NCBI GenBank assembly: GCA_964619775.1
Contig: CAZUFB010000004.1
Coordinates: 2,225-53,253, forward strand
Source of the DNA: an uncultured Coriobacteriaceae bacterium
GTDB taxonomy: Bacteria; Actinomycetota; Coriobacteriia; Coriobacteriales; UMGS124
Direction: 5' to 3'
Length of the DNA stretch: 51,029 nt
Every line of letters begins with the position of its first letter. Within the stretch, counting starts at the first letter, position 1. Shown here one piece after another: positions 1-51,029 of the stretch. A model generated the notes under the pieces. That model had not been told where the DNA came from. It was given only the letters and a program-made list of their open reading frames with translations, and ran no database searches. The translations under genes and the position numbers were made by a program.

Positions 1-47
1 CGCCCATGGTAGCGCATCCCATGCCGGCCCGTCCCGACGCGGCGGGT

Positions 48-2150
48 CTACTTCTTCTTCTGCATCCTGCCGACGTCGGCCACATCGCGGAAGACGGCGA
101 CGAAGCGGTTGAGCAGGCGCAGGCGGTTCGCCCGCAGCGCGAGGTCGTCGTCCATCACCATGACGTTGGCGAAGAACGCGTCGATGGGGCCGCGCAGAGA
201 CGCGAGCTCCTGGACGGCGGCCGGGTAGCCGCCCTCGCCGGCCAGCGCCGCGGCGACGCGCCCGGCGGCGGCGTCGACGGCGTCGAGCAGCGCGCGCTCG
301 TCGGCGCCGAGCAGATTCCCGTCGACCCCGTCGCCCAAGGCGGGGTCGCGCAGGTTGTTGGCGCGGGCATAGGCGGCGGCGAGGTCGTCGAACAGTTCCC
401 GCGAGGTGGCGCGGGCGTCCTCGAGGGCGTGGGCTCGGGCGAGGAACTCGACCGGCTCCACGACGCCCACGGCCTTGACGGCCTCGACGGTGTCGGGGGC
501 GACGCCCTCGTCACGGGCCATGCTCGCAAGGCGTCCTGTGAAGAAGTCGAGCACCGCGGCCTCGACGGCGGCGCGGTCGAAGGCGATGCCCTGGTCGGCG
601 AGGCCGTCGAGCGAGGCACCGACGGACGAAGCGAGCGGGACCTGCGGCTCGGCGCGCACGATATTGATGACGCCGATGGCCGCGCGGCGCACCGCGAAGG
701 GGTCGGACGAGCCGGTGGGTGCCTCGCCGACCGCGAAGATGCCGCACACCGTGTCGAGCTTGTCGGCCAGCGCCACGATGCGGCCCACGGTCCCCGCGGG
801 CAGCTCGTCGCCGGCGAAGCGCGGACGGTAGTGCTGCGCGACGGCCTGGGCGACCTCGGGGTCTTCGCCGGCGGCCGTCGCGTAGTAACCCCCCATGACG
901 CCCTGCTGGCTCGTGAACTCCACGACGGCGCCCGTCACAAGGTCGGCCTTGGCCAGATGCGCCGCGCGGGCCACTTGGGCACAGACCCGCCCGTCGCAGC
1001 CCGAGGCGGCCGCCACCGACGAGGCGAGGGCCTCGACGCGGCGCGTCTTGTCGAGCATCGTGCCGAGCTTTTCCTGGAAGCCCACGCTGGCAAGCCGCTC
1101 GACGTAGGACTCGAGCGGATGCTTGAGGTCCTCCTCGTAGAAGAACTTGGCGTCGTAGAGGCGGGCGCGCACGACGCGCTCGTTGCCGTCGGCGATCGTG
1201 GCGCTGTACGCCGGGTCGCCGTTGGACACGAGCAGGAAATGGTTGGTCAGCGCGCCCGAGGCGTCGTAGAGCGGGAAGTAGCGTTGGTTGGAGAGCATCG
1301 ACTCGCAGATGATCTCGTGGGGGACGGCAAGGAACCCCTCGTCGAAGTCGGCCTCCACCACCGTCGGCCACTCGACGAGGTTCACGACCTCCTCGAAGAT
1401 GCGCTTGGGCGTATCGGCATGAAGCCCCTGCTCGTCTTCGACCCGCGCGATCCCCTCGCGGATGAGCCGGGCACGGCGCTCGCCGGAGACAACCACGTGG
1501 AGCGCCTCGAGGTCGGACAGGTAGCTTTGGGCGCTCGCGACGTCGCTGGCCTGCGGGTTCATGAGGCGATGGCCCCGCGTGGCGCGGCCGGCGACGAGGC
1601 CGCAGAACTCCACAGGCACCACCTCGTCGTCGAGCAGGCACACGAGCCAGCGCACCGGGCGCGAGAAGCGGGCCGTCCCGGTGCCCCAGCGCTGCGTGCG
1701 CAGGCCGGTGAGCCGGTCGTTGACCTTGCCGGCGGCCTGCGCGAGCACCTCGCGCACGACCTCGGCGGCCGGGCGGGCGGGCGTCGAGACGTCGACCCAC
1801 ACGTAGTCCCTGCCGTCCTGCTCGCGCACGACGAGCTGCGAGGCGTCCACGCCCTTGCCGCGCGCGAAGCCCTGCGCGGCCTTGGTGGGGTTGCCGTCGG
1901 CGTCGAAGGCCGTTGCGGCCGCAGGGCCGCGGAAGTGCTGCTCGACCGCCTCGGTCTGGGGCTCCAGGCCGTGGACGAGCGTCGCGATGCGACGCGGCGT
2001 GCCGATGCACTCGACCGAGGAGAAGCCCAGGTGCGCGGCGGACAGCCCCTCCTCCACGAGCGCGCGCATGGCGTCGAGCGACTTGGCGAGCGCCGCGGAG
2101 GGCAGCTCCTCGGTGCCGATCTCGAAGACGAGCTCCTTGGTGTTGGCCAT
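48..2150 (-). CDS. glyS: glycyl-tRNA synthetase beta subunit
   Basis: 700-aa ORF starting MANTKELVFEIGTEELPS, with the length and N-terminal motif of bacterial two-subunit GlyRS beta. Its start directly abuts the glyQ stop. Confidence 0.95.
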   Translation of the reverse strand: MANTKELVFEIGTEELPSAALAKSLDAMRALVEEGLSAAHLGFSSVECIGTPRRIATLVHGLEPQTEAVEQHFRGPAAATAFDADGNPTKAAQGFARGKGVDASQLVVREQDGRDYVWVDVSTPARPAAEVVREVLAQAAGKVNDRLTGLRTQRWGTGTARFSRPVRWLVCLLDDEVVPVEFCGLVAGRATRGHRLMNPQASDVASAQSYLSDLEALHVVVSGERRARLIREGIARVEDEQGLHADTPKRIFEEVVNLVEWPTVVEADFDEGFLAVPHEIICESMLSNQRYFPLYDASGALTNHFLLVSNGDPAYSATIADGNERVVRARLYDAKFFYEEDLKHPLESYVERLASVGFQEKLGTMLDKTRRVEALASSVAAASGCDGRVCAQVARAAHLAKADLVTGAVVEFTSQQGVMGGYYATAAGEDPEVAQAVAQHYRPRFAGDELPAGTVGRIVALADKLDTVCGIFAVGEAPTGSSDPFAVRRAAIGVINIVRAEPQVPLASSVGASLDGLADQGIAFDRAAVEAAVLDFFTGRLASMARDEGVAPDTVEAVKAVGVVEPVEFLARAHALEDARATSRELFDDLAAAYARANNLRDPALGDGVDGNLLGADERALLDAVDAAAGRVAAALAGEGGYPAAVQELASLRGPIDAFFANVMVMDDDLALRANRLRLLNRFVAVFRDVADVGRMQKKK

Positions 2151-3065
<915 letters not shown>

Positions 3066-3095
3066 ACCTTTCTCGTTGTGTGCGGCCCCGCGCCG

Positions 3096-3830
3096 CTAGT
3101 CGAGCGGTCCGATGGCGAGGGTCAGCGGGTGCGCCTCGAACGTGAACCAGCCGAGGTCGACCTCGTAGGTCTCGAGCGCGTAGAAGATGGGCCAGTAGCG
3201 GAAGACCGCCCGCCCGGTGATGTTCTCCACCGACACCGCGCCGAAGACGCGCGAGTCGGAGGAGTTGGTGCGGTTGTCGCCCATCGCGAAGAAGCAGCCC
3301 TCGGGAACCGTGTAGGGGTAGATGATGTCGGTAAGCTGGGTGGTGCCGTTGCACTTCATCGCATAGGTGGGCTTGCCCTCGGTGTAGGGCTCGTCGAGCG
3401 CCACGCCGTCGACGTAGACGACGCCGTCGCGCAGGTCGATGGTCTGCCCCTCGATGGCGATGACGCGCTTGATAAGCGTCTCGGAGGAGTCTGCCGGGTT
3501 GATGAAGGTCACGATGTCGCCGGGCTCGGGCATCGAGCTGAAGGCGACGGTGATCTTCTCGGCGAACACGCGGTCGCCCACCTGGATGGTCTCCTCCATC
3601 GAGCCGGAGGGGATCTCGAAGGGCTCGATGACGAAGTGGCGCAGCAGCAGGATGGCCGCGATCATGACGGCGAAGGCGACGACGAACTCGGCGACGCCGC
3701 GCCACCAGGGCTCGCGCTCCCCCTCGACGGCCGCTGCGGCCTGCGCCTGCCCGCCCTCGCCCAGCTCGGAGGCGTCGGCCGGGCACGCCTCTCCGTCGAC
3801 CTCGTCGTATCTGTCGATATCCAGCGCCAC
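3096..3830 (-). CDS. lepB: signal peptidase I
   Basis: One TM helix, then the catalytic-Ser box IPSGSMEETI, then GDNRTNSSDSR. I prefer the GTG at 3830, preceded by GGGAGG. The ORF stays open to 3953, so the start is uncertain. Confidence 0.85.
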   Translation of the reverse strand: MALDIDRYDEVDGEACPADASELGEGGQAQAAAAVEGEREPWWRGVAEFVVAFAVMIAAILLLRHFVIEPFEIPSGSMEETIQVGDRVFAEKITVAFSSMPEPGDIVTFINPADSSETLIKRVIAIEGQTIDLRDGVVYVDGVALDEPYTEGKPTYAMKCNGTTQLTDIIYPYTVPEGCFFAMGDNRTNSSDSRVFGAVSVENITGRAVFRYWPIFYALETYEVDLGWFTFEAHPLTLAIGPLD

Positions 3831-3907
3831 GGTGCCTCCCTGATGGCCGTCGTTGTCCGGTTGCGGGCCGCCTGGGCCTGGGGCGCGGGCGGCGGGTCCG
3901 TACATTC

Positions 3908-4007
3908 TAGTACCGAACGGGCCGGGCGCGCACCGCACCCGGCCCGGCAACAAATAATACCCGCCACCCCCGCGGCGAGGCGCGCGGCTGTATTGCGGAC
4001 TGCCCTA
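3908..4007 (-). repeat. TA-flanked inverted-repeat element, diverged copy (forward orientation on minus strand)
   Basis: On the minus strand it begins TAGGGCAGTCCGCA, 13/14 identical to the 5' end of the 50646 copy. It is ~100 nt long, starts with TA and ends with TA. It contains a 9-bp GC hairpin (3918-3926 / 3938-3946) followed by TTCGG. The interior is poorly alignable to the other copies. Confidence 0.5.
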
Positions 4008-4793
4008 GCGCAGCTCCGGGAAGACCGCCGGGGCCGCCGCTTCGGGGTCCTCGCCTGCGGCGAGGCGCGCCAGCAGCTCCTCGGCGCGCGAGCGCTCCTG
4101 GGGGGTCAGGCGGGCGCGGGCGACGAGGTCGGGCCTCAGCGCGCAGGTCCGCGCGATCGCGTCGGCCCGGCGCCAGCGGTCCACCCGGCCGTGGTCGCCC
4201 GAAAGCAGCACGGCGGGCACCCCCAGCCCCCCCGCCAGCGGCGGGCGGGTGTACTGGGCGTACTCGAGCAGCCCGTCGGAGAACGACTCGTCGAGCGCGC
4301 TCTGTTCGTCGCCCAGCGCCCCGGGCAGCAGCCGCACCACGGCGTCGGCCACCACGAGGGCCGCCAGCTCGCCGCCGGTGAGCACGTAGTCTCCCAGGGA
4401 GATGCAGCGCGTGGCGCGGGAGTAGACCCGCTCGTCCATGCCCTCGTAGTGGCCGCAGACAAACAGGATGCGCTCTTCGCGCGCAAGCTCCTCGGCGAGC
4501 GCCTGGGTGAACGGTTCGCCGGCGGGCGTGAAGAACACCGTGCAGGCAGGGTCGTCAGGCGGGCACAGCTCGTCGAGCGCCTCGAAGAACGGCGTGCACT
4601 TCATGAGCATGCCCTGTCCGCCGCCGTAGGGCGCGTCGTCGACGGTACGGTGCCGGTCGTGCGTCCAGTCGCGCAGGTCGTGCGCCTTGAACGAGAACAC
4701 CCCCGCGCGCCGGGCACGCCCCATGATCGACAGCGACATGACAGGTTCGAACATGTCGGGGAAGACGCCGAGCGTCTCGATGCGCAAGGTCAC
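4005..4793 (-). CDS. trmD: tRNA (guanine37-N1)-methyltransferase
   Basis: LRIETLGVFPDMFEP...DDAPYGGGQGMLMK are TrmD motifs. The GTG start at 4793 overlaps the rimM stop as GTGA. The track ORF extends upstream into rimM, which is an artefact. Confidence 0.9.
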   Translation of the reverse strand: MTLRIETLGVFPDMFEPVMSLSIMGRARRAGVFSFKAHDLRDWTHDRHRTVDDAPYGGGQGMLMKCTPFFEALDELCPPDDPACTVFFTPAGEPFTQALAEELAREERILFVCGHYEGMDERVYSRATRCISLGDYVLTGGELAALVVADAVVRLLPGALGDEQSALDESFSDGLLEYAQYTRPPLAGGLGVPAVLLSGDHGRVDRWRRADAIARTCALRPDLVARARLTPQERSRAEELLARLAAGEDPEAAAPAVFPELR

Positions 4794-5329
4794 GCCCCCA
4801 CCTCCGGCAGCAGGCCCTCCAGCAGGTGCACGAGCACGGGCTCGCCGGGCCCCTCGGGAATCCGGACCGCCACGTCGTCGATGATGGGGACGAGCACCTC
4901 GCCGAAGGGGCCGCCGTCCACGCGCCACACGTCGTTGGCGGGCAACCGCATAAGCTCGCGGATGATTCCCACCGACCCGCGCTCGTCGTCGACGAGCTCG
5001 CAGCCCACACAGTCGAGGACGGCGCGTTCCTGCGCCGCCTCGGGGACGTCGTCGCGCCCGACCAGCACGAGTTTGCCGACGAGAGGCTCCGCCTCGGCCA
5101 GCCCGCCAACACCGGAGAAGGCGACCAGCGGGGACTCTCCCACCCCGACGCGCTCCACGGTGTGCCAGCGATCCCCGCGCAGCGGCGGCGGTGTCAGGCA
5201 GACGCGCATGCCCTCCTCAAGACAAAAGGGGAGGCCGTCGAGCGCAACGACGACAACCTCCCCTTTCCTACCATGCGTTCGAGCGATGCGCGCGACGTTG
5301 ATATAAGGCGTCACGCTCTGCTGAACCAT
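4790..5329 (-). CDS. rimM: 16S rRNA processing protein RimM
   Basis: 179 aa; the N-terminus ...INVARIARTHGRKGEVVV matches the RimM G.kGe.. motif. Canonical position between the KH protein and trmD. Confidence 0.9.
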   Translation of the reverse strand: MVQQSVTPYINVARIARTHGRKGEVVVVALDGLPFCLEEGMRVCLTPPPLRGDRWHTVERVGVGESPLVAFSGVGGLAEAEPLVGKLVLVGRDDVPEAAQERAVLDCVGCELVDDERGSVGIIRELMRLPANDVWRVDGGPFGEVLVPIIDDVAVRIPEGPGEPVLVHLLEGLLPEVGA

Positions 5330-5333
5330 ACCT

Positions 5334-5624
5334 CTACCCTATGACCTCGACGTCGGCGACGAGCTCGTCACGCGCCGCACAGGCACGGGCGAGCGTGCGC
5401 ACAGCCTTGATGACGCGACCGTGACGCCCGATGACCTTGCCGACGTCCCGGGAGTCGACGTGGACCTCGACAAGCGTGGTCCCCTCGCCATCCGTCACAT
5501 CGATGGCGACCGCCTCGGGATTGTCGACGAGCGACGTCACGAGGTACTCGACCAGATCGGCGACGTTGTCGCTGGGAAGCCGCTCCTCGAGCGCCTCGGG
5601 CTCGATCCCCTCGGGCTCGGTCAT
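5334..5624 (-). CDS. KH-domain RNA-binding protein (YlqC-like)
   Basis: 96 aa with the VGKVIGRHGRVIKAVRTLA GXXG KH motif. Conserved position between rpsP and rimM. Confidence 0.8.
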   Translation of the reverse strand: MTEPEGIEPEALEERLPSDNVADLVEYLVTSLVDNPEAVAIDVTDGEGTTLVEVHVDSRDVGKVIGRHGRVIKAVRTLARACAARDELVADVEVIG

Positions 5625-5944
5625 TACTCGGCGGCCTCAGCGGCAGCGGCGGCCTTGGCAGCAGCCTTCTTGCTGAGCTTCTGCTTGGGCTCGGCGGCCG
5701 GACGGGGGTTCTTCACCGAGTCGATGAGGCGGGCGACGGTATCGGTGGGCTGGGCACCCTTCTTGATCCAAGCGTCGACCTTCTCCATGTCCATCGACAC
5801 GAACACCGGGTCGACCATCGGGTTATAGCGGCCGACTTCCTCGACGTTGCGACCATCGCGCGGGCTACGCGAGTCGGCGACGATGATGCGGTAGTAGGGG
5901 TTCTTCTTCGAACCGTGACGAGCGAGACGAATCTTGACAGCCAA
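5624..5944 (-). CDS. rpsP: 30S ribosomal protein S16
   Basis: [31 protein letters not shown] is the S16 signature. TTG start at 5944 lies 6 nt after GAGGAG. The upstream part of the track ORF is non-coding. Confidence 0.9.
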
Positions 5945-6250
5945 TGAAAGCTCCTCAGTACTAGCGGCCCTGCGGCCACATGTCCACACATAGCAGCAGT
6001 GCATTTTACGACAACTCGCGGGACACGGGAAGGGTGTTTTGTCCGTGCCCACCCTATCCACAATCGCACCGCGCCCAGCCTCCACACAACGGACACACCG
6101 TGTGGGGCTACCGTGACCGTTCGGGCACCGAGGGCGCGGTCTGCCGGAATTTCAGAAACGGTTCAGCATGATACCGTACCATCCCTTCAAATCTTCAAAG
6201 AAACGCCGCCGTTGCCGACACGGCCGGCAACCCGACCCGAAGGGGACGCG

Positions 6251-6937
6251 ATGAACATACTGGTAGTCGAGGACGAACCGAACCTGGCCGACGCGCTGGC
6301 CCACATCCTGCGGGAGAACCGTTGGAACGTCGACGTCGTCGACAACGGCAAGGACGGTCTCGCCTATGCGGAAAGCGGCATGTACGCCGCCGTCGTGCTC
6401 GACATCATGCTCCCCCAGCTCGACGGCTTCGAGGTGTGCCGGCGGCTGCGCGAGGAAGGCGTCTCCACGCCCGTGCTCATGCTCACCGCGCGCTCCGAGA
6501 CCAAGAGCAAGGTCCAGGGCCTCGACGCCGGGGCCGACGACTACCTCACCAAGCCGTTCGACCCCGAGGAGCTGCTTGCGCGCCTGCGCGCCCTCACCCG
6601 TCGCACCGGCGAGGTGGTGCTCGACACGCTTACCTTCGGCGACCTGACGCTCAACCTGGTCGACATGACCCTCACCTGCTCGGGCGAGCGCAGCGTGCGG
6701 CTCTCGCAGCGCGAAAGCGCGGTGCTCGAGCTGCTCATGCGCGCGCCGCAGACGGTCTTCAGCAAGTCGACCCTGCTCACGCGCGTGTGGGGCACCGGCG
6801 GGGAGGCCGGCCTCAACAACGTCGAGGCGTACATCTCGTTCCTGCGGAAAAAGCTTGCGTTTTTGGAATCGCGTGTCACTATTAGCACCATACGCATGCT
6901 CGGCTACCGCCTCGACGACACCGAGGCGGCATCCTAG
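6251..6937 (+). CDS. OmpR/PhoB-family response regulator
   Basis: MNILVVEDEPNLADAL receiver domain with the DIMLP phospho-Asp context, plus a C-terminal winged helix (..VEAYISFLRKKL..GYRL). Confidence 0.9.
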   Translation: MNILVVEDEPNLADALAHILRENRWNVDVVDNGKDGLAYAESGMYAAVVLDIMLPQLDGFEVCRRLREEGVSTPVLMLTARSETKSKVQGLDAGADDYLTKPFDPEELLARLRALTRRTGEVVLDTLTFGDLTLNLVDMTLTCSGERSVRLSQRESAVLELLMRAPQTVFSKSTLLTRVWGTGGEAGLNNVEAYISFLRKKLAFLESRVTISTIRMLGYRLDDTEAAS

Positions 6938-7038
6938 GGCACCCCGCAAAACGCCGCGCCTCCGTTGGGCCCGGGCCCGCACCCCCCTGTGCGAAGAACC
7001 CCCGCACACCCCGCGCGGCAGCTTCACGGATTGCCCTA
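6935..7038 (-). repeat. TA-flanked inverted-repeat element, copy in reverse orientation
   Basis: The reverse complement begins TAGGGCAATCC, identical over 11 nt to the 8342 copy. It shares ..CAACGGAGGCGCGGCGTTTTGCGG.. and ends GCCCTA. It fills the RR-HK spacer, and its CCTAGG end contains the RR stop codon. Confidence 0.65.
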
Positions 7039-7090
7039 ACCGCTGTTCCGGCGCGGCCTGCGCCCCGGACCGGCCCGCAGGGAGGCGACC

Positions 7091-8344
7091 GTGCTCAAGA
7101 AGCTCAGGTTCAAGATCGTCGCCATCATCATGGCGATATGCGCGGCCATGCTCGCCTGCGCGTTCGTCGCCATCATGGCCGTCACCTCGTCGAGCGTCCA
7201 GGCCCCTTTGCTACGTGAGCTCAAAAGGGCCGTGGAATGGGGTCCCGAGCAGGAGATAACGGTCGTCATCGGCCGTCACGACGGACCCGACCCGTCCTCG
7301 GAGAGCTCCGACGGATCGGTGCCGGTGGCCGTGGTGGCCGTGGTGGACGGCACCTTGGTCTCCTACAACGACGACTTCCTTACGAGCATGGACGAGACCG
7401 TGCGCACGCTGGCGGTCTCCGAGGCCCTGTCCGCCGAGGCCGACGAGGGCCTGCTGTGGGACATCGGGGTGTTCTTCCTGCGCGACGTGGGGGCCAACAG
7501 CGTGGTGCTCGCGTTCGTAGACGCCAGCGCCTACCTCGCCACGATGCGCAGCACCGCCCTGGGCACCTCCGCCGTGCTGCTGGCCGCCCTGCTGGTGTTG
7601 TTTGTGCTGAGCATCTTCTTGGCCCGCGTCATCACGCGCCCCGTCAAGAAGGCCTGGGACACCCAGGCGCAGTTCATCGCAGACGCCTCCCACGAGCTGA
7701 AAACGCCCCTCACGGTGATCCTCGCCAACATCGACATTCTGCTTCGCAACGAGTCGGGCAGCCTGCGCGAGGAGCAGCGAAAGTGGATCGCGGGCATCGG
7801 CAGCGAGGCGCGGCGCATGAAGGGGCTCGTCGAGGAGATGCTCTTCCTTGCCCGCAACGAGGACGAGGACGCGGCGGCCCACCGCGACGGGGACCCCCCC
7901 GAATGCGACCTGTCGGCCCTCGTGCGCCAGGCCAGCCTCACCTTCGACGCCGTGGCTTTCGAGGCTCAGGTGGAGCTTGTCGACGACATCGAGGACGGGG
8001 TGCGCGTGCGCGGCAACCGCGAGCAGCTCGAACGGCTCGTAAAGTCGCTTATGGACAACGCGGTTAAGTACGCGGGGGCCGGCGGCCGCGTCAAGGTGTC
8101 GCTCGAACGCCGCAAAGGGAACCCCGTGCTGCGCGTGAACAACACCGGCGAGCCGATAGCCCCCGGGGACATCCCGCACGTCTTCGACCGCTTCTGGCGC
8201 AGCGACAAGGCCCGCGGCGGCGGGGCGACGGGGAGCTACGGCCTGGGGCTGGCGATTGCCAAGAGCATCGCCGAGGCGCAGGGCGCCCGCATCTCGGTGA
8301 CGAGCTCGCGCGAGGAGGGGACCACGTTCACGGTGGCGTTCTAG
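7091..8344 (+). CDS. sensor histidine kinase
   Basis: Two TM segments flank a ~130-aa extracytoplasmic region. HisKA box FIADASHELKTPLT, then HATPase N/G boxes (NAVKYA, GYGLGLAIAK). GTG start lies after GGAGG. Confidence 0.9.
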   Translation: MLKKLRFKIVAIIMAICAAMLACAFVAIMAVTSSSVQAPLLRELKRAVEWGPEQEITVVIGRHDGPDPSSESSDGSVPVAVVAVVDGTLVSYNDDFLTSMDETVRTLAVSEALSAEADEGLLWDIGVFFLRDVGANSVVLAFVDASAYLATMRSTALGTSAVLLAALLVLFVLSIFLARVITRPVKKAWDTQAQFIADASHELKTPLTVILANIDILLRNESGSLREEQRKWIAGIGSEARRMKGLVEEMLFLARNEDEDAAAHRDGDPPECDLSALVRQASLTFDAVAFEAQVELVDDIEDGVRVRGNREQLERLVKSLMDNAVKYAGAGGRVKVSLERRKGNPVLRVNNTGEPIAPGDIPHVFDRFWRSDKARGGGATGSYGLGLAIAKSIAEAQGARISVTSSREEGTTFTVAF

Positions 8345-8445
8345 GGCAATCCACGGAATTGCCGAGCGGGGCGCACGAGGGCGATGCGTACACGAGGTGC
8401 GTGAGCCCGAGCGCAACGAAGCTCGGCGTTTCTGCGGATCGCCTC
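8342..8445 (+). repeat. TA-flanked inverted-repeat element, forward copy
   Basis: About 77% identical by hand alignment to 50646-50751. Its first three nt are the HK stop codon. It contains hairpins 8345-8363, 8371-8402 and 8407-8426, the last followed by CGTTTCTG. Confidence 0.8.
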
Positions 8446-8501
8446 GGCGGCTGCCGTCGCAGGATTTGAGGCATGTCCTGCGCACAAAAGTCGCAGCGAC
8501 A

Positions 8502-8515
8502 CGCACATCTGTTCG
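8502..8515 (+). promoter_or_regulatory. candidate LexA (Cheo-type) SOS box upstream of dinB
   Basis: CGCACATCTGTTCG versus the Gram-positive consensus CGAAC-N4-GTTCG (one mismatch). It lies 34 nt upstream of the dinB ATG. A TATACT -10-like hexamer at 8536-8541 ends only 7 nt before the ATG, suggesting a leaderless transcript. Confidence 0.35.
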
Positions 8516-8548
8516 CGTTTTTGCCCGCAAGGGCGTATACTCGCACGC

Positions 8549-9859
8549 ATGGACACCTTTAACCCGGGCGCACGAGCGCCCAGCCCGCACAAAGCCGCCG
8601 ACCCCGGTGCCGCCCTCCCTGAGGAGACCTGGAGCGGACGCGCCGTGGGGCTGCTCGACCTCGACGCGTTCTTCGCCTCGGTGGAGCAGCTCGACCACCC
8701 CGCGTGGCGCGGCAGGCCGGTTATCGTGGGCGGCGACGCCGACAAGCGCGGCGTCGTCTCGACCGCCTCCTACGAGGCGCGCGCCTACGGCGTGCGCTCG
8801 GCGATGCCATCGGCCCAGGCGCGGCGCCTGTGCCCCGACGCGATCTGGGCACCGCCGCGCCACGAACGCTACCGCGAGGTATCGCGCCAGGTGATGGCCT
8901 CCATCGGCGAAGAGACGCCCTATGTGGAGCCGGTCTCCGTCGACGAGGCCTTCTTCGACGTGACGCCGGGACGCTTCTCGCGCGACGACCCCGTCGCCGT
9001 GTGCCGCCGCATCGCCGACAGGGTCTCCGCGCTGGGGATTACCTGCTCGATGGGCCTGTCGACGAGCAAGACCGTCAGCAAGATAGCAAGCGAGCGCAAC
9101 AAGCCCAACGGCCTCACCGTGGTCTACCCCGGCACCGAGGAGGCGTTTCTGGCGCCGCTGTCGGTGCGCGCGCTCAGCGGCGTGGGGCCGCGCACCTGCC
9201 AGGTGCTCGAGAAGCTCGGCATCCGCACGCTCGGGCAGCTCGCCTGTGCCGACACCGCCGCGCTCGAGGCCCGCCTGGGGGTCTTGGGGCCGCGCCTTGC
9301 GGCACGCGCCGCAGGCAACGACCCCTCCCCCGTCGCCGAACTCGCGGCTCCCGAGGAGGCGAAGTCTGTGTCGAGCGAGCGCACGTTCGCCCGCGACCTC
9401 GCAGACCGCGGCGAAGTGGTGTCGGCGGTGCGCTACATCGCGACGCTTACCGCGCGGCGGCTGCGCGCCAAAGGGCTGCGCGGACGCACCGTGACGCTCA
9501 AGTGCGCCTACCGGGTCGGCGAGGCGCGCAGCGTGCGCGCGACGCTGTCCCACCGCACAGACGACGACCGCGAGATCGCCGAAGCCGCCCTGGGGATGCT
9601 CGACCGCGTGTGGGCCGAGGGGACGCCGGTACGCCTGCTGGGCATCGGGGTGGAAGGCTGGGACGAGCGTCCCGAGCAGCTCGGCCTGTTCGAAGACGAG
9701 GAGGCCGAGCGGGAGGGGCGCGCGGCGCGCGGGCGGCTCGACCGCGCCACCGACCTGCTACGCGAGCGCTTTGGGTCGGCGGCCGCGATGTACGGAAGCG
9801 AGCTGCGCTTCAAAGACGGCGTGTCGAAGACCCCGCCGACGCGCCATGACGGCGCGTGA
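8549..9859 (+). CDS. dinB: DNA polymerase IV (Y-family)
   Basis: LLDLDAFFASVEQLDHP..GRPVIVGG and SIDEAF-type motifs of DinB; 436 aa. Confidence 0.9.
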   Translation: MDTFNPGARAPSPHKAADPGAALPEETWSGRAVGLLDLDAFFASVEQLDHPAWRGRPVIVGGDADKRGVVSTASYEARAYGVRSAMPSAQARRLCPDAIWAPPRHERYREVSRQVMASIGEETPYVEPVSVDEAFFDVTPGRFSRDDPVAVCRRIADRVSALGITCSMGLSTSKTVSKIASERNKPNGLTVVYPGTEEAFLAPLSVRALSGVGPRTCQVLEKLGIRTLGQLACADTAALEARLGVLGPRLAARAAGNDPSPVAELAAPEEAKSVSSERTFARDLADRGEVVSAVRYIATLTARRLRAKGLRGRTVTLKCAYRVGEARSVRATLSHRTDDDREIAEAALGMLDRVWAEGTPVRLLGIGVEGWDERPEQLGLFEDEEAEREGRAARGRLDRATDLLRERFGSAAAMYGSELRFKDGVSKTPPTRHDGA

Positions 9860-9912
9860 GGGGTCGGCACAAGGGAAAGCCTGGCCGCCCCGAAACCCTC
9901 GGGCGGTACGCG

Positions 9913-9970
9913 CGAAGAACGGCAAAGGGGCGACGGCCCTCCCGGAAAACCCGGGCAGGGTCGCCGCCCC
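9913..9970 (-). terminator. intrinsic terminator downstream of rsfS (also closes convergent dinB)
   Basis: Imperfect long GC hairpin at 9927-9970 with inner CCCGG-aaaac-CCGGG. On the minus strand it is followed by TTTGCCGTTCTTCG. Confidence 0.45.
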
Positions 9971-10034
9971 TCACATCGGGCCGACCGTGCGAACCGGCGC
10001 CCCGCAACGGGCAGGGCAGTCTTCCGCCTTGCGC

Positions 10035-10508
10035 CTACTCCTCCTCGATAAGCTCCTCGGCGGCTGCCAGCGCCGCGTCGAGCGCGTCGCGGTCTGCGTT
10101 TTCGGAGTCGGCGCTCTGGCGGTCGGGAATCACCGTGAACCCATCGACGATGCGGCCGTCTTCATACTCGATGCGCGGGGCGTCGCCCCACAGACGCTCA
10201 AGACGGTAGAAGGCACGCGCCGCGGGCTGGAACACGTGGACGATGACCGGGCCGAAGTCCATGAGGTCCCACGTGTTCCGCTCCTCGCCCTCGCGCCCCT
10301 CGATGGCGTAGGCGTGGATGCCCACCGGACGCAGGCGGTTCTCGATCTCGTCGACGATGGCGTCGACCATGCGGTTGTTGTCGCCGGTGGCGATGACAAA
10401 GAACTCGGTGATGTCGGAGATGCCGCGCAGGTCGAGGATCGCGATGTCGTGACCCTTGCGGTCGTCGATGATACGGGCTATTTCGAAGGCAAGGTCCTTG
10501 GGTTCCAC
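10035..10508 (-). CDS. rsfS: ribosomal silencing factor RsfS (iojap-like)
   Basis: ...DDRKGHDIAILDLRGISDITEFFVIATG.. and WDLMDFG.VIVHVF motifs. GTG at 10508 follows AAGGAG. The longer track ORF (to 11072) is Arg-rich antisense/out-of-frame read-through. Confidence 0.85.
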   Translation of the reverse strand: MEPKDLAFEIARIIDDRKGHDIAILDLRGISDITEFFVIATGDNNRMVDAIVDEIENRLRPVGIHAYAIEGREGEERNTWDLMDFGPVIVHVFQPAARAFYRLERLWGDAPRIEYEDGRIVDGFTVIPDRQSADSENADRDALDAALAAAEELIEEE

Positions 10509-10684
10509 GTAAATACGCTCCTTACAGGCAGTGCGCGGGCGCAACGCGCCCGAAACGGTCGAAAAAACGGTCGAAGCACGCAGGCAGGGCGTCGTCGGCG
10601 GACGGCGCGGCGGCATCATAGCAGGCCGATGCGGCGAGGTCGTGAACGCGGTGGGAAACCTCAGGGCCTGCGCATTTTCCCGCC

Positions 10685-11542
10685 CTACGCGGGCAGCTCG
10701 CCGCACCAGGCGTTCCACGCCTCGATGGCGCCGGGGTGCAGGTAGCGCCCCGTCTCGAGCACGTAAAGGATGCTCTGGCGCAGGCACGCCGCGTAGACCC
10801 CCTCGAGCGGGGCGCCGCCCACGAGGGCGCGCAGCGCGGCGACGTGGTCGCCGGCGCGGGTGGGCTCGACCATGTCGGCCACAAAGAGCACCATGTCGAG
10901 CCCCGTCATGTCGACGGCGCCCACCGTGTGGCGCCCCACCGCGCGGAAGACCTCGGGGGGGAGCTCGGGAAAGGTGAGCGGCAACGACGCGGCGGCCGTC
11001 CAGGAGTGCAGCAAGGGTGCGAGGCGGTCGTCGTGGGGCACCGCGATGCCGAACGCGTCCACCTTTGCCCACAGCTTGTCAAGCGTCAGATGCTTGTCCC
11101 AGTCGTGCAGAAGGCCCGCCGCCTGCGCCGCGAAGGGGTCGACCCCGTAGCGAGCGGCGAGCGCCCCGCACGTCAGCGCGACACCGTGGACGTGCTCCAG
11201 CCGCCGCCCCGAAAGGCGCGCGTCGACCGCCGCCCCGATGCGGTCGAGCGTGCGACACTGGTCGGGCGGGCACGCCCCCCACGAACCCGGCCTCGCCGGG
11301 CGCTGCGGCGTGCCGGGCGCGATCTCGGGAAAGCGCAGCGACACGCCCGACGCAGGGCGTGCGGGGCGTGCGGCCGGCGCTTCTCCCGCGGCCTTTGCAG
11401 CGGCCTTGCCGTCTTTCGGCTGTTTGGCGGCCTTGCCGCCGTCCTTGCCCGCCTTCTCGGGCTTCCCGGGCTTGTCGGCCGCCCGGTCGGCCTTCTCCTC
11501 GCGGCGCTCGCGCTCCCTGTCTTCGCCTTTGCCCTTGCCCAT
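10685..11542 (-). CDS. yqeK: HD-domain hydrolase YqeK (bis(5'-nucleosyl)-tetraphosphatase type) with Lys/Glu-rich N-terminal extension
   Basis: RLEHVHGVA...GLLHDWDK HD motif in the canonical nadD-yqeK-rsfS position. ATG at 11542 lies 6 nt after GGAGG. The first ~95 aa are a low-complexity K/E/A/P tract. Confidence 0.75.
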   Translation of the reverse strand: MGKGKGEDRERERREEKADRAADKPGKPEKAGKDGGKAAKQPKDGKAAAKAAGEAPAARPARPASGVSLRFPEIAPGTPQRPARPGSWGACPPDQCRTLDRIGAAVDARLSGRRLEHVHGVALTCGALAARYGVDPFAAQAAGLLHDWDKHLTLDKLWAKVDAFGIAVPHDDRLAPLLHSWTAAASLPLTFPELPPEVFRAVGRHTVGAVDMTGLDMVLFVADMVEPTRAGDHVAALRALVGGAPLEGVYAACLRQSILYVLETGRYLHPGAIEAWNAWCGELPA

Positions 11543-11622
11543 GCAAAACCTCCGCACCCGCCGTCCGCGCGGCCCCGCAGCCGCCCACGGCACGTCGTGG
11601 AACCCGTCGCACCTTTCCCATC

Positions 11623-12297
11623 CTACCCCGCGGGGCGCGCGCCGTACAGCCCGCGCGCACGGATGCGTCGCTCGACCGCCGGGTCGAGCAGCCCGCCGAG
11701 CGGCCGCCCCGCGCGCAGGAGGGCACGCACCTCGGTGGAGGAGGCCTCCGGCACCTCCGTGCGCAGCAGCGCCACCTCAAAGCCCGCCTGCCGGACGCGT
11801 CGGGCGGTCTCGTGCGGAGGCATGCAGCCCGCCCGGGGGGCGCAGGCAATCCGGGCGAGGCGGGCGAGGTCGGCTGCGCGGTGCCAGACGGGCAGCGTCT
11901 CGAACGCGTCGGCCCCCACGACGAACACGAGCCGCACCGTATCGGGAAGCTCCCCCCGCAGGCCGGCAAGCGTGTCGACCGTGTAGGTGACGCCGGGCCG
12001 CTCCACCTCGCGGGCGCTCGCGGCGCTGCGCGGCAGGCCTGCGACCGCAAGCTCCACGAGGGCGAGCCGCTCGCGGGCGGGGGCGACCTCGCGGTCGCGC
12101 TTGAACGACGGGACGCCCGCCGGGACGTAGAGCACCCCGTCGAGCCCAAGCTCGGTGCGCGCCGCCTCGCCCAGGGCGGTGTGACCGCGGTGGACGGGAT
12201 CGAACGTGCCGCCCACGACGCCAAGCGCGCACGTCCGGCCCCCGGCGGCGCGGGCGCACACCAAATCGAGCAGGGCCCTTTCGGCCGCGGCGGGCAC
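11623..12297 (-). CDS. nadD: nicotinate-nucleotide adenylyltransferase
   Basis: GVVGGTFDPVHRGHTAL (the (T/H)xGH nucleotidyltransferase motif); 224 aa. Confidence 0.9.
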   Translation of the reverse strand: MPAAAERALLDLVCARAAGGRTCALGVVGGTFDPVHRGHTALGEAARTELGLDGVLYVPAGVPSFKRDREVAPARERLALVELAVAGLPRSAASAREVERPGVTYTVDTLAGLRGELPDTVRLVFVVGADAFETLPVWHRAADLARLARIACAPRAGCMPPHETARRVRQAGFEVALLRTEVPEASSTEVRALLRAGRPLGGLLDPAVERRIRARGLYGARPAG

Positions 12298-12300
12298 GGC

Positions 12301-13563
12301 CTACCTCGTCTGCCCGGCGCCGCGGCAGAGGTATTTCGTCGTGACGAGCGCTCCGGCGCCCATCGGGCCGCGCGCGTGGAGCTTCTGGGTGCTGATGCCG
12401 ATCTCGGCGCCCAGGCCGAACATCCCGCCGTCGGTGAAACGCGTCGAGGCGTTGACGTAGACCGCCGCGGCGTCGACCTTGGCGAGGAACAGCTCGGCGG
12501 CGGCGTAGTCCTGCGTGACGATGCACTCGGAGTGGCGCGTGCCGTAGCGGTTGATGTGGTCGATCGCCTCCTCCACGCCTCCCACCGCGCGCATGCTCAG
12601 CTCGAGCGCAAGGTACTCCCGGCCCCAGTCGTCCTCCTCGGCCCTCACCGTGCAGCCCGCGTGCCCGGAGGCCCGGGCGACACGCTCGACGAGCGGGTCG
12701 GCGTGCACCGTCACCCCGGCCGCAGCCAGCTCGTCGAGCAAACCGGGCACGAAGGCGTCGGTGACGGAGGCGTCCACGAGCACCGACTCGCAGGCGTTGC
12801 ACACCCCGGGCCGTTGCGTCTTGGCGTTCATGACGATGGCGCGCGCCATGGCGAAGTCGGCCCGCTCGTGCACGTAGACGTGGCAGTTGCCCACGCCGGT
12901 CTGGATGACGGGCACGCGGGCGTTCTCCACGCACGAGCGGATGAGCTCGGTGCCGCCGCGCGGGATGAGCACGTCCACGAGGTCGGTGAGCCCCATCAGC
13001 TCGTCGACGACCTCGTGGCCGCCGCCCTCGAGCAGGCACACCGCGTCGGGCGGCAGCCCCGCGGCCGCAAGGCCCGCGGTCAGCGCCTCGGCGACGGCGG
13101 CGTTGGAGCCGCGCGCCATCGAGCCGCCGCGCAGCACGCAGGCGTTACCCGCCTTGAGGCACAGGCCCGCGGCGTCGGAGGTGACGTTGGGGCGCGCCTC
13201 GTAGACCATCGCCACCACACCGAGCGGCACCGTGACGCGCTCGACGCGCAGGCCGCCCGCCGCGCACGACCCGTCCAGCACGCGCCCGAGCGGGTCGGGC
13301 TGCGCGGCGATCTGCTCGAGGCCGCACGCCATGCCCTCGACGCGCGCCGCGTCGAGGGCCAGCCGGTCGACGAGCGCCTCGGAGACGCCAGCCTGCCGCG
13401 CGCGCGCGACGTCGTCGCCGTTGGCGGCCAACACCCGGTCGCACCGCGCGCGCAGCGCCCCGGCCATCGCCCGCAACCCCGCGTCGCGCAGCGCGGCGCC
13501 GGTCCCCGCCAGCTCGCGCGCCGCCACGGCGGCGCGGGTCGCCTTGATGCGTGCCTCGCCCAT
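12301..13563 (-). CDS. proA: gamma-glutamyl phosphate reductase
   Basis: Aldehyde-dehydrogenase-like protein with ..NACESVLV.. (catalytic Cys) and ..STQKLHARGPMG.. near the C-terminus. The start is ambiguous among 13563, 13572 and 13626. Confidence 0.9.
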   Translation of the reverse strand: MGEARIKATRAAVAARELAGTGAALRDAGLRAMAGALRARCDRVLAANGDDVARARQAGVSEALVDRLALDAARVEGMACGLEQIAAQPDPLGRVLDGSCAAGGLRVERVTVPLGVVAMVYEARPNVTSDAAGLCLKAGNACVLRGGSMARGSNAAVAEALTAGLAAAGLPPDAVCLLEGGGHEVVDELMGLTDLVDVLIPRGGTELIRSCVENARVPVIQTGVGNCHVYVHERADFAMARAIVMNAKTQRPGVCNACESVLVDASVTDAFVPGLLDELAAAGVTVHADPLVERVARASGHAGCTVRAEEDDWGREYLALELSMRAVGGVEEAIDHINRYGTRHSECIVTQDYAAAELFLAKVDAAAVYVNASTRFTDGGMFGLGAEIGISTQKLHARGPMGAGALVTTKYLCRGAGQTR

Positions 13564-13627
13564 GGCGTCCATCCCCTTTCGCACGGGACGCACGGCCCCG
13601 CGGTCGGCAACGTCCTGCAAACACACC

Positions 13628-16250
<2,623 letters not shown>

Positions 16251-16514
16251 CTACTCGGCCGCCTCTTCCAGCGGGATGATGTTGGCGCGACGCTTGACGC
16301 CCTTGGTGAACTTCACCGTGCCGTCGCACAGCGCGAACAGGGTGTCGTCCTTGCCCTTGCCGACGTTCTGGCCGGGGTGGAACTTCGTGCCGCGCTGGCG
16401 CACCAGGATGGTGCCGGCGGTCACGACCTGGCCGTCGAAACGCTTGCAGCCAAGGCGCTTACCGATGGAGTCACGACCGTTGCGGGACGTACCCGTACCC
16501 TTTTTATGTGCCAT
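16251..16514 (-). CDS. rpmA: 50S ribosomal protein L27
   Basis: [16 protein letters not shown]... There is no N-terminal pro-peptide, consistent with the absence of a Prp/ysxB gene between rplU and rpmA. Confidence 0.95.
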
Positions 16515-16547
16515 GAGAACGCTCCCTACGTGAAAACTCGATCAGAC

Positions 16548-16859
16548 CTACTCGGCAACCTTGGTGATGCGCACCTTCGTCAGGTACTGACGGTGGCCGC
16601 GCGTGCGACGATAGCGCTTACGACGGCGGAACTTGAAGACGATGACCTTCTTGTCGCGGTACTGCTTAAGGACCTCGCCCTCGACGCTGACCTTGGCAAG
16701 AGCCTCGGGGTCGGTGACGGCCTTCTTGCCGTCGTTGAGGAACAGCACCTCGTTGAAGGTGACGGTCTGGCCTTCCTCGGCCTCGAGCTTCTCGATATCG
16801 ATGATATCGCCCTCGGCGACCTTGTACTGCTTACCACCCGTGGAAACGATTGCGTACAT
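16548..16859 (-). CDS. rplU: 50S ribosomal protein L21
   Basis: MYAIVSTGGKQYKVAEGD... Confidence 0.95.
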   Translation of the reverse strand: MYAIVSTGGKQYKVAEGDIIDIEKLEAEEGQTVTFNEVLFLNDGKKAVTDPEALAKVSVEGEVLKQYRDKKVIVFKFRRRKRYRRTRGHRQYLTKVRITKVAE

Positions 16860-16897
16860 GTGTTAGTACCTTCCGGCTCGCGACAAATGCAAGACAC

Positions 16898-16927
16898 AAC
16901 ATTAGCACCGTGCACCGCGCCTCGTCA
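16898..16927 (-). promoter_or_regulatory. candidate sigma-70-type promoter for rplU-rpmA
   Basis: On the minus strand: TTGACG (16922-16927), an 18-nt spacer, then TAATGT (16898-16903) preceded by TGc. This leaves a ~35-nt leader before the rplU ATG. Confidence 0.4.
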
Positions 16928-17028
16928 ACGGGGAACGTGTCGACGAAACACGGCTGAACGGCCAGACAACATACAATCTGCGCATGCCCTCTGGACAGCG
17001 CCCCGTGCTAAGAAGGGGTGCGGGCACG

Positions 17029-18021
17029 TCAGCCTATAGTACGCCCGTTGCGCTCCACAAGGACTATCGACAGCCCCGCGTCACCGGAAATGCGCGTTTC
17101 GCCCATCCCGAGGCGCTCCGACATGTCGTCGACCAGATCTTCGAAACGGTCGAGCGGCATACCCGGCATGAAGCCCACGGCCACCACGCCCGCGACGTCG
17201 TACTCGGCAAGCGCCTCGCTCACCGCGGCGGCCGCCTCGCCGTTGACGAGGGCCACGAGCCGGTCGCGCCCCTCGGTCCGCGCGCCACCGGGACGCACCG
17301 CGACCGTCCACATGGCCTCGGTGCGCTCGAAGACGATCTCGCCACCGCACGACAGCGCGATGCGCCGGCCGTCGAGCGCCGCCGCAGAGGAGGCGGCCGC
17401 CGGGCCGGCCGTGGCGATGGAGGCGTCGCCGTCGGCGTCGGGGCGCTCGGCCATGAGCAGCGCGGGGGCCTGGTCGGCGCGGACCAGGACGGTGAAGGCG
17501 GCCGCCTCGGTGACCTGCACCACCACGGCCGAGAGCACCTGCTCCCACGGGGTCTTGTCGGCCGCCGTGCGCAGGATGAGCATCACCGGGCCGCAGACCA
17601 CGTCGAGCATCGACGGCAGCCCGCACGACTCGTCGGCCAGCGCCCGCTCCATCTGCGTCGCAAGCTCGGCGCGGCGCATGCTCGGCACGCGCTTGGACAC
17701 GAACACCTCGGGGACGGCCGGCACCTCGGGCCCGGTGAGGGCGGTGCCGTCGAGCACCAGCACGCTCGTGCGGCCCGAGAACTCGATGCTCACCGAGGCC
17801 CGCGCGAGTTTCTTTCCGTGCTGCGCGGAGACGACCTGGGCGCACACGCACGCACCGGGCACGAGCTTGGCCACCGTGGTGCCCGCAAGGCCCGCGAGCG
17901 GCACCACCAAGGTACCGTAGGCGCCCGCGTTCAGAAAGCAGGCGTCAAGCGAAGCGTCGACGCGGTCGACGAGGCCGCGGACGATGTCGCCGGGAGATAG
18001 CGTCAGATCGGGCGCACCCAT
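17029..18021 (-). CDS. RNase E/G-family homologue, truncated and apparently catalytically degenerate
   Basis: S1-like GDIVRGLVDRVDASLDACFLNAG, ..AQVVSAQHGKKLARASVSIEFSGRTSVLV.. and GGEIVFERTEAMWTVAVRPGG align to RNase G/E blocks recalled from E. coli. It has only 330 aa and no Zn-link or small domain. Canonical position upstream of rplU. Confidence 0.7.
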   Translation of the reverse strand: MGAPDLTLSPGDIVRGLVDRVDASLDACFLNAGAYGTLVVPLAGLAGTTVAKLVPGACVCAQVVSAQHGKKLARASVSIEFSGRTSVLVLDGTALTGPEVPAVPEVFVSKRVPSMRRAELATQMERALADESCGLPSMLDVVCGPVMLILRTAADKTPWEQVLSAVVVQVTEAAAFTVLVRADQAPALLMAERPDADGDASIATAGPAAASSAAALDGRRIALSCGGEIVFERTEAMWTVAVRPGGARTEGRDRLVALVNGEAAAAVSEALAEYDVAGVVAVGFMPGMPLDRFEDLVDDMSERLGMGETRISGDAGLSIVLVERNGRTIG

Positions 18022-18789
18022 GAGCCGTCCTTCCCTTCAAGGTACTGAGCGGCGCGCACGACGGACGTGCGCAGACAATGTTTGCATGATACGACGGATA
18101 CCCCGCCGCAGAGCGGGGCCTCCGAGCGGGCGGCGCACGATTCGGCGAGCTGCACCGCAACGGCGCCCATGAGGACGTCGGGGCGCAGCGCGCCGGCGTT
18201 GGACGAGCGCGTCGTGAAGCGCGCGAAAGCCCCGGGCGCGCCGCCGGACAGCGGGGACACCTCGGGCCCGCGGGCAACCTTGCCCGCAAGCGCCACGGTG
18301 CGCGGCTTGCCGTCGCGCAGATACGAGATCTCGCCGCGCGCCAGCACGGCCGCGAAAGCGGCCTCCACGTCGGCGGGGCGCAGGCGCGAGAAAGGGGTTC
18401 CGGCCGCACCGGGCTGCGGGCCGAGCTCGACCTCCCAGCTCGACAACGTCAGCACCGCCGACAGCGACGGACCGTGCACCTCGACGTAGGCCGCCTCCTG
18501 CGGCTCGAGGTCGGGCGGGGCGGCCCTGCGCAGGGCGGCGAGGTACTCTCCCGCCGGTCGGTAGGCGCGCAGCCACAGGTCGAACCATTCGTCCCGCGAC
18601 GCGACGCCCACGGGCAGCGCGGGGCCGTAGGCGGCTTTCATGCGCGGCGAGAAGCCCTGCGTCACCGCGTAAGGCAGCCCCGCGCGGCGCACGGCGCGCT
18701 CCACGGCGCGCAGCAGCTCGAGATGAGACAGGTAGCGCAACCGTCCCGTCTCGACGTAGCGCACCCGCAGGCAGAAGAGCGGCTCGTTC

Positions 18790-18800
<11 letters not shown>
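18003..18800 (-). CDS. radical-SAM-associated protein, DUF2344 / TIGR03936-like
   Basis: LRVRYVETGRLRYLSHLELLRAVERAVRRAGLPYAVTQGFSPRMK matches my recollection of the DUF2344 N-terminal signature. It overlaps the radical SAM stop by 11 nt and the downstream gene start by 19 nt. Confidence 0.75.
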
Positions 18801-20675
<1,875 letters not shown>

Positions 20676-20679
<4 letters not shown>

Positions 20680-21584
20680 GGGCGCGACACCTCCCCTTCG
20701 ACCCCGACCGTCTCCACAGTCAGGGGAACGACCGGGAGCGACCCCGCGTCGCGCCAGGCAGCGCGGGCCTCGAACGACGCCATGAGCGCACGGCCCAGGG
20801 CGTAGGTGCCCGCCGCCGCGACGCCGGCCCGCACGAGCGGCGCCGGCAGCGGGAGCGCTCGGCAGGCAGCCCGCGAGCAACCGCGCAGCGCGAAGGACGC
20901 CGCGGCGATCGCCGCGCCCTCGCCCAGGCGCGACCAGTCGAGCGGCAGGCCGTAGGCGTCGGCCATCTTGAGCATCATCGCGACCTCCGCCGCAAGCATG
21001 GCGGGCAGGTCCGCCCCGTCGAAGAGGGGCAGCGCCGCAATCAGGGCGTTGCCGCGAGCCGCCTCGCGCGCCAGGGCGCGCCCCCGGGCAGCCCGGCAGC
21101 ACGGGAACCCCGCGGCCAGGGCGCCGCCGGCGTCGGGCAGGGCGGCGACGAGCCAGTCCCCCAGGGCGCGCGGCGCGCCGGCGGCGTCGCACACAAGCAC
21201 CGCCGCCCCGTCGTCGGCGGCGCCCAGCAGGGTCGCGAGCACGTCGGGGCCTGCCTCCGCGGGCACCAAGACGCAGCAGGGCACGCCGGCGGCCGCATAG
21301 GCGCGTGCCAGCGCGGCGGCGCGCGCCCCGTCCGACCCCGCGAGCACTGCGGCGGCGTCGGCGAGGCAGTTCACGGCCGGCGTCCCCCGGCGGGCGCCGA
21401 AGCCGGCGACGTAGAGCCGCGCCCCGGCGGTCTGGGGGCGCAGCGCGGCGCGCACGGCACGCGCGAAGGCGGCGCCGGCGTCCTCGGCGACCATGACTGC
21501 CAGACGCACCTCCCCCGCGCCGGCCTCCGCAGCCTGCCGGCGGGCGGAGAACGCTTTGACGAACTGGTCGAGCGGTATCCTCAC
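20676..21584 (-). CDS. Ala-rich hypothetical protein (possible degenerate nucleotide-binding fold plus DUF697-like C-terminus)
   Basis: ~302 aa with strongly G/C-biased third codon positions by eye. GTG at 21584 lies after AAGGGGG. The C-terminal LPAMLAAEVAMMLKMADAYGLPLDW...AAAGTYALGRAL resembles DUF697 as I recall it. Its stop overlaps the radical SAM start. Confidence 0.5.
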
Positions 21585-21675
21585 GATGGGTCGAACCCCC
21601 TTGTCGAAAACGTCGGGGCGAGGCGGTAGGCGCACGGCCAGGCCAGGCCGGACGGCCGTCCCCCGGATGCGGGCG

Positions 21676-22863
21676 TCACTGCCGACCCCTGTGCACGGCG
21701 ACCGACTGCACCAGGCCCACGGATATGAGCTGGGCGAGCATCGACGACGAGCCGAAGCTGATGAACGGCAGCGGGATGCCCGTGATCGGCATGAGCGACA
21801 GGCACATGCCGACGCTCTCAAAGATCTGGAACGTCCACATCGCCACGACGCCGGCGACGACGAGCTTGCCGAACAGCGCGTCGCAGCGGAACGCCACCCG
21901 CAGGCTCCCGAAGATGAGCACGAGGAACAGCGCAAGCAAGGCCGCCGCCCCCACAAAGCCGAACTCCTCGCTGAGCAGGGCGAACACGAAGTCTGTGTGC
22001 GCCTCGGGCAAAAAGCCCGACGTGGCCTGCGTGGCGTTGCCGAAGCCCTTGCCGAACAGCCCGCCCGACCCCACCGCGATCATCGCCTGCTGCAGCTGGT
22101 AGCCCGACCCCGTCGTGTCGTGCGTGGGGTCGAGGAACACGAGCAGGCGGTTCATCTGATAGTCCTTGATAAGCGAGTTGTCGTCGCCCACCGCCGCGTC
22201 GATGAGGCTGTCGGTGAGCAGCACCGCGGCCACGAGCGCGACGAGGGCCCCCAGCGTCGCAAGCACCCACTGGCGCTTGGGGCCCGCCATCACGATGACG
22301 ACGGCACCCGAAACGAGAACCACCAGGCCCGTGCCGAGGTCGGGCTGCAGCATGATGAGCGCGAACGGCACCGCGAGGATGCCGCAAAGCCGCAGGTAGT
22401 CGGACAGCCGGGTGACCCGCCCTCCGAAGCGGGCACCGAGCGCCGCCATGAGGGCGATCGTGACCGGCTTGGCGACCTCCGACGTCTGGAAGGTCAACCC
22501 GACCCCGGGGATCTGTATCCAGCCGGTAATACCGTTGGCGTTGTAGCTGAGGCCCGGGATGAGCGGCGCCACCATGAGCAGGCAGTCGACGACGAACAGC
22601 AAGGGCACCGCGCCGGCCAGCCTGCGGTAGTCGAAGCGCGCCACCGCAACCAGGGCCACCAGGCCCGCCGCGGCCCCCAGGGCCTGGCGGGAAACCGATG
22701 CGTCGTCGATGGAGAGCGACGCCGAGTACACGACGACCAGCCCGTACGCCACAAGCGCCAGCGTGCTCGCCAGCACCGGCAGGTCGAGTCCCCTGAGGAA
22801 GGAGACAACCGCCCTCCCGACGCCCGCGGCGCGCCGGGCGTCCCCGATGGCCTCTCCACCCAT
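21676..22863 (-). CDS. rodA: SEDS-family peptidoglycan polymerase RodA
   Basis: FtsW/RodA/SpoVE multi-TM protein (..PDLGT.., ..EFGF.G.., ..GIPLPFISFGSSS..). The ATG at 22863 overlaps the mrdA stop as ATGA. Confidence 0.9.
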   Translation of the reverse strand: MGGEAIGDARRAAGVGRAVVSFLRGLDLPVLASTLALVAYGLVVVYSASLSIDDASVSRQALGAAAGLVALVAVARFDYRRLAGAVPLLFVVDCLLMVAPLIPGLSYNANGITGWIQIPGVGLTFQTSEVAKPVTIALMAALGARFGGRVTRLSDYLRLCGILAVPFALIMLQPDLGTGLVVLVSGAVVIVMAGPKRQWVLATLGALVALVAAVLLTDSLIDAAVGDDNSLIKDYQMNRLLVFLDPTHDTTGSGYQLQQAMIAVGSGGLFGKGFGNATQATSGFLPEAHTDFVFALLSEEFGFVGAAALLALFLVLIFGSLRVAFRCDALFGKLVVAGVVAMWTFQIFESVGMCLSLMPITGIPLPFISFGSSSMLAQLISVGLVQSVAVHRGRQ

Positions 22864-24950
22864 CAGTCCTCCACCTCGTTGCCGGCCGCGCTCGACGCGG
22901 CGAGCTGGGCCTGCGGATCGGTCATCTCGACGCCGTAGATGGCGCCGAGAACCTGGCGGCACATGTGCGACGCCACCGCCGCGCCGCCGCCGCCGTGCTC
23001 GACGAGCGAGCACACCACGTAGGTCGGGTCCTCGTAGGGGGCGGCGGCGATGAACCACGCATGCGTGTTGTCCTCGTCGTCCCCCGCCTCGCCGGTGCCC
23101 GACTTACCCACCACCTGCACCGGAAGCCCGTCGAAGTAGATGTAGGTGGACGTCTCGTAGACCACGCCCCACATAGCCTCGTAGACAAACGACAGGAAGT
23201 TCTCGTCGATGTCGACCGTGCGCTGCACGACTTCGGCGGCGCGCGCCAGGACGGCATGGTTCTCGTTGGACAGGACATCGAGCAGCACGTGGGGCCGCAT
23301 CTCGACGCCGCCGTTCACCAACCCGCAGTAGACGAGGCACATCTGCATCGGCGTCACGAGCAGGTCGCCCTGCCCGATGGCTATGTTGGCGGTGTCGCCC
23401 GGCTGCCACATGCGGTCGGAGTCCGCCGAGGAGGTGTACCAGTTCCATTTCCACTCGGAGTCGGGCACGCGCCCCGTGTACTCGCCCGGCAGGTCGACGC
23501 CCGTGGAGCTGCCCAGGCCCCAACGCCGGTACATCTCCTGGATGCCCTCTTGGGAGTCGGAGTTGTAGAACGCGTTCGCTATCTCGTAGAACACCGAGTC
23601 GCACGACTTGGCGATGCCCTCGTGCAGGCTCAGCCAGCCGTGGCCGCTATGGTTCCAGCACCACTTGCCCCACTGCTCGCCCATGCCCGTCCACCAGCCC
23701 GGGCAGTAGTAGGAGCTGTCGTATCCTGCCAGGCCGTACTCGAGCGCGGCGCAGGTCGTGAGAGGCTTGATGGTGGACGCCGAAGGGTACAGGCCGTCGA
23801 TGGAACGGTCGAGCAGCGGGTAGTTCGCCTCGTCGGCGATGAGGGCGGCCCACTCGTCGGTGCTGATGCCCCCTATGAAGGACGAGGGGTCGTAGCTGGG
23901 ATAGCTTGCGATGCCCAAGACCTCGCCCGTCTTGCAGTTCATGCATATGCACGCCCCGCCGGTCGGCTCGTAGCCCTCCAGCACGCCCACCGCCATGCCC
24001 GTCTGGATGGCCTCCTCGGCGGCCTGTTGGATGGAGAGGTCTATGGCGAGCCGCACGTCGCTGCCCGGCTCGGCGGGCACCTCGCTCACGACGCCCGTCA
24101 CGTCGCCGCTCGCGTCGACGTGCACTGTGCGCACGCCGCGCACGCCCTGCAGGACGCTCTCGTACTGATACTCGACCCCCGACTTGCCCACCGTGTCGCC
24201 CTGCTGGTAGTCGATCGGGTTGGACTCGTCGGCGGCGTAAGCCTCGAGCTCTGAGGTCGATATCGTGCCGGTGTAGCCGAGCAGGTGGCACGCCGTCGAC
24301 CCGTACGGGTAGGAGCGCACCGTGCGCGACTCGACCTGCACGCCCGAGAACTGCGCGGGGTGCTCCACCACGTAGGCCACCGCGCTGTCGGAGACGTCGA
24401 TCATGATGGTGCGCAGCGACTGGGCTCCCTCGGAGGAGCTCTGGATGTTGTGGCGCACCACGACCTCGGGCATCCCGAGCAGGTTGGAGATGCGCCGCAC
24501 AACGCGCGTGTCGTCCGCCACCGACCGGTCGGCCACCAGCGCCATGCTCGGGCGGTTGTCGACGAGCACGGTGCCGTTGCGGTCGAGGATGCGCCCGCGC
24601 ACCGCGTCTATGTCCACCTCGCGCGTGAGGTTCTCCTCGGCCTGCTCGGAGTAGGACGAGCCCGACACGATCTGCATGCCCCACAGACGGACGAGCAGCA
24701 CGCCGAAGAAGGCGCCCGCCGCGCCGGCGAGCATCTTGAGGCGCGCGCGCATGTCGACGTCGACGGGGGCGTCGGGAGCCTCGGCCCCCTTGGGGGCGCG
24801 GATACGGCCGGCCGCGACCTCGTAGACGCCGCGCCGAGCCTCGAAGGTGAGCTCGGAGCGGCGCACGTCGCGCAGGCGCAGGTTGACGACGATGGCGACA
24901 ACCAGCACGACGATGGCGGCGATGAGGACGAACAGGATCCACGGCGACAC
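22863..24950 (-). CDS. mrdA: penicillin-binding protein 2 (elongation transpeptidase)
   Basis: N-terminal TM, dimerisation domain, transpeptidase STIKP (SxxK) and KSGTGE (KTG-like) boxes. I prefer the GTG at 24950 after GAAGGGAGGG; 24992 is an alternative start. Confidence 0.9.
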   Translation of the reverse strand: MSPWILFVLIAAIVVLVVAIVVNLRLRDVRRSELTFEARRGVYEVAAGRIRAPKGAEAPDAPVDVDMRARLKMLAGAAGAFFGVLLVRLWGMQIVSGSSYSEQAEENLTREVDIDAVRGRILDRNGTVLVDNRPSMALVADRSVADDTRVVRRISNLLGMPEVVVRHNIQSSSEGAQSLRTIMIDVSDSAVAYVVEHPAQFSGVQVESRTVRSYPYGSTACHLLGYTGTISTSELEAYAADESNPIDYQQGDTVGKSGVEYQYESVLQGVRGVRTVHVDASGDVTGVVSEVPAEPGSDVRLAIDLSIQQAAEEAIQTGMAVGVLEGYEPTGGACICMNCKTGEVLGIASYPSYDPSSFIGGISTDEWAALIADEANYPLLDRSIDGLYPSASTIKPLTTCAALEYGLAGYDSSYYCPGWWTGMGEQWGKWCWNHSGHGWLSLHEGIAKSCDSVFYEIANAFYNSDSQEGIQEMYRRWGLGSSTGVDLPGEYTGRVPDSEWKWNWYTSSADSDRMWQPGDTANIAIGQGDLLVTPMQMCLVYCGLVNGGVEMRPHVLLDVLSNENHAVLARAAEVVQRTVDIDENFLSFVYEAMWGVVYETSTYIYFDGLPVQVVGKSGTGEAGDDEDNTHAWFIAAAPYEDPTYVVCSLVEHGGGGAAVASHMCRQVLGAIYGVEMTDPQAQLAASSAAGNEVED

Positions 24951-25017
24951 GGCCCACCCTCCCTTCGGGCGCTTCGGCGGCTTGACGGACAACGGCGCGC
25001 CCCGGGCGCGCCCGAAC

Positions 25018-25563
25018 CTAGCGAAGGTGGAGGCCGCCCGGGCCCGTCGCCTGCCCCGGTCCGGAGAAGCGAGCCAGGAAGGCGAAGGCCAGGGCGGCGA
25101 CCGCCACATCGAGCACGGTGGCCGCCAGCAACCGCCCCACGGCCGCCCACCCCAGCGTCACCCCCGTGCCAAACGCAAGCAGCAGGCAGAAGTAAAGCAC
25201 GTTGTAGGCGGCAGACATCGCCGCGAACCCCGCCAACGGCCCGCGCCAGCCGTCGGCGAACCCCCCGCGCCGGCTCGTGCCCAGGGCGTAGCCCCCGACG
25301 CAGCCCAGCAGCGCGGACAGGCCGACGGGGCCACTCCCCAGCAGGTCGGACAGCAGGCCGCACACAAAACCCGCGGCACAGCCGGCACGCGGGCCTCCCC
25401 GCAGCGCCACCGTCGCGGACAGGACGAGCAAAAAGTCAGGCGACGCCCCGAACACGTCGATATGTGCCCCGAAAACGAGCTGCAGGACCACGAGGACGAC
25501 GGCGAGCATATAAACCGCCCATCTCCTCTCGGAGGGCCGCCTGTCGGGCGAAGGCTCGAACAC
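25018..25563 (-). CDS. mreD: rod shape-determining protein MreD
   Basis: 181-aa polytopic membrane protein between mreC and mrdA. Confidence 0.75.
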   Translation of the reverse strand: MFEPSPDRRPSERRWAVYMLAVVLVVLQLVFGAHIDVFGASPDFLLVLSATVALRGGPRAGCAAGFVCGLLSDLLGSGPVGLSALLGCVGGYALGTSRRGGFADGWRGPLAGFAAMSAAYNVLYFCLLLAFGTGVTLGWAAVGRLLAATVLDVAVAALAFAFLARFSGPGQATGPGGLHLR

Positions 25564-25566
25564 GGT

Positions 25567-26556
25567 CTACGCACCCCCTTCGGCCGACGTGTCCGCCTCG
25601 CCGCTGTCCTGCCCGTCCTCGGCCTGCCCGTCCTCGGCGGCCTCGTCCTCCTCATCCTGCCCGCCGTCGAGCGAGCCGGTGGTCAGCAGGGTCTCGGCCG
25701 TCGCGTCGGCGACCTCCGTGTCGTAGGAGGTGATGACGTAGACCTCCTCGAGGTTGCCGGTCGAGGCAACCGGCTCGACGACGATGGTGTAGTAGACGTC
25801 CGAGGGAGAGCTGGTGACGCTCGCGACGGTGCCCAGCAGCAGGCCCTTGGGGTAGGAGCCCCCCAGGCCCGAGGTCACGACAAGCTCGCCGACCTCGACG
25901 GAGACCGTGGTGGGGACGTAGGCGAGATGCAGCGACCCGTCCACCGAACCCTGGAGCACCGCGTTGGTGCGCGAGTTCTGCAGCAGGGCGCCCACCGCGT
26001 ACCCCGGGTCGCTGAGCAACGTGACCGTGGCACTCGAAACGGCGACCGCCGTGACCTGGCCCACCACGCCGTTGCCGTCGGTCACCGGCATGCCCACCTC
26101 GATGCCCGACGAGGAGCCTTTGTCGATGGTGACGGTGTCCGACCAGTCGTCGGAGGAGAAGCCCACGATGCGCGCGCCCACCCCTTCGGTGCCGTAGGCG
26201 CTCGCCAGGTCGAGAATCTGGCGCAGGCGCTCGTTCTCGAGCTTGTACTCCCCCAGCTCGGCCAGCTCGGCAATCAGGGCCGCGTTCTCCTCGCGCAGCT
26301 GCGACAGGGTGTCCTCGTCGGCCGTGGCGTTGCCTATCGCGGTCGCCAACAGATCCAAGGGGTGCAGTATCTGAGAGCCGACCCAGGTGAAGGGGGCGGA
26401 GACGGTCTGCACGGCGGAACGCAGCGTATGGACGGGCCCCGTGACGCCCTCGCGCGAATACAGGGTGACGAGGACGATCGAGGCGCAGACGAGCACTGCG
26501 ATCGTACGCCTGCCGGCAGGCATGCCCCCCGGGCCCGAACCCAGCAGTCTCGGCAT
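25567..26556 (-). CDS. mreC: rod shape-determining protein MreC
   Basis: N-terminal TM, a coiled-coil (LSQLREENAALIAELAEL), beta-rich domains (..G.PV....G.VG.V..), and an acidic D/E/G C-terminal tail. Confidence 0.85.
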   Translation of the reverse strand: MPRLLGSGPGGMPAGRRTIAVLVCASIVLVTLYSREGVTGPVHTLRSAVQTVSAPFTWVGSQILHPLDLLATAIGNATADEDTLSQLREENAALIAELAELGEYKLENERLRQILDLASAYGTEGVGARIVGFSSDDWSDTVTIDKGSSSGIEVGMPVTDGNGVVGQVTAVAVSSATVTLLSDPGYAVGALLQNSRTNAVLQGSVDGSLHLAYVPTTVSVEVGELVVTSGLGGSYPKGLLLGTVASVTSSPSDVYYTIVVEPVASTGNLEEVYVITSYDTEVADATAETLLTTGSLDGGQDEEDEAAEDGQAEDGQDSGEADTSAEGGA

Positions 26557-26607
26557 AGTCAGTCGCTCACCCCTTTCGCGGCGCGCGGCGCCTCACGGAC
26601 CCGTCGG

Positions 26608-27654
26608 CTAGGACCTGCTCGACTGCATGTACGAGCGGGTCAGGGCGTTGGCCTCCAAAACGCGGGTGCACCCGTTGACGACGTTCTCCAGGGCGGTGGG
26701 CGAGACGTTCACCGGGACGCCCGTCTCCTCGCGCAGGCGCTGGTCGAGCCCGCGCAGCAACCCCCCGCCGCCCGACAGGAGGATGCCGTAGTACATCAGG
26801 TCGCTCGCCAGGTCGGGGGGCGTGATGTCAAGCGCGTCCTTGACGACCTTGACCACCTCGCCGATCGGGCGGTGCAGCGCCCGGCGCACCTCCTCCGACT
26901 CGATGCGCACCGTTTTGGGCATGCCGGTCACGACGTCGCGACCGTTGACCTCGACGTCGAGCTCCTCGGGCAGCGGCGCTGCCGACCCGACCTTGATTTT
27001 GATGATCTCGGCCGTGCGCTCGCCGATGTTGAGGTTGTAGGCGTCCTTCACGTGGTCGAGGATTGCCTGGTCGAAGGCGTTGCCCGCGACGCGGACCGAC
27101 TTGGACACCACGATGCCGCCCATCGAGATGACCGCGACCTCGGCCGTGCCGCCGCCGATGTCGACGATCATCGAGCCGGTGGGCTCCTCGACAGGCAGGT
27201 CGGAGCCGATCGCGGCCGCCATCGGCTCCTCGATGAGAAACGCCTGGCGAGCGCCGGCCTGCACCGACGCCTCGAACACCGCGCGCTTCTCCACCGATGT
27301 CACGCCGCTGGGGACGCCCACCACGACGCGCGGTCGGGGCGACCAGGGGTAGCGCCGCTCCCCGCGGGCCTTGTTGATGAAGTAGCGCAGCATCGCCTCG
27401 GTCACGTCGAAGTCCGCGATGACGCCGTCTTTGAGCGGGCGCACCGCGACGATGTTCCCCGGGGTACGCCCGAGCATGCGCTTGGCCTCGGCACCCACGG
27501 CCAACACGCGCCTTTCGTCGCGGTCGATGGCGACGACCGAGGGCTCGTTGAGGACGATGCCCTGGTCGCGCGTCGCGACGAGCGTGTTGGCGGTGCCCAA
27601 GTCAATCGCAAGGTCCCCACCATAATGGCCGAAGAGGCTATCGAACAGCGACAT
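26608..27654 (-). CDS. mreB: actin-like protein MreB
   Basis: DLAIDLGTANTLV, ..VVGVPSGVT.VE.RAV.., ..IVDIGGGTAEVAVIS.. Confidence 0.95.
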   Translation of the reverse strand: MSLFDSLFGHYGGDLAIDLGTANTLVATRDQGIVLNEPSVVAIDRDERRVLAVGAEAKRMLGRTPGNIVAVRPLKDGVIADFDVTEAMLRYFINKARGERRYPWSPRPRVVVGVPSGVTSVEKRAVFEASVQAGARQAFLIEEPMAAAIGSDLPVEEPTGSMIVDIGGGTAEVAVISMGGIVVSKSVRVAGNAFDQAILDHVKDAYNLNIGERTAEIIKIKVGSAAPLPEELDVEVNGRDVVTGMPKTVRIESEEVRRALHRPIGEVVKVVKDALDITPPDLASDLMYYGILLSGGGGLLRGLDQRLREETGVPVNVSPTALENVVNGCTRVLEANALTRSYMQSSRS

Positions 27655-27808
27655 GCGATGCACCAATCAACGGATCGGCCCGCAAAACGACCGGGCCTCA
27701 TGGAACCGACGTGCCAAAGGGAGGCGGCAGCCGTCGCGGGCCGCCCGGACGGCACCTCGCGACGCCTACTCCGGACGGCCCGCCTGCAGTGCAGGAAGCC
27801 CGCGGGGC

Positions 27809-28213
27809 CTACTCCTTGAAGAATATGCCGATCTCGCGCTCGGCCGAGGCCGGGGAGTCGGAACCGTGGATGACGTTGGCGTCGACCGACAGGCCGAAGT
27901 CGCCGCGGATCGTGCCGGGTTCGGCCTTGGAGCAGTCGGTGGGACCCATGAGACGGCGCATGTTGGCGACGGCGTTCTCGCCCGAGACGACCATCTTGAC
28001 GACGGGGCCGCTCGTAATGTAGGAAACGAGGCCCTCGTAGAAAGGCTTGCCCTTGTGCTCGGCGTAGTTGGCCTCAGCCTGCTCGGGGGTGACCGTCTCG
28101 AGCACCATGCGCTCGATGGTGAGACCCGAGCGCTCGATGCGGTTGACGATCTCGCCGATGTGGCGGTTGGCCACGGCGTCGGGCTTGATCATGATGTAGG
28201 TCTTCTCGATCAT
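27809..28213 (-). CDS. ndk: nucleoside diphosphate kinase
   Basis: MIEKTYIMIKPDAV...NVIHGSDS (catalytic His); 134 aa. The upstream part of the track ORF is an artefact. Confidence 0.95.
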   Translation of the reverse strand: MIEKTYIMIKPDAVANRHIGEIVNRIERSGLTIERMVLETVTPEQAEANYAEHKGKPFYEGLVSYITSGPVVKMVVSGENAVANMRRLMGPTDCSKAEPGTIRGDFGLSVDANVIHGSDSPASAEREIGIFFKE

Positions 28214-28231
28214 CGTCGTCCTTTCCAGACC

Positions 28232-28249
28232 GTGCACGCGCGCGTGCAC
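28232..28249. promoter_or_regulatory. perfect 18-bp palindrome upstream of ndk
   Basis: GTGCACGCGCGCGTGCAC, 19-36 nt upstream of the ndk ATG. Confidence 0.3.
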
Positions 28250-28344
28250 ACTCGTTCTTACCGACGCGGGCGGCACGGGCCCGCGTCCCTTTTTTCGCAA
28301 CGCCGCCGGGACAGCCCGGACGACGCCCAAAAGCGCATGCCCGC

Positions 28345-29730
28345 CTATGACACCTCGCTCTCGGCGGTCGAATCCTCGTCGGCCGCGACCTCGTCCTCGG
28401 TCGCCGTGTCGGCGGTCGAGGCGTCGGCGCCCACCGGGTCGTCCAAGGCGTTGGTAAAGGTGTCCTCCGTCTGCGAGGAGATGACCCGCTCGATGTCGGA
28501 AACCTTCCAACCGACGCCCTCGCGCACCAGCGAGACGCGATAGGTGAGGCTGCCGCCTTCGGAAAGCGTCACTTCGACCACCGCCACGCTCTCGCTCGTC
28601 GAGGTGTCGAGGCCGACAATCTCGAACCCGTCGCCCGAGGCGACGGCCGCCATAGCCTGGACGCGCGCCTCGGCGGAGACCGAGGACGACCACCAGGATG
28701 ACGCGTCCGTCCCCTCCTCGACCGCCTCGAACACCGCGGTCACCGTGCTCTCCTGCGAGGGGATGCCGAAGCCGCGCATGTAGGCGAAGACGGTGAGGCC
28801 CACCGCGACGATGACGAGCGCCAGAACCACGATGAGCACCTTGATGCCCACATGGCCTTTGCCGCGCCCGCCCTTCTCCGCGGAGACGATGTCGCTTTCG
28901 GGAATCATGAAGAAGCCCGAGCTGTCGGGCGACGGGAGCAGCTCGCCGGAGGTGCCCGCCGGGTCGAGCGGGTCGAAGCCGGGCGCGGCGTAATCGGCGA
29001 GCTGGCCCATACCGACCTGCGGGGCCGGGGCGATCCCGTTGCCCGAGGTCGCCTGCAGGGCGCGCTCGTAGTCGGCCCGGGCGGCGGGCGACAGCTGGTA
29101 GCCGCCCGCCATCGCGGTCTCGAACGCCTGGACGGCCTCGAGCATGCGGTTGGAGGCGACGTAGGCCTGCCCGAGGTTGGCGTTGAGCAGGTTGCGCTCC
29201 ACGTCGCTCGTGGAGAAGTCGATGGCGGTGCGGTAGGCCTCGACCGCGTCGGCCGGGCGACGCAGCTGCATGAAGCAGACGCCCAGGTTGATGAGCGATT
29301 TGGCCGGGTCGGGGTTGTTGTCCTCCAAGGCCGCCTTGCGGAAGGCGACGCCGGCGTTGCGCGCGTCGCCCATCTTGGAGTACGCCTCGCCCAGGGCGAT
29401 GTATGCCTTGTAGGCACCCTGGTAGGAAGCGTCGCTCAGCGCATGGCGCAGCGAGTCGATGGCACCGCGCAGGTCGCCCAGCGCCATCTGGGCCTTGCCG
29501 AGGTTCGTGTAGACGGCCCCCTGGTTGCGGTACTCAACATCGGCCGTAGCGGCGCGGTACGCCTGCACGGCTTCCTGCACGCGGCCGAGCCGCATGAGGG
29601 CGTTGCCGCACAGGTGGCACGCCTCGCCGGTGCCCGGCCCCGTCCCGCACTGGGAGAAGAGGATGACCGCGGTGTCCCAGCTTTGGGCGTTGTAAGCCTG
29701 CTTGGCCCTGTTGAAGGTTGAAATGTCCAC
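28345..29730 (-). CDS. TPR-repeat membrane protein (cytoplasmic TPR array, one TM, extracytoplasmic domain)
   Basis: About six TPR-like repeats (..AVQAYRAA.., ..AIDSLRHAL.., ..AVEAYRTAI..). TM helix VGIKVLIVVLALVIVAVGLTVFAYM. A ~120-aa C-terminal domain with an acidic tail. GTG start after AAGGAG. Confidence 0.8.
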   Translation of the reverse strand: MDISTFNRAKQAYNAQSWDTAVILFSQCGTGPGTGEACHLCGNALMRLGRVQEAVQAYRAATADVEYRNQGAVYTNLGKAQMALGDLRGAIDSLRHALSDASYQGAYKAYIALGEAYSKMGDARNAGVAFRKAALEDNNPDPAKSLINLGVCFMQLRRPADAVEAYRTAIDFSTSDVERNLLNANLGQAYVASNRMLEAVQAFETAMAGGYQLSPAARADYERALQATSGNGIAPAPQVGMGQLADYAAPGFDPLDPAGTSGELLPSPDSSGFFMIPESDIVSAEKGGRGKGHVGIKVLIVVLALVIVAVGLTVFAYMRGFGIPSQESTVTAVFEAVEEGTDASSWWSSSVSAEARVQAMAAVASGDGFEIVGLDTSTSESVAVVEVTLSEGGSLTYRVSLVREGVGWKVSDIERVISSQTEDTFTNALDDPVGADASTADTATEDEVAADEDSTAESEVS

Positions 29731-29820
29731 CAGGTGGCTCCTTGCAAAACTCTCGACGAACTGCTCGTGTGCGCGTCCCGGCGGGACCGCGGCGCGCGGT
29801 GGGACCTTGACTTGCCCGCA

Positions 29821-30357
29821 CTAGGCGGAGGCGTGCTCGATCGTGACGCGCATAACCTCGTCGCCCACGCGCAGCTCTTTGACGACGTCGAGCCCCTCGA
29901 CGGTCTGACCGAACACGGTGTAGTTGGGGTCGAGGAAGTGCTGGGCGCCCAGGCAGAAGTAGAACTGCGAGCCGGCCGAGTCGGGGGCCATCGAGCGGGC
30001 CATCGCCAGCGCGCCGTCCTCGTGCTTGTTGTTGGGGTTGGTGCGGTACTCGGCCTTGATGCAGTAGCCGGGGCCGCCGGTGCCCGGACGGCCGCAACCG
30101 GGCTTGCCGCCTCGGCGCACCTCGTCGGGAGTCATCTCACGCGTGTTGGGGTCGCCGCCCTGAATCACGAAGTTGGGTTCGTAGCGGTGGAACTTGACGC
30201 CGTCGTAGAAGCCCTTCTCCGCAAGCTCGCAGAAGTTGGCAACGTGGATGGGGGCACCGGCCGCGTCGAGGCGGGCGCGGATGGTGCCCTTGCTCGTCTC
30301 GATGACGGCGACCTCGTCGCCCTGGGGCTGGTATTCGGGAGTATAAAGGCTCGCCAT
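29821..30357 (-). CDS. cyclophilin-type peptidyl-prolyl cis-trans isomerase
   Basis: ..HVANFCELAEKGFYDGVKFHRYEPNFVIQGGDP.. and ..GALAMAR....DSAGSQFYF.. Confidence 0.9.
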   Translation of the reverse strand: MASLYTPEYQPQGDEVAVIETSKGTIRARLDAAGAPIHVANFCELAEKGFYDGVKFHRYEPNFVIQGGDPNTREMTPDEVRRGGKPGCGRPGTGGPGYCIKAEYRTNPNNKHEDGALAMARSMAPDSAGSQFYFCLGAQHFLDPNYTVFGQTVEGLDVVKELRVGDEVMRVTIEHASA

Positions 30358-30423
30358 GTTCAGATACCTGCTCTCTCGTTGCTCGCTGCACACCCCCGCG
30401 CAGCGCGGGGGCCTCCGTATGGA

Positions 30424-30470
30424 CAGAAAAAGATTGTACGGGCAGGGGCATGCCTCCTCCCCGTCCGTAC
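30424..30470 (-). terminator. intrinsic terminator
   Basis: GTACGGGCAGGGG / CCCCGTCCGTAC stem (30436-30470), followed on the minus strand by AATCTTTTTCTG. Confidence 0.6.
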
Positions 30471-30478
30471 AGAAATAC

Positions 30479-30591
30479 TAGAAAGGTTTTCCGTGGAACA
30501 CTGACCTTCAGGCGGAGGGTAAGGCTCAAGGTCTTCTGCCCGCGTCCCCGCACGGCACGGCCGCACGGAGGCGCGGGCTGCGGAAACGCTA
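30479..30591 (+). repeat. TA-flanked inverted-repeat element, longer diverged copy
   Basis: Begins TAG....TCCGTGGAA (compare TCCACGGAA and TCCGTGAA in other copies). It contains GGAGGG and a 12-nt block ACGGAGGCGCGG identical to the 6935 copy. It ends TGCGGAAACGCTA, and that CTA is the stop of the 30589 gene. Confidence 0.55.
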
Positions 30592-31515
30592 CTCCTGGGG
30601 CGCGACGGGCTGGGCGTTGGGATAGAGGTTGTTGTACTCGGTCAGGTACACGCTCGCGCCGTTCTGGTTGTTGCGCGTCAGGTACGTGCCCACCTCGTCG
30701 GAGCTGGCCCCGTTGACCCACGCCTGCAGCGCGTCGGCCAGATCGGCCGTACGCATCACGAGGTCGTTGTTGAGGGTCTTGAGGTTGGCGAGCGTCTCGG
30801 TGTAGGCAGAGTCCTCGGCAAGCTGGATGGCGTCGAGCGTCGCGGTCTGGGCCGCCAGCTCACTTTGCAGCGCCGTGGCGGTGTCGAGCCACGACTGCAG
30901 CGTCGCACTGTCGACGTCGGTACCAAAGTAGGCCCCGAAGAAGTCAACGATCTCGACGATGCGGTCGTTGAAGCCGGAGAACTGGTCGTAGACAGCCGAA
31001 AGCTGGTCGTACGCCTCCTGCTCGGTGAGGGCGGTCGAAGCGTCTTCGTCGGAGGCCTCACTCACCTCGGCGGCGTCCTCCTCGTCGTCGGAGGTGACCG
31101 GGGTCACGAGCTCGCCGTCGGTATCAACCTGGGAGTCACCGCCGTTGCCGAGGGACGACCACGGCTGGAAGATAAGCAGGACGATGGCCGCGATCACGAC
31201 GACGAGCGCGCAGATGACGACGATGGGCCATTTGGGCGAACCGCCCATCTTGCTCGTGTCGAAGTCTCGCGTGACACCCTGCTGCGGGGGCATCGACGGG
31301 TTCATGGGCACCGCGTGGCCCGAAGGCTGCCGGTAGCCCTGGGTCGGGACGGCCTGGGGCGCCGGGCGCTGCTGGCGGGGCATCTGCTGGGTCGGGACGG
31401 CCTGCTGGGGCGCCGCCTGGCGGGCGCGCTGCTGGGCGCCTTCTACGTCGGTGCCGCAGACAGAGCAGTATTTGGAACCCGAGGGGATCTCGGAGCCGCA
31501 GACGGGACAGTTCAT
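30589..31515 (-). CDS. zinc-ribbon membrane protein (N-terminal CxxC..CxxC, P/Q linker, TM, helical ectodomain)
   Basis: MNCPVCGSEIPSGSKYCSVCGTDV; TM WPIVVICALVVVIAAIVLLIF; a ~190-aa C-terminal domain of unknown function. Confidence 0.7.
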   Translation of the reverse strand: MNCPVCGSEIPSGSKYCSVCGTDVEGAQQRARQAAPQQAVPTQQMPRQQRPAPQAVPTQGYRQPSGHAVPMNPSMPPQQGVTRDFDTSKMGGSPKWPIVVICALVVVIAAIVLLIFQPWSSLGNGGDSQVDTDGELVTPVTSDDEEDAAEVSEASDEDASTALTEQEAYDQLSAVYDQFSGFNDRIVEIVDFFGAYFGTDVDSATLQSWLDTATALQSELAAQTATLDAIQLAEDSAYTETLANLKTLNNDLVMRTADLADALQAWVNGASSDEVGTYLTRNNQNGASVYLTEYNNLYPNAQPVAPQE

Positions 31516-31618
31516 AGGTTGCCTCCTACCTTGTGGTTGCGTTTCGCGTGCGTTGGTCGGTCGGACGCTCCGGGTACCATCATACTATCCGGGAGACGCC
31601 CGAAGGGTCGGCAAAACG

Positions 31619-32569
31619 CTACGCCGAGACAGCCTCCAAATATGCGATCGTCGCGTCGCAGATTGCCTGGGCGAGCGTTTCCTGGTAGTCCGGGTCCGAA
31701 AGCAGGACGTCCTCCTCGGCGTTGCTCATGAACCCCATCTCAAACAGCAACGAGGGCACCTCGCAGAAGTTGAAGCCCGCGAGGTCGGTGCGCTCGACGA
31801 TGCCCTGGTCGTTGGCACCGGTCTCGGCGATGATGATGGGGTGCATGATGCTCGCCGCGAAGGCCGACGACTCCACGATGGCGGCCGTCCACTCGTTGAG
31901 GCCGGGCACGAGCGTGGAGAAACCCGAGACCGTCGAGTCCTCGCTACCGTCGCAGTGCAGGCGCAAAAAGATGTCGGCGCCCGCCTCGTTGGCGATCTGG
32001 GCGCGCTGCTCGCTCGACATGATCGTCTCGTTGTCCTCGCGCACCATCACCACCTCTATGCCGGCCTCCTCAAGCTTGTCGCGCAGCAGCAGGGCGATCT
32101 CGAGGGTTACCTCGGCCTCGGAGCGCCCGGTGGCGACGCCCGCCGTGCCGCCCGGTTCGACGTACTGCATCTCGGTGGACCCCGGCCCGATGGGGGTAAG
32201 CGTCAGGTCGGACCCGCCGCCGTGCCCCGCGTCGATGCACACGACGCCGTCGACCGGGCCCTTGCCGGCGGCCGCGCGCGCCTGCGCCTCGGTGCCCGTC
32301 TGGACGGCCGCGGCAAGCACGCCGACCGCCCCCTCCCCCGCCGCACGGGCCACCGCGCCGTAGCGAGGCGCACTCAGCACCTGCACGAGCAGGGTCACGA
32401 GCACCACGGCCACGACGGCGAGCACGGCCACGGCGAGCACGCCGCCGCGGCGGGCGGCGGGGCTGCTCTGGCAGGTCTGGACGAAGGCCCGCAGGCCCCC
32501 GCCCCTGTCGTCGAGCGGCAGGTCGCAGGGCAGGCTTTCCGGCTCCCCCTTCTCCTCTTCGGCTCTCAC
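31619..32569 (-). CDS. N-acetylmuramoyl-L-alanine amidase (Amidase_3 type), membrane anchored
   Basis: VVCIDAGHGG.., E in ..RSEAEVTLEIA.., ..ADIFLRLHCDG.., ..PSLLFEMGFMSN..; N-terminal TM. Confidence 0.8.
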   Translation of the reverse strand: MRAEEEKGEPESLPCDLPLDDRGGGLRAFVQTCQSSPAARRGGVLAVAVLAVVAVVLVTLLVQVLSAPRYGAVARAAGEGAVGVLAAAVQTGTEAQARAAAGKGPVDGVVCIDAGHGGGSDLTLTPIGPGSTEMQYVEPGGTAGVATGRSEAEVTLEIALLLRDKLEEAGIEVVMVREDNETIMSSEQRAQIANEAGADIFLRLHCDGSEDSTVSGFSTLVPGLNEWTAAIVESSAFAASIMHPIIIAETGANDQGIVERTDLAGFNFCEVPSLLFEMGFMSNAEEDVLLSDPDYQETLAQAICDATIAYLEAVSA

Positions 32570-32623
32570 GCTGTCACTCCTTCCCCCGGGTGCCCGCGGT
32601 GCGGACGGCCCGCTCGGTCTCGG

Positions 32624-33562
32624 CTACTCGTCGACGGGGCGCCGGCGGCCGCAGCGGCCGCAGAAGGCCCCCGTGTTCCCCTGCGACCCGCACACGCAGT
32701 CCCACGGCGCCCCGCGCCCGGGACGCACGGGCGCGGGCGCGGGGGGAGGCTCGACGGCCCGGGCGTCAATCGTGGGCAGCGGATCGGGACGTACGGGCGC
32801 GGGCGCGGGGAAAGGCCCCGCAAAGCCCGCGTCCTGCGGGGACGGCGGGGCCGGCCGGCCTTCCCCGGCGACGGCGACACCCGCCGCACGCCCGAACGCG
32901 CCGGGGCCGTCCTGGGCTGGACGCCCGCCAGAGGACGCGACGGGGGCGTCCGGGCGGGCTCCCTGCCCGACGGCGGGGGGGACGGGGACGAAACCGGGGC
33001 CGGCCGGCGCCTCCCACGGCTGCCGCGCGGCCGGATCCGGCGCGGCGGGGGCGGCGGCGCATAGGTCGGCCGGCGCGGCGGGGGCGGCCGGCGCCTCCGG
33101 CTGCGGGTCGGCCGGCGCCGCCGGGGCCTCCCCGCCCGCGCACAGGCAGCCGCGCAGCGCGGCCACGTCGCCCGCAAGGCGCACGAGCAGCATCAGCAGC
33201 TCGAAGGCCACCCGCAGCACGACCTCGGCGACGGCGAGGGCGACGACCCACGCCGCCAGGCCCGTCGCCAGCCAGGCCGCGTCGCCCCCGAGGCGCCACT
33301 GCAGGCAGGCGCCCACGGCGGCGGCGATCCCGAAGACTGCGGCCGACAGGGCCAGCAGGATGTACGCGAAGCGAGCGACGGGTGCCACGACGAGGCGGTC
33401 GAAGGCCGCAAACGCGCGGACGTCCCCGCCCCGCCCCCCATGGGGAGCGAGCAGGGCGTAGAGCACGATGGCCGCGACGAGGCACACGGCGGCAAGCACG
33501 ACGAACACCGCAGGGTGCAGCGCCGCCAGCCCGGCGGCGCCGAATCCCGACAGCATGGACAC
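32624..33562 (-). CDS. polytopic membrane protein with Pro/Ala-rich linker and C-terminal zinc ribbon
   Basis: Four hydrophobic helices at the N-terminus, PAAPA/PAPAPVRP low-complexity repeats, and a C-terminal WDCVCG...FCGRCG. GTG at 33562 lies 7 nt after AGGAGG (ATG at 33556 is the alternative). Confidence 0.6.
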   Translation of the reverse strand: MSMLSGFGAAGLAALHPAVFVVLAAVCLVAAIVLYALLAPHGGRGGDVRAFAAFDRLVVAPVARFAYILLALSAAVFGIAAAVGACLQWRLGGDAAWLATGLAAWVVALAVAEVVLRVAFELLMLLVRLAGDVAALRGCLCAGGEAPAAPADPQPEAPAAPAAPADLCAAAPAAPDPAARQPWEAPAGPGFVPVPPAVGQGARPDAPVASSGGRPAQDGPGAFGRAAGVAVAGEGRPAPPSPQDAGFAGPFPAPAPVRPDPLPTIDARAVEPPPAPAPVRPGRGAPWDCVCGSQGNTGAFCGRCGRRRPVDE

Positions 33563-33776
33563 GACAGCTCCTCCTTTCCCGGACGCCCGCAGGCGGCGCC
33601 GAAAACTTCCTGGGACTAATTTAGCGCCGTTGACGCACATTCAGCCCTTCGTGAACTATGATTGGGCATAAGACGCATATGTCCGCGCCGACGCGGCCGG
33701 ACACCGTGCGAGACGAGCCGCCGCGGCCCGCGCAGGGGGCGGCACGGCAACCGACACCGAGGATTGGAGACTCACC

Positions 33777-35843
33777 ATGGGCGCACCTCAAACCGACAAG
33801 GTCAGAAACCTCGTGCTTGTAGGCCAGGGAGGCGTCGGCAAGACCTCGCTGGCGGAGGCAATGCTGCACCTCTCGGGCAGGACCGCCCGCCTGGGCGGGC
33901 ACGCCGGTTCCAAGCCGACGCTCGACTTCGACCCCGAAGAAGCCAAGCGCAACTTCTCCATCTCGACCTCCATCGCGCCCATCGAGCACAACGGGTTCAA
34001 AGTCAACATCCTCGACGCCCCCTGCTACCCCGACTTCATCGGCGACGCCTACGCCGCCCTGTCGGTGGCCGAGACCGCGCTGTTCGTGGTCGACGCCGCC
34101 GAGGGCCCCCAGCCCACCACCGTCAAGCTCTGGTACGCCGCCGAGGAGCTGCCGCTGGCGCGCGCCGTCTTCGTCAACCGCATCGACAAGGAGAACACCG
34201 ACTTCGAGACCACGATGTCGCTGCTTGAGGAACGCTTCGGCAACCGCCTGGGCTGCGTGAGCATCCCGATGGGCGAGGGCCCGGAGTTCAAGGGCGTCAT
34301 CGACGTTCTGCGCATGAAGGCCCGCTCCTACGAGGACGGCGCCGAGTCCGTCTCCGACATCCCCGCAGAGTACGCCGCCCGCGCCGAGCAAGCCCGCGAG
34401 CGCCTCTGCGACCTGGTCGCCGAAGCCGACGACGAGCTGATGGAAAAGTACCTGGAAGGCGAGCCTCTCACCCAGGAGGAGATCGAGTCGCTGCTGGGCA
34501 AGGCCATCGCCAACCGCCTGTTCGTACCCGTCTACGTGGGCGCTGCGGTCAAAGAGCAGGGCGTGGGCATCCTCATCGACGACGTCACCACCTACTTCCC
34601 ATCGCCGCTCGACTACGGCGAGATGCCCCTCACCGACGGCACGATGCTCAAGATCAGCTCGGTCGACGAGCGCCCGGTCGCCTTCGTCTTCAAGACGCTC
34701 AACGACCCGCAGGCCGGCCGCCTGTCGTTCCTCAAGGTTCTCGCCGGCACCCTCACCCCCGGCCTGGAGCTGGTGTGCTCGCGCACCCAGAAGCACGAGC
34801 GCCTCGGCCACCTCTACCTGATGTGCGGCCGCGAGACCACCGACGTCAACCACGCGCTGGCCGGCGACGTCATCGTCGTGCCCAAGCTCGATGCGGCCAC
34901 CGGCGACACCCTGTCGGCCACCGGCAAGGTCGAGGCCCAGGCGTTCCGCTTCAACAACTCGCTCTATCAGATCGCCATCAGGGCCAAGAACCGCAACGAG
35001 GAGGACAAGCTCAGCACGTTCCTCGAGAAGGCCTGCGACGCCGACCCCACCATCAGCGTCACCCGCAACGAGGAGACCCACCAGACGGTCATCTCCGCGG
35101 TTGGCGAGGCCCAGGTGAGCGTCCTGCTCAACCGCCTGGGCGAGCGTACGGGCGTCGAGGCGGTCCTCGAGCCGCTGCGCATCCCCTACCGCGAGACCAT
35201 CCGCAAGGCCGCCTCGGCGCAGGGCCGCCACAAGAAGCAGACCGGCGGCGCAGGCCAGTTCGGCGACTGCTGGCTGCGCGTCGAGCCCAACCCCGGCGCG
35301 GGCTACGAGTTCCTCGACGAGATAGTGGGGGGCAAGATTCCCCGCCAGTACATCCCGGCGGTGGACAAGGGCGTCCAGGAGGCGATGGCCGAGGGCGTCA
35401 TCGCCGGCTACCCGATGGTCGACGTCAAGGTCGCCTGCTTCGACGGGTCCTACCACCCCGTCGACTCCAACGAGATGGCCTTCAAGACGGCCGCGCGCAT
35501 CGGCTTCCGCGCCGCGGTGGAGCACGCCGAACCGGTGATTCTCGAGCCGATGGCCGACATGGCCGTCACGGTGCCCGACTCCTACGCCGGCTCCGTCATG
35601 GGCGACGTCTCGGCTTCGCGCGGCCGCGTCACCGGCATGGACTCCGACGGCAAGGGCAACACCGTGGTGCACGCCACCGTGCCCTACGCCGAGATTACCG
35701 ACTATGCCACGCGCCTGCGCTCGCTGTCGCGCGGCACCGGCGAGTACACCTACGAGCTCAACGGCTACGAGCAGGTGCCTCACGACACCGCCGCCAAGCT
35801 TGTCGAAGCCTATCAGCGCCAGCGAGCCGAGGGTAGCAAGTAG
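33777..35843 (+). CDS. EF-G-family translational GTPase paralogue with atypical G motifs
   Basis: 688 aa collinear with EF-G domains I-V. G1 is GQGGVGKTS, G3 is DAPCYPDF (canonical DTPGHVDF) and G4 is NRID (canonical NKxD). Confidence 0.85.
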   Translation: MGAPQTDKVRNLVLVGQGGVGKTSLAEAMLHLSGRTARLGGHAGSKPTLDFDPEEAKRNFSISTSIAPIEHNGFKVNILDAPCYPDFIGDAYAALSVAETALFVVDAAEGPQPTTVKLWYAAEELPLARAVFVNRIDKENTDFETTMSLLEERFGNRLGCVSIPMGEGPEFKGVIDVLRMKARSYEDGAESVSDIPAEYAARAEQARERLCDLVAEADDELMEKYLEGEPLTQEEIESLLGKAIANRLFVPVYVGAAVKEQGVGILIDDVTTYFPSPLDYGEMPLTDGTMLKISSVDERPVAFVFKTLNDPQAGRLSFLKVLAGTLTPGLELVCSRTQKHERLGHLYLMCGRETTDVNHALAGDVIVVPKLDAATGDTLSATGKVEAQAFRFNNSLYQIAIRAKNRNEEDKLSTFLEKACDADPTISVTRNEETHQTVISAVGEAQVSVLLNRLGERTGVEAVLEPLRIPYRETIRKAASAQGRHKKQTGGAGQFGDCWLRVEPNPGAGYEFLDEIVGGKIPRQYIPAVDKGVQEAMAEGVIAGYPMVDVKVACFDGSYHPVDSNEMAFKTAARIGFRAAVEHAEPVILEPMADMAVTVPDSYAGSVMGDVSASRGRVTGMDSDGKGNTVVHATVPYAEITDYATRLRSLSRGTGEYTYELNGYEQVPHDTAAKLVEAYQRQRAEGSK

Positions 35844-35907
35844 GATACGGGGCCGCCACCGGCCCGGCGCGACGCCGAAAGGGTGGACGACGCTTTGCGA
35901 CGCGCTG

Positions 35908-35950
35908 GCGCGCGGGGCCTTGCGCCTGAAGGCGCCGAGGCCCCGCGCGC
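35908..35950 (+). terminator. strong GC hairpin after the EF-G-like gene
   Basis: GCGCGCGGGGCC ... GGCCCCGCGCGC (12 bp) with inner GCGCC/GGCGC, followed by CGTTTCGG. Confidence 0.5.
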
Positions 35951-35988
35951 CGTTTCGGAAGGGTATCCCGGCAAGGAGACGCAACCGC

Positions 35989-36915
35989 ATGCTCTACGGC
36001 ATCATCGACATCGGATCGAACACCATCAGACTCACCATCTACGAGGTCGAGGGGGACGGTGCGAGGTTCGCGACGCTGTTTAAGCTCAAAACGATGGCCG
36101 GGCTGGTGAGCTACATCGACAAGAAGTCGGGCACGATGAGCGACGCCGGCGTCGCCAAGCTCGTCGAGGTGCTCGACGACTACCTCACCTGCACGGCGCG
36201 CTTCAAGGAACTCAAAGGCCCCTACGCCTTCGCGACCGCCGGCGTGCGCAACGCCAAAAACGCACGCGACGTCATCAAACGGGCCGAGAAGGCGTGCGGG
36301 CTCTCCATCGAGCTCGTATCGGGCCGCGAGGAGGCCGAGCTGGGCTACGTGGGCGCCATGCGCCAGAGCAGGCTCACCAAGGGCGTCCAGATCGACGTCG
36401 GCGGTGGCTCCACCGAGGTCACGACCTTCAGCCACGCCGCCATCGTGCACGCAGAGAGCATCCCGTACGGGTCGCTGTCGCTGTTCGGCGGCTACGTCCA
36501 CGGAATGCTGCCAACGCCCGCCGAGGCCGACCGCATCCGGGAACTCGTCCGGGGCCGCCTCGCCGGGGTCAAAGCCTTCGAGTCGTTCCGCTGCGACGTC
36601 GGCTCGGGCGTCGGCGGCACCATTCGCGCCGCCGCCCGCCTGCGCAACGCCTGGTTCCCCGACAAGGAGGGGCCGAACGCCAACCTAACGCGCGACCAGG
36701 CGTCCCAGATCGTCGAACGCGTCTTCTACGACCCCTACGAGGCGACGCGCGACATCTTGCGCATCGCCCCCGAGCGCGCCCACACCTGCATCCCGGGCCT
36801 GCTCGCCGTCGAGGTCGCAATGGACGCCTTCGGTGTCTACGAGCTCGAAGTCCACGACTTCGGCGTGCGCGAGGGCTACCTGCTCGCAAAGGTCCTGCAT
36901 GTGCTCGACGCATAG
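35989..36915 (+). CDS. Ppx/GppA-family phosphatase
   Basis: MLYGIIDIGSNTIRLTIYE.. and ..DVGGGSTEV.. ASKHA-fold motifs. ATG follows AAGGAG. Confidence 0.85.
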   Translation: MLYGIIDIGSNTIRLTIYEVEGDGARFATLFKLKTMAGLVSYIDKKSGTMSDAGVAKLVEVLDDYLTCTARFKELKGPYAFATAGVRNAKNARDVIKRAEKACGLSIELVSGREEAELGYVGAMRQSRLTKGVQIDVGGGSTEVTTFSHAAIVHAESIPYGSLSLFGGYVHGMLPTPAEADRIRELVRGRLAGVKAFESFRCDVGSGVGGTIRAAARLRNAWFPDKEGPNANLTRDQASQIVERVFYDPYEATRDILRIAPERAHTCIPGLLAVEVAMDAFGVYELEVHDFGVREGYLLAKVLHVLDA

Positions 36916-36961
36916 GATGGACGGCCGCCGTCCTCCGGCACCGCATCGAAAGGGAAGCACC

Positions 36962-39616
36962 ATGTCTCCTGCCAAACAACCCGCGCCCGCAAGCCCCTCC
37001 GCCGAGGTGAAGGGCTCTTACGACTTCACCTACACGCAGAACCGCGAGCTGTCGTGGCTCCAGTTCGACAACCGCGTGCTCGAGGAGGCCCGCGACCCCC
37101 GGATTCCGCTGCTCGAACGCTTCAAGATGGCTTCCATCTTCGAGTCCAACCTCGACGAGTTCGTGATGATCCGCATGGGAGGCCTCGGAGAGCTCGCCTC
37201 GCTCAAGCGCCAGCCGGTCGACAACAAGTCCAACCAGACGCCCGCCCAGCAGCTTGCCTCCATCTACGAGTCGCTGCCCCCGCTCATCGCCAAGCACGAC
37301 GAGACGGTCGCCTCCCTCGAGGACGAGCTGGCCGGCCGCGGCATCCAGCGCGTCGCCTGGAACGCCTACGGCGCCGAGCAGCGCATCGCGGTCGAGAACC
37401 ACTTCGACGACGTGGTGCTGCCCGTGGCCTCCCCCCAGATCATCGACCCGCGCCACCCCTTCCCAAACCTGCGCAACGACACGCTCTACTGCGTCTTCAA
37501 CCTGGCAAGCGCCAACGAGGCGGGGCTGCTCGGCATAATCGAAGTCCCACCGAACCTCGACCGCGTCGTGGTGCTCTCCAAAGGCCCCCAGAGCTTCTGC
37601 TACACACTCATCGAAGACGTCATCCTGGCCTGCGGCAGCGAGCTGTTCGGCGAGTACCACACCTCCGAGCGCGCCGTCATCCGCGTGACGCGCAACGCCG
37701 ACATCGACCCCGACGAAGGCGCGTTCGACGTCGAAGACGACTACCGCCAGCACATCAAGAAGATCCTCAAGAAGCGCCTGCGCCTCAACCCGGTGCGCCT
37801 CGAGGTGCAGGGCCGCTTCGGCAAGGCCCTCGTGAAACGCATGCGCAAGGCGCTCGGCCTTACCGACCAGCAGGTCTTTCCCGTGGGCTGTCCCATGCGC
37901 ATGGGCGACTACGCTTTCTCGCTCGAGGGGACGGTGCCTCCGGCGATGGCGGGCGGCCTCACCTACCCGCCCTTCTCGCCGCAGCCCTCGGCCAACGTGA
38001 ACCCCAACGCGCCGATGCACGAGCAGATCGAGGACCACGACATCCTGCTGTTCTACCCCTACGAGTCGATGGAGCCGTTCCTACGCCTGCTCCACGAATC
38101 GGCCCAAGACCCCGACACCGTGCAGATCAAGATCACGCTCTACCGCGTGGCGAAAAAGTCGCGCCTGTGCGAGTCGCTGATAGCCGCGGCCGAGAACGGC
38201 ATCGACGTCACCGTGCTCATGGAGCTGCGCGCGCGTTTCGACGAGGAGAACAACATCGAGTGGGCCGAGCGCCTGGAAGACGCCGGCTGCACGGTGCTCT
38301 ACGGCTCGGCGGGCTTCAAGGTCCACTCCAAGATCTGCCAGATCACGCGCCGCGTGAACGGCGAGGTGGTGCGCATCACCCAGCTGGGCACCGGCAACTA
38401 CAACGAGAAGACCGCCGGCCTGTACGCCGACTACTCCTACATGACGGCCGACCCGCGCATCGGCGAGGACGCCAACCGGTTTTTCCGCAACATGCAGATC
38501 GGCAACCTGCGCGGCGAGTACAGCCACCTCGGCGTGGCGCCCATCGGCCTCAAGCCGCTCATCATGCGCGGCCTCAACCGCGAGATCGCCAAGGCGCGCG
38601 CCGGCGAAGAGGGCTACGTCTGCTTCAAGATGAACTCGCTCACCGACCGCGAGGTCATCGACAAGCTCTCCGAGGCGAGCTGCGCCGGGGTGAAGATCGA
38701 CCTGATCATCCGCGGCATCTGCTGCCTGCTGCCCGGCGTGCCCGGCAAGACCGAGAACATCACCGTGCGCTGCATCGTGGGCCGCATGCTGGAACACGCC
38801 CGCGTCTACATGTTCGGCACCGAGCGCGACACCATCTACCTGAGCTCGGCGGACATGATGACGCGCAACACCGAGCACCGCGTCGAGATCGCCTACCCCA
38901 TCCTCGACCCGCACGTCCGCGCCCAGGTGGTCGAGGACACGGACGTCCAGCTCGCCGACAACCTCAAGGCGCGCATCCTGCAGCCCGACGGCACCTACGC
39001 GCGTATCCCGATTGCCGAGGGCGAGGCCCCCGTGGACGCGCAGCTCACGTTTATGCACCGCGCCACCAAGGCCGCCAACGACCTCGGTAACCGCCTGGCC
39101 CGCGAGGAACGCCGCGCCCGCAAGCGTCCCATCCCCTCCGGCATCGGCATGCCCGAGGCCCCCAAGGCCCCGGTTCCCGGGCCCGTGCAGCCTCCCGCCC
39201 CCGCGCCCGCCGTTACCGCAGGGCCCGAAGCCAAGCCCGAAACGGCTCCCAAGCCCGTCGCGGTAGCCTCAGCCCCCGTGCGGCCCGACGTCGCCGAGAC
39301 GCCGCCCCCTGCGGTGCCGTCGGCGCAGCTCGAACCTGTCGAAGAGATAGAGCCTCAGGCTCAAGTTGATGTTGAGGTTAAACCTGAACCTGAGCCTCAG
39401 CCAACACCCAAGCCGCCGGCGCGGCCCGAACCCGTCGTGGTGGAGGCGACCACCGTCCCCGCCCCCGATGAAAAGGCCGCGCAGGAGGAGAAGCCCGCCG
39501 ACATCGACCGTTCCCTGGAGCTGATGGTCGCCCAGAGGGGACGCGCCGCGACCGGCTGGGCCCTTGTCAAGATGGGCTTCCGGTTGATGTTCGGCGGGTC
39601 GCTGTCGTCCAAGTAG
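36962..39616 (+). CDS. ppk: polyphosphate kinase 1 with ~185-aa C-terminal extension
   Basis: ..NRELSWLQFDNRVLEEA.., ..FESNLDEF.. and two PLD-like HxK regions (..KVHSK..). The core ends near aa 700 and is followed by a P/A/E/K-rich tail. Confidence 0.9.
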   Translation: MSPAKQPAPASPSAEVKGSYDFTYTQNRELSWLQFDNRVLEEARDPRIPLLERFKMASIFESNLDEFVMIRMGGLGELASLKRQPVDNKSNQTPAQQLASIYESLPPLIAKHDETVASLEDELAGRGIQRVAWNAYGAEQRIAVENHFDDVVLPVASPQIIDPRHPFPNLRNDTLYCVFNLASANEAGLLGIIEVPPNLDRVVVLSKGPQSFCYTLIEDVILACGSELFGEYHTSERAVIRVTRNADIDPDEGAFDVEDDYRQHIKKILKKRLRLNPVRLEVQGRFGKALVKRMRKALGLTDQQVFPVGCPMRMGDYAFSLEGTVPPAMAGGLTYPPFSPQPSANVNPNAPMHEQIEDHDILLFYPYESMEPFLRLLHESAQDPDTVQIKITLYRVAKKSRLCESLIAAAENGIDVTVLMELRARFDEENNIEWAERLEDAGCTVLYGSAGFKVHSKICQITRRVNGEVVRITQLGTGNYNEKTAGLYADYSYMTADPRIGEDANRFFRNMQIGNLRGEYSHLGVAPIGLKPLIMRGLNREIAKARAGEEGYVCFKMNSLTDREVIDKLSEASCAGVKIDLIIRGICCLLPGVPGKTENITVRCIVGRMLEHARVYMFGTERDTIYLSSADMMTRNTEHRVEIAYPILDPHVRAQVVEDTDVQLADNLKARILQPDGTYARIPIAEGEAPVDAQLTFMHRATKAANDLGNRLAREERRARKRPIPSGIGMPEAPKAPVPGPVQPPAPAPAVTAGPEAKPETAPKPVAVASAPVRPDVAETPPPAVPSAQLEPVEEIEPQAQVDVEVKPEPEPQPTPKPPARPEPVVVEATTVPAPDEKAAQEEKPADIDRSLELMVAQRGRAATGWALVKMGFRLMFGGSLSSK

Positions 39617-39640
39617 GAAATGGGAGGCTCGGAAAGACCC

Positions 39641-40960
39641 ATGCAGATTCGCATCGACTCCATGGCCTACGGCGCCGACGCCGTGGGCCGCATCGAGGGC
39701 AAAGCCGTGTTCGTCGCCGGGGGCGTGCCCGGGGACACCGTGGACGCCGAGACGGTCTCCGAGGGCAGGAGCTTCTCGAAGGCCGTGGTGCGCGAGGTTC
39801 TCGACCCATCCCCCGACCGCGTGGCGCCCGCATGTCCCTACGCCGCGGCGTGCGGCGGCTGCCCGTGGTCGAACATGGCCTATACGGCGCAGCTGCGCGC
39901 CAAGGAAAAGAACGTCCGCGACGCCCTCGAGCGCATCGGCAGGATGGACCCTGAGGACGTCGCGGCGCTCGTCGCCCCCATCGAGGCGCCGGGCGAGCCG
40001 TGGGGCTACCGCAACAAGGTTGAGCTCGCCGTCGCGGGGGACGGCCGGGGCATCCGCCTCGGCATGCATCCCCGAGCCGACGGCGGCCCGTTGGTGGCCG
40101 TCGACCGCTGCCTGCTGCTGTCCAAGGCCGCGCAGCGGTTCCCCAAGGCGGTCTCCGGCGCTTTGCGCTTCATAGGCGGCTCGCACGAGCTGGGCCTCGA
40201 GCGCGTGGGCATTCGCGCCAGCGAGCGCACCGGGCAGGTCGAGGTCGCGCTGTGGACCGACCCGGCCGCCTTCCCGCGCAACGAGGCCGCGAGGGTCCTC
40301 TCCGACGCCACCAAGGCGACCTCGGTGGCGCGCGTGCTTGTGAAGGAGCGCGGCGGCGCGCGCAAGATCGCCGGCGTCGAAACCCTCGCGGGTGCGGGCA
40401 CCTGGCAGGAGCGCATCGGAAACGAGGCGATGCGCGTGAGCGCACCGTCGTTCTTCCAGGTGAACACCGCGGGGGCCGAGCGGCTCGTCGAGCTGGTGCT
40501 CGAAGGCCTCGCCCCCCGAGAAGACGAGGTTGCCTGCGACCTCTACTGCGGGGCAGGCACCTTCACGCTGCCGCTCGCCCGGGCATGCGGCGCCGTGGTG
40601 GCGGTGGAAAGCTACGGGCCCGCGGTCCGCGACCTGCGGCGCAACCTGGCACAGACCGGCCTTGAAGAGGTCGTGGAGGCCGTCGGGGACGACGCGGCGC
40701 GCCAGCTCGACTACCTCGAGGACGCCGACCTCGTCGTCGTGGACCCGCCGCGCGCAGGCCTCGACCGAAGCGTCGTCGAGGCGCTGTCCGGGTCCCCGGC
40801 GCGTGCGGTGGCCTACGTGTCGTGCGACCCCGCCACGCTCGCCCGCGACCTGGCCGCCTTCGCCTCGCTCGGCGCGCTGCGGCCCGAACGCGTGGTGCCG
40901 GTCGACCTGTTCCCGCAGACGTTCCACGTCGAGACGGTCACCGTTTTGCGCCGCGTATAG
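39641..40960 (+). CDS. TRAM-domain RNA (uracil-C5)-methyltransferase (RlmD/RumA family)
   Basis: TRAM-like N-terminus, Fe-S cysteines ACPYAAACGGCPW, SAM-binding DLYCGAGTF, and catalytic ..VSCDPATLARD.. The alternative ATG at 39620 adds 7 aa. Confidence 0.85.
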   Translation: MQIRIDSMAYGADAVGRIEGKAVFVAGGVPGDTVDAETVSEGRSFSKAVVREVLDPSPDRVAPACPYAAACGGCPWSNMAYTAQLRAKEKNVRDALERIGRMDPEDVAALVAPIEAPGEPWGYRNKVELAVAGDGRGIRLGMHPRADGGPLVAVDRCLLLSKAAQRFPKAVSGALRFIGGSHELGLERVGIRASERTGQVEVALWTDPAAFPRNEAARVLSDATKATSVARVLVKERGGARKIAGVETLAGAGTWQERIGNEAMRVSAPSFFQVNTAGAERLVELVLEGLAPREDEVACDLYCGAGTFTLPLARACGAVVAVESYGPAVRDLRRNLAQTGLEEVVEAVGDDAARQLDYLEDADLVVVDPPRAGLDRSVVEALSGSPARAVAYVSCDPATLARDLAAFASLGALRPERVVPVDLFPQTFHVETVTVLRRV

Positions 40961-41045
40961 GCGGCTGTGCGGCACGGCGACGCACCCAAACCGGCCCGTA
41001 ACGGGTATAGGCTGGAAAACAGGCGACGATTTGGAAGGGGCATCT

Positions 41046-41612
41046 ATGCCGAAAGTTGCGGTCCTCGTGGCGGACGGGTTCGAGACGGCCGAGGCGCTCA
41101 CGACCGTCGACGTGCTGCGCCGCGCAGGCGTCAGGACCCGCCTCGTCTCGGCGATGGGAACCACCCACGTCATCACCGCCCAGCAGGTCCAGGTCGCGGC
41201 CGACGAGACGCTCGACGACTTCGACCCGCAGGACACCGTGTGCTACGTAGTGCCCGGCGGCACCCCCGGCGTGCGCCGCCTCGCCGCCCACCCGCGCGTG
41301 CGCGCGCTGCTGGCCGAGGCGATGGCCGACCCCAAGGTCACCGTGGGGGCCATCTGCGCCGGGCCGGCGCTGCTCTGCGAGCTCGGCCTGCTCGACGGCC
41401 GGCGCGCCACGGCGTTTCCCGGCTGCGAAGCGGGCTTCCCCGCCGGGACGTTCGTCGACGAGCCGGTGGTGGTCGACGGCGACCTGGTGACCGGCCGCTC
41501 GATGAGCTGCGCGCTGCCGTTCGCCCTGGCACTCGTCGAGCGCATCGCCGGGGCCGACGCGGTGCGCAAGGTGCGCGCCGGCATCGGCGAGGACGCAGGG
41601 GCCGGGCGATGA
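41046..41612 (+). CDS. DJ-1/PfpI-family protein
   Basis: MPKVAVLVADGFETAEAL.. and the nucleophile-elbow ..GAICAGPALL.. Confidence 0.85.
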   Translation: MPKVAVLVADGFETAEALTTVDVLRRAGVRTRLVSAMGTTHVITAQQVQVAADETLDDFDPQDTVCYVVPGGTPGVRRLAAHPRVRALLAEAMADPKVTVGAICAGPALLCELGLLDGRRATAFPGCEAGFPAGTFVDEPVVVDGDLVTGRSMSCALPFALALVERIAGADAVRKVRAGIGEDAGAGR

Positions 41613-42181
41613 TCCTCGCCTCCCAGTCGCCCCGCCGCTCGCAACTCCTCGCCGAGGCGGGCTTCGCCTTTACCTGCGTCCCTGCGGACATCGACGAACG
41701 GGCGGTGCCGTTTGCGGACGCCGAGAGCCTGGTGCGTTCCCTGGCGCGCGCCAAGGCCGGCGCCGTGGCGGCCCAGGCGGCCCCGTGCGAGGCGGTGGTG
41801 GGGTCGGACACCGCAGTGGTGCTCGGCGGCGACGTCCTCGGCAAACCGGCCGACGCCGACGAAGCCCGCGCGACGCTGCGGCGCCTGTCGGGGCGCACCC
41901 ACGAGGTTGTGACCGGCGTGAGCGTGTGGCGCGACGGGCGCGAGGAGATCAACTTTGCCGAGACCGCGCGCGTGGAGTTCTGGGAGCTGCTCGACAGCGA
42001 GATCGACGCCTACGTCGCCACGGGCGAACCGCTCGACAAGGCGGGCGCCTACGGCATCCAAGGCCGCGGCCGCACGCTCGTCAAAGGCATCGAAGGCGAC
42101 TTCTACGCCGTCGTGGGACTGCCCGTCTCCCGCCTCGTACGCGAGCTGCGGGCCCTGGGCATCGAGCCAGACCGGCCGTAA
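41609..42181 (+). CDS. maf: Maf-like nucleoside-triphosphate pyrophosphatase
   Basis: MILASQSPRRSQLL.., ..GSDTAVVL.. and ..DKAGAYGIQG.. The start overlaps the upstream stop as ATGA. Confidence 0.9.
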   Translation: MILASQSPRRSQLLAEAGFAFTCVPADIDERAVPFADAESLVRSLARAKAGAVAAQAAPCEAVVGSDTAVVLGGDVLGKPADADEARATLRRLSGRTHEVVTGVSVWRDGREEINFAETARVEFWELLDSEIDAYVATGEPLDKAGAYGIQGRGRTLVKGIEGDFYAVVGLPVSRLVRELRALGIEPDRP

Positions 42182-42196
42182 GCCCCGTCGGCCGGG

Positions 42197-43285
42197 TTAG
42201 TTGAACTTGACGAGCTTGCGCGCCACGCGGTAAAGCGCCGCGGTGACCCTGCGCCCCACCCTGCCCGGAAGGTTGGCGCTGATACCGAGGAAGTGGTACC
42301 GGGCGCGCGCGTACATACGCGGGTCGAACTCTTTGAGGTGAGCCCACAGCTCGTCGACCTTGGCGTCGGACCCCGGCTCCTGCGACATGTGGCCGAACAG
42401 GCTCGAAATCGCCATCATAAGCGTGAGGTAGCCGAGCATGTAGGCGCGCAGGCGGGGACTCGCGACGTCGTCGTAGAGATGGTAGGCGTCCACCATGATG
42501 CGCGTGATACGCAGCTGCTGCTCGTAGCGCGAGACCATGACCTGCTCGTTGACGCTCTGGTCGGAGCGGCCGATGTAGTAGCGGTAGAGGTCGACGTCGC
42601 GGTAGAACAGCACCTTGCAGCGGGGCAGCGGCACATAGGCGTAGATGTTGTCGACGTAGAACGTGTGGCGCGGCAGCGGGACGCCCTCGGCTCGCAGCAC
42701 GTCGGTGCGGTAGAGCAGGGAGTGCATGAGCAGGTTCTGGTCCATGCGAAAGCGGCCGATTTCGTCCCACGAGAACGGCCTTCCCTCGGGCAGCACGCCG
42801 CGGTAGCCCACCGCGTTGCTCGTGCCGTCCTCCACGTGCTCGTACACGTAGTTGGTGATGAAGAGGTCGACGACGGTGCCCTCGGCCAGCAGGCGGCGCA
42901 TGTCGGCAAGCAGGGCCTGCATCGCGTCGCGGTCGACCCAGTCGTCGGAATCCACGACCTTGTAGTAGCGGCCCCGCGCATGCTCGAGACCGGTCAGCAC
43001 CGCTGCGCCGTGCCCGCCGTTCTCCTGGTGCACCGCGCGCACCGTGCCCGGCAGGCGGGCCGCCCATGCGTCCGCCTTGGCAGCCGTGTCATCCTTGCAG
43101 GAACCGTCGTCCACCACGACGACCTCGAAGTCGGTCGCGGGCGCACAGGCGTCCAGGATACTCTGAATGCAGGCGTCCATGTAGCCTGCCGAGTTGTAGC
43201 ACGGGATGGCAAAGGTGACGAGCATCTCGGACGCAGCTGTCCCCGCAACCTGCGGAGTGCTCGGGACGGCGGGCTCAACGGTCAT
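42197..43285 (-). CDS. family-2 glycosyltransferase (candidate galactofuranosyltransferase, by adjacency to glf)
   Basis: ..FAIPCYNSAGYMDACIQSIL.. and ..VVVVDDGS.. GT-A motifs. ATG at 43285 follows GGGAGA. Confidence 0.8.
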   Translation of the reverse strand: MTVEPAVPSTPQVAGTAASEMLVTFAIPCYNSAGYMDACIQSILDACAPATDFEVVVVDDGSCKDDTAAKADAWAARLPGTVRAVHQENGGHGAAVLTGLEHARGRYYKVVDSDDWVDRDAMQALLADMRRLLAEGTVVDLFITNYVYEHVEDGTSNAVGYRGVLPEGRPFSWDEIGRFRMDQNLLMHSLLYRTDVLRAEGVPLPRHTFYVDNIYAYVPLPRCKVLFYRDVDLYRYYIGRSDQSVNEQVMVSRYEQQLRITRIMVDAYHLYDDVASPRLRAYMLGYLTLMMAISSLFGHMSQEPGSDAKVDELWAHLKEFDPRMYARARYHFLGISANLPGRVGRRVTAALYRVARKLVKFN

Positions 43286-43360
43286 GGGGCGTCTCCCTGA
43301 CATGGGACCGGCCCGCCGAAACGGCAGGCCGGCATCGGGACGGGCGGCTGGAGAAGGAGA

Positions 43361-44557
43361 TCAGCGGGTCTGCGCGATGGCGTCCGCAAGGTCCAGGGCG
43401 CTTGCGACCGCCGCGTCCATGTCGTAGTAGCGGTACTCGGCAAGGCGGCCTACCGCATGGAAGTTGGCGATGCTGCTCACGCGCTCGAAGTAGCGCTGGT
43501 AGAGCTCGCGGTTGGCCTGGTCGAGAATGGCATAGTAGGGCGTCTGGCCGCTGCCGGGCACATAGGGCCGCGGGTACTCGCGCAGAATCGTGGTGACGCC
43601 GGGCAGATCCTGGCCCGTCATGTGCTTGAACTCGGTGATGCGCGTAAAGTCCTCGCTCGTGGTGTAGTTCACCGTGGCGACCGGCTGAAACCGGTCCTGC
43701 CGCAGCGTCTCGAAGCGCAGGTCGAGCGTGCGGTAGGGCAGGGCACCCAGATCGAGGCCGAACAGCTCGTCGAGCGGCCCGGTGTAGACGACCTCGCCGC
43801 CGTAGCGGGCCCCGCCGACCAGGATGCCGCCGTCGACGACCCGCAGCACGTCGCGCGCGTCGACGTCGAGGAACACGTCGATGAGGTCGTGGTCGAGCAT
43901 GCGGGCGAACATGTCGGTGTAGCCCTTGTCCGGCATGCCCTGATAGGGCGACTGGAAGTAGCGGTCGTCGTCGCCGATGAGCACCGGCACGCGCCCCGTG
44001 ATCGAAGGGTCGACCTGGTCGGGCGTCTGGCCCCACTGCTTGAGCGTATAGTGGAGGAAGACGTTCTCGTAGACGTAGTCGGCCACCTCGTCGAGCTCGG
44101 GGTCGTTCTGGGCACGCAGGTCGAGAATCGGCACCTTGCGGTTCTCGCCGAACACCGAGACGAGCTTGCCGTACAGCGCCTCGCCGTGCTCGTCGCCGAA
44201 CGCCATTTTGAGCGAGGTGCGGTTGAACGGCACCGGCATGAGTTCGCCGTGGATGTTGGCCAGGACGCGGTGCCGGTAGCCGGTGAAGTCGGTGAAGCGC
44301 GACAGGAAGTCATAGACGTGCGCGTCGTAGGTGTGAAAGATGTGCGGGCCGTAGAGATGGATGAGGACGCCCGCCTCGTCGAGGCAGTCGTAGGCGTTGC
44401 CCGCGATATGGCCGCGCCGTTCGAGGATGCAGGCTTTCATACCCGTGCGCTCGGCGAGATCGCGCGCGACGACCGAACCCGCGTAACCGGCGCCGACCAC
44501 AACCATGTCGTAGCGGTTGGCATTGAAACCGGACGGGAGACCGTGTGCGATAGACAT
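43361..44557 (-). CDS. glf: UDP-galactopyranose mutase
   Basis: YDMVVVGAGYAGSVVA..L (FAD GxGxxG) and ..YNTKQWG-like LKQWGQ.. ATG at 44557 follows AAGGAG. The 115 aa upstream in the track ORF are an artefact. Confidence 0.9.
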   Translation of the reverse strand: MSIAHGLPSGFNANRYDMVVVGAGYAGSVVARDLAERTGMKACILERRGHIAGNAYDCLDEAGVLIHLYGPHIFHTYDAHVYDFLSRFTDFTGYRHRVLANIHGELMPVPFNRTSLKMAFGDEHGEALYGKLVSVFGENRKVPILDLRAQNDPELDEVADYVYENVFLHYTLKQWGQTPDQVDPSITGRVPVLIGDDDRYFQSPYQGMPDKGYTDMFARMLDHDLIDVFLDVDARDVLRVVDGGILVGGARYGGEVVYTGPLDELFGLDLGALPYRTLDLRFETLRQDRFQPVATVNYTTSEDFTRITEFKHMTGQDLPGVTTILREYPRPYVPGSGQTPYYAILDQANRELYQRYFERVSSIANFHAVGRLAEYRYYDMDAAVASALDLADAIAQTR

Positions 44558-44768
44558 AGAACGCTCCTTGGAGAGCCAATGGAAACGATGCCGCACGAGG
44601 CCCCGCGCACCGTTCGCACCCGCAGCGGGACGCGTCCGGCGCATGCGCGCCCAACGTCGGCTTCCGAGCATACTATCATGGTGGGACGCGCCCGGGCCGC
44701 TCGATGCGGCTCGTCCGCGTAAGCACCGTAAGCCGACCGCAAACCGTGAAAAAGTTGGAGGAGGGCCT

Positions 44769-45761
44769 GTGAGCCAGTTCATCGACAGCCTAATCGTGTC
44801 GGCCAAAGCCGACGTGCAGCGTATCGTCCTGCCCGAAGGGCACGACCCTCGCGTGGCCGAGGCGGCGCGCACCGTCGCCGCCGAGGGCATTGCGCGCGTC
44901 ACCGTGCTCGGCGACCCCTGCGCCCTCGAGATCCCCGGGGCTGCGGTGGTCGACCACCGCAGCTCCCCCGAGCGCGACCGCTACGCCCGCGAGCTGGTGG
45001 AGCTGCGCAAGAAAAAGGGCCTTACGCTCGACGAGGCCTACCGCCTGCTCGACGACGAGCTGTACTTCGGCGTCATGATGGTCAAGATGGGCGACGCCGA
45101 CGGCATGACCGCGGGCGCCTGCCATGCGACCGGCGACGTGCTGCGCCCCGCCCTGCAGATTCTCAAGTGCGCACCGGGCGTGTCGCTCGTCTCGTCGTTC
45201 TTCGAGATCTCGATCCCCCGCTGCCCCTACGGCGAGAACGGCACGTTCTTCTTCGCCGACTGCGGCCTTAACACCTATCCCAACGCCGACGAGCTCGCGC
45301 AGATCGCCGTGCAGACCGCCCGCAGCTGGCGCGCGTTCATGGGGACCGACCCCCACGTTGCCATGCTGTCGTATTCGACGATGGGCAGCGCAGACGACGA
45401 GCACACCCGCCTCGTGCGCGAGGCGACCGCCAAGGCCCGCGCGCTTGACCCCACGCTCGACCTCGACGGCGAGCTGCAGTTCGACGCCGCCGTGGTGCCG
45501 AGCGTGAGCGCGAGCAAGGCGCCGGGGTCGCCGGTGGCCGGCAACGCCAACATCCTGGTGTTCCCCAACCTCGACGCCGGCAACATCGGCTACAAGATCG
45601 CCCAGCGCCTCGGCAACGGCGAGGCGATCGGCCCCGTGCTGCAAGGCCTGGCCGCCCCGGTGAACGACCTGTCGCGCGGCTGCACCGCGGCCGACGTGGT
45701 GGGCGTCGTGGCGCTTACGGCCGTGCAGGCGCAGCGCATGAAGAGCGCGCGGGCCGAGTAG
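44769..45761 (+). CDS. pta: phosphate acetyltransferase (short, PTA-domain-only form)
   Basis: ..RIVLPEGHDPRV.., ..DGMTAGA.. and ..GPVLQGLAAPVNDLSRG.. GTG start follows GGAGGAGGG. Confidence 0.9.
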   Translation: MSQFIDSLIVSAKADVQRIVLPEGHDPRVAEAARTVAAEGIARVTVLGDPCALEIPGAAVVDHRSSPERDRYARELVELRKKKGLTLDEAYRLLDDELYFGVMMVKMGDADGMTAGACHATGDVLRPALQILKCAPGVSLVSSFFEISIPRCPYGENGTFFFADCGLNTYPNADELAQIAVQTARSWRAFMGTDPHVAMLSYSTMGSADDEHTRLVREATAKARALDPTLDLDGELQFDAAVVPSVSASKAPGSPVAGNANILVFPNLDAGNIGYKIAQRLGNGEAIGPVLQGLAAPVNDLSRGCTAADVVGVVALTAVQAQRMKSARAE

Positions 45762-45794
45762 CCGGCGGCGCACTTCCCTCTAGCGCGCGCATCC

Positions 45795-45890
45795 GGCCCG
45801 CCGGACCCTCCCGACGCTCAAACGGTCCTCGCCGCCGATCGACAGCTGCGAAACCGCGTCTAAAAGGGTCCGGCGGGCCTTGTTTGCTTG
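45795..45890 (+). terminator. long structured element plus U-rich tail downstream of pta
   Basis: Perfect 15-bp outer stem GGCCCGCCGGACCCT / AGGGTCCGGCGGGCC (45795-45809 / 45865-45879). It encloses 55 nt with an inner GACGC/GCGTC pair and is followed by TTGTTTGCTTG. Confidence 0.5.
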
Positions 45891-46046
45891 CGGCACGGGT
45901 GCCGAAGGCAAGGGTTCTCGATCGCGAACGACGGGGAAGGGCAGAGGGAGGGTGAGGGGCCGCGCGGGGAGGGAAAAGGAACGCAAGGGACGCCGGGTGC
46001 GGGCAGCCGTCTGCGACGGCGGCGTGCGGCATCCCGCCCGCGCGCC

Positions 46047-47015
46047 CTACTCGTCCTCGAGCAGGGCGCGGACGTCCTTGAGCACCTGGGCGATATCGCC
46101 CTTGACGGCCATGCCCTTGTCCTCGATCTGCCGGGGCAGGAACGCGTAGGCGTCGTTCACACCGATGTAGAAGGCGTGCGGCAGGCTGTAGGTCAGGCGC
46201 CAGAACGGCTCCTGGATGAACATCGGGGTCATGCGCCCCACGCCGAGCTCGACGAGCAGCAGGTTTCGGTCCGCGTTGTGCTCGATATAGCGCGACGCCT
46301 TCCCGTACTCCTCCCGGTACCTGCTTCCCTGGAGGAAGTTGCCGTAGCCGCGCACCCAGGGAAACGCCTCGGCGCCGCAGCGGGGGCAGCGCGGGACAAG
46401 GCTTTCGGGGATGCTCGTCCCCTCGCCCATGGCCTCGACCATCTCCTGCACGGACTCGACGGCGTCCCAGGTGTCGTCGCAGCAGCAGCGCGAGCACTGG
46501 AAGAACCGGTGGTCGCCCTGGATGGCGGCGACCTTGTCCGCAGGGTAGAGCTTCGAGAACTGCGTGTCCTGATTGGTGGTGAGGGCGAAGAAGTCCTTGC
46601 CCTCAAGGATGGCGTCGAGGTCGCGGTAGGGCTCGCGGACCGGGGCGTTCAGCGTGGTGTCGAGGAACGTCGCGAGAAACGCCCACTTCTCCCCAATCGT
46701 GTCCCACTTGCGGAAGCTTCCGTCGAAGGCGCCCTTGATGCCGTACCTGTCGGCGAACTTGCCGAAGTGCCTGCGGAAGGACGGCGTGTCCCCGTAGTAG
46801 AAGTCGCCGCCCCCGGCCGCCGAGAGGCCCGAAGCGCCGCCTATAAGGACGCAGTCCGCCTCGCGGACCGCCTGCGCAAACCGGGCTATCTGCCCGTCAT
46901 AGGGCAGCGGCTCCTTGCGCGAGAGCTCGTAGGGAGTCCCGCCCGCCGCGTAGGTGCCGTAGTGGCGCTCGTAGCTCATCTGGCTCTGTGTGACGAGATC
47001 GTCGTAGATGCCCAT
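46047..47015 (-). CDS. sirtuin (SIR2)-like NAD-binding protein, motif-complete paralogue
   Basis: The five sirtuin blocks are recognisable: IGGASGLSAAGGGDF, ALTTNQDTQF, IQGDHRFFQCSRCC, VPRCPRCG, LLLVELGVG. 322 aa. Confidence 0.65.
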   Translation of the reverse strand: MGIYDDLVTQSQMSYERHYGTYAAGGTPYELSRKEPLPYDGQIARFAQAVREADCVLIGGASGLSAAGGGDFYYGDTPSFRRHFGKFADRYGIKGAFDGSFRKWDTIGEKWAFLATFLDTTLNAPVREPYRDLDAILEGKDFFALTTNQDTQFSKLYPADKVAAIQGDHRFFQCSRCCCDDTWDAVESVQEMVEAMGEGTSIPESLVPRCPRCGAEAFPWVRGYGNFLQGSRYREEYGKASRYIEHNADRNLLLVELGVGRMTPMFIQEPFWRLTYSLPHAFYIGVNDAYAFLPRQIEDKGMAVKGDIAQVLKDVRALLEDE

Positions 47016-47200
47016 AGCCTGCCTTCCGTTTCATTCGTTCCCTGCGTTTCCGCCGGTGTCCTCGGAAAACACCTCGTCGCGCACCCACGGCGCCCGCTTC
47101 GTCGATCAGCCGCACAGCACGGTCGACCGCGCCCAGCAGGGCAGAACCCGAAGGTCCCTCGACGCCGAGGTGCTGCGCGTACGACCCCCCAGCGCGCCTC

Positions 47201-48052
47201 TCAAGGGCGCACCTCCCGCGCCAGCGCGACCAGGGATTGCGCCAGGTCGCCCACGACCGCCACGGCGCGCTCCCCCATGCCGGCGGGCAGAGCGGCCTCC
47301 TCGCGGTTGAAGGCCGCATAGCGGGCGCGGGGCGCCGCGGCGGCGTACTCCATGACCGGGAGCTTGACCGCCCGGTTGCGCTGGCCGACGCCTAGCTCGA
47401 GGACGAGCACGCAGGCGTCGCAGAATCGCTCGAGGAACGCCCGAAACCGGTCGGACTGCGCCCGGTAGCGGGCCGTGGCGGCCAGGGCGCCGGTGTCGTC
47501 CGCGGCGACGTCGAGCAGGGCGCCGCAGCGCGGGCAGCGGGGCAGCAGGGCGTCCGGCACCGGCCCGCGGCGCGCCGGCCCGAGCATCGGCTCGACAAAG
47601 GGCAACGCGTCGAAGTCCTCGTCCGAGCAGCCCGCCGTGCAGCGCAGGCGCGCGTAGCTCCCCTCGGTCTCGAACAAGGATGCGGGGTCGAAACCGGCCC
47701 GCTCAAACCGCCCGTTGCAGTTGCAGGTCACCGCGAACCGCGGCTTGCCTGCGGTGAGCGCGTCGAGCGCACGCATGACAGGCGACGGCCGGTAGCTGCG
47801 ATATCCGTAGTCGACGGCGCGGGCGAGGAACGCCCACCGCTCGCCGGAGCTCCCCCAGCGCGCCGCGAGTCCCTGCAGGATGCAGGACAGGCCGTGGCTG
47901 CGGTTGAGATCGCCGAACGCGCCCATGAACGCCCCGTCGCACGCAAACTGGTTGTAGCCGTCTGCGATGTCGAACCCGTTGCCCGCCGCGACGACCACCG
48001 CGTCGGCCTCGCGCAGCATCCGAGCCGCGCGGTCGAGGGACCGTCCGTCCAT
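47201..48052 (-). CDS. sirtuin (SIR2)-like paralogue with degenerate active-site motifs
   Basis: Collinear with the 46047 gene: VVVAAGNGFDIADG, AVTCNCNGRF, TEGSYARLRCTAGC, LPRCPRCG, VLVLELGVG. The His of the HG/DH box is Tyr. ATG at 48052 follows GGAGGGGAGGG. Confidence 0.6.
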   Translation of the reverse strand: MDGRSLDRAARMLREADAVVVAAGNGFDIADGYNQFACDGAFMGAFGDLNRSHGLSCILQGLAARWGSSGERWAFLARAVDYGYRSYRPSPVMRALDALTAGKPRFAVTCNCNGRFERAGFDPASLFETEGSYARLRCTAGCSDEDFDALPFVEPMLGPARRGPVPDALLPRCPRCGALLDVAADDTGALAATARYRAQSDRFRAFLERFCDACVLVLELGVGQRNRAVKLPVMEYAAAAPRARYAAFNREEAALPAGMGERAVAVVGDLAQSLVALAREVRP

Positions 48053-48117
48053 GCCGCCCTCCCCTCCTCCCTGCACCATATGCCCAGAACACCGTCGAAG
48101 CCTCCGGGCGTATGGCA

Positions 48118-48144
48118 TTGCTGTTGTTTTCTTAACGACAGCAA
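48118..48144. promoter_or_regulatory. candidate operator: 11-bp inverted repeat in the divergent sirtuin-like / Rrf2 promoter region
   Basis: TTGCTGTTGTT-ttctt-AACGACAGCAA (one mismatch). A related half-site pair GCTGTT-N11-AACAGC at 48175-48197 overlaps a TATACT -10-like hexamer (48180-48185). Confidence 0.35.
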
Positions 48145-48254
48145 ATACTAGCAGGGTGTCCGATGGTGCGCAAGGCTGTTATACTTTCTCCAACAGCAGC
48201 AAACCATCCCGCGTCGTGCGCCCGTGTGCGACGAAAGCGACGGAGGCGACATCG

Positions 48255-48695
48255 GTGCCCTATTCGACCAAACTGAGCGACGCCCTGCACATCCTGGTGT
48301 ACATCGAGACCGGGAAGGGCGGCGACCTCTCGAGCGACGCCATCGCCCGCAGCCTGCAGGCCAATCCGGCCTCGGTGCGGCAGCTGATGGGCAAGATTCG
48401 CAAAGCCGGGCTGCTGACGAGCGTCACCGGCCATGCGATGCCGAGCCTGGCGCGCAGCCCCTGCGACATCTCGATGCTCGACGTCTACCGGGCGGTCGAG
48501 GGCGACAGGCCCCTGCTGCACCTCGACACGCACATCAACCCCGCCTGCGGCGTGGGCGTCAACGTGCAGGTCGTCATCGGGGAGCGCTTCGGCGACGTGC
48601 AGCAGGCGGCCGAGCGGGCCATGGCCGAGATCTCGCTCGCCGAAATCGTCGCGCAGTTCCGCGCGCGCGTGGAGGGAGGTGCGCGGGCCAAGTAG
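48255..48695 (+). CDS. Rrf2-family transcriptional regulator
   Basis: ..KLSDALHILVYIE....LSSDAIARSLQANPASVRQLMGKIRKAGLL.. winged-HTH. It lacks the three-Cys cluster-ligand pattern of IscR/NsrR. GTG start lies 8 nt after GGAGG. Confidence 0.8.
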   Translation: MPYSTKLSDALHILVYIETGKGGDLSSDAIARSLQANPASVRQLMGKIRKAGLLTSVTGHAMPSLARSPCDISMLDVYRAVEGDRPLLHLDTHINPACGVGVNVQVVIGERFGDVQQAAERAMAEISLAEIVAQFRARVEGGARAK

Positions 48696-48837
48696 CCGGC
48701 GAAGTCCCGCTCGCCGCGCGCGCAGCCTGCCGGACACGCACAGGCGTCGTTGCGCGGCCGCCGCAGGCGGTTGAGGCCGTTAGGCGCTGCCGAGAGGCCC
48801 GGGGCCTCCAGACGAGGCCGACGCGCGGGGTGGAACC

Positions 48838-50013
48838 CTATCCCAGAAGCCGCTTCACGTCGAGCGCGATCATGTATTCCTCCCCTGCCGGCACCACAAG
48901 GATGCGCACGGCGGAGTCCTCGGCCGCGATGGACCAAGGCTCGCCGTGGCGCTCGGCGTTCTTCGCGGGGTCGATGCGGAAACCCCGGTCGGCCAGAGGC
49001 TCGAGCACCTTGGAGCGGATGACCGGCGAGTTTTGGCCGGCGCCGGCGGTGAACACGACCGTGTCGACCCCGCCCATCGCGGCCCACATCGCGCCGAGGT
49101 ACTTGCGCGCCGAGTAGCAGAACATGTCGATGGCGAGGCGCGCGCGGTCGTTGCCGGCCTCGGAGGCGTCGATGAGGTCGCGGATGTCGTTGGTGAGGCC
49201 CGACACCGCCAACAGGCCCGACTTCTTGTTCATGATGGCGTCCACCTCGTGGGCGGTCAGCTCGGAGTTCTCAAGGATGAAGGTCACGGCCGCCGGATCG
49301 ATGGAGCCGCAGCGGGTGCCCATCATCAGGCCGTCGAGCGGGGTGAAGCCCATCGTGGTGTCCACCGCGCGGCCGTCCTGGATGGCGCACAGCGACGACC
49401 CGTTGCCCAGATGGCAGCTCGCCACGCGCCGGGCCTCGCCGCCCGTCAGCTCTTCGACCGTCATCGCAACGTAGCGGTGGTTGATGCCGTGGAAACCGTA
49501 CTTGCGCAGGTTGAAGCGCTCGCACAGGTCGTCGGGCAGGGCGTAGCGCCAGGCGACTTCGGGAATCGTCGCGTGGAACGACGTGTCGAACGACACGACG
49601 TTGGGGACGTTGGGCAGAACCTCGCGGCACGCCTCGATGACCGAGGCGGCGGCGTAGTTGTGCAGGGGCGCCAGGGGCGCGATCTCCTCGATCTTGCGGA
49701 CGACCTCGTCGTCGACGACGCACGAGTCGGCAAAGTAGGTGCCGCCGTGCACGATGCGATGGCCGATGGCGTCCACCGAGCGGCCCGAGGCCGCGTCCTG
49801 CAGCACGGTGCCGAGCACCAGGGAGATGGCCGTGCGGTGGTTGGGAATCGGCAGCGTGAGCTCGGTGGAGCGCTCGGACGTCTCGCTCGAGAAGACGGAG
49901 TCGCCCACGCCGATGCGCTCGCACGCGCCTTTGACGAGCACGGCCCGCGTCTCGACGTTGATGAGCTGGTACTTGAGCGACGAGCTGCCAGCGTTAACCA
50001 CCAGAACATTCAT
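48838..50013 (-). CDS. ackA: acetate kinase
   Basis: MNVLVVNAGSSSLKYQL.., ..GHRIVHGG.. and ..FTAGAGQNS.. Confidence 0.95.
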   Translation of the reverse strand: MNVLVVNAGSSSLKYQLINVETRAVLVKGACERIGVGDSVFSSETSERSTELTLPIPNHRTAISLVLGTVLQDAASGRSVDAIGHRIVHGGTYFADSCVVDDEVVRKIEEIAPLAPLHNYAAASVIEACREVLPNVPNVVSFDTSFHATIPEVAWRYALPDDLCERFNLRKYGFHGINHRYVAMTVEELTGGEARRVASCHLGNGSSLCAIQDGRAVDTTMGFTPLDGLMMGTRCGSIDPAAVTFILENSELTAHEVDAIMNKKSGLLAVSGLTNDIRDLIDASEAGNDRARLAIDMFCYSARKYLGAMWAAMGGVDTVVFTAGAGQNSPVIRSKVLEPLADRGFRIDPAKNAERHGEPWSIAAEDSAVRILVVPAGEEYMIALDVKRLLG

Positions 50014-50078
50014 GGTCGTCCTCCAAGAGGGCACGGCGTCGGCCGGCAGCACCCGCGGCGGGGCCGCACGCAGCCTGC

Positions 50079-50117
50079 ATAGACAAACAGCCTGCCTGCA
50101 CCGCGATGCAGGCAGGC
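50079..50117 (-). terminator. intrinsic terminator downstream of the HIT gene / in the ackA leader
   Basis: Perfect 11-bp stem GCCTGCCTGCA / TGCAGGCAGGC (50090-50117) with a 6-nt loop, followed on the minus strand by TGTTTGTCT. Confidence 0.6.
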
Positions 50118-50247
50118 CACGGCAATTCAGTCATTGTGGACTATCGTGCACGGATGCGCAGGCGCCAAGGGACGCTATTGGGCGGATGGACGCCCGGCAC
50201 GGGATGAAAGAGCATCGCCGGCGCACCCTCCACATCCGCCCCATGAC

Positions 50248-50586
50248 TTACAGCAGGCCCTCGTCCATCTTGACGCCGCCGAGCACATGGCAGTGCAGGT
50301 GCATGACGGTCTGGCCGGCGTCGGCCCCGGTGTTCATGATGAGGCGGAAGCCCCCCTGGTCGACGCCCGTAAGGCGGGCGACCTCCACCGCGGCCTCGAG
50401 CAGGCCGCCGAGCACGTCGGCAGGCACGCCGTCGGCGACGTTGGCATAATGCCCCTTGGGAACCACGAGCACGTGCACGGGAGCCTGGGGGTTGGCGTCC
50501 TTGAAGGCGCAGAAGCGGTCGTTCTCGTAGACGACCTCGGTGGGGATCTCGTGGTTGGCAAGCTTGCAGAAGATGCAGTCTTCCAT
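50248..50586 (-). CDS. HIT-family (histidine triad) protein
   Basis: MEDCIFCKL.. and HLHCHVLGG (HxHxHxx); 112 aa. The upstream part of the track ORF is not coding. Confidence 0.9.
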   Translation of the reverse strand: MEDCIFCKLANHEIPTEVVYENDRFCAFKDANPQAPVHVLVVPKGHYANVADGVPADVLGGLLEAAVEVARLTGVDQGGFRLIMNTGADAGQTVMHLHCHVLGGVKMDEGLL

Positions 50587-50645
50587 GTCCGTACGTCCTT
50601 TCTCAAACGGGTCCGCCGCCGTCGACCGAAAGGCCCCGGCGGCCT

Positions 50646-50751
50646 TAGGGCGGTCCGCAGAACTGCCGAGCAGGGCGTGCGAGGGCGCTGCCGTACAAAA
50701 GGCATGCAAGCCCGGAAGCAACGACGCTCGGCGTTTTTGCGGATCGGCCTA
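50646..50751 (+). repeat. TA-flanked inverted-repeat element, forward copy
   Basis: About 77% identical to 8342-8445. TIRs are GGGCGGTCCGCA and TGCGGATCGGCC, flanked by TA on both sides. The 3' CTA is the xseB stop codon on the opposite strand. Confidence 0.8.
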
Positions 50752-50997
50752 GCTCAGCGTGGTGTCGCGCTCGTCGGTGTCGACCTCGATCTCGCCCATC
50801 AGGGCGCTCACCTTCTGCTCCGCGTCGGTGAGGCGGGCGCGCAGCGAGGCGAGCAGCTCGACGCCGCGCTGGTAGAGGTCAAGGCTCTCCTCAAGCTCGA
50901 GCTGGTTGGACTCGAGAGCCTTGACGATGGCCTCGAGCTCGGCGTTGGCCTCGTTGTAGGTCAGCTCGCCGACGGGCTTGCGCTGGGTCTGGTCCAT
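50749..50997 (-). CDS. xseB: exodeoxyribonuclease VII small subunit
   Basis: 82 aa; ..ELEAIVKALESNQLELEESLDLYQRGVELL.. is the typical XseB helical hairpin. Confidence 0.85.
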   Translation of the reverse strand: MDQTQRKPVGELTYNEANAELEAIVKALESNQLELEESLDLYQRGVELLASLRARLTDAEQKVSALMGEIEVDTDERDTTLS

Positions 50998-51029
50998 GTT
51001 AGCGTCTCCTTGTCAGTTGCGCCGCGCGC

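Follow-up and report, generated by a model that had tools for sequence, protein, structure and literature searches.

A TA-flanked, hairpin-forming family of probable MITEs located mostly on stop codons in an uncultured Coriobacteriales-like lineage

Short, dispersed inverted-repeat elements were observed in a contig of an uncultured Coriobacteriaceae bacterium, of which a stretch of 51,029 nt (the window) was analysed. We consider it likely that these elements form a family of non-autonomous DNA transposons (MITEs) of ~95–115 bp, which are moved by IS630/Tc1-mariner activity, duplicate TA and belong to an uncultured, 70% GC, Coriobacteriales-like lineage. The family comprises multiple, precisely inserted copies, which have TA at both junctions, a preferred target and a hairpin with covarying pairs. 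The transposase family, which is probably of the IS630/Tc1 type, and any effect on gene expression are inferred. The elements are flanked by housekeeping genes: glyQS, lepB, trmD, rimM, khpA and rpsP, the genes of an OmpR-type response regulator (RR) and its histidine kinase (HK), dinB and, at the far end of the window, xseA and xseB together with a gene of the HIT family. Among named relatives, XseA is closest to 'MAG: Coriobacteriales bacterium' (57%) and Denitrobacterium (49%), which assigns the host to an uncultured, gut-type Coriobacteriales-like lineage. The G+C content is 70% in the window and 63–73% in the elements.

The element at 8342 is used as the reference copy (Table 1). Region 8342–8445 is 78% identical to 50646–50746 over 101 nt (blastn E 2e-18; nhmmer E 1.7e-12; 104-nt query), which bears out an earlier, sequence-only reading of these two regions as related copies, and it is 72% identical to 7038–6944 on the minus strand (E 6e-7). 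In a search of the whole window, a profile built from the three full copies scores its own members at 76–95 bits and otherwise matches only a 27-nt terminus at 4007–3981. A covariance model (CM) finds the three full copies at 69–105 bits (E 1e-16 to 1e-26) and has no match in ~100 kb of element-free relatives or in control loci. A general repeat search of the whole window was dominated by GC-rich coding noise and missed the family. Three additional copies had been proposed at 3908, 6935 and 30479, and these fared differently. The element at 6935 is a full copy on the minus strand. The region at 3908–4007 contains one exact match to the terminus motif and has CTAG at 3907 and 4005; it forms no long hairpin and gives no CM or HMM match past the terminus. 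We read it as a probable remnant, decayed except for one of its ends. The 30479 region has no HMM or CM match. An 18-nt local similarity to the copy at 6935 (z 4.1) is marginal after multiple testing, the closing stem is weak, and membership of this region in the family is not supported.

Table 1. Positions of the elements and of the parts of the reference copy in the window.
Feature	Position	Strand	Evidence
Reference copy	8342..8446	+	CM 105.2 bits, E 4e-26; minimum free energy (MFE) structure a single long hairpin, -59.2 kcal/mol, z -5.3
Reference copy, 5' arm (terminal inverted repeat) TAGGGCAATCCACGGAATTGCCGAGC	8342..8367	+	Pairs with 8421-8446 in the MFE and consensus structures
Reference copy, central core	8368..8420	+	Homologous to element cores in two other genomes (L016, L037)
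Reference copy, 3' arm GCTCGGCGTTTCTGCGGATCGCCTCG	8421..8446	+	Minus-strand fuzzy match to the terminal repeat; paired with the 5' arm
Full copy, TA at both ends	50646..50751	+	CM 94.3 bits; hairpin -63.9 kcal/mol, z -6.1
Full copy, TA at both ends	6935..7038	-	CM 69.3 bits; between the response-regulator and histidine-kinase genes
Probable decayed copy	3908..4007	-	Intact 26-nt terminus at 3982-4007; CTAG at both boundaries; remainder unrecognisable
Doubtful relative, TA-bounded 114-nt region	30479..30592		CTAG at the left end only; abuts a TAG stop

The contig runs 9 kb past the window, and this extension holds two further copies, one located downstream of terC and the other, which is degenerate, between an HRDC-domain gene and a Zn-peptidase gene. 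The contig thus carries five copies and one remnant in 60 kb, or ~1 per 10–12 kb. Copies are found in both orientations, some of them are degenerate, and their size is 95–115 nt. The only ORFs that overlap an element are long spurious ones typical of 70% GC DNA. This agrees with the previous description of the elements as lacking an ORF and having a MITE- or Correia-like architecture, since they are multi-copy, non-coding, TA-flanked inverted repeats.

Each element is bounded by an imperfect terminal inverted repeat of ~26 nt, in which 21 of 26 positions match in the copy at 50646. The TA flanks and a 10/12 terminal inverted repeat, which the sequence-only reading had described, are correct; the repeat is longer than was noticed, and the right TA of the reference copy is missing. 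At this end, GATCGCCTCGG occurs in place of GATCGGCCTA, and the right terminus of the reference copy is decayed. The 26-nt terminus motif (TAGGSCNNYCCRYNNNNNNGCCGNGC, one mismatch allowed) occurs five times in the window versus 0.05 times expected from shuffles. TA is present at both ends in four of the five copies on the contig and also in the copies of the genome L037.

Most elements of the window are in direct contact with a stop codon. The reference copy begins on the TA of the TAG stop of the histidine kinase (8342–8344). In the copy at 6935, the TAG stop of the response regulator (6935–6937) consists of TA and the first G of the element. The copy at 50646 is located between xseB and the HIT gene, and its 3' TA belongs to the TAG stop of xseB (minus strand, 50749–50751). 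The intact terminus of the decayed copy (3982–4007) abuts the TAG stop of trmD. Syntenic relatives were obtained via the HK and XseA orthologues and provide the unoccupied form of two of these sites. The RR–HK spacer of the window (153 nt) is longer than those of L016 (51 nt; its HK is 77% identical to that of the window), L017 (36 nt) and L020 (73 nt), and none of these three relatives has an element at this site. When the element and one TA are deleted from the window spacer, a gap-free 118-nt alignment with L016 is obtained, which includes the 52-nt spacer. Similarly, the xseB–HIT spacer of the window (162 nt) is longer than its counterparts in L034 (50 nt) and L036 (72 nt); the site is empty in both, and the aligned sequences agree exactly until they reach the TA of the TAG codon that ends xseB. 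Empty sites, which the sequence-only reading had recommended looking for, are available at both loci, in genomes that are ~75% identical in protein and represent other species than the host of the window. The reconstructed targets are C-TA-R, with C-TA as the left flank at six of seven sites. Taken together, the alignments suggest that the insertions were precise, that TA was duplicated in the process and that C-TA-R was the site entered.

The distribution of the family among relatives was found to be patchy. Copies are present in only 3 of ~10 related lineages sampled, and none was found in the relatives L017, L020, L034/35, L036, L040, L041, L042 and L043. L037 has a head-to-tail array of two complete units and a partial one, in which neighbours share a single TA junction, and two units lie side by side in L016. 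Differently armed elements are found at one HK stop codon in the window and in L016, and likewise at one xseB stop codon in the window and in L037, which argues that these sites were hit independently. The mixed orientation, the degenerate copies and the patchy presence all support a mobile element. Together with the junctions and empty sites, they describe the behaviour expected of cut-and-paste transposition with TA duplication.

Several features assign this mobile element to the MITEs. It is non-coding and shorter than 300 bp, has terminal inverted repeats, shows TA duplication with empty orthologous sites and occurs in multiple dispersed copies. IS630 prefers CTAG targets. The CTAG-like target, together with the precedent of RUP and IS630-Spn1 (PMC2229807), therefore points to the IS630/Tc1-mariner superfamily. 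The empty orthologous sites, the precise TA duplication and the C-TA-R target likewise speak for the IS630/Tc1-like targeting that had been suggested from the TA flanks. Other features argue against a MITE, namely a conserved core with differing arms, the G+C richness and the lack of a transposase in 60 kb.

Of nine insertion events, six or seven coincide exactly with the TA in the TAG or TAA stop of the upstream gene. This placement is overrepresented relative to random non-coding TA sites (binomial P ~0.007, on a background of 117 intergenic TA and 36 stop-codon TA in annotated loci) and is unremarkable when measured against CTAG sites. CTAG occurs 19 times in 60.1 kb versus ~166 expected from composition, which is a ~9-fold depletion. 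Approximately 10 of these 19 sites are C-TAG stop codons, and 6–7 are element termini. TAG accounts for 62–68% of stop codons (28/45 and 28/41 genes). The preference for stop codons thus appears to arise from target supply, most copies presumably being located on stops because CTAG is depleted and TAG is the main stop. In the window subfamily, the first base after TA is G in both orientations, so that TAG is rebuilt whichever way the element inserts. In the subfamilies of L037 and L016, only one end begins with G, and the elements at stop codons are all oriented accordingly, which is the pattern that purifying selection would leave.

Every good copy folds as one end-to-end hairpin through pairing between its 5' and 3' arms (-59 to -64 kcal/mol; z -3.5 to -6). 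Covariation was evaluated after nine distinct copies had been aligned to a covariance model with seven seed sequences. In this alignment, which is limited to nine distinct copies and is itself fitted to the model, 86% of cells of the long hairpin are standard pairs and 18 of 30 pairs are changed on both sides. These values were reached by 0 of 500 shuffles, and pairing falls to 27–51% when the partners are slid by 1–3 columns. Three local helices had been described earlier instead. The quoted termini and the sequences of helices 1 and 2 are found exactly where they were placed, and paired substitutions do maintain a fold, the dominant form of which is the single end-to-end hairpin. Helix 1 is paired in 67% of cells across copies and is an optional local hairpin of the window subfamily only. 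Helix 2 is paired in 90% of cells and competes with the central pairings of the long hairpin, to which it is a viable alternative. Helix 3 (CCGAGC-N8-GCTCGG) is paired in 45% of cells and is not conserved. The dominant structure is a single long imperfect hairpin, which fits the copies better than three local helices.

Helix 3 had been read as the intrinsic terminator of the histidine-kinase gene, and the reference copy does contain this local hairpin followed by CGTTTCTG. The low pairing across copies argues against this role, the T-run is only 3 nt and does not amount to a U-tract, and a terminator scan returned no candidate within the elements or adjacent to them. Moreover, other copies are oppositely oriented or lie within operons. 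Termination of the HK transcript is the least credible reading considered here.

The covarying pairs require a cautious interpretation. Most of the 'compensatory' changes between the two window copies that were first compared are one-sided wobble changes, and strong covariation appears only once copies from other genomes are included. The fold is indeed kept by paired changes, as had been proposed; the further step to a selected fold does not follow, since the arms of an inverted repeat covary whatever the cause. In an inverted-repeat transposon, covarying arms are by themselves no proof of selection on an RNA fold. Selection could nevertheless act on RNA function, with the elements serving as cis-acting stabilisers or processing sites in 3'-UTRs and between cistrons, or as small RNAs, and with their spread being secondary. 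Such a role is consistent with the very stable hairpin and its significant z-scores, with both-sided pair changes in all helices, with a core that is conserved across genomes and with the location of copies directly after stop codons. The orientation of the copies is less easily reconciled with it. Relative to the flanking genes, orientation is mixed. The strand that the sequence-only reading took as plus is purine-rich in all copies and folds 5–19 kcal/mol better in seven of nine; for the majority of copies, however, the mRNA contains the strand with the weaker fold. Because the mRNA mostly carries this other strand, selection on mRNA folding alone fails to explain the strand asymmetry. In addition, orthologous sites are empty in close relatives, the degenerate, remnant and tandem copies are typical of mobile DNA, no Rfam family is matched, and neither terminator signals nor a promoter consensus were found in or beside the elements. 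We therefore regard a primarily RNA-level role as distinctly unlikely.

The elements of L016 and L037 are homologous to the window copies over the ~60-nt centre (nhmmer match to model positions 25–83). This core contains GCAAGGCG, a hairpin CGTAC-loop-GTACG, and AACGCAGC. Core identity is 62–78% between genomes versus 66–70% within genomes. The arms are 57–72% identical among copies of one genome and 21–31% identical between genomes, which is the random level, and are complementary nonetheless. In L037, the arms differ from copy to copy and the core is conserved. A conserved core with variable arms is the reverse of the pattern predicted by transposase recognition of terminal repeats. Among the nine copies, three candidate explanations would account for it: the core may be bound by a transposase or a host factor, it may be selected at the RNA level, or the arms may have been repeatedly replaced.

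One broader possibility, to which we assign a small share of the probability, is a mobile structured module with a recognised or functional core of ~60 nt and with arms that are free to vary if they remain paired. Its mover would be an unknown enzyme acting on the folded single strand, or the host would keep it as an RNA-level 3'-end or intercistronic control element. A narrower version confines itself to mobility: an enzyme would recognise the ~60-nt core, perhaps in a folded single strand of DNA, in the way that IS200/IS605 ends and integron attC sites are recognised, and the arms would only need to pair. The identities of core and arms given above, including the variation of the arms among L037 copies, fit this mechanism, as does the presence of one strand that is purine-rich in all copies and better folded in most. 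However, the two TA junctions and the CTAG-like target bear the mark of IS630/Tc1 cut-and-paste, not of IS200/IS605, which makes no duplication, or of attC recombination. The terminal motifs are conserved inside the window subfamily, the sample is small, and the strand asymmetry may simply have been inherited with the core sequence. Recognition of the core on a folded strand is accordingly an unlikely mode of transfer.

The relation between arms and centre also bears on REP-type palindromes. REPs are G+C-rich extragenic palindromes, and REPINs are numerous hairpins of ~100 nt; the latter lack a TA duplication and are conserved in the arms and variable in the loop. A REP or REPIN spread by a RAYT (IS200/IS605-like tyrosine) transposase would resemble the present family in being a multi-copy, G+C-rich extragenic palindrome with a ~100-nt hairpin, often situated downstream of genes. 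In contrast to the two conserved REPs around a variable loop of a REPIN, the elements described here form a single long hairpin with a conserved centre and varying arms. TA is duplicated at both junctions by precise insertion, a conserved GTAG-type REP head is absent, and no RAYT was found among the Pfam-annotated genes of the loci examined. These differences make a REPIN very improbable, and the MITE reading is retained.

The family is apparently undescribed. Rfam gave 0 matches in the window at gathering score and none on the elements of L016 and L037 at E up to 10, and no blastn match was obtained in plasmids or in 5,426 genomes of E. coli, a species that carries ERIC. The initial failure to match a named element is thereby upheld for Rfam, plasmids and E. 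coli. A scan of reference genomes with the 5'-end motif yielded four matches in unrelated taxa, which were judged as chance by HMM, and a scan of JGI metagenomes with a two-part motif yielded 11 matches, all by chance. Scans of viral contigs returned 0, 91 and >120 stretches, and a profile HMM of the nine copies matches none of these (1.84 Mb). A literature search on MITEs in Coriobacteriia returned nothing relevant. A transposase gene flanked by the same terminal repeats, which had been suggested as a further check, was not found in the 60 kb; these contain neither an autonomous partner with matching ends nor terminal-repeat pairs at IS-like spacing. Candidates from other classes were also considered and rejected: an integron attC site (no RYYYAAC/GTTRRRY boxes, and the flanks are syntenic housekeeping genes), a self-cleaving ribozyme (no Rfam match) and a serine-recombinase insertion (a circle of ~100 bp is implausible).

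Bacterial MITEs are shorter than 200 bp and have terminal inverted repeats, a terminal TA, a target duplication and a long hairpin; most of them are not G+C-rich, in contrast to the present elements (PMC2229807). The closest analogues among them are Correia, ERIC and RUP. The Correia elements (CREE/NEMIS) of Neisseria are non-coding and ~100–155 bp in length, with terminal inverted repeats of ~26 bp and TA ends that derive from target duplication. They occur in many intergenic copies, and their transcript is a long hairpin that is a substrate of RNase III in Neisseria (PMC2229807). The present element is similar in size, terminal-repeat length, TA ends and long hairpin. Unlike Correia, which is A+T-rich and resides in a proteobacterial host, it has 63–73% G+C and a high-GC actinobacterium-like host. 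It has no detectable sequence similarity to Correia; both Correia and RUP, which are A+T-rich and belong to unrelated phyla, are set apart here by base composition and phylum. In further contrast, no IHF site or promoter was detected in it, its insertions are nearly always on stop codons, and its core is more conserved than its termini across genomes.

ERIC/IRU (RU-1) of enterobacteria is an imperfect palindrome of 127 bp with TA ends, which occurs in several genera and is co-transcribed with flanking genes, with orientation-dependent effects on mRNA stability (PMC2229807). It shares with the present element a similar size and the form of a TA-ended palindrome; the phylum and the base composition differ, and the search of E. 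coli genomes described above found no match. RUP of Streptococcus pneumoniae, a MITE of 107 bp with TA as its insertion site, is believed to depend for its movement on an IS630-family transposase, that of IS630-Spn1, acting in trans (PMC2229807). This mechanism is the one that we infer for the present element. The terminal repeats of RUP match a known IS, whereas no cognate IS was found for the present element in 60 kb, and the sequences are unrelated.

A model can be proposed on this basis. The transposase would be encoded at another locus and would most likely belong to the IS630/Tc1-mariner type; it would insert the element at a TA within C-TA-R (CTAG-like) and would duplicate the TA. Given that CTAG is scarce and that no stop is commoner than TAG, stop codons would make up about half of the tolerable targets, and an element that starts with G (or A) after TA would rebuild the stop codon on entry. 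The complementary arms would allow a DNA strand or a transcript to fold as one long, very stable hairpin. Situated just past a stop codon or within an operon, this hairpin would be expected, by analogy with Correia and ERIC, to change the processing or stability of the mRNA.

No MITE is reported for Coriobacteriia in the literature searched. The family shows a CTAG-targeting element in a setting in which CTAG is nearly purged and TAG is the main stop, such that stop codons act as landing pads and the ends of the element rebuild the stop. If the combination of a conserved core and freely covarying arms holds with more copies, the family would provide a test case for distinguishing transposase recognition from selection on structure. 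In gut metagenomes, such hairpins also disrupt assemblies and mislead gene callers. Stable hairpins placed after stop codons and inside operons, as between RR and HK and between xseB and the HIT gene, could shift the relative expression of housekeeping genes.

Most stop codons in this genome of 70% G+C are TAG, which ends 28 of 45 ORF calls and 28 of 41 tool-called genes; the loci covered were window 1-51029 with L008 (the ~9 kb of the same contig beyond the window), and L001, L008 and L037. The tetranucleotide CTAG is depleted approximately 9-fold (19 observed compared with ~166 expected in the 60 kb of the window and L008), and stop codons hold approximately half of its occurrences in these 60 kb.

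Same-species contigs from other samples are 99.4–100% identical to the window, with one 439-nt contig at 98.9%. The element is present in every same-species contig that spans an insertion site. In L001, the right end of copy 8342, which has decayed, carries two differences: C instead of T at window position 8444 and A instead of G at 8446.

Features other than the full window copies and their locations.
Feature	Location	Remarks
TA-bounded 114-nt region	window 30479-30592	CTAG only at left end
Separate GC-rich inverted repeat, GGGCCGCGCCCC...GGGGCGCGGCCC	L008 4400-4550	3´ of terC, past element
Two adjacent elements	L016 1736-1902	Opposite orientation to window copy 8342; 3´ of orthologous HK stop codon
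Head-to-tail element array	L037 11591-11830	In xseB-ackA gap; 2 full units and 1 partial

Gene 30589-31584, on the minus strand, ends in a TAG stop codon, and the 114-nt region starts on that codon. The region's closing stem is weak and 18 nt of its sequence match copy 6935-7038; it may represent either a different repeat or a relative in an advanced state of decay. The inverted repeat in L008 separates two convergent genes, terC and a diacylglycerol-kinase-like gene, and is probably an ordinary terminator-type hairpin. A loose two-part pattern was also found in many IMG/VR viral contigs (L045, L048, L052 and others). Its span is an identical 92 nt across these contigs, which suggests a conserved phage sequence with no relation to the element, and the element HMM gave zero matches among the pattern-matching IMG/VR loci.

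In the related genome L037, the HIT-family gene is absent between xseB and ackA, and the array units at this site are joined by single TA dinucleotides. Elsewhere in L037, three tandem tRNA genes (5007-5302), each of 72 nt and spaced 112 nt, score identically at 71.9 bits each. In a second related genome, L016, the arms of the two elements are unrelated to those of window copy 8342. Together with the opposite orientation, this sequence comparison implies that the HK stop codon was struck independently, by separate insertions in the L016 and window lineages.

Follow-up and report, generated by a model that had tools for sequence, protein, structure and literature searches.

A TA-flanked palindromic repeat at the xseB stop codon of an uncultured Coriobacteriales bacterium, probably a copy of a MITE-like element

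Results

The locus and its features

The window, by which we mean the whole stretch of 51,029 nucleotides that was analysed, comes from an uncultured, Coriobacteriales/Atopobiaceae-like host of 70% GC, whose nearest named homologues are 'Coriobacteriales bacterium' MAGs, Olsenella, Parolsenella and similar. Positions 50646-50751 lie between two genes of the minus strand, and the interval is composed as follows.

50248-50586, minus strand: HIT-family gene (PF01230), called as 112 aa, with the RBS GAGAAAGGAC
50646-50647, no strand: distal TA of the duplicated target, which with T50645 forms a minus-strand TAA, read as the relic of the original xseB stop
50648-50749, plus strand: repeat body, 102 nt, given for the strand with TAGGGC... 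and the G-U-rich fold
50648-50671, plus strand: left arm
about 50672-50725, plus strand: conserved core
50726-50749, plus strand: right arm
50750-50751, no strand: proximal TA of the duplicated target, which with C50749 forms the present xseB TAG on the minus strand
50749-50997, minus strand: xseB ORF (exonuclease VII small subunit, Pfam PF02609), its stop common to the element end

The TAG stop of xseB corresponds to the plus-strand CTA at 50749-50751, as the initial annotation had recognized, and C50749 is at once the terminal base of the element and part of this stop. On the minus strand, 59 nt separate the element from the HIT gene that follows it.

The plus strand of 50646-50751 reads TA-GGGCGGTCCGCAGAACTGCCGAGC...GCTCGGCGTTTTTGCGGATCGGCC-TA, and the ends TA-GGGCGGTCCGCA...TGCGGATCGGCC-TA that had been described for it are present. 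The 102-nt body is an imperfect palindrome with a TA at each flank, giving an element of ~104 bp with imperfect terminal inverted repeats (TA-GGGCRRTCCRC...GYGGAYYGSCC-TA). Its terminal 12-mers, GGGCGGTCCGCA and the reverse complement GGCCGATCCGCA, match at 10 of 12 positions, and about 24 of 26 arm positions are paired when the flanking TA pairs are counted. The plus strand folds into a single long bulged hairpin of -63.9 kcal/mol (z -6.07, equalled by none of 200 shuffles), the complementary strand into a weaker one of -50.6 kcal/mol (z -3.6), and the covariance model (CM) R1 scores the copy at 79.6 bits (E 7e-16).

The plus strand carries a T-run, GCTCGGCGTTTTTG, and no credible gene that it could terminate, in agreement with the initial annotation. 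The further description of this end as a terminator-like 3' hairpin is not supported: the T5 run pairs with AGAA inside the outer helix, and the stem that precedes it encloses 54 nt. Since a promoter/terminator consensus scan of 50100-51029 found no site of either kind, and since the T5 run is antisense to xseB and HIT and paired in the outer helix, an intrinsic terminator, which calls for a GC-rich stem with a loop of 3-8 nt and a U-run immediately behind it on the transcribed strand, was rejected. Promoter-like sites adjoining the copies were likewise not found. A scan of the window with Rfam 15 gave no gathering-level match, and the best hit at E up to 10 was mir-2576 (15 bits, E 8.7), the other copies being matchless; a known ribozyme or sRNA was rejected on this ground.

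The element has no coding capacity. The only ORFs across it are a 70-aa plus-strand ORF that overlaps the HIT start and an unused upstream extension of HIT, and the translated copies have no 5-residue word in common in any frame. The extension opens at an in-frame TTG within the repeat and yields a 157-aa ORF (50248-50721, minus strand) comprising HIT and 45 additional residues; gene callers do not use it and choose the 112-aa form. Similar extensions of ORFs into the repeat could be mis-annotated elsewhere.

Copies of the repeat in the same genome

The window was searched by nhmmer with the element itself, a three-copy profile and a core-only profile, and by an unfiltered CM scan; a generic repeat finder run on the whole window was uninformative, being swamped by GC-rich chance matches. 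Every nhmmer profile and the CM returned the same three full copies, 50646 (plus), 8342 (plus) and 6935 (minus), with CM E values of 1e-12 to 1e-18 and nhmmer E values of 1e-28 to 6e-23 for the three. A 15-kb contig of the same genome (L048), which extends 9 kb past the window, contains two more. Besides the copy at xseB, the matches are as follows.

8342-8445, plus strand: second full copy (nhmmer E 1e-28; CM 90.6 bits; fold -59.2, z -5.0)
6935-7038, minus strand: third full copy, in the response-regulator/histidine-kinase spacer (nhmmer E 6e-23; CM 62.4 bits; fold -62.9)
L048:4241-4355: fourth copy, 3 nt after the TerC stop, flanked as GAC-TA...TA-GAT
L048:6705-6806: fifth copy, which starts from the TA within the TAA stop of RNase D, with degenerate ends and the flanks TA/GG
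3981-4007, minus strand: possible remnant, a 27-nt 5' arm (TAGGGCAGTCCGCAATACAGCCGCGCG) that begins at the trmD TAG stop (nhmmer E 0.22, model positions 1-27)

The relationship of the 8342 copy to the one at xseB, which had been proposed from the sequence, was confirmed also with the element alone as query (nhmmer E 4e-13). The TA of this copy is that of the histidine-kinase TAG stop, and its distal TA is now TC. Two of the five copies that the initial annotation counted in the window were not recovered as copies. The site by the gene ending at 30589 gave zero matches with nhmmer or the CM and looks like an ordinary GC hairpin. At trmD, the match to the 5' arm stands and may represent a remnant, but a full copy is not there: the unfiltered CM scan gave no match at 3981-4007, and the spacer folds no better than shuffles (z -1.2). 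The trmD-lepB spacer also contains, at 3905-3980 (minus strand), a strong 12-bp GC hairpin (GGGCCGGGTGCG...CGCGCCCGGCCC) that adjoins the arm match and is unrelated to the repeat core.

The same-genome total is thus 5 copies in ~60 kb, with a GC content of 62-76%. A TA is found at both flanks of 50646, 6935 and L048:4241-4355, and TA/TC at 8342. Both L048 copies fold about as well as shuffles (z -1.6 and -2.5), and the family therefore has decaying members. The argument that pairing between copies would be hard to explain if the element were a decaying insertion is accordingly weak, and the 24% divergence of the two best copies consists mostly of wobble-type single changes. Within the species the element is found in 8 of 8 contigs with identical XseB; one of these, the 98.9% identical strain L008, differs by three changes within it.

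Two other features were observed near the L048 copies. A near-perfect GC-rich palindrome (GGGCCGCGCCCC...GGGGCGCGGCCC) at L048:4468-4517, between convergent TerC and diacylglycerol-kinase-like genes and ~110 nt from a decayed repeat copy, probably acts as a terminator in both directions. A GGGTATAA-containing box lies ahead of the Zn-peptidase/xseA genes and is conserved in all sampled relatives, with the form GGGGTATAAGG in the window species and the sister species; it is probably the -10 region of the Zn-peptidase/xseA operon promoter and occurs at the following positions.

L048:6865-6880: GGGTATAA-containing box
L058:228-240: the same box
L032:3488-3500: the same box
L044:7336-7346: the same box

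Empty sites in relatives

Relatives were retrieved via homologues of HIT and of the histidine kinase. In the closest of them (L042/L043; HIT 94% aa, xseB 93.8% nt, HIT 90.6% nt), xseB ends in ...CTGAGC TAA AGCACGG, followed by a 72-bp spacer without the element, and the blastn alignment of the window with L042 stops exactly at the stop-codon TA. The minus strand of the window reads GAGC-TA-(GGCCGATCC...GGACCGCCC)-TA-AGGCC at this point. The xseB genes of further relatives end in GAGC TAG G (L030, L032) or GAGC TGA C (L044), all without the element, and the orthologous xseB-HIT spacer is element-free in four sister lineages altogether.

Similar differences were seen at the other two full copies. 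The regulator/kinase spacer of the window reads ...CATCC-TA-element-TA-A, then 51 nt and the GTG start, and that of L026 (kinase 77% aa) reads ...GCG-TAG, 51 alignable nt and GTG, with no element; in L027-29 this spacer is 36 bp and also lacks the element. After the kinase, the window has TTC-TA-element-TC-GGCGGC and L027 has TTC-TAG-GCGTCG, again with no element. Occupancy differs in both directions: L042 carries a copy after HIT, at a place that is empty in the window. The loci of relatives with 79-89% HIT or 62% kinase identity, which together span ~140 kb and include much redundancy, contained no copy.

Read against these sequences, the xseB layout of the window is the one expected if an element entered a TAA stop at its TA and these 2 bp were duplicated, although formally an asymmetric element carrying one TA of its own would leave the same pattern, and the two cannot be told apart. 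These comparisons bear out the proposal of TA-targeted insertion at stop codons, since filled sites read TA-element-TA and the empty sister sites at xseB, regulator and kinase have a single TA, with precise junctions. They do not support the accompanying proposal that the element creates stop codons: element-free orthologues end at the same codon (TAA, TAG or TGA). Because the element-free relatives already hold the stops, the stops predate the insertions, and the element at most respells them to TAG.

The comparison with relatives gave two further observations. Between pta and ackA, the window contains two minus-strand genes without a Pfam match (46047-47015 and 47201-48076) and a plus-strand Rrf2 regulator (48255-48695), and these three genes (window 46047-48695) are absent in the otherwise syntenic L030, L040 and L044. 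In L040 (HIT 83% aa), ~14 tandem GCACCTC heptamers at positions 1-110 lie directly upstream of HIT and occupy the place of the window's repeat element and spacer.

Target sequence and association with stop codons

The target context was C-TA-R in 5 of 5 same-genome copies (CTAA, CTAA, CTAG, CTAG and CTAA, with the C on the gene side). A codon-usage gene model of the window gave 48 genes at 92% coding, with 31 TAG, 12 TGA and 5 TAA stops (for example at 6935, 8342, 10035, 12301, 35841 and 39614). TA dinucleotides are scarce (695 observed against 1147 expected); with the elements masked, gene bodies contain 589, stop codons 36 and the remaining non-coding sequence 62. There are just 16 CTAG sites in 51 kb, and 9 of them fall at stops.

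Outside gene bodies, stop codons thus account for 36 of 98 TAs (37%) and for 11 of 22 CTAR sites (50%). When in-gene insertions are assumed to be selected out, the probability of finding 3 of 3 copies at stops is 0.05 for all TAs and 0.125 for CTAR sites, and that of finding at least 4 of 5 is 0.064 and 0.19, respectively. The association with stops is therefore about as expected from TA/CTAR targeting in a compact GC-rich genome in which in-gene insertions are lost to selection, and an enrichment beyond this expectation (P ~0.05-0.19) is not supported. One same-genome copy, L048:4241-4355, is found 3 nt past a stop and not within it. The idea that the element caused the TAG-rich stops of the lineage was rejected, since TAG is equally the commonest stop in relatives whose sampled loci lack copies (L030, 5 of 5; L040, 6 of 8; L032, 6 of 8).

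Conservation of pairing and strand bias

The 50646 and 8342 copies are 76% identical, and their helices had been thought to retain pairing through double substitutions. This holds for a single pair: of 39 consensus pairs, 24 are unchanged, 14 have one-sided changes and just 1, with U-A in place of C-G or the reverse, has truly changed on both sides. The one-sided changes comprise 9 Watson-Crick/G-U swaps, 3 A-C pairs in 8342 and 2 that repair a mismatch of 50646. Differences are slightly rarer in paired columns (16 of 78) than in unpaired ones (10 of 29).

In a CM alignment of 12 distinct copies, 88.8% of the cells were paired and 9 of 23 pairs showed two-sided change; the covariation score was reached by none of 500 shuffles, and partners slid out of register paired in 21-53% of cases. 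Two points limit these figures: the alignment had been fitted to this structure, and its sequences are related to one another. The pairing is also biased to one strand, with a G-U:A-C ratio of 23:6 in the inner module, and the base of the apical stem has conserved tandem U-G/G-U pairs. The TAGGGC strand folds better than its complement by 10-18 kcal/mol in the three copies of the window; this preference is reversed in the L042 copy (-39.0 versus -34.1) and absent in the decayed copies.

The fraction of stem pairs that are not Watson-Crick, 6-10 of 39, about matches the neutral change of ~10-15% per lineage that we estimate from the 6-9% coding divergence to the nearest element-free relative. 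These results indicate that the family has inherited the hairpin as a genuine property; RNA-level selection on every inserted copy is not required by this evidence.

Orientation and transcription

The copy at xseB is oriented against both of its neighbours, as had been noted. Of 10 copies, 9 have the strand with TAGGGC and the G-U pairs antisense to the gene that they abut, and 6 of 7 sites do so after tandem and possibly orthologous copies are collapsed (two-sided P = 0.125), so this orientation is usual for the family and not peculiar to the 50646 copy. The assumption that the better-folding strand is the transcribed one was rejected, because most copies have that strand antisense and L042 shows the opposite preference.

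In the window form, a T-run follows the inner stem on the TAGGGC strand (GTTTTTG, GTTTCTG, GTTTTG). In the likely operons, xseB-HIT and regulator-kinase, polymerase meets the strand without a U-run, which fits selection against the terminating orientation inside operons, as far as two cases allow. The xseB-HIT message would include the element in the form of the strand that folds less well (~-50 kcal/mol), 59 nt before the HIT start. Since no U-run follows the hairpin on the transcribed strand, read-through to HIT is not expected to stop.

The sister-species form and the conserved core

At least 5 copies were found in the sister species. L026 has two head-to-tail tandem copies right after the kinase stop (L026:1736-1902), L042 has one right after the HIT stop, and head-to-tail tandem pairs also occupy the RNase D/Zn-peptidase spacer in L058:1-175 and L057:1-130. 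L058 and L026 derive from one sample, and the Zn-peptidase of L058 shares 89% aa identity with that of the window species. The L058/L057 copies share the orientation of L048:6705-6806 and likewise lie ~60 nt from the conserved GGGGTATAAGG box, and these copies may go back to a single old shared insertion.

The sister-species cores, GGCG-TGCG-GAGGCGATGCGTAC-loop-GTACGTGAGCCTCC-GCGGAACG, are clearly homologous to those of the window. Their arms have other sequences that are still complementary (GAAATGGGCTGTGGC/GCCACGGCCCATTTC and GAAACTGCCGTCAC/GTGACAGCAATTTC); the L026a and L042 copies have GAAAT...ATTTC arms, lack the TAGGGC termini and carry TA at no more than one end. On the sense strand of the gene, the sister-species hairpin is followed by TTTCTTTTTG or TTTCTTATTTTAC, a combination that resembles an intrinsic terminator.

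The inner core is therefore better conserved across species than the termini, which is chiefly what a plain MITE model leaves unexplained. A pattern of the core was not found in viral contigs, nor was a copy found in plasmids by blastn. Patterns of the 5' arm gave only chance matches in genome and metagenome contig collections; because the arm is variable and the core conserved, these searches say little about the range of the family.

Discussion

Origin of the element

We consider it likely that 50646-50751 is a copy of a non-autonomous, TA-targeting MITE-like element of ~104 bp. Bacterial MITEs are shorter than 200 bp and have terminal inverted repeats, terminal TA, a target duplication and a stem-loop between their 5' and 3' ends (PMC2229807; PMC5896051). 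The repeat is non-coding and below ~300 bp, has terminal inverted repeats, occurs in dispersed copies and is polymorphic for insertion; at xseB, regulator and kinase, filled sites have TA on both sides (TC at the distal side at the kinase) and empty sites a single TA.

The insertion would postdate the split of the species from its closest sampled relative. The element would have entered the xseB stop, which read TAA at the time, at its TA and in the context C-TA-A, with duplication of the TA; the terminal G of the element would rebuild the stop as TAG, and the old TAA would be kept at the far end. Because both ends of the element begin with G, the stop would be rebuilt in either orientation and the protein would be unaffected. 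In a genome of 70% GC and 92% coding, the TAs of stop codons make up a third to a half of those that are harmless to genes. Mobilisation would presumably occur in trans, by cut-and-paste, through an IS630/Tc1-mariner-type transposase encoded elsewhere in the genome. None of the 48 window genes has a Pfam match to a transposase, all being housekeeping genes or uncharacterised ORFs without a match; in the ~60 kb of genome covered by the window Pfam scan and the precomputed Pfam labels of L048 there is no transposase, RAYT or TnpA, and no full-length IS with matching ends was seen in the ~60 kb read. Further points against a MITE are that a core better conserved than the termini is unusual if a transposase reads the termini, and that double-strand cut-and-paste does not explain a pairing bias to one strand.

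Both of these would fit if the repeat were primarily a functional structured RNA, for example a portable 3'-end hairpin/terminator or a small antisense RNA, whose core is selected and whose spread is secondary. Pairing is kept throughout the 12 distinct copies, between species the arms were swapped wholesale, and remained complementary, around a conserved core, and the tandem U-G/G-U pairs and the excess of G-U over A-C point the same way, as do the location of all copies at gene 3' ends and the terminator-like sense-strand hairpins of the sister species. We nevertheless regard this origin as unlikely. Most copies have the better-folding strand in antisense position and L042 shows the opposite preference, two copies have decayed, the orthologous spacers of close relatives do without the element, and there is neither an Rfam match nor a promoter-like site adjoining the copies. 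The pair counts also depend on the structure-fitted alignment of related sequences, and palindromes can keep their pairing as well through template switching or selection for transposability.

A REPIN/REP-like or IS200/IS605-derived palindrome, moved as an ssDNA hairpin by an HUH enzyme (RAYT/TnpA-Y1), would account for the same core conservation and, through recognition of one strand, for the tolerance of G-T on that strand; the extragenic position at gene ends and the ~100-nt hairpin also fit. To our knowledge, however, REP/RAYT and IS200/IS605 elements make no target duplication, and the sites here have TA on both sides when filled and one TA when empty. The arms pair with each other and not with themselves, they are not preceded by a GTAG-type tetranucleotide, and no RAYT/TnpA gene lies in the ~60 kb read. 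A REP/RAYT unit was rejected on the TA flanks and the arms, and we judge the broader explanation improbable. An integron attC site was rejected as well, because the ends are TAGGGC.../...GCCCTA and not the RYYYAAC/GTTRRRY core sites, and because the host genes have housekeeping roles, are scattered and face either way, unlike arrays of co-oriented cassettes. That no real repeat family exists, and that the features arise by chance in a GC-rich genome with many TAGG stops, is suggested by the two of five earlier-claimed copies that dissolve and by the ease with which high-GC sequence gives spurious repeats; the nhmmer and CM E values, the precise presence and absence relative to relatives and the fold z values of -5 to -6 refute it, leaving it next to no likelihood.

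A different view of what is conserved takes the 55-nt core, GGGCG-ATGCGTAC-loop-GTRCGTG-AGCCC with its tandem U-G/G-U pairs, as the unit under selection and the terminal repeats as secondary, which we think rather doubtful. The core may be a structured RNA or ssDNA module with interchangeable arms, either TAGGGC-type and TA-flanked or GAAAT...ATTTC with U-runs. If so, it would serve as a portable 3'-end/terminator cassette, or as the hairpin recognised by a mobilisation system not yet described, and its antisense position relative to the abutting gene in 9 of 10 copies would be explained.

As a MITE-like element, the repeat is a new family of an already known kind. A quick full-text literature search found no description of a MITE in Coriobacteriia, and the repeat adds such a family to an uncultured, very GC-rich Coriobacteriales/Atopobiaceae-like gut lineage. 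It offers a worked example of how TA-targeting elements gather in the stops of GC-rich genomes, where TA is scarce and a terminal G rebuilds the stop. For annotation, stops and gene 3' ends by such repeats are reliable, and ORFs that enter the repeat, such as the TTG-extended HIT, are not. With regard to mechanism there is nothing new unless the conserved core proves functional.

Comparison with known systems

Intrinsic terminators resemble the repeat in having a GC-rich hairpin near the stop and a T-run after the inner stem, and the sister variants have a sense-strand hairpin with a T-run. At 50646, in contrast, the T-run is antisense and inside the outer helix, the stem encloses 54 nt, and the scan makes no call. 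REPIN/BIME are likewise extragenic hairpins of ~100 nt at gene ends, with structure conserved more than sequence and a one-strand pairing bias; the repeat differs from them in its TA duplication, in arms that are not self-palindromic REP units, and in having no GTAG-type 5' tetranucleotide and no RAYT seen in ~60 kb of genome.

ERIC and Correia elements have orientation-dependent effects on mRNA. Correia/NEMIS of Neisseria and ERIC/IRU of enterobacteria share with the repeat a terminal TA and 5' and 3' ends that pair as a long hairpin. They are also co-transcribed in either orientation and have length variants with a common core (PMC2229807), and NEMIS undergo RNase III processing (PMC2229807). 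The repeat has no sequence similarity to them, belongs to Actinomycetota, Coriobacteriales, and contains no IHF site or promoter that we recognised.

Compared with RUP of Streptococcus pneumoniae, which goes with IS630-Spn1, the repeat is GC-rich (62-76%) and not AT-rich, its core is better conserved than its termini, and sister variants lack the TAGGGC termini; no partner IS was seen in the ~60 kb of genome read. IS630 duplicates TA within CTAG (PMC2577343 Table 1, citing Tenzen and Ohtsubo 1991). The repeat shares with RUP a non-coding length of ~100 bp, terminal inverted repeats and a TA at both ends, and with RUP and IS630 MITEs a C-TA-R target like the CTAG of IS630, dispersed intergenic copies and presence or absence among relatives.
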